64,000 nt of DNA from Octopus sinensis (Eukaryota), in assembly GCF_006345805.1 (NCBI RefSeq), contig NC_043013.1, forward strand, positions 1,612,001 to 1,676,000, written 5' to 3'. Below, piece by piece: positions 1 to 64,000 of this stretch; within the stretch, counting starts at the first letter, position 1; every line of letters starts with the position of its first letter. Made by a program: the position numbers and the translations under genes. Below the pieces are notes generated by a model. That model was not told the DNA's origin, did not search any database, and worked only from the letters and a program-made list of their open reading frames with translations.

Positions 1-330
1 TCGATATGTTTAAGGAAGGGTTTCAGGAGGATGTCCATAAATAGACTTAGTCTGTGTGTTTCACAGGTTGGGCCAGCTACAATGGGTCGTAGTTTTAGGT
101 CCCCCGGGTTAGGTGTGTGTATGTATGTCTTTGGTGATTTTTTAATGGTTTTATTTATAATTTGGCTTTTATATATTTTTGGCAGACCATAGAAGAGGCT
201 AGGCTTGCATTTAAAGTTTGTTAGAAAGTCAATCTCTTTGGTTGTTAGTTCCTTTTCATGGGTTTTAATTAGTGAAGACAGAGTTTTCATTATTTTTTGC
301 TCAAATCTTCTAGAATGTATTAAGAATGCA
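1..330 (-). mobile_element. Penelope-like element RT N-terminal fragment (degenerate, runs off window edge)
   Basis: Manual minus-strand translation: ...FLTNFKCKPSLFYGLPK/IYKSQ...GDLKLRPIVAGPTCETHRLSLFMDILLKPFLKHI, matching the PLE YGLPKIHK..LRPIV motif, with a frameshift. Confidence 0.75.
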
Positions 331-477
331 TAAATATATTATTGAGAAAAGGAAATATTATCTAAGAAAGAAGCAAATGAATTTAACTACAAATACGAAG
401 AAATGGTAAAAATTCTCCTCCATTGTATTTAATGTACAAACCAGAAGCAAATGAGTGAGCTTCTGTTTAGTCCCTGG

Positions 478-650
478 TCACTGTTAGCAATATCAAGTAA
501 ATCACCTTCAAATTTGAAACGGGACAATCATATTGGATAAAGTAATTCCGGATATGATTTGCACAAGGGAAGGGATGACCATAGCTGAAGCGCCTTTGAC
601 CCTAGATCTGATCAATAGGTCTGAACTAGAGTTAAACAACAACAACAGCC
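478..650 (+). mobile_element. Diverged SINE-like repeat ('family C', (CAA)n tail)
   Basis: Loose similarity to segments at 19040-19130/19856-19950 and 62440-62860; ends in aacaacaacaac. Confidence 0.35.
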
Positions 651-654
651 TCTT

Positions 655-1155
655 AACCCTTTGATGCCGGTATTACCCGAGGCATGCGAGACACTGCTCC
701 GGATTTTTTTTTTTATCTATTGAGGCCACACAAACACACAAGTGCCAACGAACTCGCGTCTGTTCACGTTCACCGTTACAATGACATAGCGTCGTACATT
801 TACGTCGACCGGTTTATGAAAACGAACTCTGTGAAGCTATTTATCATAATATGATATGCACGAGTTATTCCTACTCAAGTTTTAAAATTGCTTGCGTGTG
901 GTACAACTCAAAGCACGGTATTATGCATGTAAAGTGTCCGCATGTCATTAGTCTACTACTAGTCTCATGACTTGAACGTAACCTAAAATAGCTAAGATAA
1001 TGCACGGAACGGCGATAGCGAGCGTAAACATACGTCAGCCGCTAAAATGTCCGTGATTGACGTAGGGCAGCTCTACATCGAATATTTACGTTAACCGCGG
1101 GTAGGCAAGCAAAAGTGTGATCGCATATTTGCGTCAACCGTTCTCAAGCGGTCAA
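655..1155. mobile_element. Possible piggyBac-like non-autonomous remnant
   Basis: Starts TTAA-CCCTTT, CpG-rich, repeated subterminal-like motif cgtacatttacgtcgaccg / gcatatttgcgtcaaccg; right end degenerate. Confidence 0.25.
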
Positions 1156-1518
1156 TAATCCTCTTCCTCATCGTCAACTACAAAAACAACAGTAACGACA
1201 AGCAGCCCATTAAATCTTCAAATTCTGAACACAAAATACTCCTCCGATAAATAACTAAATTCGTACACATATCACAGAAATCTCATCAAACATGACCATA
1301 CTGCCAATGCTGGTTTTAAGCTTGCGTGAATTGAATTATATTGTCTTTGAAATTTCTGGTCAAATCGACTTCATTGTGCGATTGTTATAAATAAAAATCA
1401 AGCAAATCTTGTCACTTGGATTTTATTCTAATTCTTTTCCAATTATAAATTCATGGATAAAAAACAAACAAAAACTGTGCAAATGATAAATTCAAATCTC
1501 ATTTTCAAAGAATATTAA

Positions 1519-1898
1519 GGCGGCGAACTGGCAGAAACGTTAGAACGCCGGGCAAAATGCTTGGCGGTATTTTGTCTGCCGCAACGTTCTGAGTTCAAAT
1601 TCCGCCGAGGTCGACTTTGCCTTTCATCCTTTCGGGGTCGATTAAATAAGTACCAGTTATAATCGACTTAATCCGTTTGTCTGTCCTTGTTTGTCTTCTC
1701 TGTGTTTAGCCCCCTGTGGGCAGTAAAGAAATAGAAATAAGTATTACGTCTGCCGCTACGTTCTGAGTTCAAATTCCGCCGATGTCGACTTTGCCTTTCA
1801 TCATTTCGGGGTCGAATAATTAAGTACCAGTTGCGTACTGGGGTCAACTTAATCCCCTCCCCCCAAAATTTCAGGCCCTGTGCCTAGAGCAGAAAAGT
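1519..1898 (+). mobile_element. Nested tRNA-SINE pair: tail-B SINE inside the head of a tail-A SINE
   Basis: A box TGGCAGAAACGTTAG, B box GAGTTCAAATTCC, central CCTTTCATCCTTTCGGGGTCGA domain twice; 17-bp TSD attttcaaagaatatta at 1501-1517 and 1899-1915. Confidence 0.9.
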
Positions 1899-2578
1899 AT
1901 TTTCAAAGAATATTATAGAAATATTGTTTTATTTATTCATGGGGAAAGTAATAATAATTTGAATAAAATAATCTAAATCCTACATTTCTTTTCTTCAATT
2001 CTTAGGTACTTATCGTTCATATGTTTTTTTTTCTTCCATTTAATAAAATACATCTCATATTTTATCATATGTATATAGAAATATTCGCGATTTTGTTAGA
2101 CCAATGCGCATGCAGCTATTGCTAAAATTGCACCTGATTATTTTCTTTATTCCAGCAGATGTCTATATAAAACGTAGATACACATTTATTTTACAGACAC
2201 TTATACACTTGTGTCATATTATCCATCAAACTCCTTTGATATCATACGCTTTTATTCAGAATCAATGAAATGTTAAAATATTGTAGTTTAATGTCTCACG
2301 TGGCTTGCAAGCCCCATTTTGTGTGTACACCTGCTGCATAATTTAGCACTAATATTATTTGAGTCTTTATTTCCCCTTCTCTTTATTGATATTTTTATAG
2401 GTTTCAATGCTGTAATTTTAATGCTTTCAACGCGTACTATAGAAGATCATGTACTAATACATCGCATTCATCTTGCAAAACCATGTCAATACAATCCGGA
2501 ATTATGAAGAACAACAAACTTTACGTTATTTACATTATTTACAATTGACGGATATTTGTCCTCATCTTGTTTGTTGTT

Positions 2579-2624
2579 AACACAACGTTTCGGTTGATAT
2601 ACCCTCCAGCCTTCATCAGGTGTC
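2579..2624 (-). ncRNA. Minimal hammerhead ribozyme motif, mirror copy
   Basis: Reverse complement of the same core, one stem II mismatch (ggctg/caacc). Confidence 0.6.
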
Positions 2625-2777
2625 TTGGGGAAATTTTGAACCTGGGTTCTGATTCCTAAGGTATTTTTCGATGTTATTATTATTCAGGTCATTTCCTGGA
2701 AACCACTACGCCATATGCCCACGGGTATATGGCGTAGTGGTTAAGGGCGCGGGCTACTAACCCCAAGATTCCAGTTG

Positions 2778-2816
<39 letters not shown>

Positions 2817-2892
2817 TAATAATAATAATAGCAACAACAACAACATTGAAAAATACCTTAGGAATGAGAACCCAGGTTCAAAATTTCCCCAA

Positions 2893-2938
2893 GACACCTG
2901 ATGAAGGCTGGAGGATATATCAGCCGAAACGTTGTGTT
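2893..2938 (+). ncRNA. Minimal hammerhead ribozyme motif (palindromic stem III)
   Basis: gacac-CTGATGA-a-ggctg(gaggatatat)cagcc-GAAA-CGTT-gtgtt: stem I gacac/gtgtt, perfect 5-bp stem II, ACGT palindrome, GUU cleavage triplet. Confidence 0.75.
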
Positions 2939-3369
2939 AACAACAAACAAGATGAAGGCAAATATCCATCAATTGTAAATAATGTAAATAATGTACATAA
3001 TTCCTCATCTCTTAAATATAGAAACTTTAAGTTGTTGTTAACCTCAAATAAGTCCTGAAACGGTAGAGCTACGATCAAAGTTATGTCTCTCTTAACTGTA
3101 TCGTCTTATATTAAGATAGAATGTATCTAAGACGATGTAGAGTGGTTTGAATTAGGCTTTGCTCTTATTCTAGCAAGTCGAGCTATCACGTAGATGTCCC
3201 CTCCTTGAATCTTTGTTTAACGCCAGATCAGACCTGATCGACCAGATTTAGAATCAAAGCATTCCTATCCATGAACATCTCATAATTTTTTTCAGGTATA
3301 AGAGTACCTTTGTTAACACTATCCAATGTGCGTGCTCTTTTTAATGACCCCATTTCATTCAGTCGTTTT

Positions 3370-3660
3370 CGACCCACCCCTGGTTGGATATATTCCTCCC
3401 ATGATTGGTTGATCGACCACCGATACCCAGGCGGAATTCGAACTCAGAACGTAAAAACCTACATGAGATACTGCAAGATATTTTGTCCAATAATCTGATA
3501 ATTCCGCCAGTCTACCGGATCTATTGATATTTATTTTATCGTCCGAATGGGTAAAAGGTAAAACTGACTTCGGCTGATTTGAACTCAGGATGCAGTGAAG
3601 AACAAATGCCATAAGGCATTCTATCCGACAATTCAATATCTCTGTCACTTTGCCGCTGCT
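3370..3660 (-). mobile_element. Old degraded SINE copies (same head/B-box family)
   Basis: ggcggaattcgaactcagaacg and ggctgatttgaactcagg, reverse B-box regions with diverged flanks. Confidence 0.45.
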
Positions 3661-3989
3661 TTATAATGGAAATGTCTAATATGAGGGATATTCGACTGCT
3701 ACTTGTAACATGAGGAGCAGCGAGCTGGGGGCTTCCAAGCTGAGCTTGTTCGAGTATGTAGAACTATATCATATAATATTTTCAGTGTGTAAGACGATAT
3801 GGAAAGTTTCGAAGGAGATTTGGCTGCTATTTCTAGCATGTCTAGGGACTACATATGAGAGCTACTTCTTTGGCTCCTTCATGGTGAAGAACTATTCAAA
3901 CATTAAAAGCTAAATAGCATATTCCTTTTTCATACATCAAGCTATGAATTTCATCTTTTTCTGTTGTTGTTACTATTATTATTATTATT

Positions 3990-4505
3990 ATTATTATTGA
4001 GTGAGAGAGCAGTTCATGCCATCAAAGTGACACTGGGGTAAAATATACGAAGCCCAATATACCCATCATGACTACCCGTCTGATAAGGGCACACCAGGCA
4101 CATGCATCACAACCATATGTGCGCGACATGGTGATCTCATATCAAGATAAACAGCACATGACCTTGCAGGTGGAGCCCAGTTAGAATTTTCTTCAGGTTG
4201 AGTAGTCCATCCCGCTCAAACGGTCCCTGAATAAGGGTTGTTTAAGGATGTTGAAAGAACCACCCATGTTTCCAGAGGTGAATTATTCAAACCCCAAAGA
4301 ATCCCTCTCAACACATGGCTATGATGCTCCCCCACTACTTCTGCTCATGATCAGAGATGCACATATCGTCAGCCACTAAGGGACATGCTCAACTGGTTAA
4401 GGTCAAACAACTGACAAGCAAATCTGTGGTATTGAGCAGAATATTTGCTGTAGCCCATCTTTTATACCAAGACAAAACAATGTACATGATAACACTTCCA
4501 ATCAG
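3990..4505 (-). mobile_element. Interspersed retroposon with (TAA)n tail (SINE-like)
   Basis: Minus strand ends ...tgctctctcactc followed by (aat)n; non-coding; recalled as a common octopus repeat. Confidence 0.45.
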
Positions 4506-4567
4506 TTTATTATTATTATTATTATTATCATTATTATTTTTGTTGTTGTTGTTGTTGTTGTTAGTAT

Positions 4568-4900
4568 TAGCGGCAAAATCGTTAGCACGCCGGGAAACAA
4601 ATGCTTAGCGGTATTTCGTCTGCCGTTGCGTTCTGAGTTCAAATTCCGCCGAGGTCGACTTTGTCTTTCATCCTTTCGGTGTCGATTAAATAAATACCAG
4701 TTACGCACTAGGGTCGATATAATCGACTTAATCCGTTTGTCTGTCCTTGTTTGTCCTCTCTGTGTGTAGCCCATTGTGGGCAGTAAAGAAATAGGTATTT
4801 CGTTTGTCTTCTCGTTCCGAGTTCAAATTCCGCCGAGGTCGACTTTGCCTTTCATCCTTTTGGGGAGGGACAAAATAAGTACCAGTTGAACAGTGGGGTC
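4568..4900 (+). mobile_element. Nested tRNA-SINE pair (tail-B unit inside an older copy)
   Basis: Head + body + tail gggcagtaaagaaatag, then gtatttcgtttgtcttctcgttccgagttcaaattcc restarts the body at 4795. Confidence 0.88.
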
Positions 4901-5945
4901 TATTTTCTTTTATACTCAGTAAAATATTATTTTCTACTCGTACTGTCCCGGTATACGGAGACTGCTTAGAGCGAAACAGCACCTAAACTGACCCCCACTC
5001 ACCAAAAACGTCTAAATCATATTAAGGAATGTGCAAACTACAACGAAAACGAAACATAGAAACGACCGGCAAACATGAACGTGTTTGGGCAAACGAAAGC
5101 GTGACGAATATAAATGAAAGCTCATCAGTCGCAAGTGTACTTTCCAATGAGAAATCTCTTTGTGTTAACCATTTCACAGAAGAGACAAAGGCAGGGAAGT
5201 AACTGATTCATATAACGGGCGACATCCTGTTCACATCTATCAATAGGCTGTGTGTGAGGAGAAGGGGAACATGCTTGCACCTTGCCACGGTCACGTGAGT
5301 TTTCTTTGTCCTGTCTAAGGAATAACAGGAGACAGCTCTCACAGTTAAATGAAATCTCGTTCTGTCGGGAGGAAAAATTTATGGTACCGTACGTGTTAGA
5401 GGAGGGACTGATATGCCTTACAGAAAGAGTATGAGACATATCCGCCTTAAAGAGTTCCCACTGCATTTGGGAATGAGAAATACAAAAATCAGAATGAAAG
5501 GCATTATTGACCACCCCGGACTCTAGTTTGTAGTCTCTTCGTGGCACAATGAGGGCAGATATCAACGCTAACGTATCCTTCAATGATATGTGATCAGGCG
5601 GTATCAATATCAATAATCGGGATCAATATGAAAAAAGTGATCCTACAAAATAGGATCATAAACCCATCTTATAATCATGCTCTGTGACAAGTGTTGAGAG
5701 GAAGCCCTTAAATCTGAGTTCCAGATCCTAAAACTCAGTTACTTGAGGGGTAGTAACATTCATTTAAAAGCGCTTTCTACCGCTAAGGATTCAAAGGAGA
5801 AAAGTAACAGGAGCAAATGGAGTCTGCTGCCGTTAGGGCGGCATCTTATACCAAAGCTTCAATGACTCTAGAATCGCCCCCAAAATCGCCTTGCTTTCAT
5901 TTCCGGAAGTGAACCAATAGACTCCACAAAAAAAAAAATTTTCTA

Positions 5946-6089
5946 AGTGGCTGTGTGGTAAGTAGCTTGCTAACGAACCACATGGTTTCAGGTTCAGTCC
6001 GCTGCGTGGCACCTTGGTCAAATGTCTTCTACTATAGCCTCGGGCCGACTTGAGTAGATTTGGTAGACGGAAACTGAAAGAAGCCCTTC

Positions 6090-6175
<86 letters not shown>

Positions 6176-6390
6176 TTGTGTGTCTGTGTTTGTCTCCCCA
6201 ACATCGCTTGACAACCGATGCTGGTGTGTTTACGTCCCCGTAACTTAGCGGTTCGGCAAAAGAGACCGATAGAATCAGTATAAGGCTTACAAAGAATAAT
6301 TCCTGGGGTCGATTTGCTCGACTAAAGGCGGTGCTCCAGCATGGCCTCAGTCAAATGACTGAAACAAGTAAAAGTGTAAAAAGTGTAAAG
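5946..6390 (+). mobile_element. CORE-like tRNA-SINE (OR2-like), full length
   Basis: tRNA-like head gtggctgtgtggtaag..ggttcagtcc, CORE-like caccttggtcaaatgtctt, internal (TA)n(TG)n, tail tgactgaaacaagtaaaag; multiple copies in the window. Confidence 0.85.
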
Positions 6391-7383
6391 TGTATTTCAA
6401 GCCACGCCCACTAAAGTAAAACTGAAACTGTACAAATAATACACTTCATACAAAGAAGAAAAAAACAAATAGTTTTAATTGAAACACAAAATATTGATAG
6501 TAAACACGAACAAGAAAAAACTACAGATGTATTACCTCCATAGTATAGAAATCGTGTCGACAATGACAACAACATCAACAGTCCCTATGTATGTCGTACA
6601 TAATGTGTAAACAAGAAGAGCGAAAGGGCGCCTTTTGCCAACGTCCTTCAATACATTTTTGGTAATATTTTGTTTAGATGAATGGCACCAGAATTTCCTC
6701 AATTGCTCACAGAGGTTCGAGGATGTTGAAAGTAATGCATCTTTGGACTTTACGAGAACAGCAGGTTTCCATGTTCCCATCAAACAAAAGTTGGAGGCAG
6801 TCCTGGCAGAGAGTACTACATTTAGAACATAGAACGGAGTGAAAGCACAAGCCCTACACTTGCATAATAAGTTGGTTCAGCAATATTTGGGAATGAAGGA
6901 CCTAAAGGGGTCACTTTCTAGAACATATATGATATGGTCCGGTGGGATAACCTTAGGTATACAAACTATCCTGACCCAGCAAAACTACAAAAAAACACTA
7001 CAAGGACTGTGTCCTGTGGAGGCTGCTGAGGCAAAGATCCTAAAACTCAGCATCCAAAGGATGCGACTCAGCTCTTGTACAACAAAGAAAGCCTAAAAGA
7101 ACAAAACCAACAACAAACTATGTGGAGTATCGGTCCAGGAGCAACACCAGGCAAATGAAGCAGGCCCTGTCCTTAATAGCAGGAGCGAGCCAGGAATCCC
7201 AAAAATATGCTTTCTCACCAACCACAATTGGCAAAAACAAGGAAAGTTTTCCATAATAACAACGATAACAATAAGTAACACTAAACCAGCAGGTAGTGCC
7301 ATCTCATAGCAGCTCCACCCTTGTAAGGGTGGGCACCAGAGAGAGGCCGGTGGTGAACAGCAGACTTCTTTATAAAAACGAAC

Positions 7384-7426
7384 GCATACATACATACATA
7401 CATACATACATACATACATACATACA

Positions 7427-7458
<32 letters not shown>

Positions 7459-7460
7459 CA
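7384..7460. repeat. (CATA)n microsatellite
   Basis: Direct reading. Confidence 0.95.
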
Positions 7461-8335
7461 TAGATCGTTAGCCACTACAAAAAATTTTTTCTCGCCTTAT
7501 TTCTTTCCTTGTTTTTTTTTCTGTGTCCCTTTCTGTAGAAGAGCGTAGGCTCGAAACATAAAAGACTTTTTCAATTCCTGAGCGTTATACTAATACATCT
7601 GTTTGTTTTGTACACCACCTGTCTTCGTCTTTTGTTTTTTCCGTAAACTCTCCCTATATATATATATATATTATATATATATATATATATATAACTTTGA
7701 TAGGTTTCGGCCAGTATAGGCACAGGCCATGTCTAACTCAATAGCACCGCACATATATATATTTATATATAACTACATAAATATTTTTTATAAACAAACC
7801 CGAAAGGCTTAGCGAGTTACGGAGAGAAAGCTACTATGGAAGGGTCATAGTATTATATGACTGCATATAATATACATCATAATGGTATTTATTCTCCGAT
7901 TTGAAGCGACAATTTTTAAATATGAACAAATGACCCAAAAATGATGAGCTAACCTGAGGCTGAATCGAACTTTTAAAAAAAAAATACGTTTAAACATTTC
8001 ACTTGGTCAAAATCAAACCGAATGTTTGTATTGAAGAAGCCGGGATAGGTAATGGCTAACAGTGGTGGTTGCAATAACATGAACGAACTCGTCTGCAAAT
8101 TACAAACCTGTGAACAAATATTCACACTGATGCTAAAAATGAAAACAAAAACAACAGCAACAACAAAAAGCAGCCAGAAGTGACGCCCCTCCCCCCATTG
8201 TACTACTGATAAACTCACCGACAAACAAAATTGACAAAATTGAGTGGAATAGACGAAACGAAAATGTGAACAATTACAAGAGCAGCGGGGGTCGGTGCTA
8301 GAATCACCATTTGCGAATGTCGCAGCGTAAAAAGA

Positions 8336-8554
8336 TATTTCTTTATTGCCCACAAGGGGCTAAACATAGAGGGGACAAACAAGGACAGACAAAGAAATAA
8401 AGTCGATTACATCTACCCCAGTGAGTAACTGGTACTTAATTTATCGACCCCGAAAGGATGAAAGGCAAAGTCAACCTTGGCGGAATTTGAACTCACAACG
8501 TAGCGGCAGACGAAATACGGCTACGCATTTCGCCCGGCGTGCTAAAGCTTCTGC
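8336..8554 (-). mobile_element. Tail-B tRNA-SINE with 15-bp TSD
   Basis: TSD cgcagcgtaaaaaga at 8321-8335 and 8555-8569. Confidence 0.92.
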
Positions 8555-9154
8555 CGCAGCGTAAAAAGAGACCAAGGCACCAAGACACCACCAAAGCAAC
8601 GATTTTTGGCAAGAGTTTGTGAAGAAGCACGACCTGTTTTTCCTATAAAACTGTCCAGCACTGGGTCACGTGGAATTAGTGTACTTTGCGTCAGTAAGAC
8701 GTTTTTTTTAATATATATTATCCAAACCAACATAAAACAGATTCTCGCTAAGGTGTGGGTTAGTATACTGTGGATAGAGTGAGGAAAAATATACAGAAAT
8801 ATGCAGGGTCACATTCCAGTACTTAGGTTTGTGCTGCAGTAATGACTCAGAGAAACACAAGGATGACATTTGAAAGTTTTTCCAGTGACGTTAATCCCTG
8901 CACAATTTTTACTTTTTGTTTCGTAGCACAAAATGGGCAAATTGTGAGTGAGAAGGTAAAAGGGAACCGTAAGAAGGAACGAAGAGTTTGTGTTTAAAAG
9001 TACGGATGAGTTTGGCCTTGCACGGTTCTGAAATGTCATTTCAGAATTGTGCCCTATTGATGACCCTGGCCAAAAGTAGTAAGAATAGTGATCCATTGCA
9101 GAATAGTGATCCATTGCAGGTAATTAGTTGGGCTTTGCGTGGATATATGCACAC

Positions 9155-10770
<1,616 letters not shown>

Positions 10771-10779
10771 GGTGGTTGT

Positions 10780-11130
10780 CTACTCCTTATGCTGAGTTTG
10801 ACTACCTCCTGTACTTACACCTTAGAACCATCATGGCATCTGATATAGCTTTTTAAACCAGACAATGTTCTGAAAAGACATCCACATAGACTGCACATCC
10901 ATTTTGGACCACTAAGAGCAGCAGATAAGTTTTGAACTTTGTGAATCTTAAAATGCCTTTTGAGGCCTCTTTTAGATTTGCAGACCTGGCATACATTGCA
11001 CTGAAAGGTGTTCACAGACATATAGGCAGAATAGTTAGTGGAGGTTGGTTTTCCATGGGTTCGCAAATGAGATTTGAGCCCAACTAAAGAAAGGTATTGT
11101 CTGTCAGAAACTGTGCCCACGTATATATAA
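10780..11130 (-). mobile_element. Three C2H2-like zinc fingers then a stop and short 3' tail; probable RTE-type LINE 3' end
   Basis: LSLVGLKSHLRTH / CNVCQVCKSKRGLKRHFKIH / CSLCGCLFRTLSGLKSYIRCH; similar finger at the end of the RTE remnant at 17.6 kb. Confidence 0.55.
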
Positions 11131-11229
11131 TCTCTGTGTGTATGTAGACACACACGCACACACGCACACACACACACACATATACAAAATATGGAAGTTT
11201 ATTTTACAGGTGATTTAAATGACTAGGTT

Positions 11230-12945
11230 CGCTAGGTAAGTACTGTAACGGATTATTAGGGCTCCAAGATTATAGCCGAAACGGTAGTTATGAAGCCATT
11301 GCAGACTTCCGATATAGCAGATATTTAATTGTTAAAGAGGACAACAAACGTTAAGGCAAAGCAAACATCTCGAGTCATATACGTTATTATTATTGGAAAA
11401 AAATATTTTGAAGTCTTACAAATTGAAAGATATCCTAGAGTATGGGATATTCCGTCATCGGAGACAAATAGAGAAAATGAGAAGGGTGCAGATTAATGAA
11501 ATGACTACATAGAGGACAAGAGTAAAGGAATAAAGAGATGAAGAAAGAGAAGAAAAAAGAAGCATAAAAATTCACAGTTCAACTTTCCGATCTTGTAGAA
11601 ATAAGTCCATAAGTCTTTAGGTGCAATCCTGCGTAAATCGATGCGGGTTAAAGTCCTGATAGTGTAAATATCCAGAAAAAAGACGCGAACATATCAACGT
11701 TCAATAACCGAATGGTAGCGGAGGTGGTTATTAAGTGGTAAAAAGAAAGAAAAGTAAATAAATAGGAAGAGAGGTAGATAGGGTGAGGGGCGGAGTTAAG
11801 GATTGGCTTTAAGGATAAAGTAAGGTATATAAAATTATGGTATTCTTCCTGTCTATAGGGGTTGGGGAGGAAATCTAGTAGTAAATGATTGTGTCCGTTC
11901 TGGCTAAGGTCAGTGGCTGTAGAGTTATTTTTAGTAATGGGGTTATGGGTGTGTAGGTAGTCATGAATGGAGAAACTAGTTAAATTAAATTATTTAAGGG
12001 TAGGAGTTAGAATTAAATATTAGGGGATTATTAGGTCATGGTTTAAAAATAAATTAAAGAGTTAATATTTGTCTTATAAAGTGATGGGGTAAGGTTGATC
12101 GAAGAGATATAGAGGGGTATATGTTAACATTCATCGAGGTTTGTATGTGGGTGTTATTCATGGGGGGAGGGGTGAATACACATTCAGATTTGTGAAAGAA
12201 TTTAAAAGTACGGAAGAGTTTGTTTCCTCGTTGTGAAGCTTCATTGTGATTATTAAGCAATTGTGGTGAATTATGGGTTAAAATTTTCAGGGCTTCTTTT
12301 AAGCAGGAAATCTTCGATAACTACGCCATTTACTACAACCAAGCTCTAGTTGCTAGTGGTTTCTCCCAAATTAGATTTATACCCAACACTAGACTTAAGG
12401 AACACCTCTCGAAACTTAGCTCTAGACAATCGAACACAAATATTGGAAATTCAATCCCTCCTACTACGATCAGTAAATCTCGCCCGCCTAACACCCACAT
12501 GCATAACACTCGGCCTATGAACACTAATACTTATACTAAACCTTTCAACTGTTCTCTAACATTCACTAGGAATTGCACCTCCCCAAACTTTCCTAATAAA
12601 AACGACGAGAGATCTATTCTCTGGTATACACCTCCATTTGCTTTAAATGTTGAGGGCCTCGCTAAGCATTCTTTAAAATAGTAGAATCTAATTTCCCACG
12701 TAACCACAAGTACCATTCTATCTTTAACAGATCCACTTTGAAATTATCCTTATTCATCTACTTCAAATATAGAATCTACTATCACCTCATCTCACAAACG
12801 TAAACTTAGCTCTTACTATCTAAATGCATACGACCCTACCGTAGACCTACACAATGAAAACATTAACACCGATCGCAGTACTCAGAAACAGCTGTAAGAC
12901 TTTGAATTGCTTTGCCTTAACGTTTGTTGTCCTCTTTAACAATTA
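11230..12945. mobile_element. Rearranged Penelope-like element (strand switch near 12310)
   Basis: Plus strand ILWYTPPFALNV and NFPRNHKYHSIFNRSTLKLSYSSTSNIESTIT (PLE pre-GIY-YIG region); ~38-bp tgctttgccttaacgtttgttgtcctctttaacaatta at ~12908(+) and ~11325-11362(-). Confidence 0.6.
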
Positions 12946-13311
12946 TATACATACACACATACATACATACATACATACATACATACATACATACATACAT
13001 ACATACATACATACACACATACATACATACATACACGAATAAGTACATAAATGTGAAACAAGGTGTAAAACAAATAGTACTCAAATACCGGAGGTAGAGT
13101 AATATGCTTTAATATTAAAGCTGCAAGAATATCACAAACATATATAAAAAAACTGCTACTCAGAGTTTCACGTACTCGTTCGTCGGACACTTGTGATCAA
13201 GAATGGATCCATTCTTGACAACACCTGCCCGACGAACGAGAACCTGAAACCCTGCGTAGCAGTTTAAAAAAAAAATTTTATGATGTTTTGCAGCTTTAAT
13301 AAAAAATATAT

Positions 13312-13356
<45 letters not shown>

Positions 13357-13624
13357 GTGTGTGTGTGTGAACCTCACTATAGAACAAATAGTTCGGAATA
13401 TAAATAAAATCAACCAAATGACAATAAAATAAAATGAAAGAACATCAAAATTGTGTTATAACATAGTAAACCGGTGTGACTTGAGGACAGAGAGTGTTTC
13501 CTGGACCAACACAGTGAGAAAGTGTTAACGAAGACTTTTGGGTGCACAATATTTCTATACGAGCAATGGCAGGTGAGAAAAGAGGAGGGATGATCCTACT
13601 CTGCCAAAGCCAACGGTTACTCAC

Positions 13625-13795
13625 CCGGATGTGATCGGATAACCTAAGCGTGTTTTATCTCGTACAAGGATACCCGAGGCATCAATAATGGTGGCAAATG
13701 TTTTATTAAACTTTGAGATAATTACAATAATTTGTATGCATGAATATTCGATTTTTCCATTTGGAGGTAATGTTGAAAAATGTACATGATGAAAG
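13625..13795 (-). other. Candidate exon (171 nt) of an unidentified gene
   Basis: Acceptor ttttctctcgtttgcag, donor CGG|gtgagt. Confidence 0.35.
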
Positions 13796-14040
13796 CTGCA
13801 AACGAGAGAAAGAGGAGACAACAGAAAATGCCAAAATAACTGGAAAATAATAAAATTTTATTTATCACTCGCCAAGTTTGATTTCTTCTAATATATACAA
13901 TTTTTTGTAGTCAATAATTCACTTGATATTCTATTTTATGTTATTTTATACAATACACATTTAATCTAATACCACAAATATAGTACATGTGTATGTATTC
14001 AAAATACTAAAGTATATGCGTATTTACACACTGATCTTAC

Positions 14041-14239
14041 AAACAGACTGCATCCATTTTCCAAAGGTTTTCAAGGAACACCAGGTTTAGTGTATGCAAA
14101 AGCAGTGCATTTACAACGTATTTGACACATTCTGCGCAAAGGTACATAATAAGCATTATTTTTCCCATTCACTGCGAGATTTCTGGAAGAACAGTTTTTC
14201 TTGTATAGACATGAAGGAGCAGCAACACACGTCGGTCTT
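14041..14239 (-). other. Candidate Cys-rich exon (199 nt) with one in-frame TGA
   Basis: Acceptor aaattcag, donor TTT|gtaaga; RPTCVAAPSCLYKKNC...MCQIRCKCTAFAYTKPGVP*KPLENGCSLF. Confidence 0.3.
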
Positions 14240-14499
14240 CTGAATTTTCAATCGTGTAATTTCAAGTTGTTTCTACTTTTCGTTGTTTAAAATAAGAAAT
14301 ACGCAAAGGAACCGCACCGGCAGAAAGACACCCAAACACATCAACAAAACACAGCTACTCCAAACTGATGAGGTACACGAAACAAATACTGAAATACTTT
14401 ATTGCATAAAAAGGAAAAGTTTCAAAAGAAGGGAGAGGTTTTCGGGGCCAGCGCTTTTAAAGTACCACACAATTTGGGAATAATAGAAGCTGGATTTGG

Positions 14500-15560
14500 A
14501 GACATTAAAAACAATGAAAGATAGTTGGATGCATGTCTGGTACTAGGCGTGGGCAGTAGCACAGGGTGTGTCTCAAAACCTGTAGCTGTTTACGCCCTAA
14601 TATGGGTGGGGCAACCTGGTTTCATCGGGCGTTTTGAAAGTATTCCTTGGAGATTCCCGCTTTTTAGTGTTAGCGAGCGATTGGAATGCCATCTTGGACT
14701 GTGCGGGGCTATATGATAGAAGGGTGAGCAAAAACTTCGCAGAACTGTTCAGATGTTTCCAACTGTTTGACAGGTACCGACTCGATTTCCTAAATGTACC
14801 AATGTGGACAGGGATAAACAGCATCGGTTCAAAAATAGACAATAGATAAAGGTAGCAAAGGTTGTCTACAATTTAAAATCGTTGGCTACACAGACCACAC
14901 ATTTGTGAACGGTACTACTGATCTAAATAGTCTTCGTAGGCAGGGCCTCCGTTACTAAAGCTGAATGTGTCATGATGCACCGAGCTCATCGAAACCGAAT
15001 TAACGAATTTGTTAAGTGGGCAGGGTGGAGGCAATCACCAGAAGGTAGTTCACGCTAAAAAAGTTGATTAAAGTAGAATTGATAAAACTTAGGATAAAGC
15101 GATGAAGGAAGTTCGAATCACTGGAAACCTAGCTACACGTTCAGAAAAAGCGTTTAGGCGGGTATCGCAACTGACATGTTTAGTAGTGATATTGGCCCTT
15201 GATCAATTCTTTCACGTGAAGCACGAAGGTTGCATAGCCAGAGCTAGGACGCAAACACTAAAACAGGAGGAGATGAAAGTCAGTCGACAGGATCTAGTGG
15301 CAGACGTGCAAAGTAACAACAAAGCCACAATTCTGTCTTTGGTGGACTGCAATTGGTGCATGCGATTCCAAGCAAGTGTATGCGGCTTCTCAGAAACACT
15401 TTGCTCGACTGTTCGTGATGAGTGGCAGCCAGGAAGGCTGGATGGATATCAACTGGGGTCGATGCAAACGACGTACACCTCCTCCGAAAATTGTTGGCCA
15501 AAATTTGAAACAATTATTATAGTTGAGGTCGACTTCAAGAAGGAGCTAAACTCCCAACTA
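14500..15560 (+). mobile_element. Degenerate Tx1-like ORF2 fragment (APE endonuclease + linker)
   Basis: VAVYA, LVLASDWNAILD, FQLFDRYRLDFLNVPMWT, GCIARARTQTL..KATILSLVD align by eye with ORF2 of the 22.8-28.1 kb LINE. Confidence 0.75.
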
Positions 15561-15774
15561 CGTCACACAAATATATGTCTGTCTGTCTGCCTGTCTATCT
15601 ATTTAACTACATATCTAGCTATATATTGATAATAAGGAGAATGAAGAGTTTGAGGATTTACGTTTATTTCCAGCAGACTTTCTCACCTTCCCGAGCGTCA
15701 AACTAATACACCTGCTTGCTGCTTATACACTTGTCTTCATCTTTTGTTTCTCTGTATATTTCAACTAGACAACT

Positions 15775-16930
15775 ATATATATATATACATAAATGGGTAA
15801 TGGTGTGTGGTGTGCGTGTGTGCTTGGGGTTACTCTAACTCCTCTCACACCGTACAACCGATTTTAATGATTTTTGGCACATAGGTAGATCACATGCCCT
15901 GAAGTTCAAATAAAGCCGGAAGTTTTCGAAAATTCGATAATGCTCAGTTGGCATCGATTTTTGTGATCTCAATCGGGCGTTTGAATGGAAATTCCCATAA
16001 CGATGTTATTTTTCTTGCAACTTTTGCATTTTTTGTTCGATTTTGATGAAAATCGATGAGTGAGCGAGGCTCACGGCAGTGAGTTGATGTCAGTATATGG
16101 CATTGACAAAAAAAATCGATAGTTGCGCCTGAGCAGTGGTTTTATAAAATCAATAGGCTTTTTGCGTGAAAATACCCATAGGGATTTTATTTTTGGTCGT
16201 AACTTTTATACTTTTTTAACCGATTTTAATGAAATTTGAGAAGTAGTTGGGGAGACGGTAAAGGTGTTTATTTAATTCAAAAGGGCCTTAAAAGGGCACG
16301 TGATTACAGTTCATGTCCCTGAAGAGTTGATAAAAAATCGATAATTGCGCGTGAGCGGGGATTTTAAGAAATCAATAGGCGTTTTTATGCAGTTACCTAT
16401 AGTATTAATATTTTATGCTGTAACTTTCACAGAATTCATCCGATTTTGATGAAAATTGACATTTAGGTAAAGTTTATGGTAGGAGTCGTGTAGAAAAATT
16501 AAAATTAAACTGGTGAAAGGCAGAAATCGTCAAAATTCATTCAATAAAATAATGAACTGATTTTGAAAAAAATTGACCGATGAGTAAAATTAAGCTCTTC
16601 GACATATGAAACATCGATTATTCATATAATGTATTGATATTTAAAAGTCAATTGGATGTTTTCATGTAGATAGTCACATGGATTCTATCTTATGACATAA
16701 CCTTAACACTTTTCTCCGGATTATGCTGAGATTGGACACGCTGATCAATTTTGTACAGAGGGTAGCATTAAGGGGAGAGAAATAAACAAATATCGGTCTC
16801 AACGGTCGAAGTACGCCCAAAAGTTTGACCGCGATTTCAGACAGTCCAGTATGTCGGAGCATATCGAAAGCATTAACCGGGGAAAATCCCTGTCAAACCG
16901 GATATAACACCTTAATGGGTAATAGTTGAG
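15775..16930. mobile_element. Helitron/Helentron-like non-autonomous element with diverged internal repeats
   Basis: Repeated ccgattttaatga(a/t)(a/t)tt motif, three ~120-bp internal units, (TA)n/(TG)n start, aatgggtaat at both ends. Confidence 0.4.
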
Positions 16931-17169
16931 ACGGGAAACGTAGAAGATTTCGACACAAGGTCAGAGATGGGCTTAACTTCAGCACAGAAAACATGAGTAA
17001 CACTTAAGGATTACTTAAAACAGTTCTTGAAGTGCAAAGGTGATTTAAAAAAACAATAAAAAAAAAACTTCATGAAATCTGTTATGAGGATGTTACTAAC
17101 CTTTTTTGGGAAGAAGTTATACACACACTCACACACACACACACACACACATGTATACATATATGAATG

Positions 17170-17720
17170 TTGGGTGCTGGTCTTTATAGACTTTAGATAC
17201 AGAGGTCTTAAGGGGAGCCGACGTTCTGAGCACTGAGACGATGGCGCACAAGTACCATTTGATTTGAACTGAACACCTCACCTTGTTCGGATGAATATCT
17301 GTAGGATCTCTGAACAGATGCTATATGGTGAACCTGTTTGTGGTAAGTGATCCCAGCAGAAACCAAGATTACAATTTAAGGACTGTGTAAAGTCCTCGTT
17401 TAAGGTATGTGAAATATAGAAGGGCAAGTGGGAAAGCAATGCTTGTCATCACCACAAATGGAGGAAACAAGAAAAAGAAGGTATTTTCGAAAAACACCTA
17501 CATTTTCCATGCAGAATTTATGCGAGTTGCTCCAAAACGCATCAGTAAGGTAGAGAATGGAAGAAGCTTGGTTTGCAATATCTGTGGGTGTGTATGTCTA
17601 TCAAGAGCTGGGTTCATTAATCTCCAGCGGAACCACAAGGGTAAAGTATTAATGTTCCTAATGGTCAGTGATGGTGTTCATCGATCACAAGTGGACACAT
17701 ATCATATATGTATGTAGCTG
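17170..17720 (+). mobile_element. RTE-clade LINE 3' remnant
   Basis: HLVRMNICRISEQMLYGEPVCGK*SQQKPRLQFKDCVKSSL and C-terminal CNICGCVCLSRAGFINLQRNH. Confidence 0.75.
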
Positions 17721-18142
17721 CCTAGTAGTGAGTATCTACGTGCACGTTTGTGTATTTTACACATGAGTTCCATAATTTCGGTCTGATGCCATTTACTTTT
17801 TATAAAGCTTTAATAACTGTTTACAGATTCGTTCATAGTAACAATTAAACAAGAAACTTTAGCGCTGATCGCTGTTACGACTTGTTGTTCATAGGTCTTG
17901 ATGATTCCGTGTAACAAACTCCCAAGCTTTCGTACATATTATTATTTGTATGAAATTATATGTAATATGTGTTCAGTATTGTGGATGAAATATTTGTGGC
18001 TCAATTTCAAAGACAAAAGAAAGTTTCCCTATATAACGAAGTTAGTGCAACCTAGTAATGAGTTTCTTTATGTTTTCTCGCGCAATGTTATCTATAAAAC
18101 TAAGCAGATTACTACTTCAGCAACCATCTTGTATGTCATATT

Positions 18143-18656
<514 letters not shown>

Positions 18657-19129
18657 TAAGGAAGGAAATACATAAAACATATTTATTGAAGGTTTGTTTG
18701 TATTTTTTCTATGTCAATAATGTATACAAAGCACGAAAACAGCTAATAATTCCTGAACATCCGAAGTTGTCCCAGAGCTGTCCAGTACTTGGGTTGCTAC
18801 ATAACTCTTGGCAATCGGTTTCATTACAATTACAGCATTACCATTGCAGCTGACCCGTAAACCCCTTCAACGGTCATTAAACTACAACTCTGCCGTTGCT
18901 ACTGAAGCCGTTTTGTATTGTAGTAAAAAGATAAACGAATACCCTTTGAAAAGGATTTCTGGAAAACCAAGACTGATTAACAAAGAAACCCTGGGGCAGT
19001 CAAATGCTATGATAACTACACAAGGGAAGCAATTAACGGTCGCTCGACCTTTTAGAAATAACAGCTAAATTCCCTCAAGTTACTTCTTATTATCTTAAAA
19101 GTGAATGGACACATCTAATTCACGCGTAT

Positions 19130-19855
19130 ATTCTTTTCTACTCTAGACACAAGGCCCGAAATTTTGGGGAGGGTGCCAGAAGATTAGATCGATCTCAGTA
19201 CGTAACTGGTACTTAATTTATCGACTCCGAAAGGATGAAAGGCAAATTCGACCTCGGCGGAATTTGAACTCAGAACGAGATACCTGTTTCTTTATTATCC
19301 ACAAGGGGCTAAACATAGAGGGGGAAAACAAGGACAGACAAACGGATTAAGACGATTACATCGACCCCAGTGCGTAACTGGTACTTAATTTATCGACCCA
19401 GAAGGATGAAAGGCAAAGTCGACCTCGGCGGAATTTGAACTCAGAACGAGATACCTGTTTCTTTATTATCCACAAGGGGCTAAACATAGAGGGGGAAAAC
19501 AAGGACAGACAAACGGATTAAGACGATTACATCGATCCCAGTGCGTAACTGGTACTTAATTTATCGACCCAGAAGGATGAAAGGCAAAGTCGACCTCGGC
19601 GGAATTTGAACTCAGAACGAGATACCTGTTTCTTTATTATCCACAAGAGGCTAAACATAGAGGGGGAAAACAAGGACAGGCAAACGGATTAAGACGATTA
19701 CATCGACCCCAGTGCGTAACTGGTACTTAATTTATCGACCCAGAAGGATGAAAGGCAAAGTCGACCTCGGCGGAATTTGAACTCAGAACGTAACGGCAGA
19801 CGAAATACGGCTACGCATTTCGCCCGGCGTGCTAACGATTCTGCCAGCTGGCCGG
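19130..19855 (-). mobile_element. SINE array: three 171-bp tail-B units stacked in a tail-A SINE
   Basis: aatttgaactcagaacg recurs at 19261, 19432, 19603, 19774; single head at the right end. Confidence 0.92.
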
Positions 19856-20179
19856 CTTCCATGGCGTATGTTGACAGAGGTTGGATTATGTTTGACGGTA
19901 GGTCTGCTGGATTAAGGCTGAAACGGAAGATTAACAACAACCACAACAACTGTTATGATACTTGACAATAAATTTAAATAACGCTGTATATTAATCCTAA
20001 TTAAGTCAGAAAATGTATGAATGCTCGGAGAGTTTGTTGACTTTGAATCGCCCAAACCCGTCAACAGCGAATCATATGAGCGATTAGCACCAATCCCTGT
20101 TAATGGATTGTCACTGTCAATGGTTTATGAAAGACAAAATTGCACCTCACCAAAATGACGGAATTCATAACTACTATAA

Positions 20180-20223
<44 letters not shown>

Positions 20224-20315
20224 GCAAAAAATTAGATTCAGATGAATATGTTACTTAAGTTGCACCAGAAATTTAGTACGGTATTATCCATGCAATTTCA
20301 AAATGAGGTGATTAA

Positions 20316-20448
20316 AATCAAAATAAGCAACAAGGATATCCAGATGTAATGCAGTACGATCGTTTCACGCGACTCCATTTAATTGAACAATGTTGCGTGA
20401 AACGATCGTACTGCATTACCTCTGGATATCCTTGTTGCTTATTTTGAT

Positions 20449-20449
<1 letters not shown>
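20316..20449. repeat. 55-bp near-perfect inverted repeat, 24-nt loop
   Basis: 20316-20370 vs 20395-20449, one mismatch. Confidence 0.9.
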
Positions 20450-20495
<46 letters not shown>

Positions 20496-21759
20496 AAACT
20501 GTTCTCTCTCTGTTTCTTTCTCTCCCCCCTTCTCTCTAAATACGTATATAAAACAGCACTTGACAATTGTCGTAGCTGAAACATGGCGTACATTTGTCAA
20601 AAGGTGGGAAAGTTTAATTAACAAAAACGTTATTCTATCGTTGGAAGAAATGAAAAGTAGGGAACTGTCAAAAATGGGAGAAATGGTAGGACGTCAGACT
20701 AAATAATTTAAAATGAAATAGTTGTTAATACGAGCAATAGGGCGAGCAGGTTAAAACTAATGAATTATTTTGATGATACGGACAGTGAGGAGAGGGGAAT
20801 AGTGTTGAACAACGAGCAGAATAAAGAAAGGCGACAACGCCAACTTTAAAACAAAATCTATAAACAATTATTGTGTATCAGAGTTCCAATTTATTAAAAC
20901 TGGAAATAGGTAATGCGGTGAAAGGAAGTATAGTCTGGTCTTTGTCAAAAACGGTGACAATTCCAGGCAAGCGTCTTATTAAGGCCTTTTTCCGCCAACA
21001 ACTGTCATTTACGAGTCTGTTAGATCAACAGAAAGCAATGGCACACTACAATTACAATTAACTTCCGCCTTTCTTATAAAACTATATTAATGATAAACAA
21101 AATGAATGGTTGATAACTAAACAATATTGCAAGCTATTATAGGAATCACTAGAGCATAAACCATTAATTTATACTTTGTTTGGTTGTGATCAATGAACCG
21201 GAAGATGCATTGGTGATCAATATGGCATAAATACATGAAGGCATTTCAAAATATTATGCGATTTATTTGTTATTCCAAAGAATAATTTCACAGTTTTTGT
21301 TCCTTGATATTGAAGGATGTGATAATTGGGTGAAATCAGCTGGTTAATGTTTGGTTTGTATTGTGTTTTGAATGCTTTGAGGAAAGGCAGCGGCAGTGTA
21401 AATGCTAGGAAGAATCAGTTTGCATGGCAAAAGTGGGTCTATGACCAGCGAGGGAAAAATAACTTCCTGATGATTTTTTTTTCTTTTTTACCCCAGAAGA
21501 AAAGACTATAAAACGACCGACTGTATTTTCTTGGATATTTTTGCCGTTGAACATAAAAGGATATCTAACGAACCATAAAAACTGTTGTTTCATATTAAAT
21601 AATTAGACATGAACTCTCTCCAGCTAATAAAAAACTAATTGAAAAGACAAGATTGTTCAAAGAGAAATGCAATGAACTACATTCACTCGGTCATTGTTCC
21701 CATTCTTATTAATAATTATTTGATATAATTAATGTCTTGATATACTGTCATCTTCGATG

Positions 21760-21940
21760 GTTTGGCAGAATCGTTAGAGTGTCGAACAAAATGTCTTGCG
21801 GTATTTAATTACAGTCCTTTAGGTTGTGAGTTCAAATTCCGAAGGTATCAACTTTGTTTACCACCCTTCCGAGTTTGTTAAAAATAAATACTAGCCAGAA
21901 ACTGAGATCGATATAATCGATCATACCCAAACCTTGCACC
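21760..21940 (+). mobile_element. Old tRNA-SINE copy
   Basis: tggcagaatcgttag ... gtgagttcaaattcc. Confidence 0.6.
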
Positions 21941-22263
21941 TATATATGAAGACTTGAGCATACAAGAAATCAATATTTGGTACATTTAAAAACGCAAGGT
22001 TACAGGAATCGTCGAACATAGAGTGAAATTCTTTAGAGTATCTGAGTTCATACGAGGATGTTCCCTTCCGTACTTTTGATTTTTAAACTAAATACCAGTA
22101 ATATCTTCGAGTATACTATGTAAAACAGACTCAATACAATGAAAGAGACTAGTCTGTGCCACAAAACATAATTAAACAAGATTTTAAAAAATATTCCATT
22201 AAATTATTCGTTTCTTTCCTCAGTATTTTTCGTCAGTTATATTTCTTTTGAACAAAAATAATC

Positions 22264-22796
22264 TTTTCTACTCTAGGCACAAGGCCTAAAATTTTGGAAG
22301 ATGGGGACAGTCGATTAGATCGACCTCAGTACGCAACTGGTGCTTAATTTATCGACCCCGAAAGGATGAAAGACTAAGTCGATCTCGGCGGAATTTGAAC
22401 TCAGAATATAAAGACAGACGAAATACCGATTTCTTTACTACCCACAAGGAGCTACATACAGAGGGGACAAACAAGGACAGACACACGGATTAAGTTGATT
22501 ACATCGACCCCAGTGCGTAACTGGTCCTTTTTTTAATCGACCCCGAAAGGATGAAAGGCAAAGTCGACATCATCGGAATTTGAACTCAGAACGTAGCGGC
22601 AGACGAAATACTTATTTCTTTACTATCCACAAGGGTCTAAACACAGAGAGGACAAACAAGGACAGACAAACGGGTTAAGTCGATTATATCGACACTAGTG
22701 CGCAACTAGTACTTAATTTATTGACCCCGAAAGGATGAAAGGCAAAGTCGACCTCGGCGGGATTTGGACTCAGAACGTAACGGCAGACGAAATACG
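22264..22796 (-). mobile_element. SINE array (tail-A unit plus two tail-B units) hosting the LINE
   Basis: Junctions aaagaaat(cg/aa)|gtatttcgtctg at 22426 and 22611. Confidence 0.9.
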
Positions 22797-23043
22797 AATT
22801 TCTTTATTGCCCACCGGGGGCCAAACATAGATATGGACAGTACAACTGATGGGATCAGTGAATCGATATGATTTTACATAAATGTGACATCAAAAATAAA
22901 ATACAATACATAAAAATCGAATGGAATACACAGTACAAAACAATACAAATGAAGCGATGATCAAGTTACGCTCCGATCCCACAAGCCCCGATCTACCGCT
23001 GATACCTTTTTATTTTTCCTTTTTTTTTTTTTTCCTCGTCTAT

Positions 23044-26000
23044 TCACACGGTTCCTTGCACGCACAACACTCGTGCAACATACTTCCATCTCTTTTGGAA
23101 CGTACACTCTGACAGACACCTCTTCTCCAGCCACAGTTTCCTTTTCAAATGAAAAGAAAAAAAGGATCGTAAATTGTCACCAGAGATAAAGTTGCCTGTC
23201 TTAATTCCTTTTATCCTAGTATTCCATACAGCCTCTTTTGCTATTGCTACAACCGTGAGAAAACAATTCTTACCTTCGTTCGTTAGAACTCCCGGTGGGT
23301 CAATTTTTATAATTGACTCAGTCGACAGCCGTACTCTTCCTTCGCCGGACAACAGATGTTCAGCATAAGCCCACATTTCAGTTATCTCCGGACACTGAAC
23401 AATAGCGTGAGGGACGGTTTCCCTGTCCCCACCGCATCTTGGACAGGTCGGCGACTGACGTTTACCATGTCTTGCGAGCTTATCCCAAACGGGCAAGGCA
23501 CCTCTGTAGCATTGCCAGGTTAAGGACTTTTGGAAGTTGTCCAACGTTCTCAACCCGAATGTACGATGAAACAAGCTGTCCAGTTGAATAAATCCGAGAC
23601 CTAGAGTCGACCCCAGGCCATCGTCGCATTCAGACTCTACCAACCCACTATATAAAATCCGTGTGGAACCCCCACCGCTGGCGTTGCCCGAGCGCCGGAA
23701 CAGCAAGAGGGCCTTACGGCACTCTTTATGCCACTCACTCGACCTCGGTCTACGAGAACACCAGGCTTCCTGTTCGCAAAAACTCTTGAACTCAGGGAAC
23801 ATTTGTCTGGCCAGCGGAGACCACACCCGTTCACTATCCAGGAGAATCCAGAGGTGCCTCAACCTCAACGCATGTCTGCGCATCACTAACCAAGGCATCC
23901 CTAAACCTCCATTTAAAGGCTTTTGACAGCAGACAGAGCGTTTCACAAGTGGCGACCTGCCCTTCCACAAAAAGCGAAAGAGCTGTCTCTCCAACCTGAT
24001 CAACCACGAATCCGGACAGGGCACGACAGTCAGGCGGTAGGTAATGACCGATGCGATAAACACATTGGCCACTTCCGCCCTCCCTTTCAGGGATAGCCAC
24101 CGCCAAGACCAAGTCTTGACTACTGCAGCCACCCTGCTCAATACCTCCGTCCAGTTCTTCTCTATCTGGAGGCCTGGTCCAAACCAGACTCCCAGCAACT
24201 TAACCGGTCCCTCCGTCCAGCGCCTAACAACACTGTCTGAAGGCATCGACTTGCCAACCCAGGTGCCGAGCTGCAAGCCGACCGACTTTTCCCGGTTAAT
24301 CTTTGCTCCTGCTACCTCCTCGTAAGCCTCAATAGTCTTACCTACTTCACGTAGGCGTACCACTGTGGTTACACTGATAGTGATATCATCCGCGAAAGCC
24401 GTAACAAACTCCTCTAGTCCTGGTTCTCTCGGGATGCCACTCAACCTTTGCAGTAATGGCTCGAGAGCCATCACATACAAAAGTGGTGAAAGCGGACATC
24501 CTTGACGAACCGAGCGTCTGATGCAGAACGGCTTCGAAAGGAAACCGTTCACCCGAACTATCGAGTCAATGTTGTGGTACAAAGCGATAAACCACCTGAG
24601 GAAGCCAAGGCCCAGGCCAAACCGCGCAAGTACAGTCGCTAGGTATCGATGGTCAACCCTATCAAAAGCTTTAGACTGGTCCAAATGCACCAATGCCCCA
24701 CCTTTGCCAGATTTATTACCAAACCTCTCTATGGTATAGCGAATAAGATGGAGGGTATCCTGAATGGTTCTGCCTGGGATGGCACATGTCTGTGCCTCCC
24801 CGACTATACCATTCGCGACACGCGCCAACCTTTTTGCTAGAACCTTGGCCAAAATCTTCACTTCTGCGTTTAACAGAGTGATGGGCCTGAAATTCTCTAG
24901 AACGTCCCCCTTGTCCGGGTCCTTTCTGACCAACGTCACTACTCCCCGGCGCACAGATCTGGGGATAACCCATTCTGTTTCCAGTTCGCGTACACGTCAG
25001 TCAGTAGTTGCCCGAACAAGTCTGGCATACATTTATACAGCTCGTACGGAAGACCATCAAGTCCCGGTGACTTACCCGCTTTACAATCGGCCAAGCCTCC
25101 ATCACCTCCTCAAGTGTGATTGGCCCTTCGCAAGACTCCGCATCCGACCCCGAGAGGCACGGCAGCCCGGTAAGAAAGTCCTCGAGGGCTCTCCCACCAC
25201 CAGGACCGCCGTCACCCCCGAACAGCTGGGCGAAGTACTCCCGAAAGACCTCACACATTTTCTCGGGTTCGTTTATCAAGACACCATTTTGATTCGTCAA
25301 AGACCGAATAGAGGAACTATTTCCTTGCCGAGCTTCCACCACTCGGGCCCATCCAGCGGCTTTGATTCCTTCACTTCCCATTGCACGTAACTTAGCTCTG
25401 GTAATACTTCCCATGTGGTGGGCTTCAAGATGCTGGTTTAACTCCAGTCTTTTCACCCTCGCTTGGTCTGTATTACCAGTCCTCCAGGCTTCTTCTAGTT
25501 CCTTAACTAGACCATCTCCTATTTTACGTCCCTTCTTAGCTAAACTTATGCTAAACCTAATAGACTCATATTTGATGGCTCTTTTTAGGGCGTACCACCA
25601 TTTGTTATTAATGATGGTACCTGTTAATGCCCTCTGTATTAACATCTTGATCCGCTTTCTGTACTCCTCAATCGCCAAAAGGGACGTATTGAGTTTCCAG
25701 TAGCCAGATCCCTGTCTATGCAACTTATCTACCGTCAGTTTACAGGTAACCATCTTGTGGTCACTGTAGCTGACTAGAAAAAACTGTGGACACTCAACTA
25801 TGGACTTATCTTTTTCTCTAATTAAAATCCTATCTAGAATTGTTCTGGTAGACCCGTCACTATTTGACCACGTCCACTGTGGAGTGTTCGGGTGCTCCAA
25901 CCTATGGATCTGCTAGCTGAAATTGACTTAGCAGATCCCGAAAGCCTGTGTTACATTTTCTGTTCATGTTCGAGTTTGAGCCAACACAATCTGTGTGTGC

Positions 26001-26440
26001 TGCACATATTGTATTAGAGTCTCCTAACACTACTAGTGAATGCGACGTGGCTAGGAACTTTCCTAGGCCACGAAAATATTCAGTTTGCGGGCCAATAATG
26101 TTTGGTGCATAAATAGCGACCAGCCTGATTGTCTTGCCACAACTGAATGTCAAGTCGAGAACGACCAGCCTGCTTCTGGGTCAGAAAAAACCAACTTTTT
26201 CTCGGCTACCCGGTTTCTTTTTAGTAGGACCAACACCCCACCCCCACCTCCCGCCCGACTCGGAGAAACGTATTTCTCGTAGCCGTTCAGGAGGGGGAGC
26301 AGATCTCTTGGCCCCTTCACCCGGGTTTCCGTTGCAACAATTACATCCAAATTTCTCGACCTGATGTCATTCAGAAAGCGTCCTTGCTTCCAGCTTGACA
26401 ACAGGCCATGAACATTTAAACAACCAATGTGAATAGCCAT
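23044..26440 (-). pseudogene. Tx1-like ORF2 (APE endonuclease-RT-zinc finger), broken into four ORFs
   Basis: IGCLNVHGL, IVATET, LVAIYAP, LDRIL, SDHK; FRPITLLN, LDQSKAFDRV, QGCPLSP, FADD; CPRCGGDRETVPHAIVQC. Confidence 0.92.
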
Positions 26441-26451
26441 CACTTACCTGT

Positions 26452-27789
26452 TTAATTATCCAGGGTCGGAGGTGGACGGTCTTGGGAAATAGATTTGTCA
26501 AAATCCCGTCTCACCACCGACACAGAATTATCAGGTGGAGGGGGAATCTCCACCTTTTCCTTTTCTCGCGGGATCGGAGCTGGTAATCCATGAAATATCG
26601 ACTTGTTAAAATCTAATCTCAATGAAGATACAGTCTTTCTGTACTTATTTTGTAGAATTCTATAAGTCTTATTTGAGACTTCATATATGTCGTAATTGAT
26701 AAATTCCTCTGAAAGGTTATCAATTTTTTTTACAGTCTTTATGAGTTGAATGTCTCTCATGAGCTCAGTATCTTTAGTGTATACGGCTATTATGCCTTTT
26801 TCTTCTGTTTCTCTTCTGGCAGTCTTTTTTGGTCGTTGTTCTGTAGTAGTCGCCGCTCTCGGCTGGGTTGCTGGTTGTATTTTTCTTTTGTTTGTTTTTT
26901 TCTCATCTGTTTCTTCTTTATCTTCTTCCTCTTTGTCTTTTTTCTCCTCTTCCTCCTCTTCTTCATTTTCCTTGCAGTTCCTTCGAATGTGGCCTAATTG
27001 ACCACATAAAAAACATCGAGGTTTTCGGCCCTCAACAAACACCACGAGGTTCTCCTCCCCTACCTCAATTGTCTCAGGAATTGTTTGAATTATTTTAGGG
27101 TCCGCTTGAATGAGAAGATTAATTGTTTTACCATCCCAGCGTGGGTTTTCCGTAGCGGTAGCCTGGAGGAGAGTAATTTTTTCTACCTCTTTGATTAGGA
27201 CTGCCGCCAACAACCACATAGGTTCGACCTCTGGCGGGACCCTTGTAATTTTTATTCGCGACGTCCTCATCCCCATATGATAGGGTATTAACTCCACGTC
27301 GTTCGTTTTCAACGTTTCCACTGAGTTCTTGTGTGCTATTTCTTTATTGGTGAACCTTACTTCCACCGTTCCGAATTTTTTTCCTCTTCTCAGAAATACT
27401 ACGTCGCCCAATATTGGCTTTAAGCACTTTTCTATTTTCTCTTCTGACATTCTTTCAATTTTTCTATTTTGTAGACAATATGTTTTGAAAATTATTGTTT
27501 TTTGCTTTTCTTCCTGTAATAACTTTTGCGGAGGTTCAATTTTCACACTGTTGTCATTTATTTCCATCATTTTGCTGTATTTCATAATTTCGCTTTTATT
27601 CGTCGACAGTATCTGGGTTCCACCCCCAGCAGCCAACGCAAAACTTTTTTTTCCATTTTTTGGTTCTATCTGGATGCTAGGCACATCAATTATTCTCTTC
27701 GACACAATGCCTTTGTTCTCTGGCCAAGTCGGAAACTCTTCTGTGTGAAAGTTCTGACGAGCTCTCAGACACATCTCCAAAAATATCAA
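26452..27789 (-). CDS. Tx1-like ORF1 protein (RRM-like region, zinc knuckle, acidic/basic tail)
   Basis: 445-aa ORF with CFLCGQLGHIRRNC; the true start may be further upstream (~27940) and disrupted. Confidence 0.85.
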   Translation of the reverse strand: MIFLEMCLRARQNFHTEEFPTWPENKGIVSKRIIDVPSIQIEPKNGKKSFALAAGGGTQILSTNKSEIMKYSKMMEINDNSVKIEPPQKLLQEEKQKTIIFKTYCLQNRKIERMSEEKIEKCLKPILGDVVFLRRGKKFGTVEVRFTNKEIAHKNSVETLKTNDVELIPYHMGMRTSRIKITRVPPEVEPMWLLAAVLIKEVEKITLLQATATENPRWDGKTINLLIQADPKIIQTIPETIEVGEENLVVFVEGRKPRCFLCGQLGHIRRNCKENEEEEEEEKKDKEEEDKEETDEKKTNKRKIQPATQPRAATTTEQRPKKTARRETEEKGIIAVYTKDTELMRDIQLIKTVKKIDNLSEEFINYDIYEVSNKTYRILQNKYRKTVSSLRLDFNKSIFHGLPAPIPREKEKVEIPPPPDNSVSVVRRDFDKSISQDRPPPTLDN

Positions 27790-28103
27790 ATATATTATCC
27801 TCTCTGCTATTCCTTCTTGTAGCGGGGGAAACCCCTATTCCTTGTCTGTAGTTGGCTCCTCGCCGGACATGTATTTCCTCCTCTCAACAGGAGAAACAAG
27901 TATTTCTGCTCCAACGGTAGGCTCCATGCTAGACGACATTCTTCCCCCCAAAGGGGGAATGAACAACGCGTGCTACCACAAGCACTAAGTGTTTTCAATT
28001 GAAAACTCCAACAGTTAAGTTATTCAACAGTTTAACAAGAAACAACAGTTGTTAACAATATTAACACCACGAAGCAGCAATTCTTACTTCACGAACACAT
28101 GTG

Positions 28104-28166
28104 CGGCAGACGAAATACGGCTACGCACTTCGCCCGACGTGCTAACGTTACTGCCAACTCGCCGCC
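28104..28166 (-). mobile_element. 5' head (A box) of the SINE interrupted by the LINE
   Basis: Minus: ggcggcgagttggcagtaacgttagcacgtcgggcgaagtgcgtagc-cgtatttcgtctgccg. Confidence 0.9.
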
Positions 28167-28559
28167 TTTCGAACAAAAATAATGCATGAGCTTAATTTAA
28201 AGAAATCATCATGTATTGCATGTTTTCGTAATACCAGATAAACCTAAGTACAAAAGATAATAAGCTAGTAGCAAATTGTGACTGCGTCATTTGGTGAAAT
28301 ATTTGATAAAATATATTAGTTATAATCACACTATGTAAATGTATTTAATAGGCGGGCATAGTAGATTAGATAGTAACATTTCAGCGCGTTGAGTAAACGA
28401 TTTGGTTAATGCAGTTACCTAGAAGTTCTGAGTTCAATCTGAAGCAAGGCACTAAAAAAATTCAACTGATGCCAATAACACAGCAACTGAATTCAATAGA
28501 AATGCAGCACAAGATATCTGAAGAAGGCTTGGAGTGATTCAACAAGTGCAACGTAGTGA

Positions 28560-28880
28560 AATCATCAATCAAGTTGAGGTCGCCAGTCCGACTAAAGTCG
28601 TTTCTCTAGTTCAGTCGTCTTTTGTGTTTTTAAGCAAAGAAGGAAACAACTGCCGAAAGAGAGAGAGAGCAACTCTACAACATTTGATTCCACTGGGAAT
28701 TTAGTGGGAATTGTGGTCATGAAAGATGAAAGACGAGATATAAGACCAATTAAGCACCTGCTGAGATGGTTTGAAAGTCTGGTTTGGTAACTTACAGTTC
28801 AAAAGTAGCATGGAGCTTCCGCAGAAAGCTACGTTGCTTGGAACAGCAAGTATTGTAAGGAAAGTCTTTGAGACCTGAAG
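28560..28880 (+). mobile_element. R4/Dong-like LINE 3' remnant
   Basis: ELPQKATLLGTASIVRKVFET*, matching the C-terminus of the 57-59 kb element (EVQKIVLMGTAHILRKIL). Confidence 0.55.
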
Positions 28881-29219
28881 CTCAATGAGAAATTATTCCG
28901 GTCTTTCACACAGAATAATGAAAATGAACAATCTGGTGTGTAATTATAGGGGAGGCAGGTAGTCAGTAAAATCCATATAAGTTATACTACTGGCGTTTAC
29001 TTCCCTAGTTGAGAGTGGATAATGCAAAACTAAGAAAATGCGAGCCATTGAAAGATTGGGAAAACTTCCAGCTAATAATTCAACTTGATCAATAGAGGAG
29101 CCTAGACTTTCAAGAATCTTCATGCTGTCTCAAAATTGAGATTCGTTAAATTTGAATCCACAGTTTATACCTGTCTATCCATTGCCTCTGTCTATTCAAT
29201 GCCTCTGTATCCATTGCTG

Positions 29220-29257
<38 letters not shown>

Positions 29258-29287
29258 GTCTATCTATCTATCTACCTACCTACCTAC

Positions 29288-29347
<60 letters not shown>

Positions 29348-29418
29348 ACATATCTGTGTATATATGTATACGCATAACACACACACGCACATATGTACGT
29401 GCGTGTATGTGTGTGTAT

Positions 29419-29472
<54 letters not shown>

Positions 29473-30449
29473 GGTGGTAGTGTATGTATTTGCATAAATA
29501 AGCTGCACATTTCAATTTCACTTCTTCTAGTTTCACGTCTCCGATTGTCAAACAAAATCTGAACAGCGAAACAGAAAGCATTAAGAGGAATATTCAAGAA
29601 ACGAAAACAGAAAGAAATCAGTTGATTGGATTCTTGTGTAAAGATAAATGCGAACGAATCAAAGTATTTTAACACGAATATAAAAACGAAAATAATTAAA
29701 AGATCGATGACATTCAAACCTATTAAATGAAAGCATATTAAGACATTCACGGAACTTTCATTGACGCCATTCACGCCATTCACAGAACATAACTCAAACA
29801 CTGTTTGAACGTGATGAACGTGATGAATAGCCGGAAGTGGATTCAGTCGCTTTACCGGAAGTGGATTCAGTCGCTTTGCCTGAATTGTGTCGCTATTTTG
29901 GTTTTTTTTTCTTTCCTGGTTTCTAGATAAACGAAAACAAATATTTCTTTTTTTAATATACAATATTCATATATTATATTTATTTATTTTTGCTTATCTT
30001 TACATTTACATCTCATCTTATGTTTATCTGTTAACGGTTTGTAGTTGCATCATCCGATTTTTACAAAATTTGAGGTTGAAAAATATATTACGAAACTCTA
30101 CATTCAGTTTCGAGTACTCTCATTTTCCCTTCTTGTCTCTGCATCCCTTGAAGTCTTTGCTTTTAAGTGCTTGCTTTACACACACAAACACATACACACA
30201 TACGCACACACACGTGTGAATGCACACGCGTAACAAAGTGAAAGATAACCACTCCTCTCGTATGTATATCTGTATATTATGCGCATGCAGTTAAAAAATA
30301 AATGTATAAATATTTATATATGTATGAAACAACGAACATTGGTTGAATATAAGACCCGATGCATTCCCAGAATCTAATATTTATTAGGATTTAATGTACA
30401 ACTTTAAAAAGGAAACTTTTTTAAAGTCTTACCAATTATATACACATAT

Positions 30450-30690
30450 CAGGTGGAGGGTGTGGAAGCGGTGTTTGACTCATGATCGTAAGATTATGGT
30501 TTCGATTCCCTGACTGGGCGACACATTGTGCTCTTGAGCAAAACACTTAATTTCTCGTTGCTCCTGTCCACTCAGCTGGCAAAAATGAGTGAATCCTGCA
30601 AGGGACTGGCATCCCATCCCGGTGGGGAATATATACGCCATGGAAACCGGAAAACCGACTCTCATGAGCCTGGCACGGCTCGAGAGGAAA
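30450..30690 (+). mobile_element. tRNA-SINE with CORE-like and V-like central blocks
   Basis: ggtttcgattccc B box, tgtgctcttgagcaaaacactt, cctgcaagggactggcatcccatcc; related to 47645-47922. Confidence 0.6.
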
Positions 30691-30714
30691 ACACTTTATT
30701 TCTTTTCGCTTATC

Positions 30715-30914
30715 TTTTATTTTTTCCTAGTTTCAGCCATTAGATTGTGACCATGCTAAAAATTTAGTCGAATGAATCGACTCCAGTACATATTTTTGTG
30801 TTTTCTTTTAAACCTGGTATTAATTATATCTATTTCTTTTGTCGAACCACTAAATTATAGGACGTAAACATACCAACACTTGTCGTCGAGAGGTGTTGGG
30901 ACACACGCACACAT

Positions 30915-30981
<67 letters not shown>

Positions 30982-31160
30982 TATATATATATAACAAAGT
31001 GGAGTTGTAGGTACATATATATATATATATACACGACGGGGTTCTTTCAGTTTCCGTGTACCAAATGTATTCACAAAGCTTTGTCACGCAATGAGACTGA
31101 ATCCAGAACCATTTGGTCATGAAGCAAACTTCTTGCAACACACGGTTATGTCTGTGCCTA
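30715..31160 (-). mobile_element. CORE-like tRNA-SINE, diverged
   Basis: Similar to the 5946 family. Confidence 0.7.
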
Positions 31161-31769
31161 TTTCTTTTCGTTTAGAAGATAAAATTTGAAGAAATGAAGA
31201 TAGGAATGTAGGTTCATAAATGTATATATGTATATACACGCATGCAGAGACAGAGCGGGGGAGGATGAGTTGCATAGGTCTATATTGAGCCATATGACAC
31301 GATTGAAACCTAAAAAGATATGAGGGAAAATATTCAGATCCTAGACAGTGTGTGTGTGTGTTTAGGGAGGTTTAAATGTAAACGAATTTGAAGTCTGATG
31401 TCGGGGTAGCAGTGTCGGTGTTCTTACATATCCATTACGCAGGTAACAAGATGCGTTAGTTGGCTTCGTAGAGCTTTCAGAACGCATTCGACCATGATCT
31501 AAGGACAAATTTTCACTCGTGTTTACAATTTTCTAGTATATCTGGTTTAAAATTAATGTAGACATCTTGTTGCTTTCTTTGGAAAAAAAATCACTTCTAA
31601 TATTTTAGGCTTATATTATGAAAATAGCTTAACCACTTCCAATGATGCTACAGGATAGACATACTAGACAGAATCAGGAAGAACGTGATCCAAACCTTCA
31701 GTAATTTAGAGCTAAAATTCACTATAGTGAGATTTTAGAGTGCTTTCCATTAGCTCCCAAATATACATA

Positions 31770-31945
31770 CATACTGGTGTGTTTATGTCCCCGTCACTTA
31801 GCGGTTCAGCAAAAGAGACCAATAGAATAAGTACTGGGCTTACAAAGAATAAGTCCTGGGGTCGATTTGCTCGACTAAAGGCGGTGCTCCAGCATGGCCG
31901 CAGTCAAATGACTGAAACAAGTAAAAGAGTAAAGAGTAAAGAGTA
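31770..31945 (+). mobile_element. CORE-like SINE 3' half
   Basis: ggtgtgtttatgtccccgtcacttagcggttc...agtaaaagagtaaagag. Confidence 0.8.
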
Positions 31946-33696
31946 TATGGTTGTCCTAGAAGGAACGTTGTTACTGTTCATTAACCCCAAGAAGCATCGT
32001 TTCTAGCTGGCTATACGACACACTGTGTCCTTATATTTTCGAACAGCGAAATCTAAATATTCGAACCGTGAATTCAGCAGCGCCATCTGGCCAAGCAGCT
32101 ACTCTGTGTTGATAAAGGGCATTAACCCTGAAACTAGTCCACAGATGTTGCTTTGTGCCAGGTGGGGATGCTGAATTCCTTGTTCGAAATTATACAATGA
32201 CACAGATAGTGACTCGTACAGCCAGCTAGAAACGATGAAATGCTGTTTCTTGAAGCTAAGGAATAGTAACAACATCCTTTCCAGGACAGCCATATTATGT
32301 TGGCAGTTATCTTTTACTTTAAAGAATTGTTACGGAATGTCTCTCTCTCTCTCTCTGAGAGTTTTAGAAATAATAGTATTCTACATGTGTGTGTGTGTGT
32401 GTGTAGTTGAAATTTACAAAAAAAATAAAAGACGAAGACAGGTGTATAATCAACAAGCAGGTGTAATAGTTTGACGCTCAGGAAGATGAGAAAGTCTTTT
32501 ATGTTTCGAGCCTACGCTCTTCAACAGAAAGGAACTCAAGGAATACATATATTTAGAAAATAATGTGTTTATCTCTGCAGTGAATAAACTAGAAAGTTAA
32601 ATACATGCACAGAGACACTCATATATAATGAAGTAGAGTCTAATATAGTTAATCGAGAGATCCGAAATAATTTTTTAATTATTTAAAATTACATCTATAA
32701 TGAACAAAATTCTTCAAGGCGTTGCCCCAGTATGGCCACACTCCAATGACAGAAAGAAGTAAGAAATAAAAAAGGACAAATAAAGCTGTTGTCATTAAAA
32801 TATTTATTAATCTTCTTAAGTCATGAACGTTATTCAATGAAATCCATTAAGTCTTTCTCATCTAAAACTCGAAATAAAATGTCCACGTAACAGGAAAGGA
32901 ATTTTAAACTAATTATAGATAGAGATTGATTTGAATTTAAGACTGGTAAGATAACTGTAATTATAAATGTTTCCATTTGCCCATAACACGAAAAAAAAAC
33001 GGCCAATAAAACTTTCAATTAATGCAAAATTCTTTCTAAAAAAACTACCGAAGAACCATAACAAAAAAAACCCCAAAAAACAGTTAAATACTTAGATTAA
33101 TGGAAACTGTCATCTTCAGCAGTCATTATAATGTAACAGTATAACATCCAATATAATAATTACTGCTTTCTGCTAATTGCTAATCAATATCAGTAAATTA
33201 AGTTCTTATCGTCAAGCAGTCATAACGGAAAAGCCATTTTTAATCCAACCAATCACTTGTTTATGGGATTAGTGGACCAGCTCTAAATGTAGCTACTGGG
33301 ACGCCTTATTCCGTGCTTTTCCTTTCTAGAGACGATTCCAAAAGAGTTACAAAGCTCCGTCGTTGGATTGTGGATAACAAAAACAAATCGATATTTTAAA
33401 CTTGAAAAAAGTCTTGCATGTTTTTACTGTTCCAATTACAGATTGCAGTATGTATGTCTCTTCTATTTTCTAATTATTATAAATCTTCCACTGAGAAAGG
33501 AGCCAGTTTCCAACAAAGTTACAAGGCTCCATCTTTGGGATGTAATTAACACAGACAAATTCACATTCGGAACTTGAGAAAAGTCTTACATCTTTTTACT
33601 GTTCCACTCACAGATTGCACTTTTACGAATTAGCCGGTCGATTCCTCTTTCTGCAAATCCCAGTTTATCCAGATTTTCCAAAACCTAGTGCTCCAT

Positions 33697-33807
33697 ATGT
33701 ATGTATGTATGTATGTGTATGTATGTATGTATGTATGTATGTATGTATGTATGTATGTATGTATGTATGTGTGTGTGTGTATGTATGTGTGTGTGTATGT
33801 ATGTATG

Positions 33808-33841
<34 letters not shown>

Positions 33842-33885
33842 TGTATGTATGTATGTATGTATGTATGTATGTATGTATGTATGTA
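33697..33885. repeat. (TATG)n microsatellite
   Basis: Direct reading. Confidence 0.95.
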
Positions 33886-34137
33886 CCTGTTCCACTCCAA
33901 TTAAAATTTTTATTCGCATATTTAGCAGCATTAGTGGCTAACAGTGAGCTGTATAGAAATTAGCTTATCGAATTTCTTCGCAGCATCGATATGGGAAAAG
34001 TGTGTAACATTTGACGCCAATAATTATTTAATTCTTCTCATCGTACACCGTCCACTTTTTGTTCTTTACACCTGCCACTCACTGCTTCAAGCTTACAAAC
34101 TTCCTATACTCGGATCCCCAGATAGTAAATATATATA

Positions 34138-34912
34138 CAGGGTGCGATGGGTAAATGTCGCCATATCATATTTTGAATTTCGTGCATGCGCATTGTTTTT
34201 GATTTTGTCGATTACACAGTATAGTAGGGTCAGTTTGGCACCGTCTGCCAGAAATTTGGAAACGACATGCTGTACTGCTTGGCATTTACTCCGGAAGCTC
34301 CAATACGAACATTTCAGAGTGCTTGTGTGTTAATCTGAGGATATGTACCGAGAAGGATAAAAATCAAACGTCCAGTCAACATCATGGTGTTTGGAATGAT
34401 CACTAGTGATGGCGACGTTATGCCCCCATTCATCTTCTCACATGATATCAGGCTCAACATAGAGGCCCTGGGTCAAGGGGGTGACTGCTGGAAGACCCTA
34501 TGTCTGATTGCAGGACTCTGCACCAGGCCACACAAGCTGGATAACCCATTCTTGGCTGTCAGACAATTTCTGCAACCACACCACTCCTAACGTCTGGTCA
34601 CTTAACTCCCCAGACTGCAACCCCCTTGATTATTATGTGTGGGGCACAATTGAGCGAGAGACCAACAAAACTCTTTGTAACACCAAAGATGAACTGAAGG
34701 CAAGACTTATGGCAGCATTTACCAACTTAAACCAGGAGAGTGCCCAGAAGAGTTGCAGGAGATTCCGAAGTCGTCTGGGAGGCCGTGGTTGGAGCCAATG
34801 GCGGTTTTATAGAATAAATTGACTCTTTAGTATTTCAAATCTGTTAAAATGAGATGTCAGTGTTATTTTCATTTTTGCGTAATTTAGATGACAGTTTATT
34901 CCCCGCACCCTG
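34138..34912 (+). mobile_element. Internally deleted Tc1/mariner DD37D (maT-like) transposon
   Basis: TA-CAGGGTGCG...CGCACCCTG-TA ends; MVFGMITSDG; QDSAP...NSPDCNPLDYYVWG with 37 residues between the Asps. Confidence 0.85.
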
Positions 34913-35455
34913 TATGTATGTATGTATGTGTGTATGTGTGTATGTATGTATGTATGTGTGTATGTATGTATGTGTGTATGTATGTATGTATGTGTGTATA
35001 TGTGTATGTATGTATGTATGTATGTATGTATGTATGTATGTATGTATGTATGTATGTATGTATGTATGTATGTATGTATGTATGTGTGTATGTATGTATG
35101 TGTGTATGTATTTATGTATGTATGTATGTATGTATGTATGTATGTATGTATGTATGTATGTATGTATGTATGTATGTATGTATGTGTGTATGTATGTATG
35201 TGTGTATGTGTATGTATGTATGTATGTAGTGTGTATGTATGTATGTGTGTATGTATTTATGTATGTATGTATGTATGTATGTATGTATGTATGTATGTAT
35301 GTATGTATGTATGTAGTATGTATGTGTGTATGTATGTATGTGTGTATGTATGTGTGTATATGTGTATGTATGTATGGTGTGTATGTATGTGTGTATGTAT
35401 GTATGTGTGTATGTATGTATGTGTGTATGTATGTGTGTATGTATATATGTATGTA

Positions 35456-35486
<31 letters not shown>

Positions 35487-35610
35487 GTATGTGTGTGTAT
35501 GTATGTGTGTATGTATGTATGTATGTATGTATGTATGTATGTATGTATGTATGTATGTATGTATGTATGTATGTATGTATGTATGTATGTATGTATGTAT
35601 GTATATATAT
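34913..35610. repeat. (TATG)n/(TG)n microsatellite
   Basis: Direct reading. Confidence 0.97.
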
Positions 35611-36439
35611 ATAGTGTGTGTGTAACACTTGAAAGGAAAACAACTGTCATGAGGTTTCGAACGCCAGTTTTTCTTCAGAAGGAAAAAAATGAAAGGAAGT
35701 AAGAAGAGAGCAAGAGAGAGAGAGAGGGGAAGAGGGGCGAGACAGAGAAAGGAGGAGAGAGAGAGGGAAGAGAGAGAAAGAGAAAGTGGAAGTGAGTGTG
35801 CGAAAAAATTAGAATGATGGAGTATTTGGAGGAAGAGGGTGCGGGAAGGTGAAAGTTTGAGAGCGCCAGGGAATATCATTCTATCAAGGGAGGTGGGATG
35901 GGTGTGTAGATGTGAGAGAGCCTGTAGGGTGGGGGTGGGGATGGTCTTTGTGCGAGTGTTTAGTGCGGTGTGTGTGTGTGTGTAGAGGCGTGTGCCGGTG
36001 TAAATTTGGCGGCGTCAGGTGTGAGCGTGTGAGAGATATCAGTTTGTAATTGAGTTTGGTGAGTAGCATGAAAGCGCGTGTTTGAGAGACGGTGCGTGTG
36101 TGTGCAAGTGAATATGTCGAAAATAAAGTGTAGGCCGGTGTGGAGAGATTGAAAGTGTGTGTGTGCGGTGAACGATGGTGTGAGTGAATGTGTGTGTGTA
36201 TGTGTGTGTCAGTGTGTGTGTATGTGTGTGTGTGCGTGTGCGTGTGTGTGTGCGTGTGTGTGTATAATTCAAAAACATGTAATAGTGGAAGAAATGGGGA
36301 CTTCACTGAAATTAATGTGTAAAGTGGGAAGTGTTGCTGAAAAGCAAAAAAAAAAAAGATATTCCTTGTGGGGTCGTGCGTTAGAAAGAAATTACGAAGA
36401 GAGGAAAAATTTAAGCCCGAGAAGTTTAAATCCAAGTCT

Positions 36440-36555
36440 AAGAATGCCTTTTATCCTTTCGGAGTCTATAAAATAAGTACGAGTTGAGTACTGGGTTCAA
36501 TGTAATCGTCTAGCCCCTTTCCCCAAAATTTTGGGGTTTGTGCTTATATTAGAAA
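36440..36555 (+). mobile_element. Tail-A SINE 3' fragment
   Basis: ttatcctttcggagtctataaaataagtac...ccccaaaattttgggg. Confidence 0.6.
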
Positions 36556-37192
36556 GGAATTTTAATAGGCTTTCTTCAAAACATACACGGAAAATCTGTT
36601 TTTACTCCAAATTGCATTCTGCACGTAAGCCTGGTCGCATGATGACACTCTGTACTCGACCCCAAAATGGGTTCACCTCCGTTGAAGATGTAGTATATAT
36701 TGAGGAAGTTGCAAATAGGTTCTGTACGACTTTCGATGAGTTCTGTACGAAAGAAAAGGATGAAAGACTAGGTTCTTTTCACACAAGAGAGTTTGAGCGA
36801 TCTGGTGAGGCAATTAGAACCGTCAAGAGACGAAGTAGAAATTCCTAACTCTTTCTGGACAGAAAGACACTTTATGTGAAGAAAATGAAGTAATGAGTTG
36901 CTGTCGAAAGCGAAATTTTGATTCAACAATTCATTTCAAAGTGGATGGTCTCCGCTCCTAGTAACTATGATAATGATCGTTTTGCAAGTTTATTTCAAGG
37001 TCACGCTATAAGCAACTTAAAACTAAACAGTCATCAGCATGAAATTTAAAAAAATGTTTTATTGCATTAAGAAAATTAAAAACTGTTTAAGCTCATCGCT
37101 TATTTGCTATATTTAAATGAATTTTCTATGAACGTGAGGCGCTTTTTATTTCAATATAACGAGCTTCAATAGAATCTCTGAGGTTATCTTAA

Positions 37193-37392
37193 CCCTGTTA
37201 GGTGCAACGTCTTTGCTGGATTCCTAGTAAAATGGTAATGGAACAACAAACATAAACAAATAGCTTCTACCGATTCTGTCCATTAGTTTGTCTGGAATCG
37301 TTATTCTTGAACTGTATATACAACTATTTATCTTTCTGCTCAGAAGCCAAGTGGAAGGTAGAGTTAGACACCGAGTCCTAGATCTGAGAGGG
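37193..37392. mobile_element. Possible piggyBac-type MITE
   Basis: TTAA-CCCT...AGGG-TTAA ends (TTAA at 37189-37192 and 37393-37396). Confidence 0.4.
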
Positions 37393-37573
37393 TTAAAATA
37401 ATTATTACGCTAATGAGCATGTAAAGAGGATTCACTAATCACTGATGCTTTCCATGTCTGTGGGACAGCCATAGGAATTATTACAGAATAGAGAGACCAA
37501 CCGACTCATCATATATGAAGAATTAACATTCAATGAGTTCCTTTGCTGGATATGATGAAAATATTCTTATTAT

Positions 37574-37975
37574 TGAAATAATACATTTCTAAATCTCTCA
37601 GCGACATTTATGCAGTAGCAGCACGATAACATGATAGTATGTGGTCAACTTAATGTGGCAGTCCCATGAAAGGGAAGAATGCTACTGTTATTTAGCCCCA
37701 GGAAACATCGTTTCCTGTTGGCCATGACACATTTTCTGTGTCCTTATGTTTTCAAAGTGGAGATAAGGACCTCCACCCAGCAGAGCCAGCATCTAGAGAC
37801 TAGATTCAGAGTCATTGCTCATTATCAGTCTGGAGTAGCATGGCTTGCTACCTGGAGATGCTTGTTCTTCCCTTTCATGGGACTGTCACATTAAGTTGAC
37901 AACATACCATCATTCTATCGTGCTGCTACTGCATAAATCTCTCTGAGAAATTTAGAAATGTATTATTTCTATTTT
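37574..37975. repeat. Fold-back with ~105-bp inverted arms around a ~185-bp spacer
   Basis: 37575-37679 is the reverse complement of 37866-37970; spacer recurs inverted at 41230-41405. Confidence 0.85.
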
Positions 37976-39085
37976 CGAAATCAGTGAATATATATATATT
38001 TCAAGTGAATGTATTTCACTTGAAATATATATGTTTTCAAAGGTGAATAGGCATCGACAGCTACGAAGCCACGCCTTTTTGTTGTTTTTGGGGAGTGGTC
38101 TAGCCGAATTGTTTTTTTGTTTTTTTTATTTTGCAAAGCCGCCATTGTTGGGTAGTAGTGAAACAATTGAAAAAATGAAGAGTTACGCGGAAGCTACTGG
38201 AGGTCGAGATGCTGTAGACCCACGTATGCTGAAGCCGATGAGCATGGAGCGGAATGAAGGGAAGATAGCAAAATAATATGGCATGATAAAAAAAAGAAGG
38301 GTCAAACATAAAAACGATCCTGCCTGAGGAGGAAAAATGAAAAATGGAAAGCAGGAAGGTGATATTTAGAACATTTTCGAGTGAAAATAGGAGAATAGAA
38401 CACGCGCCGCATGAAGAGAGAGGAAATCTTGAAGGAACGAATGGGTAAAGGGATAACTTTCTTTACAAGAGGAAGGAAATACGCGACTATAATAGTAACC
38501 TTTGCATCAGAAGAGGAGGCGAAAATGAATGACAAGAGACTGATACTGGGAGAGAAGTGGACGTTGATGCCGAACTGTTTGGGCAAAAGAATCGTCAGGG
38601 TCAGGGTGGGAAGAATCCTACCGCCGATAGACCCCGAATTGGTAATAGTCGCAATTTTTAATTCAGAGCTGGTGAAGGGAAGTGAAAGCCTGGAGATTTG
38701 CATAGTAAGCAGAACTCAACTATTGAATTGATGGGGGCATGGTATTGAAGTAATTTGCGCGGTAAGGCCAGAATATTACTACGAAATGGTGGAAACTGTG
38801 GAATTACCAAACGGTTAAAGATTGGGGATCTTTTCTATTCTGAAGCCAGTTTTTTCAAATTTTTCCTACTGAACCAAACAATTTGAAACTTCGTATACTG
38901 GTAGAATGTGTCAAAAGTAAACTTAATTGTAAACCAGAATGAAAACGGAATTGTAACTTCTAAGTTTAACGTTGTTTAATAATTAGAATTTTAACCAATG
39001 ATATTCCGTCATTCGGCTTTATTTTATTTACTCCGTCTCGACCACCAATTTCGTGACGTATTAAACATCTTAAATGTAAACAAGC

Positions 39086-39379
39086 GTGTGTGAAGAGACA
39101 GAGAGAGTAATGTGTGAAAGAGAGAGATAACTGAAATTTTTTACTCGGTGTATGTGTATATGTATGTCTGCATGTATGTGTGTGTGTATGTATGTGTAAG
39201 TATGTGTGTGTGTATGTATGTGTGTGTGTGTATGTATGGCCGATTCATCGTAATTACGATGAATCGGCCATACATACACACACACACATACATGCAGACA
39301 TACATATACACATACACCGAGTAAAAAATTTCAGTTATCTCTCTCTTTCACACATTACTCTCTCTGTCTCTTCACACAC
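39086..39379. repeat. Zero-spacer palindrome centred at 39253/39254
   Basis: ggccgattcatcgtaa|ttacgatgaatcggcc; arms continue ~125 bp, left arm has extra microsatellite. Confidence 0.92.
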
Positions 39380-39627
39380 ACTAACAGAAGCACTTCACTT
39401 ACACAACATACTGTCTCCCACACCCCATCAAACACACACACACACACATGTACATCACATAGCTTCCCCTAGACGGTAACTTCAAAGACAAACTTCCCTC
39501 GTCATAAAATCGCTTCCTCTTAGTCTCTTTCGCTCTCATTACTTATGTAAAAAAATAAAAGTTTTTACGGAAATCGACGGAAAACTTGTGCTACGACAAG
39601 AGAAACTTCGCCGAAATTTAATATTAA

Positions 39628-39703
39628 AAAAGCAAAGAGCTGGCAGAAACGTTAGCACGCCGGGCGAAATGCGTAGCCGTATTTCGTCTGCCGTTACGTT
39701 CTG
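39628..39703 (+). mobile_element. SINE head fragment
   Basis: gagctggcagaaacgttagcacgccgggcgaaatgcgtagccgtatttcgtctgccgttacgttctg. Confidence 0.8.
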
Positions 39704-40550
39704 TGTTTGTTTACAGTTTTCCGAACGTTAGTACGTCACAAAAGCGCTTTCTACGTCACACTAATAGAATGCAGTCAAGTTTTACACATGGAAACAAACA
39801 ATCTGATTGGTTAAAATTCGCAGTTTTAATCTACGATTAAAGTCATAAAATAGATTTTTCTCAAATAAACTAGTTCCAACCTGTGTCTTGTTTTGCTAGA
39901 CTCTATCAGCATACGAAGTTTCAGATTATTTAGTTAAGTAGAAAGATCTGTGGTCCTGGCTTCAGAATTGAAAAGATCCAAGATTGGAAGTAATGTTGGA
40001 GGAGGGACCCCCAAAAGGTTACCATACGGTGAAAGAGGGTACCTGAGAAGGGAATGACCTAGAGCAGCAGTAGAAATGGTGGAAGAGAGTTTCAGGAAGA
40101 TATAGTGGTGGAAAAAAAGCAGAAGTTGAGAACAGAATATGATGGGAATTTGGCGGAGGTAATACCCAGGAAAAGAGAGAGAGAAGAAAGTCACTGATGA
40201 CTGTGGAAGTGAAGAAGTGTGAAGGATTGGAAGAAGAAACTCAGCCCATGACGAGAAACAGAAAGTGGAAGTAACAGCAAAGGAATTAAGAGGAAAGAGT
40301 CGTGCAAACCAGAAACAAGACAACCCAGAATTACGGAAACCTAAAGACATAGGCACACAGACGAAACACGTAGAGTTGCAGTCAAACGAACACACAGACG
40401 CACAAATACGAGAACACACAGACACACCAATACACGAACACACAGACTTAGAGACGGAAATACAAGAACCTATAAAACAGCAGGAAAACAGGAGCAAAAA
40501 GAGACAACATGAAAAGCACAAACGAAAAGAAAATTATAGTGAGATAGGAC

Positions 40551-40780
40551 GGCGAGCTGGCAGAATCGTTAGCACGCCGGGCGAGATGCGTAGCCGTATT
40601 TCGTCTGTCGTTACGTTCCGAGTTCAAATTCCGCCGAGGTCGACTTTGCCTTTCATCCTTTCGGGGTCGATAAATTAAGTACCAGTTACGCACTGGGGTC
40701 GATATAATCGACTTAATCCGTTTGCCTGTCCTTTTTTGTCCCCTCTGTGTTTAACCCCTTGTGGGTAGTAAAGAAATATG
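40551..40780 (+). mobile_element. Full-length tail-B SINE with 14-bp TSD
   Basis: TSD tagtgagataggac at 40537-40550 and 40781-40794. Confidence 0.93.
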
Positions 40781-41479
40781 TAGTGAGATAGGACACCCCA
40801 ACTTAAAAGGAGTGTAAAATTGAAAGACAGTGTGAGAGATAGAAGTGGCAAGTCATTATAATTTTGTAAAGACTGTAACTGAGAGAAATGATTGTTTGAA
40901 CTTTTTAGGAAAAAAAAAGGAAAAAATAATGTAAATTTTGAAACTGTTAAATGAACAGGTTTCCTAAAGTTTTTTTGAAACATTTGGTTCTCTTTTAATT
41001 TAAAAAAAAGGAAAAAAAATAAGTAAGGACTGTATGAACATTGGTTTAAAAGGTTTGTAATGTAGGGTAAAAGCGAAGAGGGAAGTCGCGGTTTCGCCTC
41101 GGAGCGAGGCTAAAGGTTGAGTAAAAGTTAATTGTAAATATATTCATATCACATTCATCCTTCATATGTTTTATGTTCCCGCATGTCTTTGTATGTCCCA
41201 TTTGTAATTAGGCCCTGTAATAAAGAATCAAGCTAGCAAGCCGTGCTACTCCAGACTGATGAGGAGCAATGACTCTGAAACTAGTCTCTGGATGCTGGCT
41301 TTGCTGGGTGGAGGTCCTTATCTCCACTTTGAAAATGCAAGGACACAAGAAATGTGTCAAGGCCAACAGAAAATGGTGTTTCTTAGGGCTAAATAGCAGT
41401 AACATTCTTCCCTTTCATGGGACTGTCACATTAAGTTGACAACATATTATCACTATATTCTTATTATCCTTTCACATTA

Positions 41480-41800
41480 ATCTTTGTTTAATGAAGATAT
41501 GTGTCAGGGTCATTGTGAAAAAAACAAACAAATTAAAGCGGATTCTATTTGACTTTAGAAGTATTTAAATACTACAAAAATTAAAGGGATTTTTTTAAAG
41601 ACCTTCAAATTCAAGAGATATTAAAAGGTAAAACTCTTCAGTCTTCTGAAGTACATTTCTAACATTAACATCTAGATTTTTCCTGAAAATCTTGGTGCAA
41701 TTAATGATATTGAAGAAAGGATATCTCATTAAATCTATGAAAGCACACTATCGATGACTCTGGAATGAAAATTATAGGAGGCTACTGCTAGATGTTATGC
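41480..41800 (+). mobile_element. Degenerate DNA transposase fragment (Chapaev3-like)
   Basis: FPENLGAINDIEER and a preceding KVHF-H-HLD-like stretch; family name from memory. Confidence 0.5.
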
Positions 41801-41809
41801 AATAATAGC

Positions 41810-42130
41810 GTAAAACGATATCTTCCAATTCTACATCAAGCATCCAGTCTCCGACAGACCGAATCACAAATCATCAATAGTCGAAGACGACCACCAAATC
41901 TCAAAGATCGTAACAAAACGAAATCCACACCAGAGAAAGAAAATATTGCAGGTAACAAACTGTGTGAAGACTCTCGTTGTGGGACGTTGTGTGAAATAAT
42001 TGAAGTGGAACAAGCAAACGATTCAAGAACGGGAAGGAATTGAAGGTGAAAGCAAACATGAATTGCAAAATAAAACATCTCATCTACTGTGTCAAATAGC
42101 CACAATGCACTGAGAACTAAGCGAACAAAC
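41810..42130 (+). mobile_element. Penelope-like C-terminal remnant
   Basis: IINSRRRPPNLKD...KLCEDSRCGTLC. Confidence 0.55.
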
Positions 42131-42601
42131 AGGAAAATTAATTAACCTTGAGAGAGTTCACAAAGGGTAAATAACGAATTCATCTCTTAGTAATGTTCTA
42201 TGAAATGAATATTTAGACATTTGTGCAAATGGAAGATTCAAAATATTTCTTCTGACTTTTTCTTTTTTGAAAATAAAAGAATATGATCAACTACGAGGGG
42301 CCACAGAGGAAAACTTTATAAAAACTAAACCGGAAAAAGTCAACTCCATTATTAAAAACAACTTCCTCTATAAAGATTGCCCTATAACACTTGTGTCTGA
42401 AAAATTGAGCAACGAAAGCGCTTACACATAATACGAAAAGTTCAAAGTTCATTCCAAAAGTGTTTCGTGTCCTGATTTTCAAAGTAGTTGACACCTTTTT
42501 AAAAAAATATTTCTTTAAATATTGTAACTGTATCAAGTATATTTTTGCAAAGTTTGTTATAAATAAATACTTGTAGTTGAACAATGTTTCAATGGCAACG
42601 C

Positions 42602-42733
<132 letters not shown>

Positions 42734-42802
42734 ATACATGTGTGTATAAATATATATATATATACATCTATACCTACGTATATGCATATGTATTTACATA
42801 TG

Positions 42803-42894
<92 letters not shown>

Positions 42895-44940
42895 GGGTGT
42901 GTATGCATGTATAAATATATAAAATTCTTATTTTCCAATTTCCTTAATATTTCGCTGAAAGTGCGAGGAAGTCTTTTAAAAGTCATCCAAACAAAATCAT
43001 GATTCTACAAAACAGGCTTTTAGTTTAAAATCCCTTAAAACGCACATTAATATCAAAAGTAGTGACGAACTCTGATACAGACTAATAGAAATGGATTGCG
43101 CAAGAAACCGGCTCCTCCACATGGTGGCAGTCTGTTACTTTTCGCCCTTGTTGTTTTCTTCATTCCTCTAGTATGCGCGCGCGTATGTGCCTTTGTGCGT
43201 GTTCATGTGAGTGTACGTGTGTGTGTTGTGTGTGTGTGTGTGTGTGTGTTTTCTGCTGTATGTAAGTGTGCATGAACGTGTACGTGCGATAAAGCTTTGA
43301 CTGCACGTTGCCAGCGGTCACCCTCCTCCGTTGCAAAGGGGAGAGGCTGAGCTCCATCTAGAAGACCCGCCTACTTCAAGAAGCTGTTGTACAACCGATG
43401 TAGGCCATTCATTCAACAGCCACAAAGACAGACGTCTTCTATATGAATGGCCTCAGTGCAACGCGAATTCTCTTTCAGAAAATGAAAGCTGCCAGGAAGT
43501 AGGTTAGGAAAATACCTAACTCGCCGCCGGCGATTGCTCGGGATGCCTTTTTTTGTTTTTAATAAGACAGTACTTAGTGTGTGGAACCTCAATTTATTCG
43601 TCATCTACACCACAAAATCCTCCTTTATTATTGAAGAAATAATAAAAGCAAACATAGCTGCATCGTTGCTTCTGGCAAAAAAGGAAAAAAGTAAAGAAAA
43701 GAACTATAAAGGAAAATCATTTTTTTTTTAACGAGGGCAAGTGATGAATGCATTCTGTACAGATGTACAATAAATCTAAATTGTTTTCTCCTTCATCGCC
43801 TTCTTTCCAGTTCGTTCCAATTTTTTTATTAACCTTTTTATCTGCCGAGCAGGGTCACATTGTGAGATTAACTAAACAGATCCTTCTAAATAGAGGCATT
43901 GCCTTCTCATTCATTCAGATGCAGCATCCCATAAGATGCGGTCCCATCCCCTACTTTTCAGATAGTCAGAACGCTTAACTAGATGTATATAAAACATTTA
44001 CATGTAATTTTTCCCAGAAGGGAGACAGCTATTTGTAAAGAAGAACAGAGATTAGAAAGCAAAAAATTTTAGATATTTTTATGCCAAGAATTGCCTGCTC
44101 TTGCATAATCATACACGATTTGAATTCATAGAGTCAGACAGCCTGGAAGCAATATTTGGTAATTTTAATGAGTCGTTGAAAAATCCCCATCAACAACGGC
44201 TTCGTCTTCACGCAGTATGTAGAAAATGAAATCTGCCTTGCAGAACCGAATCTGTTTTCAGTGGAAGTAAAGTAAAATGGATGGACGAAAATAAGGAGCC
44301 TGTATGACAGGCTCCTCTTGACGGAAGATTACCACTACTGTATAGTGTTCTCACTGAAGCAATGTTCTGGAATCTTCAACGCCATTGTTACTGAATAGAT
44401 GACTGTTTTATCTTTCTATTAAACACTGAGTTGTCTATCATTCAACATTAATAAAGTAGGTGTGCAGACAAACTGAAGTACCAGGTGTGACGGTCGATTT
44501 CAACTTGAAATATTCAATGTCTGCAAGGTAAAAACAATTCATTACTCTTTTTACGTGGAAGGTTTGATAATAGTCGATATGTGTGTGTGTGTGTGTGTGT
44601 GCGTGTGTGTGTGTGCGTGTGTGTGTGTAAAAGAGAGAGAGAGGTGAGTAAATGGTATCTGGTAACGTGTGATATCTAATCTAAGGGTTCTGGCGGTAAG
44701 TAAACGGGTTTCAAATGGCTACTAACATTGCGTTACCATTCAAAATTGTCTGGGTTGCTTTTCAATAAATCATTCAGAAGAAATGCAGTCCCTGTAAGCT
44801 TTTTCCATCACCTCGCAGCCTCCATCCCAAGATGACTCAGAATAACATGCTGCCTTGCTCTTGTCAGCTTTTCCCAATCCCATGATGTGTGACTTGGGTT
44901 CAACAGAATAATTGCAGTGGTAAGGGTTTGTAGGAATTAA

Positions 44941-45108
44941 TTCTTGTTTCAGTCATTTGACTGCGGCCATGCTGGAGCATCACCTTAAGGGTTTTTAGCC
45001 GAACAAGTCGACCCCAAGACTTATATTCTGTAAGCCGAGTACTTATTTTATCCGTCTCTAAGTTACGGGGACGTAAACACATCATCAGTTGTCAAGTAGA
45101 GATGGGGG

Positions 45109-45166
<58 letters not shown>

Positions 45167-45268
45167 CAACGAGCTTCTTTCAGTTTCTGTCTACCAAATC
45201 CACTTGCTCGGCCCGAGGTGTCACGCAGTGGGACTGAACCCGGAACCACACAGCTATGCCTGCGCCTA
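44941..45268 (-). mobile_element. CORE-like tRNA-SINE
   Basis: Reverse complement of the 5946 family, with deletions. Confidence 0.8.
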
Positions 45269-46249
45269 ATGGTTAAAATATAGAAATACATTTTAATATA
45301 ATCGATGAATGTCAATGAGACGTGGTAAAATCAAAGTCGTTATTGAACTGAGTAGATTTTATTGTACGAGATATTTATTTTATCCGAAAACAGAAACTAC
45401 GACAAAGATAGCCCGAATAGGATTGGCAAACAATTCAATCACTTGGATTGCAATTAACTTTTGTCTATTTTCTAAAGTAGGTATTTTTTTTCTACATTTT
45501 ATTCTGCGTATTATTCTCTCCCCAGCGTCATGTGACTGCGTCATGTAACTGCGTCATGTAACTGCGTCATGTAACTGGCAAGAGCGTGGTGTAACAAGAC
45601 ACACTGTAGTGTAACTTGTAACAGTGTAATGTAACTAATATTGTAACGTAACTAGTAATATCAATGAAAACACAATCTTTCTAATTTGTCATGCTGTCGT
45701 ACATTTCTTAATCTTCGACTAATAGAAGCTGTTAGTCTTTTGCATGTAAAACACTTTCTACAAGTTAGTTGTTTATGTAGTTTATCTGTGTGTGAGAACA
45801 GCATACTATATGCGATGTAACAGCAAACGATACGTTAATAAGCTCGGTCGAGGTGATGACTGGTCAAAATGACAAAGGCGTGTGTAAAGACAACATACTA
45901 AAGTGTCCGAAGAATCGACTGCTTCTACCGAAATGTAACGCCCAAGTTGTAGACTGAGGAAACGGATATGTACAATGACTGAATGTTTGTGATGACTATA
46001 GATGAAATTATTCATAGTCCCATGAATTTTAAAAACTTGCTGCAGATACATACATACATGCCCACATACCTATATAAACTCCATGTCACACTTACGGACC
46101 ATAAACAAAACGTATTGGTTATTCATCTTATAGGTAAACAGAGTTGATCGAAAATAAGTTACATAAAGTAAAGAAAAACATTTTAAATACGATTTTCTTT
46201 AAATTAAACAAACAATTGTTCATTAGTTTAGTATATTAACAACAGGAAT

Positions 46250-47600
46250 TTTAAAAAGTTCACTTTGTTGAAGATTAACGAATTATCGTCTTTGATAACT
46301 AAATGGTTGCTTAAAAAGCATTAGTTTTCGCCAGGGGTTATATATCAATATCGGTGATTCGAATATTAAATTAATTATACATGAAAGAAGAACGTTACAT
46401 CATTTCTCGATTAAGGTTCTAATGATAAAGAGAAAGTAGGCAATTTTTTTAATGTCAAGATAAAATCGATTCCACTGAAATTTGTTAGCTCAAGTATTTA
46501 TGTTTTGTATTTTTATATAATAAATTCAATAATTTACACCCTGAGTTATATAGAGATGAAGGACTTGTTTTTACACGTAATGTGATGTAAGAAAATTTGA
46601 GTTTTATACCCGGAAGTTACTACCTTAAATTTAGCAACTTATAAATCAAATAAAAGTTGCAGTATATAAAGGTAGTTTCTAATCATTCACCTGTTATTGT
46701 AAATAATCGTTAGAAACCTTGATAAAATATTCGTTTTAAAATATCCTCACTTTTATCAGACGTGTCTTCATTTAACGCAGTTGCTCCTTATTATGATGTG
46801 GCAATAAATCGCAGCGAATAAGACTAAATACTTAAAAGTACGATTTTCATAAAGAAAAATATAAAACGAAAACTCTTCCCACAATTCTCATTTTGTATCA
46901 TTCTATATACAAATTGCTTTAGTTTATTAAATATTTTCCAAAAAAAAAATAATAAAAAAACTAAAATTGTAAGTTGTTAAACAAAAATAATGTGATTGCT
47001 AAGTTAAAATCCGAAATATGCGAAATCATGCATATTTGAGATTTCACATTGAGTTTTAATTGTATACAAAATTTAGCTGCAGAAATATTTGATATTAATA
47101 AAAACCTTAAATTCTATCCACATTTAGTCTTTTTCGTTTGAATCACAGTAGAAATCCTGAAATATCCTTAATTTGTATTTTTTTAAACCCCATCAATTAC
47201 CGTATAATCGCATTCACTGCTAAATTTCAGTTTCTAAAAGTTATATTGGTTTCACTGGATATCCGTTCAAATTAAAGTATAATCAACATAAAATCATGTT
47301 TATTGAAATCTTAAATGATAATCCGATGCATCAATGCTTTCTGAATATATTTGGGATTTCAAAAATAAGAATATTAGAAAGTCTGAAATCATTTGGCTCA
47401 TGTTAGTAAATGCCAAACTATGCACACGATGAAGCAATGTTTGTAATCTCTGCATATCCGAAAAGCTTCACATATTTTCCAGAGATGTTCCACCCTTTAA
47501 AATATTTCGAGATAACCTTCTTCTGTTACTATAAACTTCAAATTTGTCCAAATATTTCAAAATGCTCTACAAACAAATGCCATGCAACCCTACTTAATAC
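46250..47600 (+). mobile_element. Heavily degenerate Penelope-like element (RT + GIY-YIG)
   Basis: DSTEIC*L, LYRDEGL, YIGFTGYPFKLKYNQHK, LSEYIWDFKNK, CNLCISEKL. Confidence 0.7.
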
Positions 47601-47644
47601 TGTTAAACGCTACGCGCCAATAAAAAAGCTTTCTTTTGTTTATA

Positions 47645-47922
47645 TGTTTGTTCCTTCTCGAGCCTGCGTGGCTCATAAGGGCCAGCTTCCCGGTTTCCTT
47701 GGCGTATAGGTTCCCCACCTGGATGGGACGCCGGTCCGTCGCAGGTGAGTTGCAAGATGCAGGAGAAGAGAGTGAAAGTTGTGGCGAAAGAGTCAGCAGA
47801 AGTTCGCCATTTCAGCTTAGGTGTTTCGCTCATAAACACACACATCACCCGGTCTGATATTCGAACCCGCGATCCCTCGACCGCGAGTCCGCTGCTTTAA
47901 CCACTAGGCCATGTGCCTCCAC
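47645..47922 (-). mobile_element. tRNA-SINE with V-like block
   Basis: Minus: tggcctagtggtta (A box), gggttcgaatatc (B box), cctgcgacggaccggcgtcccatccagg. Confidence 0.8.
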
Positions 47923-48154
47923 TTTTGTTTATATAAGTTTAAGATTTTGTTTATATTCAACAATTCATTTGCTTTTATATAAATATATCCACGTTTTATT
48001 GACTTTGTTGTTTCTGGATTGGAAATGTGAAGCTCGGAGCAAGGATTTGTATAGTTTCAACTTCAATTTACGTATACATATACAACCTACCTACCTACCT
48101 ACCTACCTACCTACCTACCTACATACATACATACAACATACATACATACATACA

Positions 48155-48246
<92 letters not shown>

Positions 48247-49444
48247 TATATATACTTATATATGTATACATACATACACACACACACGCACAGATATGCA
48301 CATAAATCTATATACATAGAAATGAATATACACCTATTCTTTTGTCTTCTCTCCCAACCCCAAAGCAAGCGTATACACACATATGTACGAGTGTGTGTCT
48401 GTGTGTATAACGTTATGTGAATCTCTCGTTGTCGATTGATTAACTCACCGACCATGGTTTACACCTATCATTGTTCGTTCATGCCATCTTTTTCGCGATC
48501 AATATTAAGGAAACCTCATCGAAACTCTCCAAAGAAAATGTTAGACGTGGCTGCAAGTAGATGATTTATGCCTTGAAGGAAGAGAGGAAGAAACAAACAC
48601 GAACCTTGGGTGACACTAGAGTTAATTGAGAACGTATCAGAAAGACCTCTGTTAGCAAATGCTCCGGCGGTGTAATCAGATGTTATCACTCCAAGAGATA
48701 GGCAAGAAGATGCCGAGAGATGAGACAGTATTGATCCAAGATGAAGTATTCAGCGTTCGTTTGTATAATTAGAAAATAAAAGATATTTTGTAAAGGAGTC
48801 TTTTTTTAAAAAAATATCTTTTTGCTTTAATTGTTGCGTTGGAAATAAGAGGATGTAACGATGAAGTTACAAAGACCCTTCCAGGATTGATCCAAGGGAC
48901 GTTCATCAGAAAGCTGACGATTATAAGTCGAGTAAACTTATGTGGTAGCTCGAACAACTGAAAAAGATCCCTAGTTTCCCTTAAACTATACTCTATCGCT
49001 TTGAATAAAAACAAATTCAAGAAAGATAGAATGGTAGTCCTGAAATTCTTTAGGTTATAAGTCTGTACGATCTGGGTTGACTTGGATACAAAAGATGACA
49101 ATAACAATATTTACAATAATAACAGAAGCAACGACGACGACGATGACAGCTGGTGAAGCAGTAGTAACGAAAAGGGCGGGAATGTACTTTGTGTGGGTTG
49201 ACATTCTAGAAAGGAGGAATTAACCAAAATAGTTAATGAGAAGCCAAGTGGATGAGACTCAATATTCGTGACATAAAAAGAAGAGGCAGGTGTATATCTG
49301 TGTAGTTGTTGTATGGAACTGAGATAAAGACCGTTTATAGTTGTGGGAGGAAAAAGCGAATGAGGGAACGGCTCATCGATCAGCTCAGTCAATTGGCCAT
49401 TCAATCGGAGATGACGCTCATTTTCCGACATAAACACTTGCTTA

Positions 49445-49640
49445 CATATTGATTTCGAATTGAAGCACAAAGTCAGCAATTTCGAAGGAGAGGGTAAATC
49501 GACTAAATTGACTCTAGTTTTCAACTGATACTTATTCCATCGACCCCCAAAAAGGGATGAAAGGCAAAGTCGGCGAATTTTCACTCAGAATGTAAAGACG
49601 GACGAAATGCCGCTAAGCGTTTTGTACGGCGTGCTAACGA
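49445..49640 (-). mobile_element. Tail-A tRNA-SINE, diverged
   Basis: gggatgaaaggcaaagtcggcgaattttcactcagaatgtaaagacggacgaaatgccgctaagc. Confidence 0.7.
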
Positions 49641-49851
49641 TTTTATTTGAATCATATGCCTTCAACAAATTATAGATCTATTCCGAAGCATCAGTGTCAT
49701 AGGCATATCTGTGGGATTTATATACCATCAAATACACTATATTAAATTGTTTTCGCTTTCTGAGTTCTCATGAATAATGATATTTTATGACATAACCCAG
49801 TATGAAAATATGTGTGTCTGAGTGTGTGTATGTCTGTGAGTAGGCATACAG

Positions 49852-49897
<46 letters not shown>

Positions 49898-50149
49898 TTT
49901 GGTATTTATTTGGAGTCCTTTTTTCCTTCTCTTGCTGAATTCAAGCAAGGTTCTTTTGCTTAAACAAAGACAACTGTCGGGGTTTGTGGTTTCATGGATT
50001 GGTTGATGCATGCCAATATGTGGGTGCGTTATGCATCTGGATGAACTTGCATTCGTGGCTGTTCATGTTCCGATTGAAGTATATGTTTCATTACAGTTTG
50101 GATACCCCTATGTATATGTGATTTTGTGCACATGCCCACCCAGGGACCT

Positions 50150-51620
50150 CAAATGGAAAACCCTTGAAATGTTTTACAAATGTTTGCTGTGTCTCTAATC
50201 GGCTGTATCTGATGAATGCAAAACAATCTGCTCTGTTCTATCTTAAAGAACCCCGGTATCTCCATGTCGCTATGCAGATAGGTTGTGACGTAGCCCAGCG
50301 CTTCTATGATAATAGAAACAAATGAAGATCTATAGCTGGGATGTAAGAGCTGTTGGCTTCTCAACTGTCCTCTTTCTTAAGCTGCTCTCACTTTCCCAAA
50401 CTTTTGAAGCAACATTATTCACATCTGTTTGGGCGGCTGATCTCTTCAACGATGCACCATATTTTCTCCTTGTCTCATACAGTTATATCTGGCCTGTTGT
50501 GCTTACACCTGGTTGCTGTTTTCATTGGTCTGTCCCACTGATAATAATCGCTATTTTTAAACGAGTGGATATTCTCAGGTTCTGACGTGCCTTTGGTCTG
50601 GTCGTCAGGAGAATCCTTCCCGCGTATAGCATTGTAGACTGTCTTAATGGCAATGCTATGTCTCATAGAAAGTAATATCTTGCGGACATTTATGGACGGC
50701 TACAAATGATACGAGCGATATCTTCCACATTGGTTTGGCGCAGACGACACTATCACAACGTGGAGGTCTAGAGGTAGCCTTATTGCTCTTTTTGATCAAG
50801 TATTGAGTAACTATCTCCTATTCCTCGATAGCAAATGCATAACATTGTAGGTGAGATGTGAAATGTGATGCATCCAGAAGAGGTTACTCTTCCAGTCAAT
50901 ACTCGCATTTTCTAGTTTGCTGGTTATGTACCCGTGCTGGTATGATGACTATTTTGGGTCTTCTAAGTCTCTATTTGAATAGGTCAGTCCCCTAGGTTTA
51001 CATGGAAAGTACTTGTCCAGGAGTTCCTCGCTCAGTCTTATTATATTATTACTTTCACTGTTGAATATACATGTGGTGTATTCATTTCTCTCTTTAAGTA
51101 GGCGATGTCTGTGTGACGCAATACAGCATTCAAAGATTCACTGAACTGATCTTGTGCCTCAACCTCTGTCCTTCCATTTATATAAAGCCTGTCAATGTTA
51201 CTATTGATGTAGAAATTACTAGTCATTCCTAAGTATCTTCCTAGTCCTGATATCCAGGTTGCAGATTTCTTAAAGTATCCAGTCTAAAACGTCAAACGTT
51301 GGTGCTAGCATTGGCGTTGCGAAAAACATTATAGGATATAGTTTGGTTGAACAGCTCTAACTTCTATTTCCTCAGAAGCCTGCTGAAGTACTTTTTGTCA
51401 CCCTGTCAGTTTCAAGGCATTTGTAACATTCATTACTGGTGATATGGGAAATAGACAGGCAGTTGATATCCATATTCCTTCTCTATTCGATAATTCTTCT
51501 TCGTTTGACTTCTGAATATGAATACTTGTTCTGACCAAAGTCCATATCTGTGTTCCGTGAGAATGTTATGACAAATTCTGCTTTTTGGCGTCATGAATAT
51601 TACCTAAGAGCATTACGAGA
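50150..51620 (-). mobile_element. Degenerate R4-like (REL) LINE 3' portion
   Basis: MTSNFYINSNIDRLYI; RHSIAIKTVYNAIR; WDRPMKTATRCKHNRPDITV; IIIEALGYV. Confidence 0.7.
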
Positions 51621-51630
51621 AAAAGGGTAT

Positions 51631-51915
51631 ATTATTTACATTATTTACATTTGACGGATATTTGTCCTCATCTTGTTTGTTGTTAACACAACGTTTCGGC
51701 TGATATACCCTCCAGTCTTCATCAGGTGTCTTGAGGAAATTTCGAACCTAGATTCTCATTCCTAAGGTTCGAAATTTCTCCAAGAAACCTGATGAAGGCT
51801 GGAGGGTATATCGGCCGAAACGTTGTGTTAACAACAAACAAGATGAGGACAAATATCCGTCAAATGTAAATAATGTAAATAATGTACATAATTCCCCAAC
51901 TCTTAAATATAGAAT
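51631..51915. mobile_element. Palindromic Penelope-type terminal-repeat dimer with two hammerhead motifs (51685-51730 minus, 51784-51829 plus)
   Basis: Arms ~51631-51750 and ~51764-51885; CTGATGA-stem-GAAACGTT in both; same family as 2522-3045 but no tRNA-like centre. Confidence 0.8.
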
Positions 51916-52344
51916 TGAGAAAGCGGGTGACTGAAATTAATCTCTCTTTTATGTGCAGCCCCTATCATGTACTCTTTGCATTTCCTAAACAGAGCAGCAA
52001 GGGGATCACTGTCAGGGCGGAAGGTATTTCAGATAATCTGTTATTGAAACATCCCTGCCGATAACGTAATTCTGTTTCTGACTGTCGGAGTAGCTTTCGT
52101 TCGTGGCAAAAGCTCTGTGGACCACGTTGTTAGGCTTTTGATGGTGTTGATTCTAGCAGTTGGAACCTTAATAAGGCGTATTGATTCTATTATCTGTAAG
52201 TGAGTGACAAGGTCAAATACCTTCAGTGGTGAAATTTCGCTTCAAGGACAGCTTTACTGGTGAGGTGTGGTTTGCTATAGTCACAGACTTCTTTCTTTCC
52301 TCCAACCTGTTCTTCAGTCATTTCACAATGATCCTGGATGGATG

Positions 52345-52680
52345 TATGAGGGTGAGTCAAAAAGTAATGCCATTTTGTTTAGGACAGGTATAATTACCAA
52401 TACAGGAACATGTATCATGCATCAAAATGAAGCTGGTCCTCTGTGGATCATATCTCTACTTCTCAACATAGTCACCGTTTCTCTCAATAGCAATGTTCCA
52501 CCTTCAAATGAGAGCATGTATCCCTGCCCCGTAAAATTCTGTTGACTGTTCTTTGAGTCACTTCTTCATTAGTTTACACTGGAATAATTTAGCGCCTTTA
52601 GACTATCATCTCTTCGGCCCCATGAAAGAAGGTTTGAGAGGCAAAGCTTATTCCAGTGACGAGGAAGTGAAACTGTAGTC
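52345..52680 (+). mobile_element. Mariner remnant
   Basis: TATGAGGGTGAGTCAAAAAGT end; [27 protein letters not shown]. Confidence 0.75.
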
Positions 52681-52759
52681 GGTTTATTGCAGGAGTTTCT
52701 TTTCACCTTTTCTTCATGTCGCAGAGGAAGTTAGTACTTTGGATGCACGGGTACGTTTG

Positions 52760-52789
52760 TATATATATATATATAAGCGTATGTTTATA

Positions 52790-52863
<74 letters not shown>

Positions 52864-52890
52864 AGTGTGCGTATGGTTGTGTGTATATGC

Positions 52891-52962
<72 letters not shown>

Positions 52963-54039
52963 CACACACACACATATATATATGTGTGTGTGAGTGTGTA
53001 TATTAAATGCACTCTTCTCAAGTGGAACGTAACACCCGCATATACACAATCATATGTGAGGGTGGCTGTATATGTGTGTGTGTTTATGTATCTGTATATC
53101 TCTCTACATCTGCATGTGCGTATATATGTATCTAAGTACATATGTATGTGTACATATATACATATATACATTCAAACATACATGCATATACTTACATGTA
53201 TACATTCATACATGCTTATATATAAAGGCATATGTACAAGCACATGACACGCACACACACAAATGTGCACGTACATATATACATAAGTATGTATGTATAT
53301 ATACATATGTGTGTGTGTGTGTGTGTGTGTGTTGTGTGTGTGTGTGTGGTGTGTGTGTTGTGTGTACATTTGTCCTGTCAAATAATTCCTGAACAGGACA
53401 GAAGAGTTGTAACTTTAAGAAAATAAAAATGGATAAATAAATATTAAAATAAATATAAAAATAAATACATAAATGCATAAAGAATGATGTGTAGTGGGGG
53501 GGGAGAAAGAAAGAGAAAGATCGAGATTTAGAGTAAGGGAGGGAGGGAAAGAGGAAACAAAAGAAGGTGATAGATTTCGGGGGTGAAATATAGAGGAGAA
53601 CGTTAAAGAGAAAGAGAAAGAGAGCAAATGATAGAGAAAGAGAGAGAGAGAGGGGGTAGTGAATGAGAGAGAGTGAAAGAAAGAGAAAGTAAAGTGGAGT
53701 GTATGGAGGGGAGGAACAAAACAAAACAATCCCATTGAAGAAAGGGTGAAAGAGATTAATGTGGGATTGATCTGGTTGAAGCTATTGAAGTTGTGGTGAC
53801 ATGGCAGAGGCCCCAGCGTCTCGCTGAATGCAGTCCCTCACTCTACTCCAAACAACCACCGAGACTCCAACGTGGGGCTCCAACGGAGCACGTGCTCGGT
53901 CGCTTCTGTCACTTAAACCTAACATCTGTACAAGACTTAATTTCAAGATTAAAGAAGGAAAACGAAAAACACACAAAAAAGAAGAAAAAAAATCAACTCC
54001 CCCCAAAATGGACAAACGTGTGTTTTTGTGTGTGTATGT

Positions 54040-54109
<70 letters not shown>

Positions 54110-54167
54110 CGGTAGTAGGAGATAATGTTTGGCTGGTCTCCGTTTGGCAGTGTCATGATGGTTGTTA

Positions 54168-54202
<35 letters not shown>

Positions 54203-55235
54203 GGTGACATGCTACGGCGGCTGTCGGTTATGGTGATGGGATACGGTGATGTTGTTGGTCTTGGGGATGATGGTGGCGATGGCGATGATGATGATGCTGG
54301 TGGTGGTGGTGGTGGGTGTGGTGATGATGAGGATAATGATGGCAGTGGTGGTTGTGATGATGTCATTGTTTTCGTGTATGTTTGAGATGTTAGATGTGTG
54401 TGTGTGTGTGTATTAATGGGTGCGTGTGTTCTGTGCGTGCATCTGTGTTGCCGTCTATCGCACGCTTGTTTGTGTGCTCATGTTGTGTGCATGTGTGTGC
54501 GTGCGTTTATAATCATGTGTGTATGTATGTGTGTACGTGTGTACGTATGTGTGTGCATGTATGTGTGTATGTATGCGTGTGCGTGTGTGTATGTGTGTGT
54601 GTGTGTAACAGCTTCTTCGTGATTAACACACTGCCATTAAAATGCCGTTAGTGAAAAGGGCGTATACATACATACATACACACATACATACATACATACA
54701 TATATACATACATACACTCAGACATGCATACATACATACATACATACATGCATGTATACATACATACATACACACATACATACATACATACATACATACA
54801 TACATACATACATACATACATACATACTTACACATACAGAATACATATACACACACACACACACACACATTCACACATACACATACGCGTACACACGTGT
54901 GCACATAGATACACGCGCAAATGCGATTTCATAGCGGCAATGAAATGCAGCATGGACGTTCGCACCCACATTGTACATTGCGTATAAGTTTCCTCAAATA
55001 TACACACAAATATATACATACATTTATGCATACACATGCGTAAATACATACACACGCGCGCGCGCATACATACATACATACGTCGATATATGTCCATAAT
55101 TGCATCTATGTATGCATGGCTGAATACATTGGTTAACAATTTATAAGGCATATCGAGACGGGTCGGGGAACATCCCGTAAACACACAGACACACACACAT
55201 GTAAACACACACACACACAAACACACACATACATA

Positions 55236-55274
<39 letters not shown>

Positions 55275-55354
55275 CACAGATGTTTTACACATACATACAT
55301 ACGTACGTATATACATACATACATACATACATACATACATACATACCTACATAC

Positions 55355-55427
<73 letters not shown>

Positions 55428-55657
55428 TTATATATATATATTCAGATATATATATGCATGTATATATATATATATATACATATATATACATATATATTCA
55501 GATATAGAGATATGCACACATAAACACACATATATACATAATGACAGACAGTTCTATACACATACATACATATACATACACACACAAACACACTCAAATA
55601 TATGCATAAATGCATAAATCTATATACTTAGATAGTTACAGCTACATGCGCACACAC

Positions 55658-55700
<43 letters not shown>
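52760..55700. repeat. Mixed microsatellite block (TA, TG, CATA, GA, GGT)
   Basis: Direct reading. Confidence 0.85.
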
Positions 55701-55704
<4 letters not shown>

Positions 55705-56008
55705 CACGTATTAAAAGGAAGAAAGAAAAATGACAGACAGAAGGCAAGAAAGAAAGAGAGAATGAGAGAAGAAAAAAGGAAAAATAAATAAGAGAATGAA
55801 AGAAGCGTTTTGTGAATAGAGTGGATGATAATGTAATGAGAATAGGGCAGAGACAAGGTTTCGAGCGTTCAATGGCAACATCTCCGCAGTTCAGCAAAGC
55901 AAACGTCTTCTTCGCTGTCGTCGGATTACTTAAATGTTTTGTTTGTCGCATCGCAAGCAGCTGAACATCCTTAATGTCAGAGTGAGGCGAAACAGAATAA
56001 ATAGATAA

Positions 56009-56810
<802 letters not shown>

Positions 56811-59343
56811 TTCTGGATTGACAGAATATCTACAGAACTGGACCCCTTAGAAGAGCAAAAGTGGGAGGGTGTCAAGGTAGAAGATATAAGATCTGCTCTC
56901 AGGAGGTCAAGCAAATGGAAGTCTCCAGGAAAGGATAAAATTCCTAACTTCTGGCTGAATGCCTTCCCAGAGAGCCATGAACTGCTAACAGAACTGTACA
57001 ATGATGTTTTGCAACACCCTAGTAGGATGCCTCCTTGGCTAGTTAATGGGTTAACATTCCTGCTTCCAAAAAGTGAAGAAACAAATGAACCAAAAACTTA
57101 TAGACCCATAACCTGCTTAACAACTATGTACAAAACACTAACATCTGTCCTGACGGAATATACCTATAGTTTTTTAACAGACAGCAGCATATTCCCTAAT
57201 GAACAGAAAGGATGTAAACGTGGATCCTACGGCTGTAAAGACCAACTACTCATCAATAAGATGATCTTAGAAGATTGTCACAAACGACACAAAAACTTAT
57301 CAATAGCCTGGATAGACTATAAAAAGGCTTTTGATAGCCTACCACATAGCTGGATTAGGAAATGCCTTGAAATGTATAAGATAGCACCAACTCTGCGAAA
57401 CTTCTTGACTGTAAGTATGAGATCATGGAGAACCACACTAACTCTGAACAGTGACAGTGAATCCCTAAATGCTGGTGATGTAAAAATTTCGTGTGGCATT
57501 TTCCAGGGTGACTCACTGTCACCACTCCTCTTTTGTTTATCCTTAATACCTCTCTCAAAGCTGCTCAATGACGCGCAGTACGGGTATAAAATGTTTGATA
57601 AAAATATAAATCATCTCGTTTACATGGATGATTTAAAGCTTTTTGCAAAAAATGATCAACAACTCAAGGGCTTACTAGCGATAGTCAAACAATTCAGTGA
57701 CGACATCAGAATGCAATTCGGCCTCGATAAATGTGCAAAGGCTACCTTTATCAAAGGAAAAATGACAGAAACATCTAACGTTAACCTTGACCAACAGAAT
57801 GTCATAAAAGAACTAGACCCAGCGGAGAGCTACAAGTACCTAGGGGTAATTGAAGGGAACGGAATAAGGCATTCAGAGATGAAGGAAAGGATCAGGAGAG
57901 AATGCTATCGAAGAGTGAGAGCAATACTCAAGACAGAGCTGAATGCAAGAAACAGGATCGAAGCAATCAATGCATTAGCTATACCAGTCGTGACTTACAG
58001 TTTCAATATTGTTAACTGGTCAATTACTGAAATATGTCAGCTCGACAGAAAATAAGGAAACTGTTGACAATGCATAGAATGCACCACGCTAAGGCAGATA
58101 CAGAACGACTCTATCTGCCAAGAAAAAGGGAGGCCGTGGTCTTTTGCAACTGGCAATAACAATGAAGATTGCTACAATTGGCCTAGACACCTACCTGAAA
58201 AACTCTGAGGACTGGATGTTAAAACTTGTCTCAAAACATGAAAACAAGAAAGCATCATACTCAGTCACAAAACAGGCAAAGGAATATCTAAGTGAATTCC
58301 GAATACAACCAATTTCGGAATTAGAGATAGACATACAAGAAACAAGCACAGAAAAAGCTAGGCGCATGAAAACCCGTGCCAAACTGCGGCCTTAGATATT
58401 CTGAATAATAAATGGCAAGAAAAACCTCTCTATGGCAAATACCCAAAGAGAGCGAATAATGCAGATATCGACAAAGCCCTGACCCATCAATGGCTAATGG
58501 CCTCTGGCTTAAAATCTGAAACAGAGGTTTATCATAGCAGCTCAAGATCAATGCCTACCAACAAGAACTACCAGGCCAACATATTAAAGATCAGAAGCAG
58601 TCCAACGTGTCGTGTATGCAAGCAACAAAATGAAACCATTGACCATGTGGTCTCCAAGTGCAGTCTTCTAGCGCCTACAGAGTATCTCAACAGGCACGAT
58701 AGAGCTGCACAATATATTCACTGGGTAATCTGTAAAAACCTGGATTTGCCCCATGAAAAAAACTGGTGGGAACACAAACCACTCCCAGTGCTTGAAAATG
58801 ACCACATCTCACTCCTCTGGAACTTCACCATTCAAACTGACAGGAAGATAGATGCAAATAGGCCAGACATCATATTGAAAGACTTCAAACAAAGAACATG
58901 CCTCCTCATTGATATGACTGTCCCAATCGATATAAACGTATCTGTCAGGACCTACCAAAAACTGAGCAAATATAAAGATCTTGAAATAGAAATCAGCAAA
59001 ATGTGGAGCAAAAGGGGCTGATAGCTACCTAACTCAGATACAAGGAAACCCAAAAATGGCAGAAGTTCAAAAGATAGTGCTCATGGGAACTGCTCATATC
59101 CTACGCAAAATACTCTCTATGTAACCTCAAGGTTTAAAACAACCATAATTTTCGGTTTAAAAAAAAAAAAAAAAAAAACTTTTTTTTTTTTTAGACATTC
59201 ATTAGTACAACATCCCCACCCCCCCAATATATGGCACACTAGGCATAACAACAACATGAACTTCCAACCCTGTTGTCTCTTGAGGTCTCTGGGTGAGACT
59301 TGGAGCCAACTTGTACAAATATAAAGCAAAAGTCAAACATAGA
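56811..59343 (+). mobile_element. 5'-truncated R4/Dong-clade LINE (RT + CCHC + REL endonuclease) in (AAT)n
   Basis: YRPITCL, DYKKAFDS, QGDSLSPLLF, YMDD, CRVC..ETIDHVVSKC, RHD, RPDIIL..IDMTVP; frameshifted; (AAT)n on both sides. Confidence 0.92.
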
Positions 59344-59354
59344 ATAATAATAAT

Positions 59355-59391
<37 letters not shown>

Positions 59392-59491
59392 CAATAATAA
59401 TAATAATAATATAATAATAATAAATAATAAATAATAATAACAATAATAATAATATAATATTAATAATAATAATAATAAAATAATAATAATA

Positions 59492-59533
<42 letters not shown>

Positions 59534-59540
59534 TGATAGT
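59344..59540. repeat. (AAT)n microsatellite
   Basis: Direct reading. Confidence 0.95.
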
Positions 59541-59567
59541 AATATGTATGTTTGTATGTATATTATC

Positions 59568-59909
59568 TTTTTATCTTTGACTTGTTTCAGTCATTAGACT
59601 GCGGCCAGACTGGGGGTAACTGCTTTGAAGAGCTTTTAGTCGATTTTTTCTTTCTTTTTTCTGTAAGGCCTGGTATATTTTTTTGCCGAACTGCTAAGTT
59701 ACAAGGACACAAACAAACTAACATCGGTTATCAAGCGGTGATGAGGCAAAAACACGCACACATACACATACGCTCGCGCGCGTACATACGTCACGCTTCT
59801 TCTCAGTTTCCGCCCACCCAATCCACTCACAAGGTGGCATGCAGTGGAACTGAACCCGGAACCATGTGGTTGGAAAGCAAGCGCTTTATCACACTGTCAC
59901 ATCTATGCC

Positions 59910-59910
<1 letters not shown>
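59568..59910 (-). mobile_element. CORE-like tRNA-SINE, diverged
   Basis: cttgtttcagtcattagactgcggcc...gggactgaacccggaaccatgtggttgg-like segments. Confidence 0.7.
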
Positions 59911-59939
<29 letters not shown>

Positions 59940-59943
<4 letters not shown>

Positions 59944-60105
59944 AATGATAATGTTAATAACAATAATAATAACAACAAACAACAACAACAACAATAATAA
60001 TAATAATAATAATTAATAATAATATAATAATATTGATAATAATAATGATAATAATAATAATAATAATAATAATGATTAATGATAATGATAATAATAATAA
60101 TAATA

Positions 60106-60186
<81 letters not shown>

Positions 60187-60190
60187 CAAT
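59940..60190. repeat. (AAT)n microsatellite
   Basis: Direct reading. Confidence 0.95.
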
Positions 60191-60932
60191 AAAAGTAACA
60201 TGTAAACAACAATATAGTATTATTAACAGAAAAAAGAACTGAAAAAACTTTAAATTGATAAATTTCGGATGTATATGTATCATATGTCTGTGTATGTTTG
60301 TGTGTATGGCTGTGTGAGTGTGTACGTGTGTGAATGTGTACGTACGTGATTGTATCTGGAGTATCTATTTTCACTGCCCCCCCCCCATCTCTCTCCTCAC
60401 TCCACACCAATCTGGGTCCAATTTGCCCTCCTCTCCTTTCCACATGAATACAATAATCTATGAGCATACGCACACGCATATACGCACATATTTATATATA
60501 CACATATACATACATACATATACAGACACATGCATATAGATATATATATACATACATATACAATATATATATATATATAATATATATATATATATAATAT
60601 ATATATATATGAAGATAAATAGATAGAGAGAGATAGAGAGAAAGAGAGAGAGAGAGAGGGAGAGAGAGATAGGGGGGAAAGACTGAGCGATAGAGATAAG
60701 GCGCATGACACGTGTGCGTGAATTAATGTTCAAGTGTGTGTGTATGTGAGTATATATTTGCTTGTATACAATATACACGTGGTTGCACATCCACACACGC
60801 TCACACATTCAGAGAGACACACGCATACACACACACACACACAACATGAAGTATGTACAGAGTTGTGTACACATTTGTGTGTTTGTATATATATATATAT
60901 ATGCATGTATTTGTGTGTGTGTGTGTGTGTGT

Positions 60933-60971
<39 letters not shown>

Positions 60972-61304
60972 TGTGTGTGTGTGTGTTGCGTACGTACAAG
61001 TGAGGTGTAATGTATATACGAAATACACGTGGGTTTCTGGAGAGAAGAAATACTTCACTGGTATACTTGAAGGGGAAGGTGCAGCCAATGGAAAAGGATG
61101 AGGAAGAAGTGAGCCTGGCCGGGCCAACACACGTGCTTTACGAGCAGGCGAGGAGTAAGTTTATGGACGGAAACTGTACGAGGCCGTCTAAAACCCTGTC
61201 AACGGCACACGTGCCCCCTCTCCGTCCGTGGCACATAATGGTTCTTCAAGGAAAACCAGCTCTACTAGTCGTTATACTTGCAGAGTTTTTAATTTCATAC
61301 ATAC

Positions 61305-61342
<38 letters not shown>

Positions 61343-61813
61343 TCTCATACATATACATACATATAAACACACACACGTACATACACACGCATACATATAC
61401 GCGCACACACATACATATATATACAAATATATGTACATGCAGGTGTGTATGTATATATATGCACTCTATGCTTAATTATCGAAAGCATTACCTTTTTTTA
61501 TATATAGCGATGTAGGGAAGCCTTACTAGTGCATATTTTATTAAACACACTTTTTTTTAGTTGTGCACCAAAAGGAAAAGTGGAAACTCTGCTTAAAGCA
61601 CACTTTTTTTTCTTTTTCTTTGCGGTTTTTTTTTTTCGTTCTGTGAACAGAAAAAAAGAAGATTGGTCAGATTGGTTTCAGTGACTTTTATCGTTTCATC
61701 ATCAGAGATCGGTTACTCTTCTTTAATTTTTTTTTCTTTGCGATCACAGAAATAACAATACCGTATAGCTATTTACAGTGTGTCCCAACTCAGAAAAGTG
61801 ATCAATTGGTTTA

Positions 61814-61875
<62 letters not shown>

Positions 61876-61997
61876 CTCTCTCTATGTATATATATTATAT
61901 ATATATATATATATTATATATATATATATATAATATATATCTATATATACATATACATACATACATATGCGTGTGACGTGTGGTGCGTATGTATGTA

Positions 61998-62046
<49 letters not shown>

Positions 62047-62439
62047 TATATATATATGCATGTGTATACGTATAAATATGTATATGATAAATACGGCATA
62101 CATTTAAGCTTGTTTGCGTTTGCTTATAAATGTGTGTGTATGTGTGTGTGAGATATTCATGCATTCACGTTTTGACATACACATGCATACACAACTGATC
62201 CTTGAACATTGCTTGTCTGTCAAATTACGGTATTGCCTTCATTAATAATATTTTCAGGCCCAACGACACTGGAAGCCCCATGGTTCCAAGGTCACACTCA
62301 GCAGGTTCGATCCTGAGTTACATATCTGTCACATATTTTATCGACGCTGGAACGGTTCGAACACAGAACGGAGATGGACGAACACCCAACCCTCTCTCAT
62401 CCTACCACTCCTTGTTATTGTTGTTGCTGTTTAGCCAGC

Positions 62440-62860
62440 GGTCAACCTTGATCCGACCTGTGGTCAAAGGCTTTCCCCAAAATTGTTGTGTAACTAGAAT
62501 TAAACTATCTAACGTGTCCTTGATTTGAGGCACATTTAGCTGCTATTCCTTGCACGATGTGGGACCACTTAGAGATTTTGTTGTTGGTCCGTATGTGTTT
62601 TTGTTTATACGTGTTTTGTGTATTTTGGGAATAAAAAATTTCGATGCTGTCGTAGCTGTTGTTGATGTTGTTGTTGTAGTTCTTCCAGCACATCTCTGAT
62701 TAAACCCATTCCTACCATGACCATCCCGTCTTTTTCTATATCCAGGCTTGCATTGTCCAATGTGTCCTTACTGTCTGAAGATTCTAAAAAGTGAGTTGAA
62801 GGTAATGTGGGTGCTATTTCTAGCTAATCGATTGACCAGCTGGAGTGTCTCTAAGTTGTA
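62440..62860 (-). mobile_element. Diverged SINE-like repeat ('family C')
   Basis: ccatgaccatcccgtcttttt...tgtgtcctt...gctatttctagc. Confidence 0.4.
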
Positions 62861-63682
62861 CGGTTGTTATGTACGAGTTTATTTTCTTTTTCTTTTCCAA
62901 TCAGCTGTGTCATAGTTTGATTGGTAATTTTTTCATCAAAGGTACATTAACATTATTTAATATGCAACAAATAAGAATAGTTTTTTTAAAAAAAACATTC
63001 ACTCGATTAAATACGAATGCAAAAATGAAAAACAAAATGTAAAATAGTCACAAAACACACAAATAAACACGCAACCAATCCAAACATATTCTCTCATTTT
63101 GCGGTGGAAATATAACTTGTCACATTCATGTATGTCTTGAAGATAACAGCAAAATTGGGTGTATAATATCCATAGCTGGAATTGAACCTGGATCGTATAT
63201 ATCAGCATGTATCGAACTCAGAGACTACGATACAAGCTAAATCGGAGAAAGAAGGTTTGATTAGTTATGGCGAATTATTGACATAGCGTTAATATTTAGT
63301 TTTTCAGTTGTCGATCTAAAAGCACATGTACAAAAAAATTATTTCTTGATTCATACGGAACACAAAATCATTAGAGTAGCGTGCCAGATGTACCGGCTGA
63401 TGATACACACAACACAGTATTCAACAAATATATACTGACATAGTAAATTCAACATTTAAGAATATATATATTTATATATATATATATATATAAGATCTGA
63501 AGAAAAGATTAATACGAAAATGTAAAACATAAAATTAAATGTGTAAAATAAAAGAATAAATAAAATTGTTATTAAATTGATGTAATTATTAAAAACAAAA
63601 AAAAATACAGAAGAAAAACAAAAAATCAATAACAAAAACAAGAAAGAAGAAACTTTACAACATGGTTATCAGTGTGAGCATG

Positions 63683-63725
<43 letters not shown>

Positions 63726-64000
63726 CATACATATGTATGTGTGTATGTATATTTATATATACGTACATACATGCGTACATGTGTGTGTGTACACATTCCC
63801 ACACACATGTGTATATATGTTTGTGTATATTATTATCCGTGTGTAAATTAGTAAGCCTCTCTTGAGGATGGTGCTCATCAGATGACCTCTCATGACCTTT
63901 AAACCAAAATAGAAGTTTAGAATATGAACGAGTATTGAACCCAGCCGACGTGCAGTTGAGGGAGGCGTCCGACTGTAATTGGTAACCAGTATTAAGTAAG

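What the first reader, a model, noticed from the sequence alone, without database searches (positions are those of the whole stretch)
22781..28166. Tx1-like LINE inserted precisely into the tRNA-like head of a SINE
Seen: removing 22797-28103 and one 16-bp TSD (cgtatttcgtctgccg, minus sense) restores an intact SINE head (gcgtagc-cgtatttcgtctgccg-ttacgttctgag), with the site between the A and B boxes. Five types of SINE-tail junction fall within about 1 nt of the same position (1741, 4795, the 19.3 kb array, 22426, 22611). Established: the Tx1 clade includes sequence-specific families (Tx1L/Tx2L in Xenopus transposons, Keno in U2 snRNA, Dewa in tRNA arrays, Mutsu in 5S). Inference: this family's APE endonuclease prefers a SINE head, using an abundant dispensable repeat as a safe harbour. 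I am not aware of this being described.
Basis: partly seen in the sequence, partly recalled or inferred. Interest (0 to 1): 0.9.

Follow-up and report, generated by a model that had tools for sequence, protein, structure and literature searches.

The report
LINE lodged in octopus SINE head
A dead 5.3-kb jumping gene (LINE) sits exactly in a small hairpin of a short cephalopod repeat (SINE), and short repeats carrying the same LINE tail abut that same nucleotide at four other places nearby, so this LINE's machinery probably has an insertion hot-spot there; this is a new target for a behaviour already known from Tx1-type LINEs.

Summary
A 5,307-bp LINE on the minus strand (22797-28103) is flanked by a perfect 16-bp target-site duplication. 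Removing it rebuilds a 232-bp SINE whose junction region is identical to intact heads elsewhere in the window.

The LINE belongs to the APE+RT L1/Tx1 group and has a CCHC ORF1. Its ORF2 carries at least four frameshifts. I could not test Tx1-clade membership.

The window holds 10 tails of the LINE type, representing 8 independent events. Six of these are followed by SINE position 48/49. None of 4 tails of a second SINE type is (p = 0.03). Random insertion would reach this site about 3e-4 of the time.

The site is the 3' edge of the loop of a conserved 13-bp hairpin, between the A- and B-box-like motifs.

The best reading is a strong insertion hot-spot for this LINE and its partner SINE, which builds nested SINE stacks. 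Endonuclease sequence specificity is inferred, not shown:
- Two partner-SINE insertions lie elsewhere.
- Relatives in other cephalopods are not in SINE heads.
- The SINE-SINE junctions could instead be inherited composites or template jumps.
- No further genomic copies could be retrieved.

Tx1 LINEs and partner SINEs that target another transposon are already described (Kojima 2015), so this would be a new member of a known kind.

The parts
22797..28103 (-). Full-length but defective L1/Tx1-group LINE, 5,307 bp. It has a 5' UTR of about 314 nt. ORF1 (27789-26452) carries a CCHC knuckle. ORF2 (about 26450-23044) has APE, RT and zf-RVT domains and is broken by at least 4 frameshifts. The 3' UTR is about 247 nt and ends ...GGCCCCCGGTGGGCAATAAAGAAATT, with no poly(A).
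28104..28119 (-). 5' copy of the LINE's 16-bp target-site duplication (CGTATTTCGTCTGCCG, SINE positions 48-63).
22781..22796 (-). 3' copy of the LINE's 16-bp target-site duplication. The first-strand nick lies between SINE positions 47 and 48.
28104..28166 (-). SINE head, positions 1-63, split off by the LINE. It contains the A-box-like TGGCAGTAACG and the 5' arm and loop of the 13-bp hairpin.
22612..22796 (-). Rest of the interrupted SINE (positions 48-232, 'A-type' tail, unit u5a). It contains the B-box-like GAGTCCAAATCCC.
22428..22611 (-). Second A-type unit (positions 49-230, u5b). The junction reads ...AGTAAAGAAATAA|GTATTTCGTCTG. It is 86% identical to u5a, so it is not a recent local duplicate.
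22263..22427 (-). B-type unit (position 48/49 to the B-type tail ...GCCTTGTGCCTAGAGTAGAAAAG, u5c). The junction reads ...AGTAAAGAAATC|GGTATTTCGTCTG.
28167..28183 (-). Outer TSD, 5' copy (ATTATTTTTGTTCGAAA), of the whole SINE stack.
22246..22262 (-). Outer TSD, 3' copy (ATTATTTTTGTTCAAAA; 16/17 identical to the 5' copy).
1519..1899 (+). Composite of A-type 1-231 plus B-type 49-end, with the junction at 1740|1741. The whole composite is flanked by the TSD TTTTCAAAGAATATTA (1502-1517 and 1900-1915).
4572..4888 (+). Composite of A-type 12-231 plus a unit starting at position 48/49, with the junction at 4793-4795.
19128..19856 (-). A-type full unit, then two 171-bp near-identical copies, then a B-type unit. 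All three junctions share the same deletion (AAACAG|GTATCTCGTTCTGAG). This is one junction event expanded by unequal crossover.
8336..8555 (-). Simple A-type SINE at a non-SINE site, with TSD TCTTTTTACGCTGCG. This is a counter-example to strict site specificity.
40550..40779 (+). Simple A-type SINE at a non-SINE site, with TSD TAGTGAGATAGGA(C). This is the second counter-example.

Best explanation
An octopod L1/Tx1-group LINE and the non-autonomous 'A-type' SINE that borrows its 3' tail are inserted by target-primed reverse transcription. They strongly prefer one phosphodiester bond in the head of the resident CORE-type SINE superfamily.

That bond is on the bottom strand opposite positions 47|48. 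This is the 3' edge of the 4-nt loop of a 13-bp hairpin lying between the A- and B-box-like motifs. The second nick falls about 16 bp downstream.

The LINE shares no homology with the target, so its insertion shows a classical 16-bp TSD. When the incoming element is itself a SINE, its cDNA is homologous to the upstream half of the target. The 5' junction is then resolved by annealing and leaves no visible TSD. The result looks like 'full SINE + SINE from position 48/49'. Repeated hits give stacks (A-A-B), which unequal crossover can expand into arrays.

Shown: the LINE's insertion, TSD and position; the shared tail; the recurrent junction position; and its restriction to this tail type.

Inferred: that the SINE-SINE junctions are separate TPRT events, and that the LINE's APE endonuclease makes the choice by reading sequence and/or local DNA shape.
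For: - The TSD is perfect at 16 bp and the empty site is restored exactly.
- The LINE encodes an APE domain aligned over its full length to L1-EN, with the N..E..GDxN..SDH motifs present, plus RT and zf-RVT.
- The LINE's last 34 nt are 88-91% identical to the A-type SINE tails. All tails fold into the same 4-bp/5-nt hairpin.
- Six of 8 independent A-type/LINE tails are followed by head position 48/49, against 0 of 4 B-type tails (Fisher p = 0.03).
- The random expectation is about 3e-4 per event.
- The host units at the junctions are different variants (CTGCCGCTACG, CTGTCTTTATA, TTGTCTTCTCG, and a deleted form). The junction nucleotides differ (ATAA|G, ATAG|G, ACAG|G, ATC|GG, ATT|CG). Units are star-like at 85-92% identity. 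This argues for several separate events.
- The outer TSDs of 16-17 bp around the whole stacks fit 'host SINE first, later hits inside it'.
- Precedent: Tx1L EN nicks its Tx1D target specifically in vitro (PMC1950540). Tx1-Mar LINEs and SINEU share a Mariner target (PMC4494074).
Against: - Everything comes from one 64-kb window, with n = 8 tails.
- Only the LINE junction has its own TSD.
- Two A-type SINEs (8.3 kb, 40.8 kb) sit at sites with no clear resemblance to the head site, so specificity is not absolute.
- The nearest LINE relatives (58-61% aa) end next to AT-rich DNA or (ATT)n, not SINE heads.
- The SINE-SINE junctions could all derive from AAATAG|GTATTTCG by point changes, so shared ancestry cannot be excluded.
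- The outer heads of two stacks are of the A-type variant (GCGTAGCC). The simplest TSD-resolved model does not predict this; it needs a crossover further 5'.
- This LINE copy is dead, with at least 4 frameshifts.
Confidence: 0.5

Rival explanations
1. Inherited composite. One (or very few) ancestral A-into-B junctions created a dimeric A-B SINE. That dimer was then amplified as a unit through its B-type tail, and unequal crossover made trimers and arrays. On this reading the SINE-SINE junctions are copies by descent. Only the LINE insertion is a second independent hit at the site.
For: - Every B-tailed element that still has the site is a composite (loci at 1.5, 19, 22 kb), and each whole composite is flanked by a single TSD.
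- All SINE-SINE junctions are within 1-2 substitutions of AAATAG|GTATTTCG.
- The 19.3-kb array shows that unequal crossover does happen here.
- There is no internal TTTT, so Pol III could read through a dimer (by eye).
Against: - The B units next to the junctions belong to clearly different variants, with 5 differences in 14 nt right after the site, above the roughly 12% background.
- The composites have different architectures and both head variants.
- A units of composites do not cluster apart from simple A units.
- Even on this reading, the LINE hit the same nucleotide as the founding junction (p about 3e-4), so a site preference is still needed.
Confidence: 0.2
2. RNA-level chimeras. SINE RNA is cut in the 4-nt loop of the head hairpin, like a tRNA half, giving 3' fragments that start at position 48. 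A LINE reverse transcriptase copying such a fragment reaches its 5' end and jumps to the 3' end of another SINE RNA. This makes 'full SINE + 48-end' cDNAs that integrate once, with one outer TSD. The LINE's insertion at the same position would then be a coincidence, or would reflect the same hairpin in some other way.
For: - The site is exactly the loop/stem boundary of a hairpin with MFE -39.9 kcal/mol, 94.5% of cells paired in 7 heads and two covarying pairs.
- Composites carry a single outer TSD and no inner TSD.
- The outer heads of the 19-kb and 22-kb stacks are of the A-type variant, as this model predicts.
- End-to-end template jumping is a known property of non-LTR reverse transcriptases (general knowledge).
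Against: - The LINE's own 16-bp duplication of positions 48-63 cannot arise from a single RNA cut. It is a staggered DNA break at that very site.
- Template jumps are sequence-blind, yet all junction donors carry the A-type/LINE tail even when the primed 3' unit is B-type, and no B tail is found at a junction (0/4 against 6/8).
- The composites at 1.5 and 4.6 kb have the other head variant.
Confidence: 0.12
3. Targeting not by endonuclease sequence reading but by context. The LINE RNP could be drawn to SINE heads by the Pol III machinery on the A/B boxes, as for Dictyostelium TRE elements and Ty3. Alternatively, an extruded hairpin or fragile structure could draw it. A third route is RNA-DNA homology, when read-through transcripts from nested master copies carry downstream head sequence, as in R2-type co-transcripts.
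For: - The site lies between A- and B-box-like motifs and at a hairpin loop.
- The two off-target A-type insertions show no common motif with the head site.
- Nested copies are followed by head sequence without a T4 terminator, so read-through RNAs with target homology are plausible.
- Kojima discusses co-transcription strengthening target specificity (PMC4494074).
Against: - Nucleotide-level precision (+/-1 nt in 6 events) is typical of EN-determined sites. Tethered systems scatter over several bp (general knowledge).
- B-type SINEs of the same superfamily, presumably with a related LINE partner, do not use the site.
- Most SINE copies are unlikely to be Pol III-bound.
Confidence: 0.15
4. Chance. 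An ordinary, non-specific LINE happened to land in one of the many SINE copies, and the SINE tail/head junctions are unrelated tandem duplications.
For: SINEs are very abundant in octopus genomes (11.6% in O. vulgaris, PMC13282606). This window has many microsatellites and tandem arrays.
Against: - The same nucleotide and the same orientation recur in 5-6 junctions with different flanking variants.
- Random expectation is about 3e-4 per event.
- Slippage or duplication would give arbitrary unit boundaries, not 'exact 3' end of a retroposon tail' joined to one fixed head position.
Confidence: 0.03

Closest known systems
Tx1L in Tx1D (Xenopus laevis); Tx1L endonuclease
   Same: An APE-type LINE of the L1/Tx1 group inserts at one defined position of another, dispensable transposable element. 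For Tx1L, the EN alone nicks that site in vitro (PMC1950540; Christensen et al. 2000 as cited there).
   Different: The target here is a SINE head (retroposon) rather than a DNA transposon. Specificity appears incomplete (6/8). No biochemical data exist. Tx1-clade membership of the octopus LINE is untested.
Tx1-Mar LINEs plus SINEU in crocodilians (Kojima 2015, PMC4494074)
   Same: A LINE family and its partner SINEs share a preferred target inside another transposon family. Hot-spots lie at fixed positions and in a fixed orientation, and nested SINE/LINE piles occur at the target.
   Different: The target there is Mariner-N4_AMi. Here the target is the head of the same SINE superfamily to which the partner SINE belongs. 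Insertions therefore regenerate the target and build head-to-tail stacks.
Dewa, Keno and Mutsu (Tx1-clade LINEs in tRNA, U2 and 5S gene arrays; Kojima & Fujiwara 2004)
   Same: These elements target small Pol III/snRNA-type multicopy sequences, and the insertion splits the small-RNA-like unit (Keno; Dewa and Mutsu from my own knowledge).
   Different: Those targets are functional multicopy genes in tandem arrays. This target is a dispersed, tRNA-derived-looking SINE head that Rfam and ARAGORN no longer recognise as tRNA.
L1 / Alu insertion into A-rich parts of older Alus
   Same: A LINE endonuclease preference creates recurrent SINE-in-SINE insertions (general knowledge).
   Different: The L1 case follows from a loose TTTT/AA consensus. 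Here the site is a unique, non-A-rich 12-16-nt sequence at a hairpin loop, used with +/-1-nt precision.
Stringent-type LINE/SINE pairs (e.g. eel UnaL2/UnaSINE1)
   Same: SINE and LINE share a 3' tail with a short conserved stem-loop followed by a short A-rich end, with no poly(A).
   Different: Those pairs are not known for a specific target site (own knowledge).

Membership tests
APE-type non-LTR retrotransposon, L1/Tx1 group | ORF2 with an N-terminal APE endonuclease, a central RT and a C-terminal Cys-rich (zf-RVT/CCHC) domain | tested here: met
   Pfam: Exo_endo_phos (weak on one fragment), RVT_1 1.3e-29, zf-RVT 1e-7. The conceptual APE aligns over residues 5-238 to human L1-EN at 2e-7. The RT's best PDB hit is human L1 ORF2p at 5e-32, against R2 at 2e-15.
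APE-type non-LTR retrotransposon, L1/Tx1 group | Insertion by TPRT leaving a target-site duplication, with no terminal repeats | tested here: met
   The LINE has a 16-bp perfect TSD. The partner SINEs have 14-17-bp TSDs.
Tx1 clade (as opposed to L1 proper) | RT-domain phylogeny places the element with Tx1L/Keno/Kibi references (RTclass1-type test) | not testable with these tools
   No Tx1 reference sequence was reachable. None of the 120 + 150 best homologues, or the 10 clusters looked up, carries a Tx1 or L1 name. The nearest homologues are unnamed cephalopod ORFs.
Tx1 clade (as opposed to L1 proper) | ORF1 of the RRM/CCHC-knuckle kind rather than the vertebrate L1 coiled-coil/RRM/CTD kind | tested here: inconclusive
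   zf-CCHC found at 7e-5 in ORF1, and no Transposase_22 hit. [quoted passage not shown] No RRM was detected.
Target-specific LINE (Kojima's working criterion: the same sequence in >20% of flanks) | A given sequence flanks more than 20% of copies of the family | tested here: inconclusive
   LINE copies: 1 of 1. LINE plus partner-SINE tails: 6 of 8 independent events at the head site. This is formally above 20%, but n is tiny, comes from one window, and independence is not proven. A genome-wide census was impossible.
Target-specific LINE | The endonuclease nicks the target sequence specifically | not testable with these tools
   This needs recombinant EN and head-site oligonucleotides.
tRNA-derived CORE-SINE (octopus OR1-like) | Head recognisable as a tRNA (cloverleaf or covariance-model match) | tested here: not met
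   ARAGORN finds nothing on the rebuilt SINE. Rfam has no tRNA hit at gathering score on the window, nor at E<=10 on an intact copy. The MFE fold is a long hairpin, not a cloverleaf.
tRNA-derived CORE-SINE (octopus OR1-like) | Internal Pol III A and B boxes, and a central CORE-like domain | tested here: inconclusive
   By eye, TGGCAGAATCG matches TRGCNNAGTGG at 7/9 specified positions. GAGTTCAAATTCC resembles the B box of MIR-type SINEs. The central TTTCATCCTTTCGGGGTCGATAAATTAAGTACC resembles the MIR core (own recollection). OR1 of octopus is listed as a CORE-SINE in PMC4824008. No reference sequence was compared.

The most novel reading that the evidence does not exclude
This LINE family and its tail-sharing SINE home, through the LINE's own endonuclease, to one bond at the loop of a conserved hairpin in the head of their own SINE superfamily. 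This would be the first LINE whose safe harbour is a SINE head. Because each SINE insertion recreates the target, the system is self-nesting. It would be a regular source of SINE stacks that seed tandem arrays (satellite birth) in octopus genomes.
Probability: 0.4. Interest if true: 0.6.

Novelty: new member of a known kind. Interest (0 to 1): 0.45.

Why it matters
If the hot-spot holds genome-wide, it adds a SINE head to the list of safe-harbour targets of APE-type LINEs. Known targets so far include rDNA, snRNA, 5S and tRNA genes, microsatellites, DNA transposons and LTR elements.

It would also give a simple mechanism for the SINE-derived tandem arrays in SINE-rich cephalopod genomes. A short target of about 16 nt, nicked precisely by a small APE domain, would be a further natural example for work on retargeting LINE endonucleases.

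For annotation, it warns that 'SINE dimers/arrays' and LINE-split SINEs in octopus assemblies are nested insertions. They need not be new families or assembly errors.

Tried and rejected
1. More copies of the family, by protein search. The LINE RT query found nothing above 61% identity: Argonauta hians, an unnamed cephalopod assembly (GCA_024449705.1), JGI and ENA contigs. The source species is therefore not in the protein collection.

2. More copies, by exact DNA scans:
- The A-type SINE pattern found nothing in metagenome contigs or viral contigs.
- The SINE core 19-mer gave 6 chance-level hits in bacterial MAGs in genome contigs and none in viral contigs.
- The relatives' tail pattern found nothing in metagenomes, not even the JGI contig it was taken from.

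3. 3' ends of relatives fetched with the look-up of encoding contigs (L001-L004, L011, L012):
- Flanks are AT-rich DNA, (ATT)n or unclear.
- None is a SINE head.
- One look-up found no record.

4. Clade naming through homologue names. The representative search and the cluster look-up of 10 full-length relatives gave no L1 or Tx1 names, so I abandoned this route.

5. The supplement of the O. vulgaris repeat paper holds no consensus library.

6. tRNA identity of the head: ARAGORN and Rfam were both negative.

7. Priming by base-pairing between the LINE RNA 3' end and the nicked target. By inspection, the primer end ...GAAATACG-3' is not complementary to ...AAAGAAAUU-3'. The shared GAAAT is same-sense, so I rejected it as a priming explanation.

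8. Head variants (GCGTAGCC against GCTTAGCG) as a test between nested TPRT and template jumping. Two stacks fit each model, so the test is not decisive.

9. A common nick-site motif among the head site and the two off-target TSDs. No convincing motif emerged with n = 3.

10. I considered searching with SINE-derived peptides to reach more octopus contigs. I dropped the idea because ORF calling across the junction would be biased and the species is evidently absent from the collection.

Full report
**What is there**

The window is AT-rich eukaryotic DNA (36% GC), full of microsatellites. The best protein matches to its LINE come from cephalopods: Argonauta hians, Acanthosepion pharaonis and an unnamed cephalopod-like assembly. 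I did not identify the species. I take it to be an octopod.

On the minus strand, 22797-28103 is a 5,307-bp insert. It is bounded by two identical copies of CGTATTTCGTCTGCCG, at 28119-28104 and 22796-22781. Joining the flanks rebuilds a 232-bp SINE. Its junction region, GCGTAGCCGTATTTCGTCTGCCGTTACGTTCTG, occurs verbatim in uninterrupted SINE heads at 19.8 kb and 39.7 kb. The rebuilt SINE is 88-90% identical along its length to intact copies at 19854-19629 and 40550-40778.

**The insert**

It is a LINE with two reading frames.
- ORF1 (27789-26452) has a CCHC zinc knuckle.
- ORF2 has an APE-type endonuclease, a reverse transcriptase (RVT_1, 1.3e-29) and a C-terminal zf-RVT domain.
- The nearest solved structures are human L1 ORF2p for the RT (5e-32, against R2 at 2e-15) and human L1-EN for the endonuclease, aligned over residues 5-238.
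- The usual catalytic motifs are readable in the conceptual translation: NVHGL, ATET, GDSN, SDH.
- ORF2 needs at least four frame changes to be read, at LINE coordinates about 1820, 2197, 3008 and 3140. This copy is dead.
- The element ends ...GGCCCCCGGTGGGCAATAAAGAAATT, without poly(A).

This places it in the L1/Tx1 group. I could not test Tx1-clade membership because no Tx1 reference was reachable and no homologue carries an informative name. An ORF1 with a CCHC knuckle in an animal L1-group element is described as consistent with Tx1 (PMC5203782). RepeatMasker-type annotation lists 13 recently active 'L1-Tx1' families in Octopus vulgaris (PMC13282606). That is suggestive only.

**The SINEs**

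The window holds about a dozen copies of one SINE superfamily. All share the head and body to about position 165 and then diverge into different tails.
- A-type ends ...TGTCTGTCCTTGTTTGTCC..TAGCCCCTTGTGGGCAGTAAAGAAATA. Its last 34 nt are 88-91% identical to the LINE's 3' end.
- B-type ends ...CCCCAAAATTTCAGGCCTTGTGCCTAGAGTAGAAAAGAAT.
- A third type sits at 49.6 kb.

A-type SINEs are therefore the likely non-autonomous partners of this LINE or a close subfamily. LINE and SINE tails, and those of relatives in other cephalopods, fold into the same 4-bp stem/5-nt loop hairpin about 12 nt from the end, with stem changes that keep pairing. This is the pattern of 'stringent' LINE/SINE pairs.

The head has A-box-like (TGGCAGAATCG) and B-box-like (GAGTTCAAATTCC) motifs. 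ARAGORN and Rfam do not call it a tRNA.

**The site**

RNAfold puts positions 31-43 and 48-60 of the head into a 13-bp hairpin with a 4-nt loop, UAGC. Across seven heads, 94.5% of cells pair. Two pairs change on both sides, including the closing pair G43-C48 to U43-G48 in three copies.

The LINE's first-strand nick (47|48) is exactly at the 3' edge of that loop, between the A- and B-box-like motifs. The second nick is 16 bp downstream.

**Recurrence**

A search for the shared tail found ten true occurrences.
- The LINE, at 22799.
- A-type SINE tails at 1731, 4791, 8338, 19629, 19458, 19287, 22615, 22430 and 40776.
- Eight of the ten are followed by (N)GTAT..., that is, head position 48/49.
- The three at 19.3 kb are one event. 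Their units are 97-99% identical and share one deletion at the junction, as expected from unequal crossover.

That leaves eight independent tails, six of them at the head site. The two others are simple A-type SINEs with their own TSDs at unrelated sites (TCTTTTTACGCTGCG and TAGTGAGATAGGA).

None of four B-type tails is followed by a head site (Fisher p = 0.03). With about 13 head sites in 64 kb, a random insertion hits the site, in the right orientation and within one nucleotide, with p of about 3e-4. Six of eight is then about 5e-20. Chance is excluded. What remains open is the mechanism and the independence of the events.

**Mechanism**

The LINE junction is a classical TPRT product, which shows that a staggered break was made in DNA at 47|48 and 63|64.

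The SINE-SINE junctions have no TSD of their own. The stacks (A-B at 1.5 kb, A-A-B at 22 kb, A-A'-A'-B at 19 kb) are flanked only by an outer TSD. This is expected if a SINE cDNA inserted at 47|48 anneals through its homology to the upstream half of the target. The 5' junction then becomes seamless.

I rank three rivals lower.

1. Inherited composites.
- All SINE-SINE junctions lie within one or two substitutions of one sequence, and all B-tailed copies here are composites.
- Against this, the B units next to the junction are clearly different variants, the architectures and head variants differ, and A units of composites do not cluster.
- Even so, the LINE would be an independent second hit at the same bond.

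2. RNA-level chimeras.
- A cut in the hairpin loop followed by template jumping would explain the single outer TSD and the A-type outer heads of two stacks.
- It cannot make the LINE's 16-bp duplication.
- It does not explain why only A-type/LINE tails, never B-type, occur at junctions.

3. Targeting by context.
- Context here means the Pol III complex, an extruded hairpin, or homology carried by read-through transcripts, rather than sequence reading by the endonuclease.
- This cannot be separated in silico.
- The two off-target insertions and the lack of a shared motif keep it alive. The +/-1-nt precision argues for the endonuclease.

**Limits**

I could not obtain any further DNA of this LINE family or SINE subfamily.

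The closest LINE relatives (58-61% aa identity) in Argonauta and in JGI and ENA contigs end next to AT-rich DNA, (ATT)n or unclear sequence, not SINE heads. The preference, if real, belongs to this family rather than to the wider lineage.

**Comparison and novelty**

This is the known behaviour of target-specific APE LINEs.
- Tx1L sits in Tx1D, and its EN nicks the target in vitro (PMC1950540).
- Crocodilian Tx1-Mar LINEs and SINEU partner SINEs share hot-spots in a Mariner family. Other Tx1 families prefer LTR elements, Harbinger transposons, microsatellites or small-RNA genes (PMC4494074).

I found no report of a SINE head as the target, or of octopus SINE stacks explained this way. That search covers open-access papers only.

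I rate it a new member of a known kind. The twist is that the partner SINE targets its own superfamily's head, so the target regenerates and stacks form. Interest is moderate (0.45): a tidy, testable case resting on one window.

Noticed in passing
window 57009-59021 (+), with (AAT)n at 56012-56810 and 59343-59544: This is a second, unrelated LINE. It has RVT_1 at 1e-28 and zf-RVT, and is only 23% identical to the first LINE. It is bracketed by long AAT microsatellites, so it may be a microsatellite-associated (Dong/R4-like?) element.
   Followed up: partly
window, SINE heads, e.g. 19826-19797 (-), 40580-40609 (+); SINE positions 31-60: The SINE head contains a conserved 13-bp hairpin with a 4-nt loop, UAGC. 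In 7 copies, 94.5% of cells pair and two pairs change on both sides. The LINE/SINE insertion site is the 3' edge of the loop.
   Followed up: yes
window 22797-22830 (-), SINE tails; L001 8610-8650; L003 1990-2020: All tails of this LINE/SINE lineage, including the B-type tail, fold into a 4-bp stem/5-nt loop hairpin (loop CUUGU) about 12 nt before the 3' end. The stem pairs differ (GCCC/GGGC, GGCC/GGCC, AGGC/GCCU), which suggests a recognition element for the reverse transcriptase.
   Followed up: partly
window 19178-19790 (-): This is a 171-bp tandem array of 3.6 copies at 97% identity, made of SINE units. Its repeat boundary is the tail/head junction, and every copy carries the same 14-nt deletion. 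It shows a nested SINE pair turning into a small satellite by unequal crossover.
   Followed up: yes
L011 5700-5800 (ENA ERZ21867824, contig ctg121638l): A LINE 44% identical in RT to the window's LINE ends ...CCCCAAAAATTCTTGGGCCTTGTGACCACCGAAAAGTAAAC. This resembles the B-type SINE tail, so the B-type SINE's partner is probably a related L1/Tx1-group family.
   Followed up: no
L001 10800-11320 (Argonauta hians): Two head-to-tail SINEs carry the same kind of tail (...GGCCCTTGTGGCTAATAGAGAAATC). The second is flanked on both sides by TATAGRYCAGCAC, so it went in right after the first one's tail and re-used the same nick site.
   Followed up: no
L003 2000-2105 (JGI 3300045642): A 60%-identical LINE relative ends ...CCCTTGTGGCCAATAAAAGAAATC and is followed directly by a long (ATT)n run. 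This may be a microsatellite target or a tail repeat in that relative.
   Followed up: no
window 39637-39706 (+): This is a head-only SINE fragment (positions 7-76), cut off after the hairpin and followed by unrelated sequence. Its origin is unknown; it could be a deletion or another insertion.
   Followed up: no
window 9247-10770: A very long (TA)n tract of about 790 copies, about 1.5 kb.
   Followed up: no
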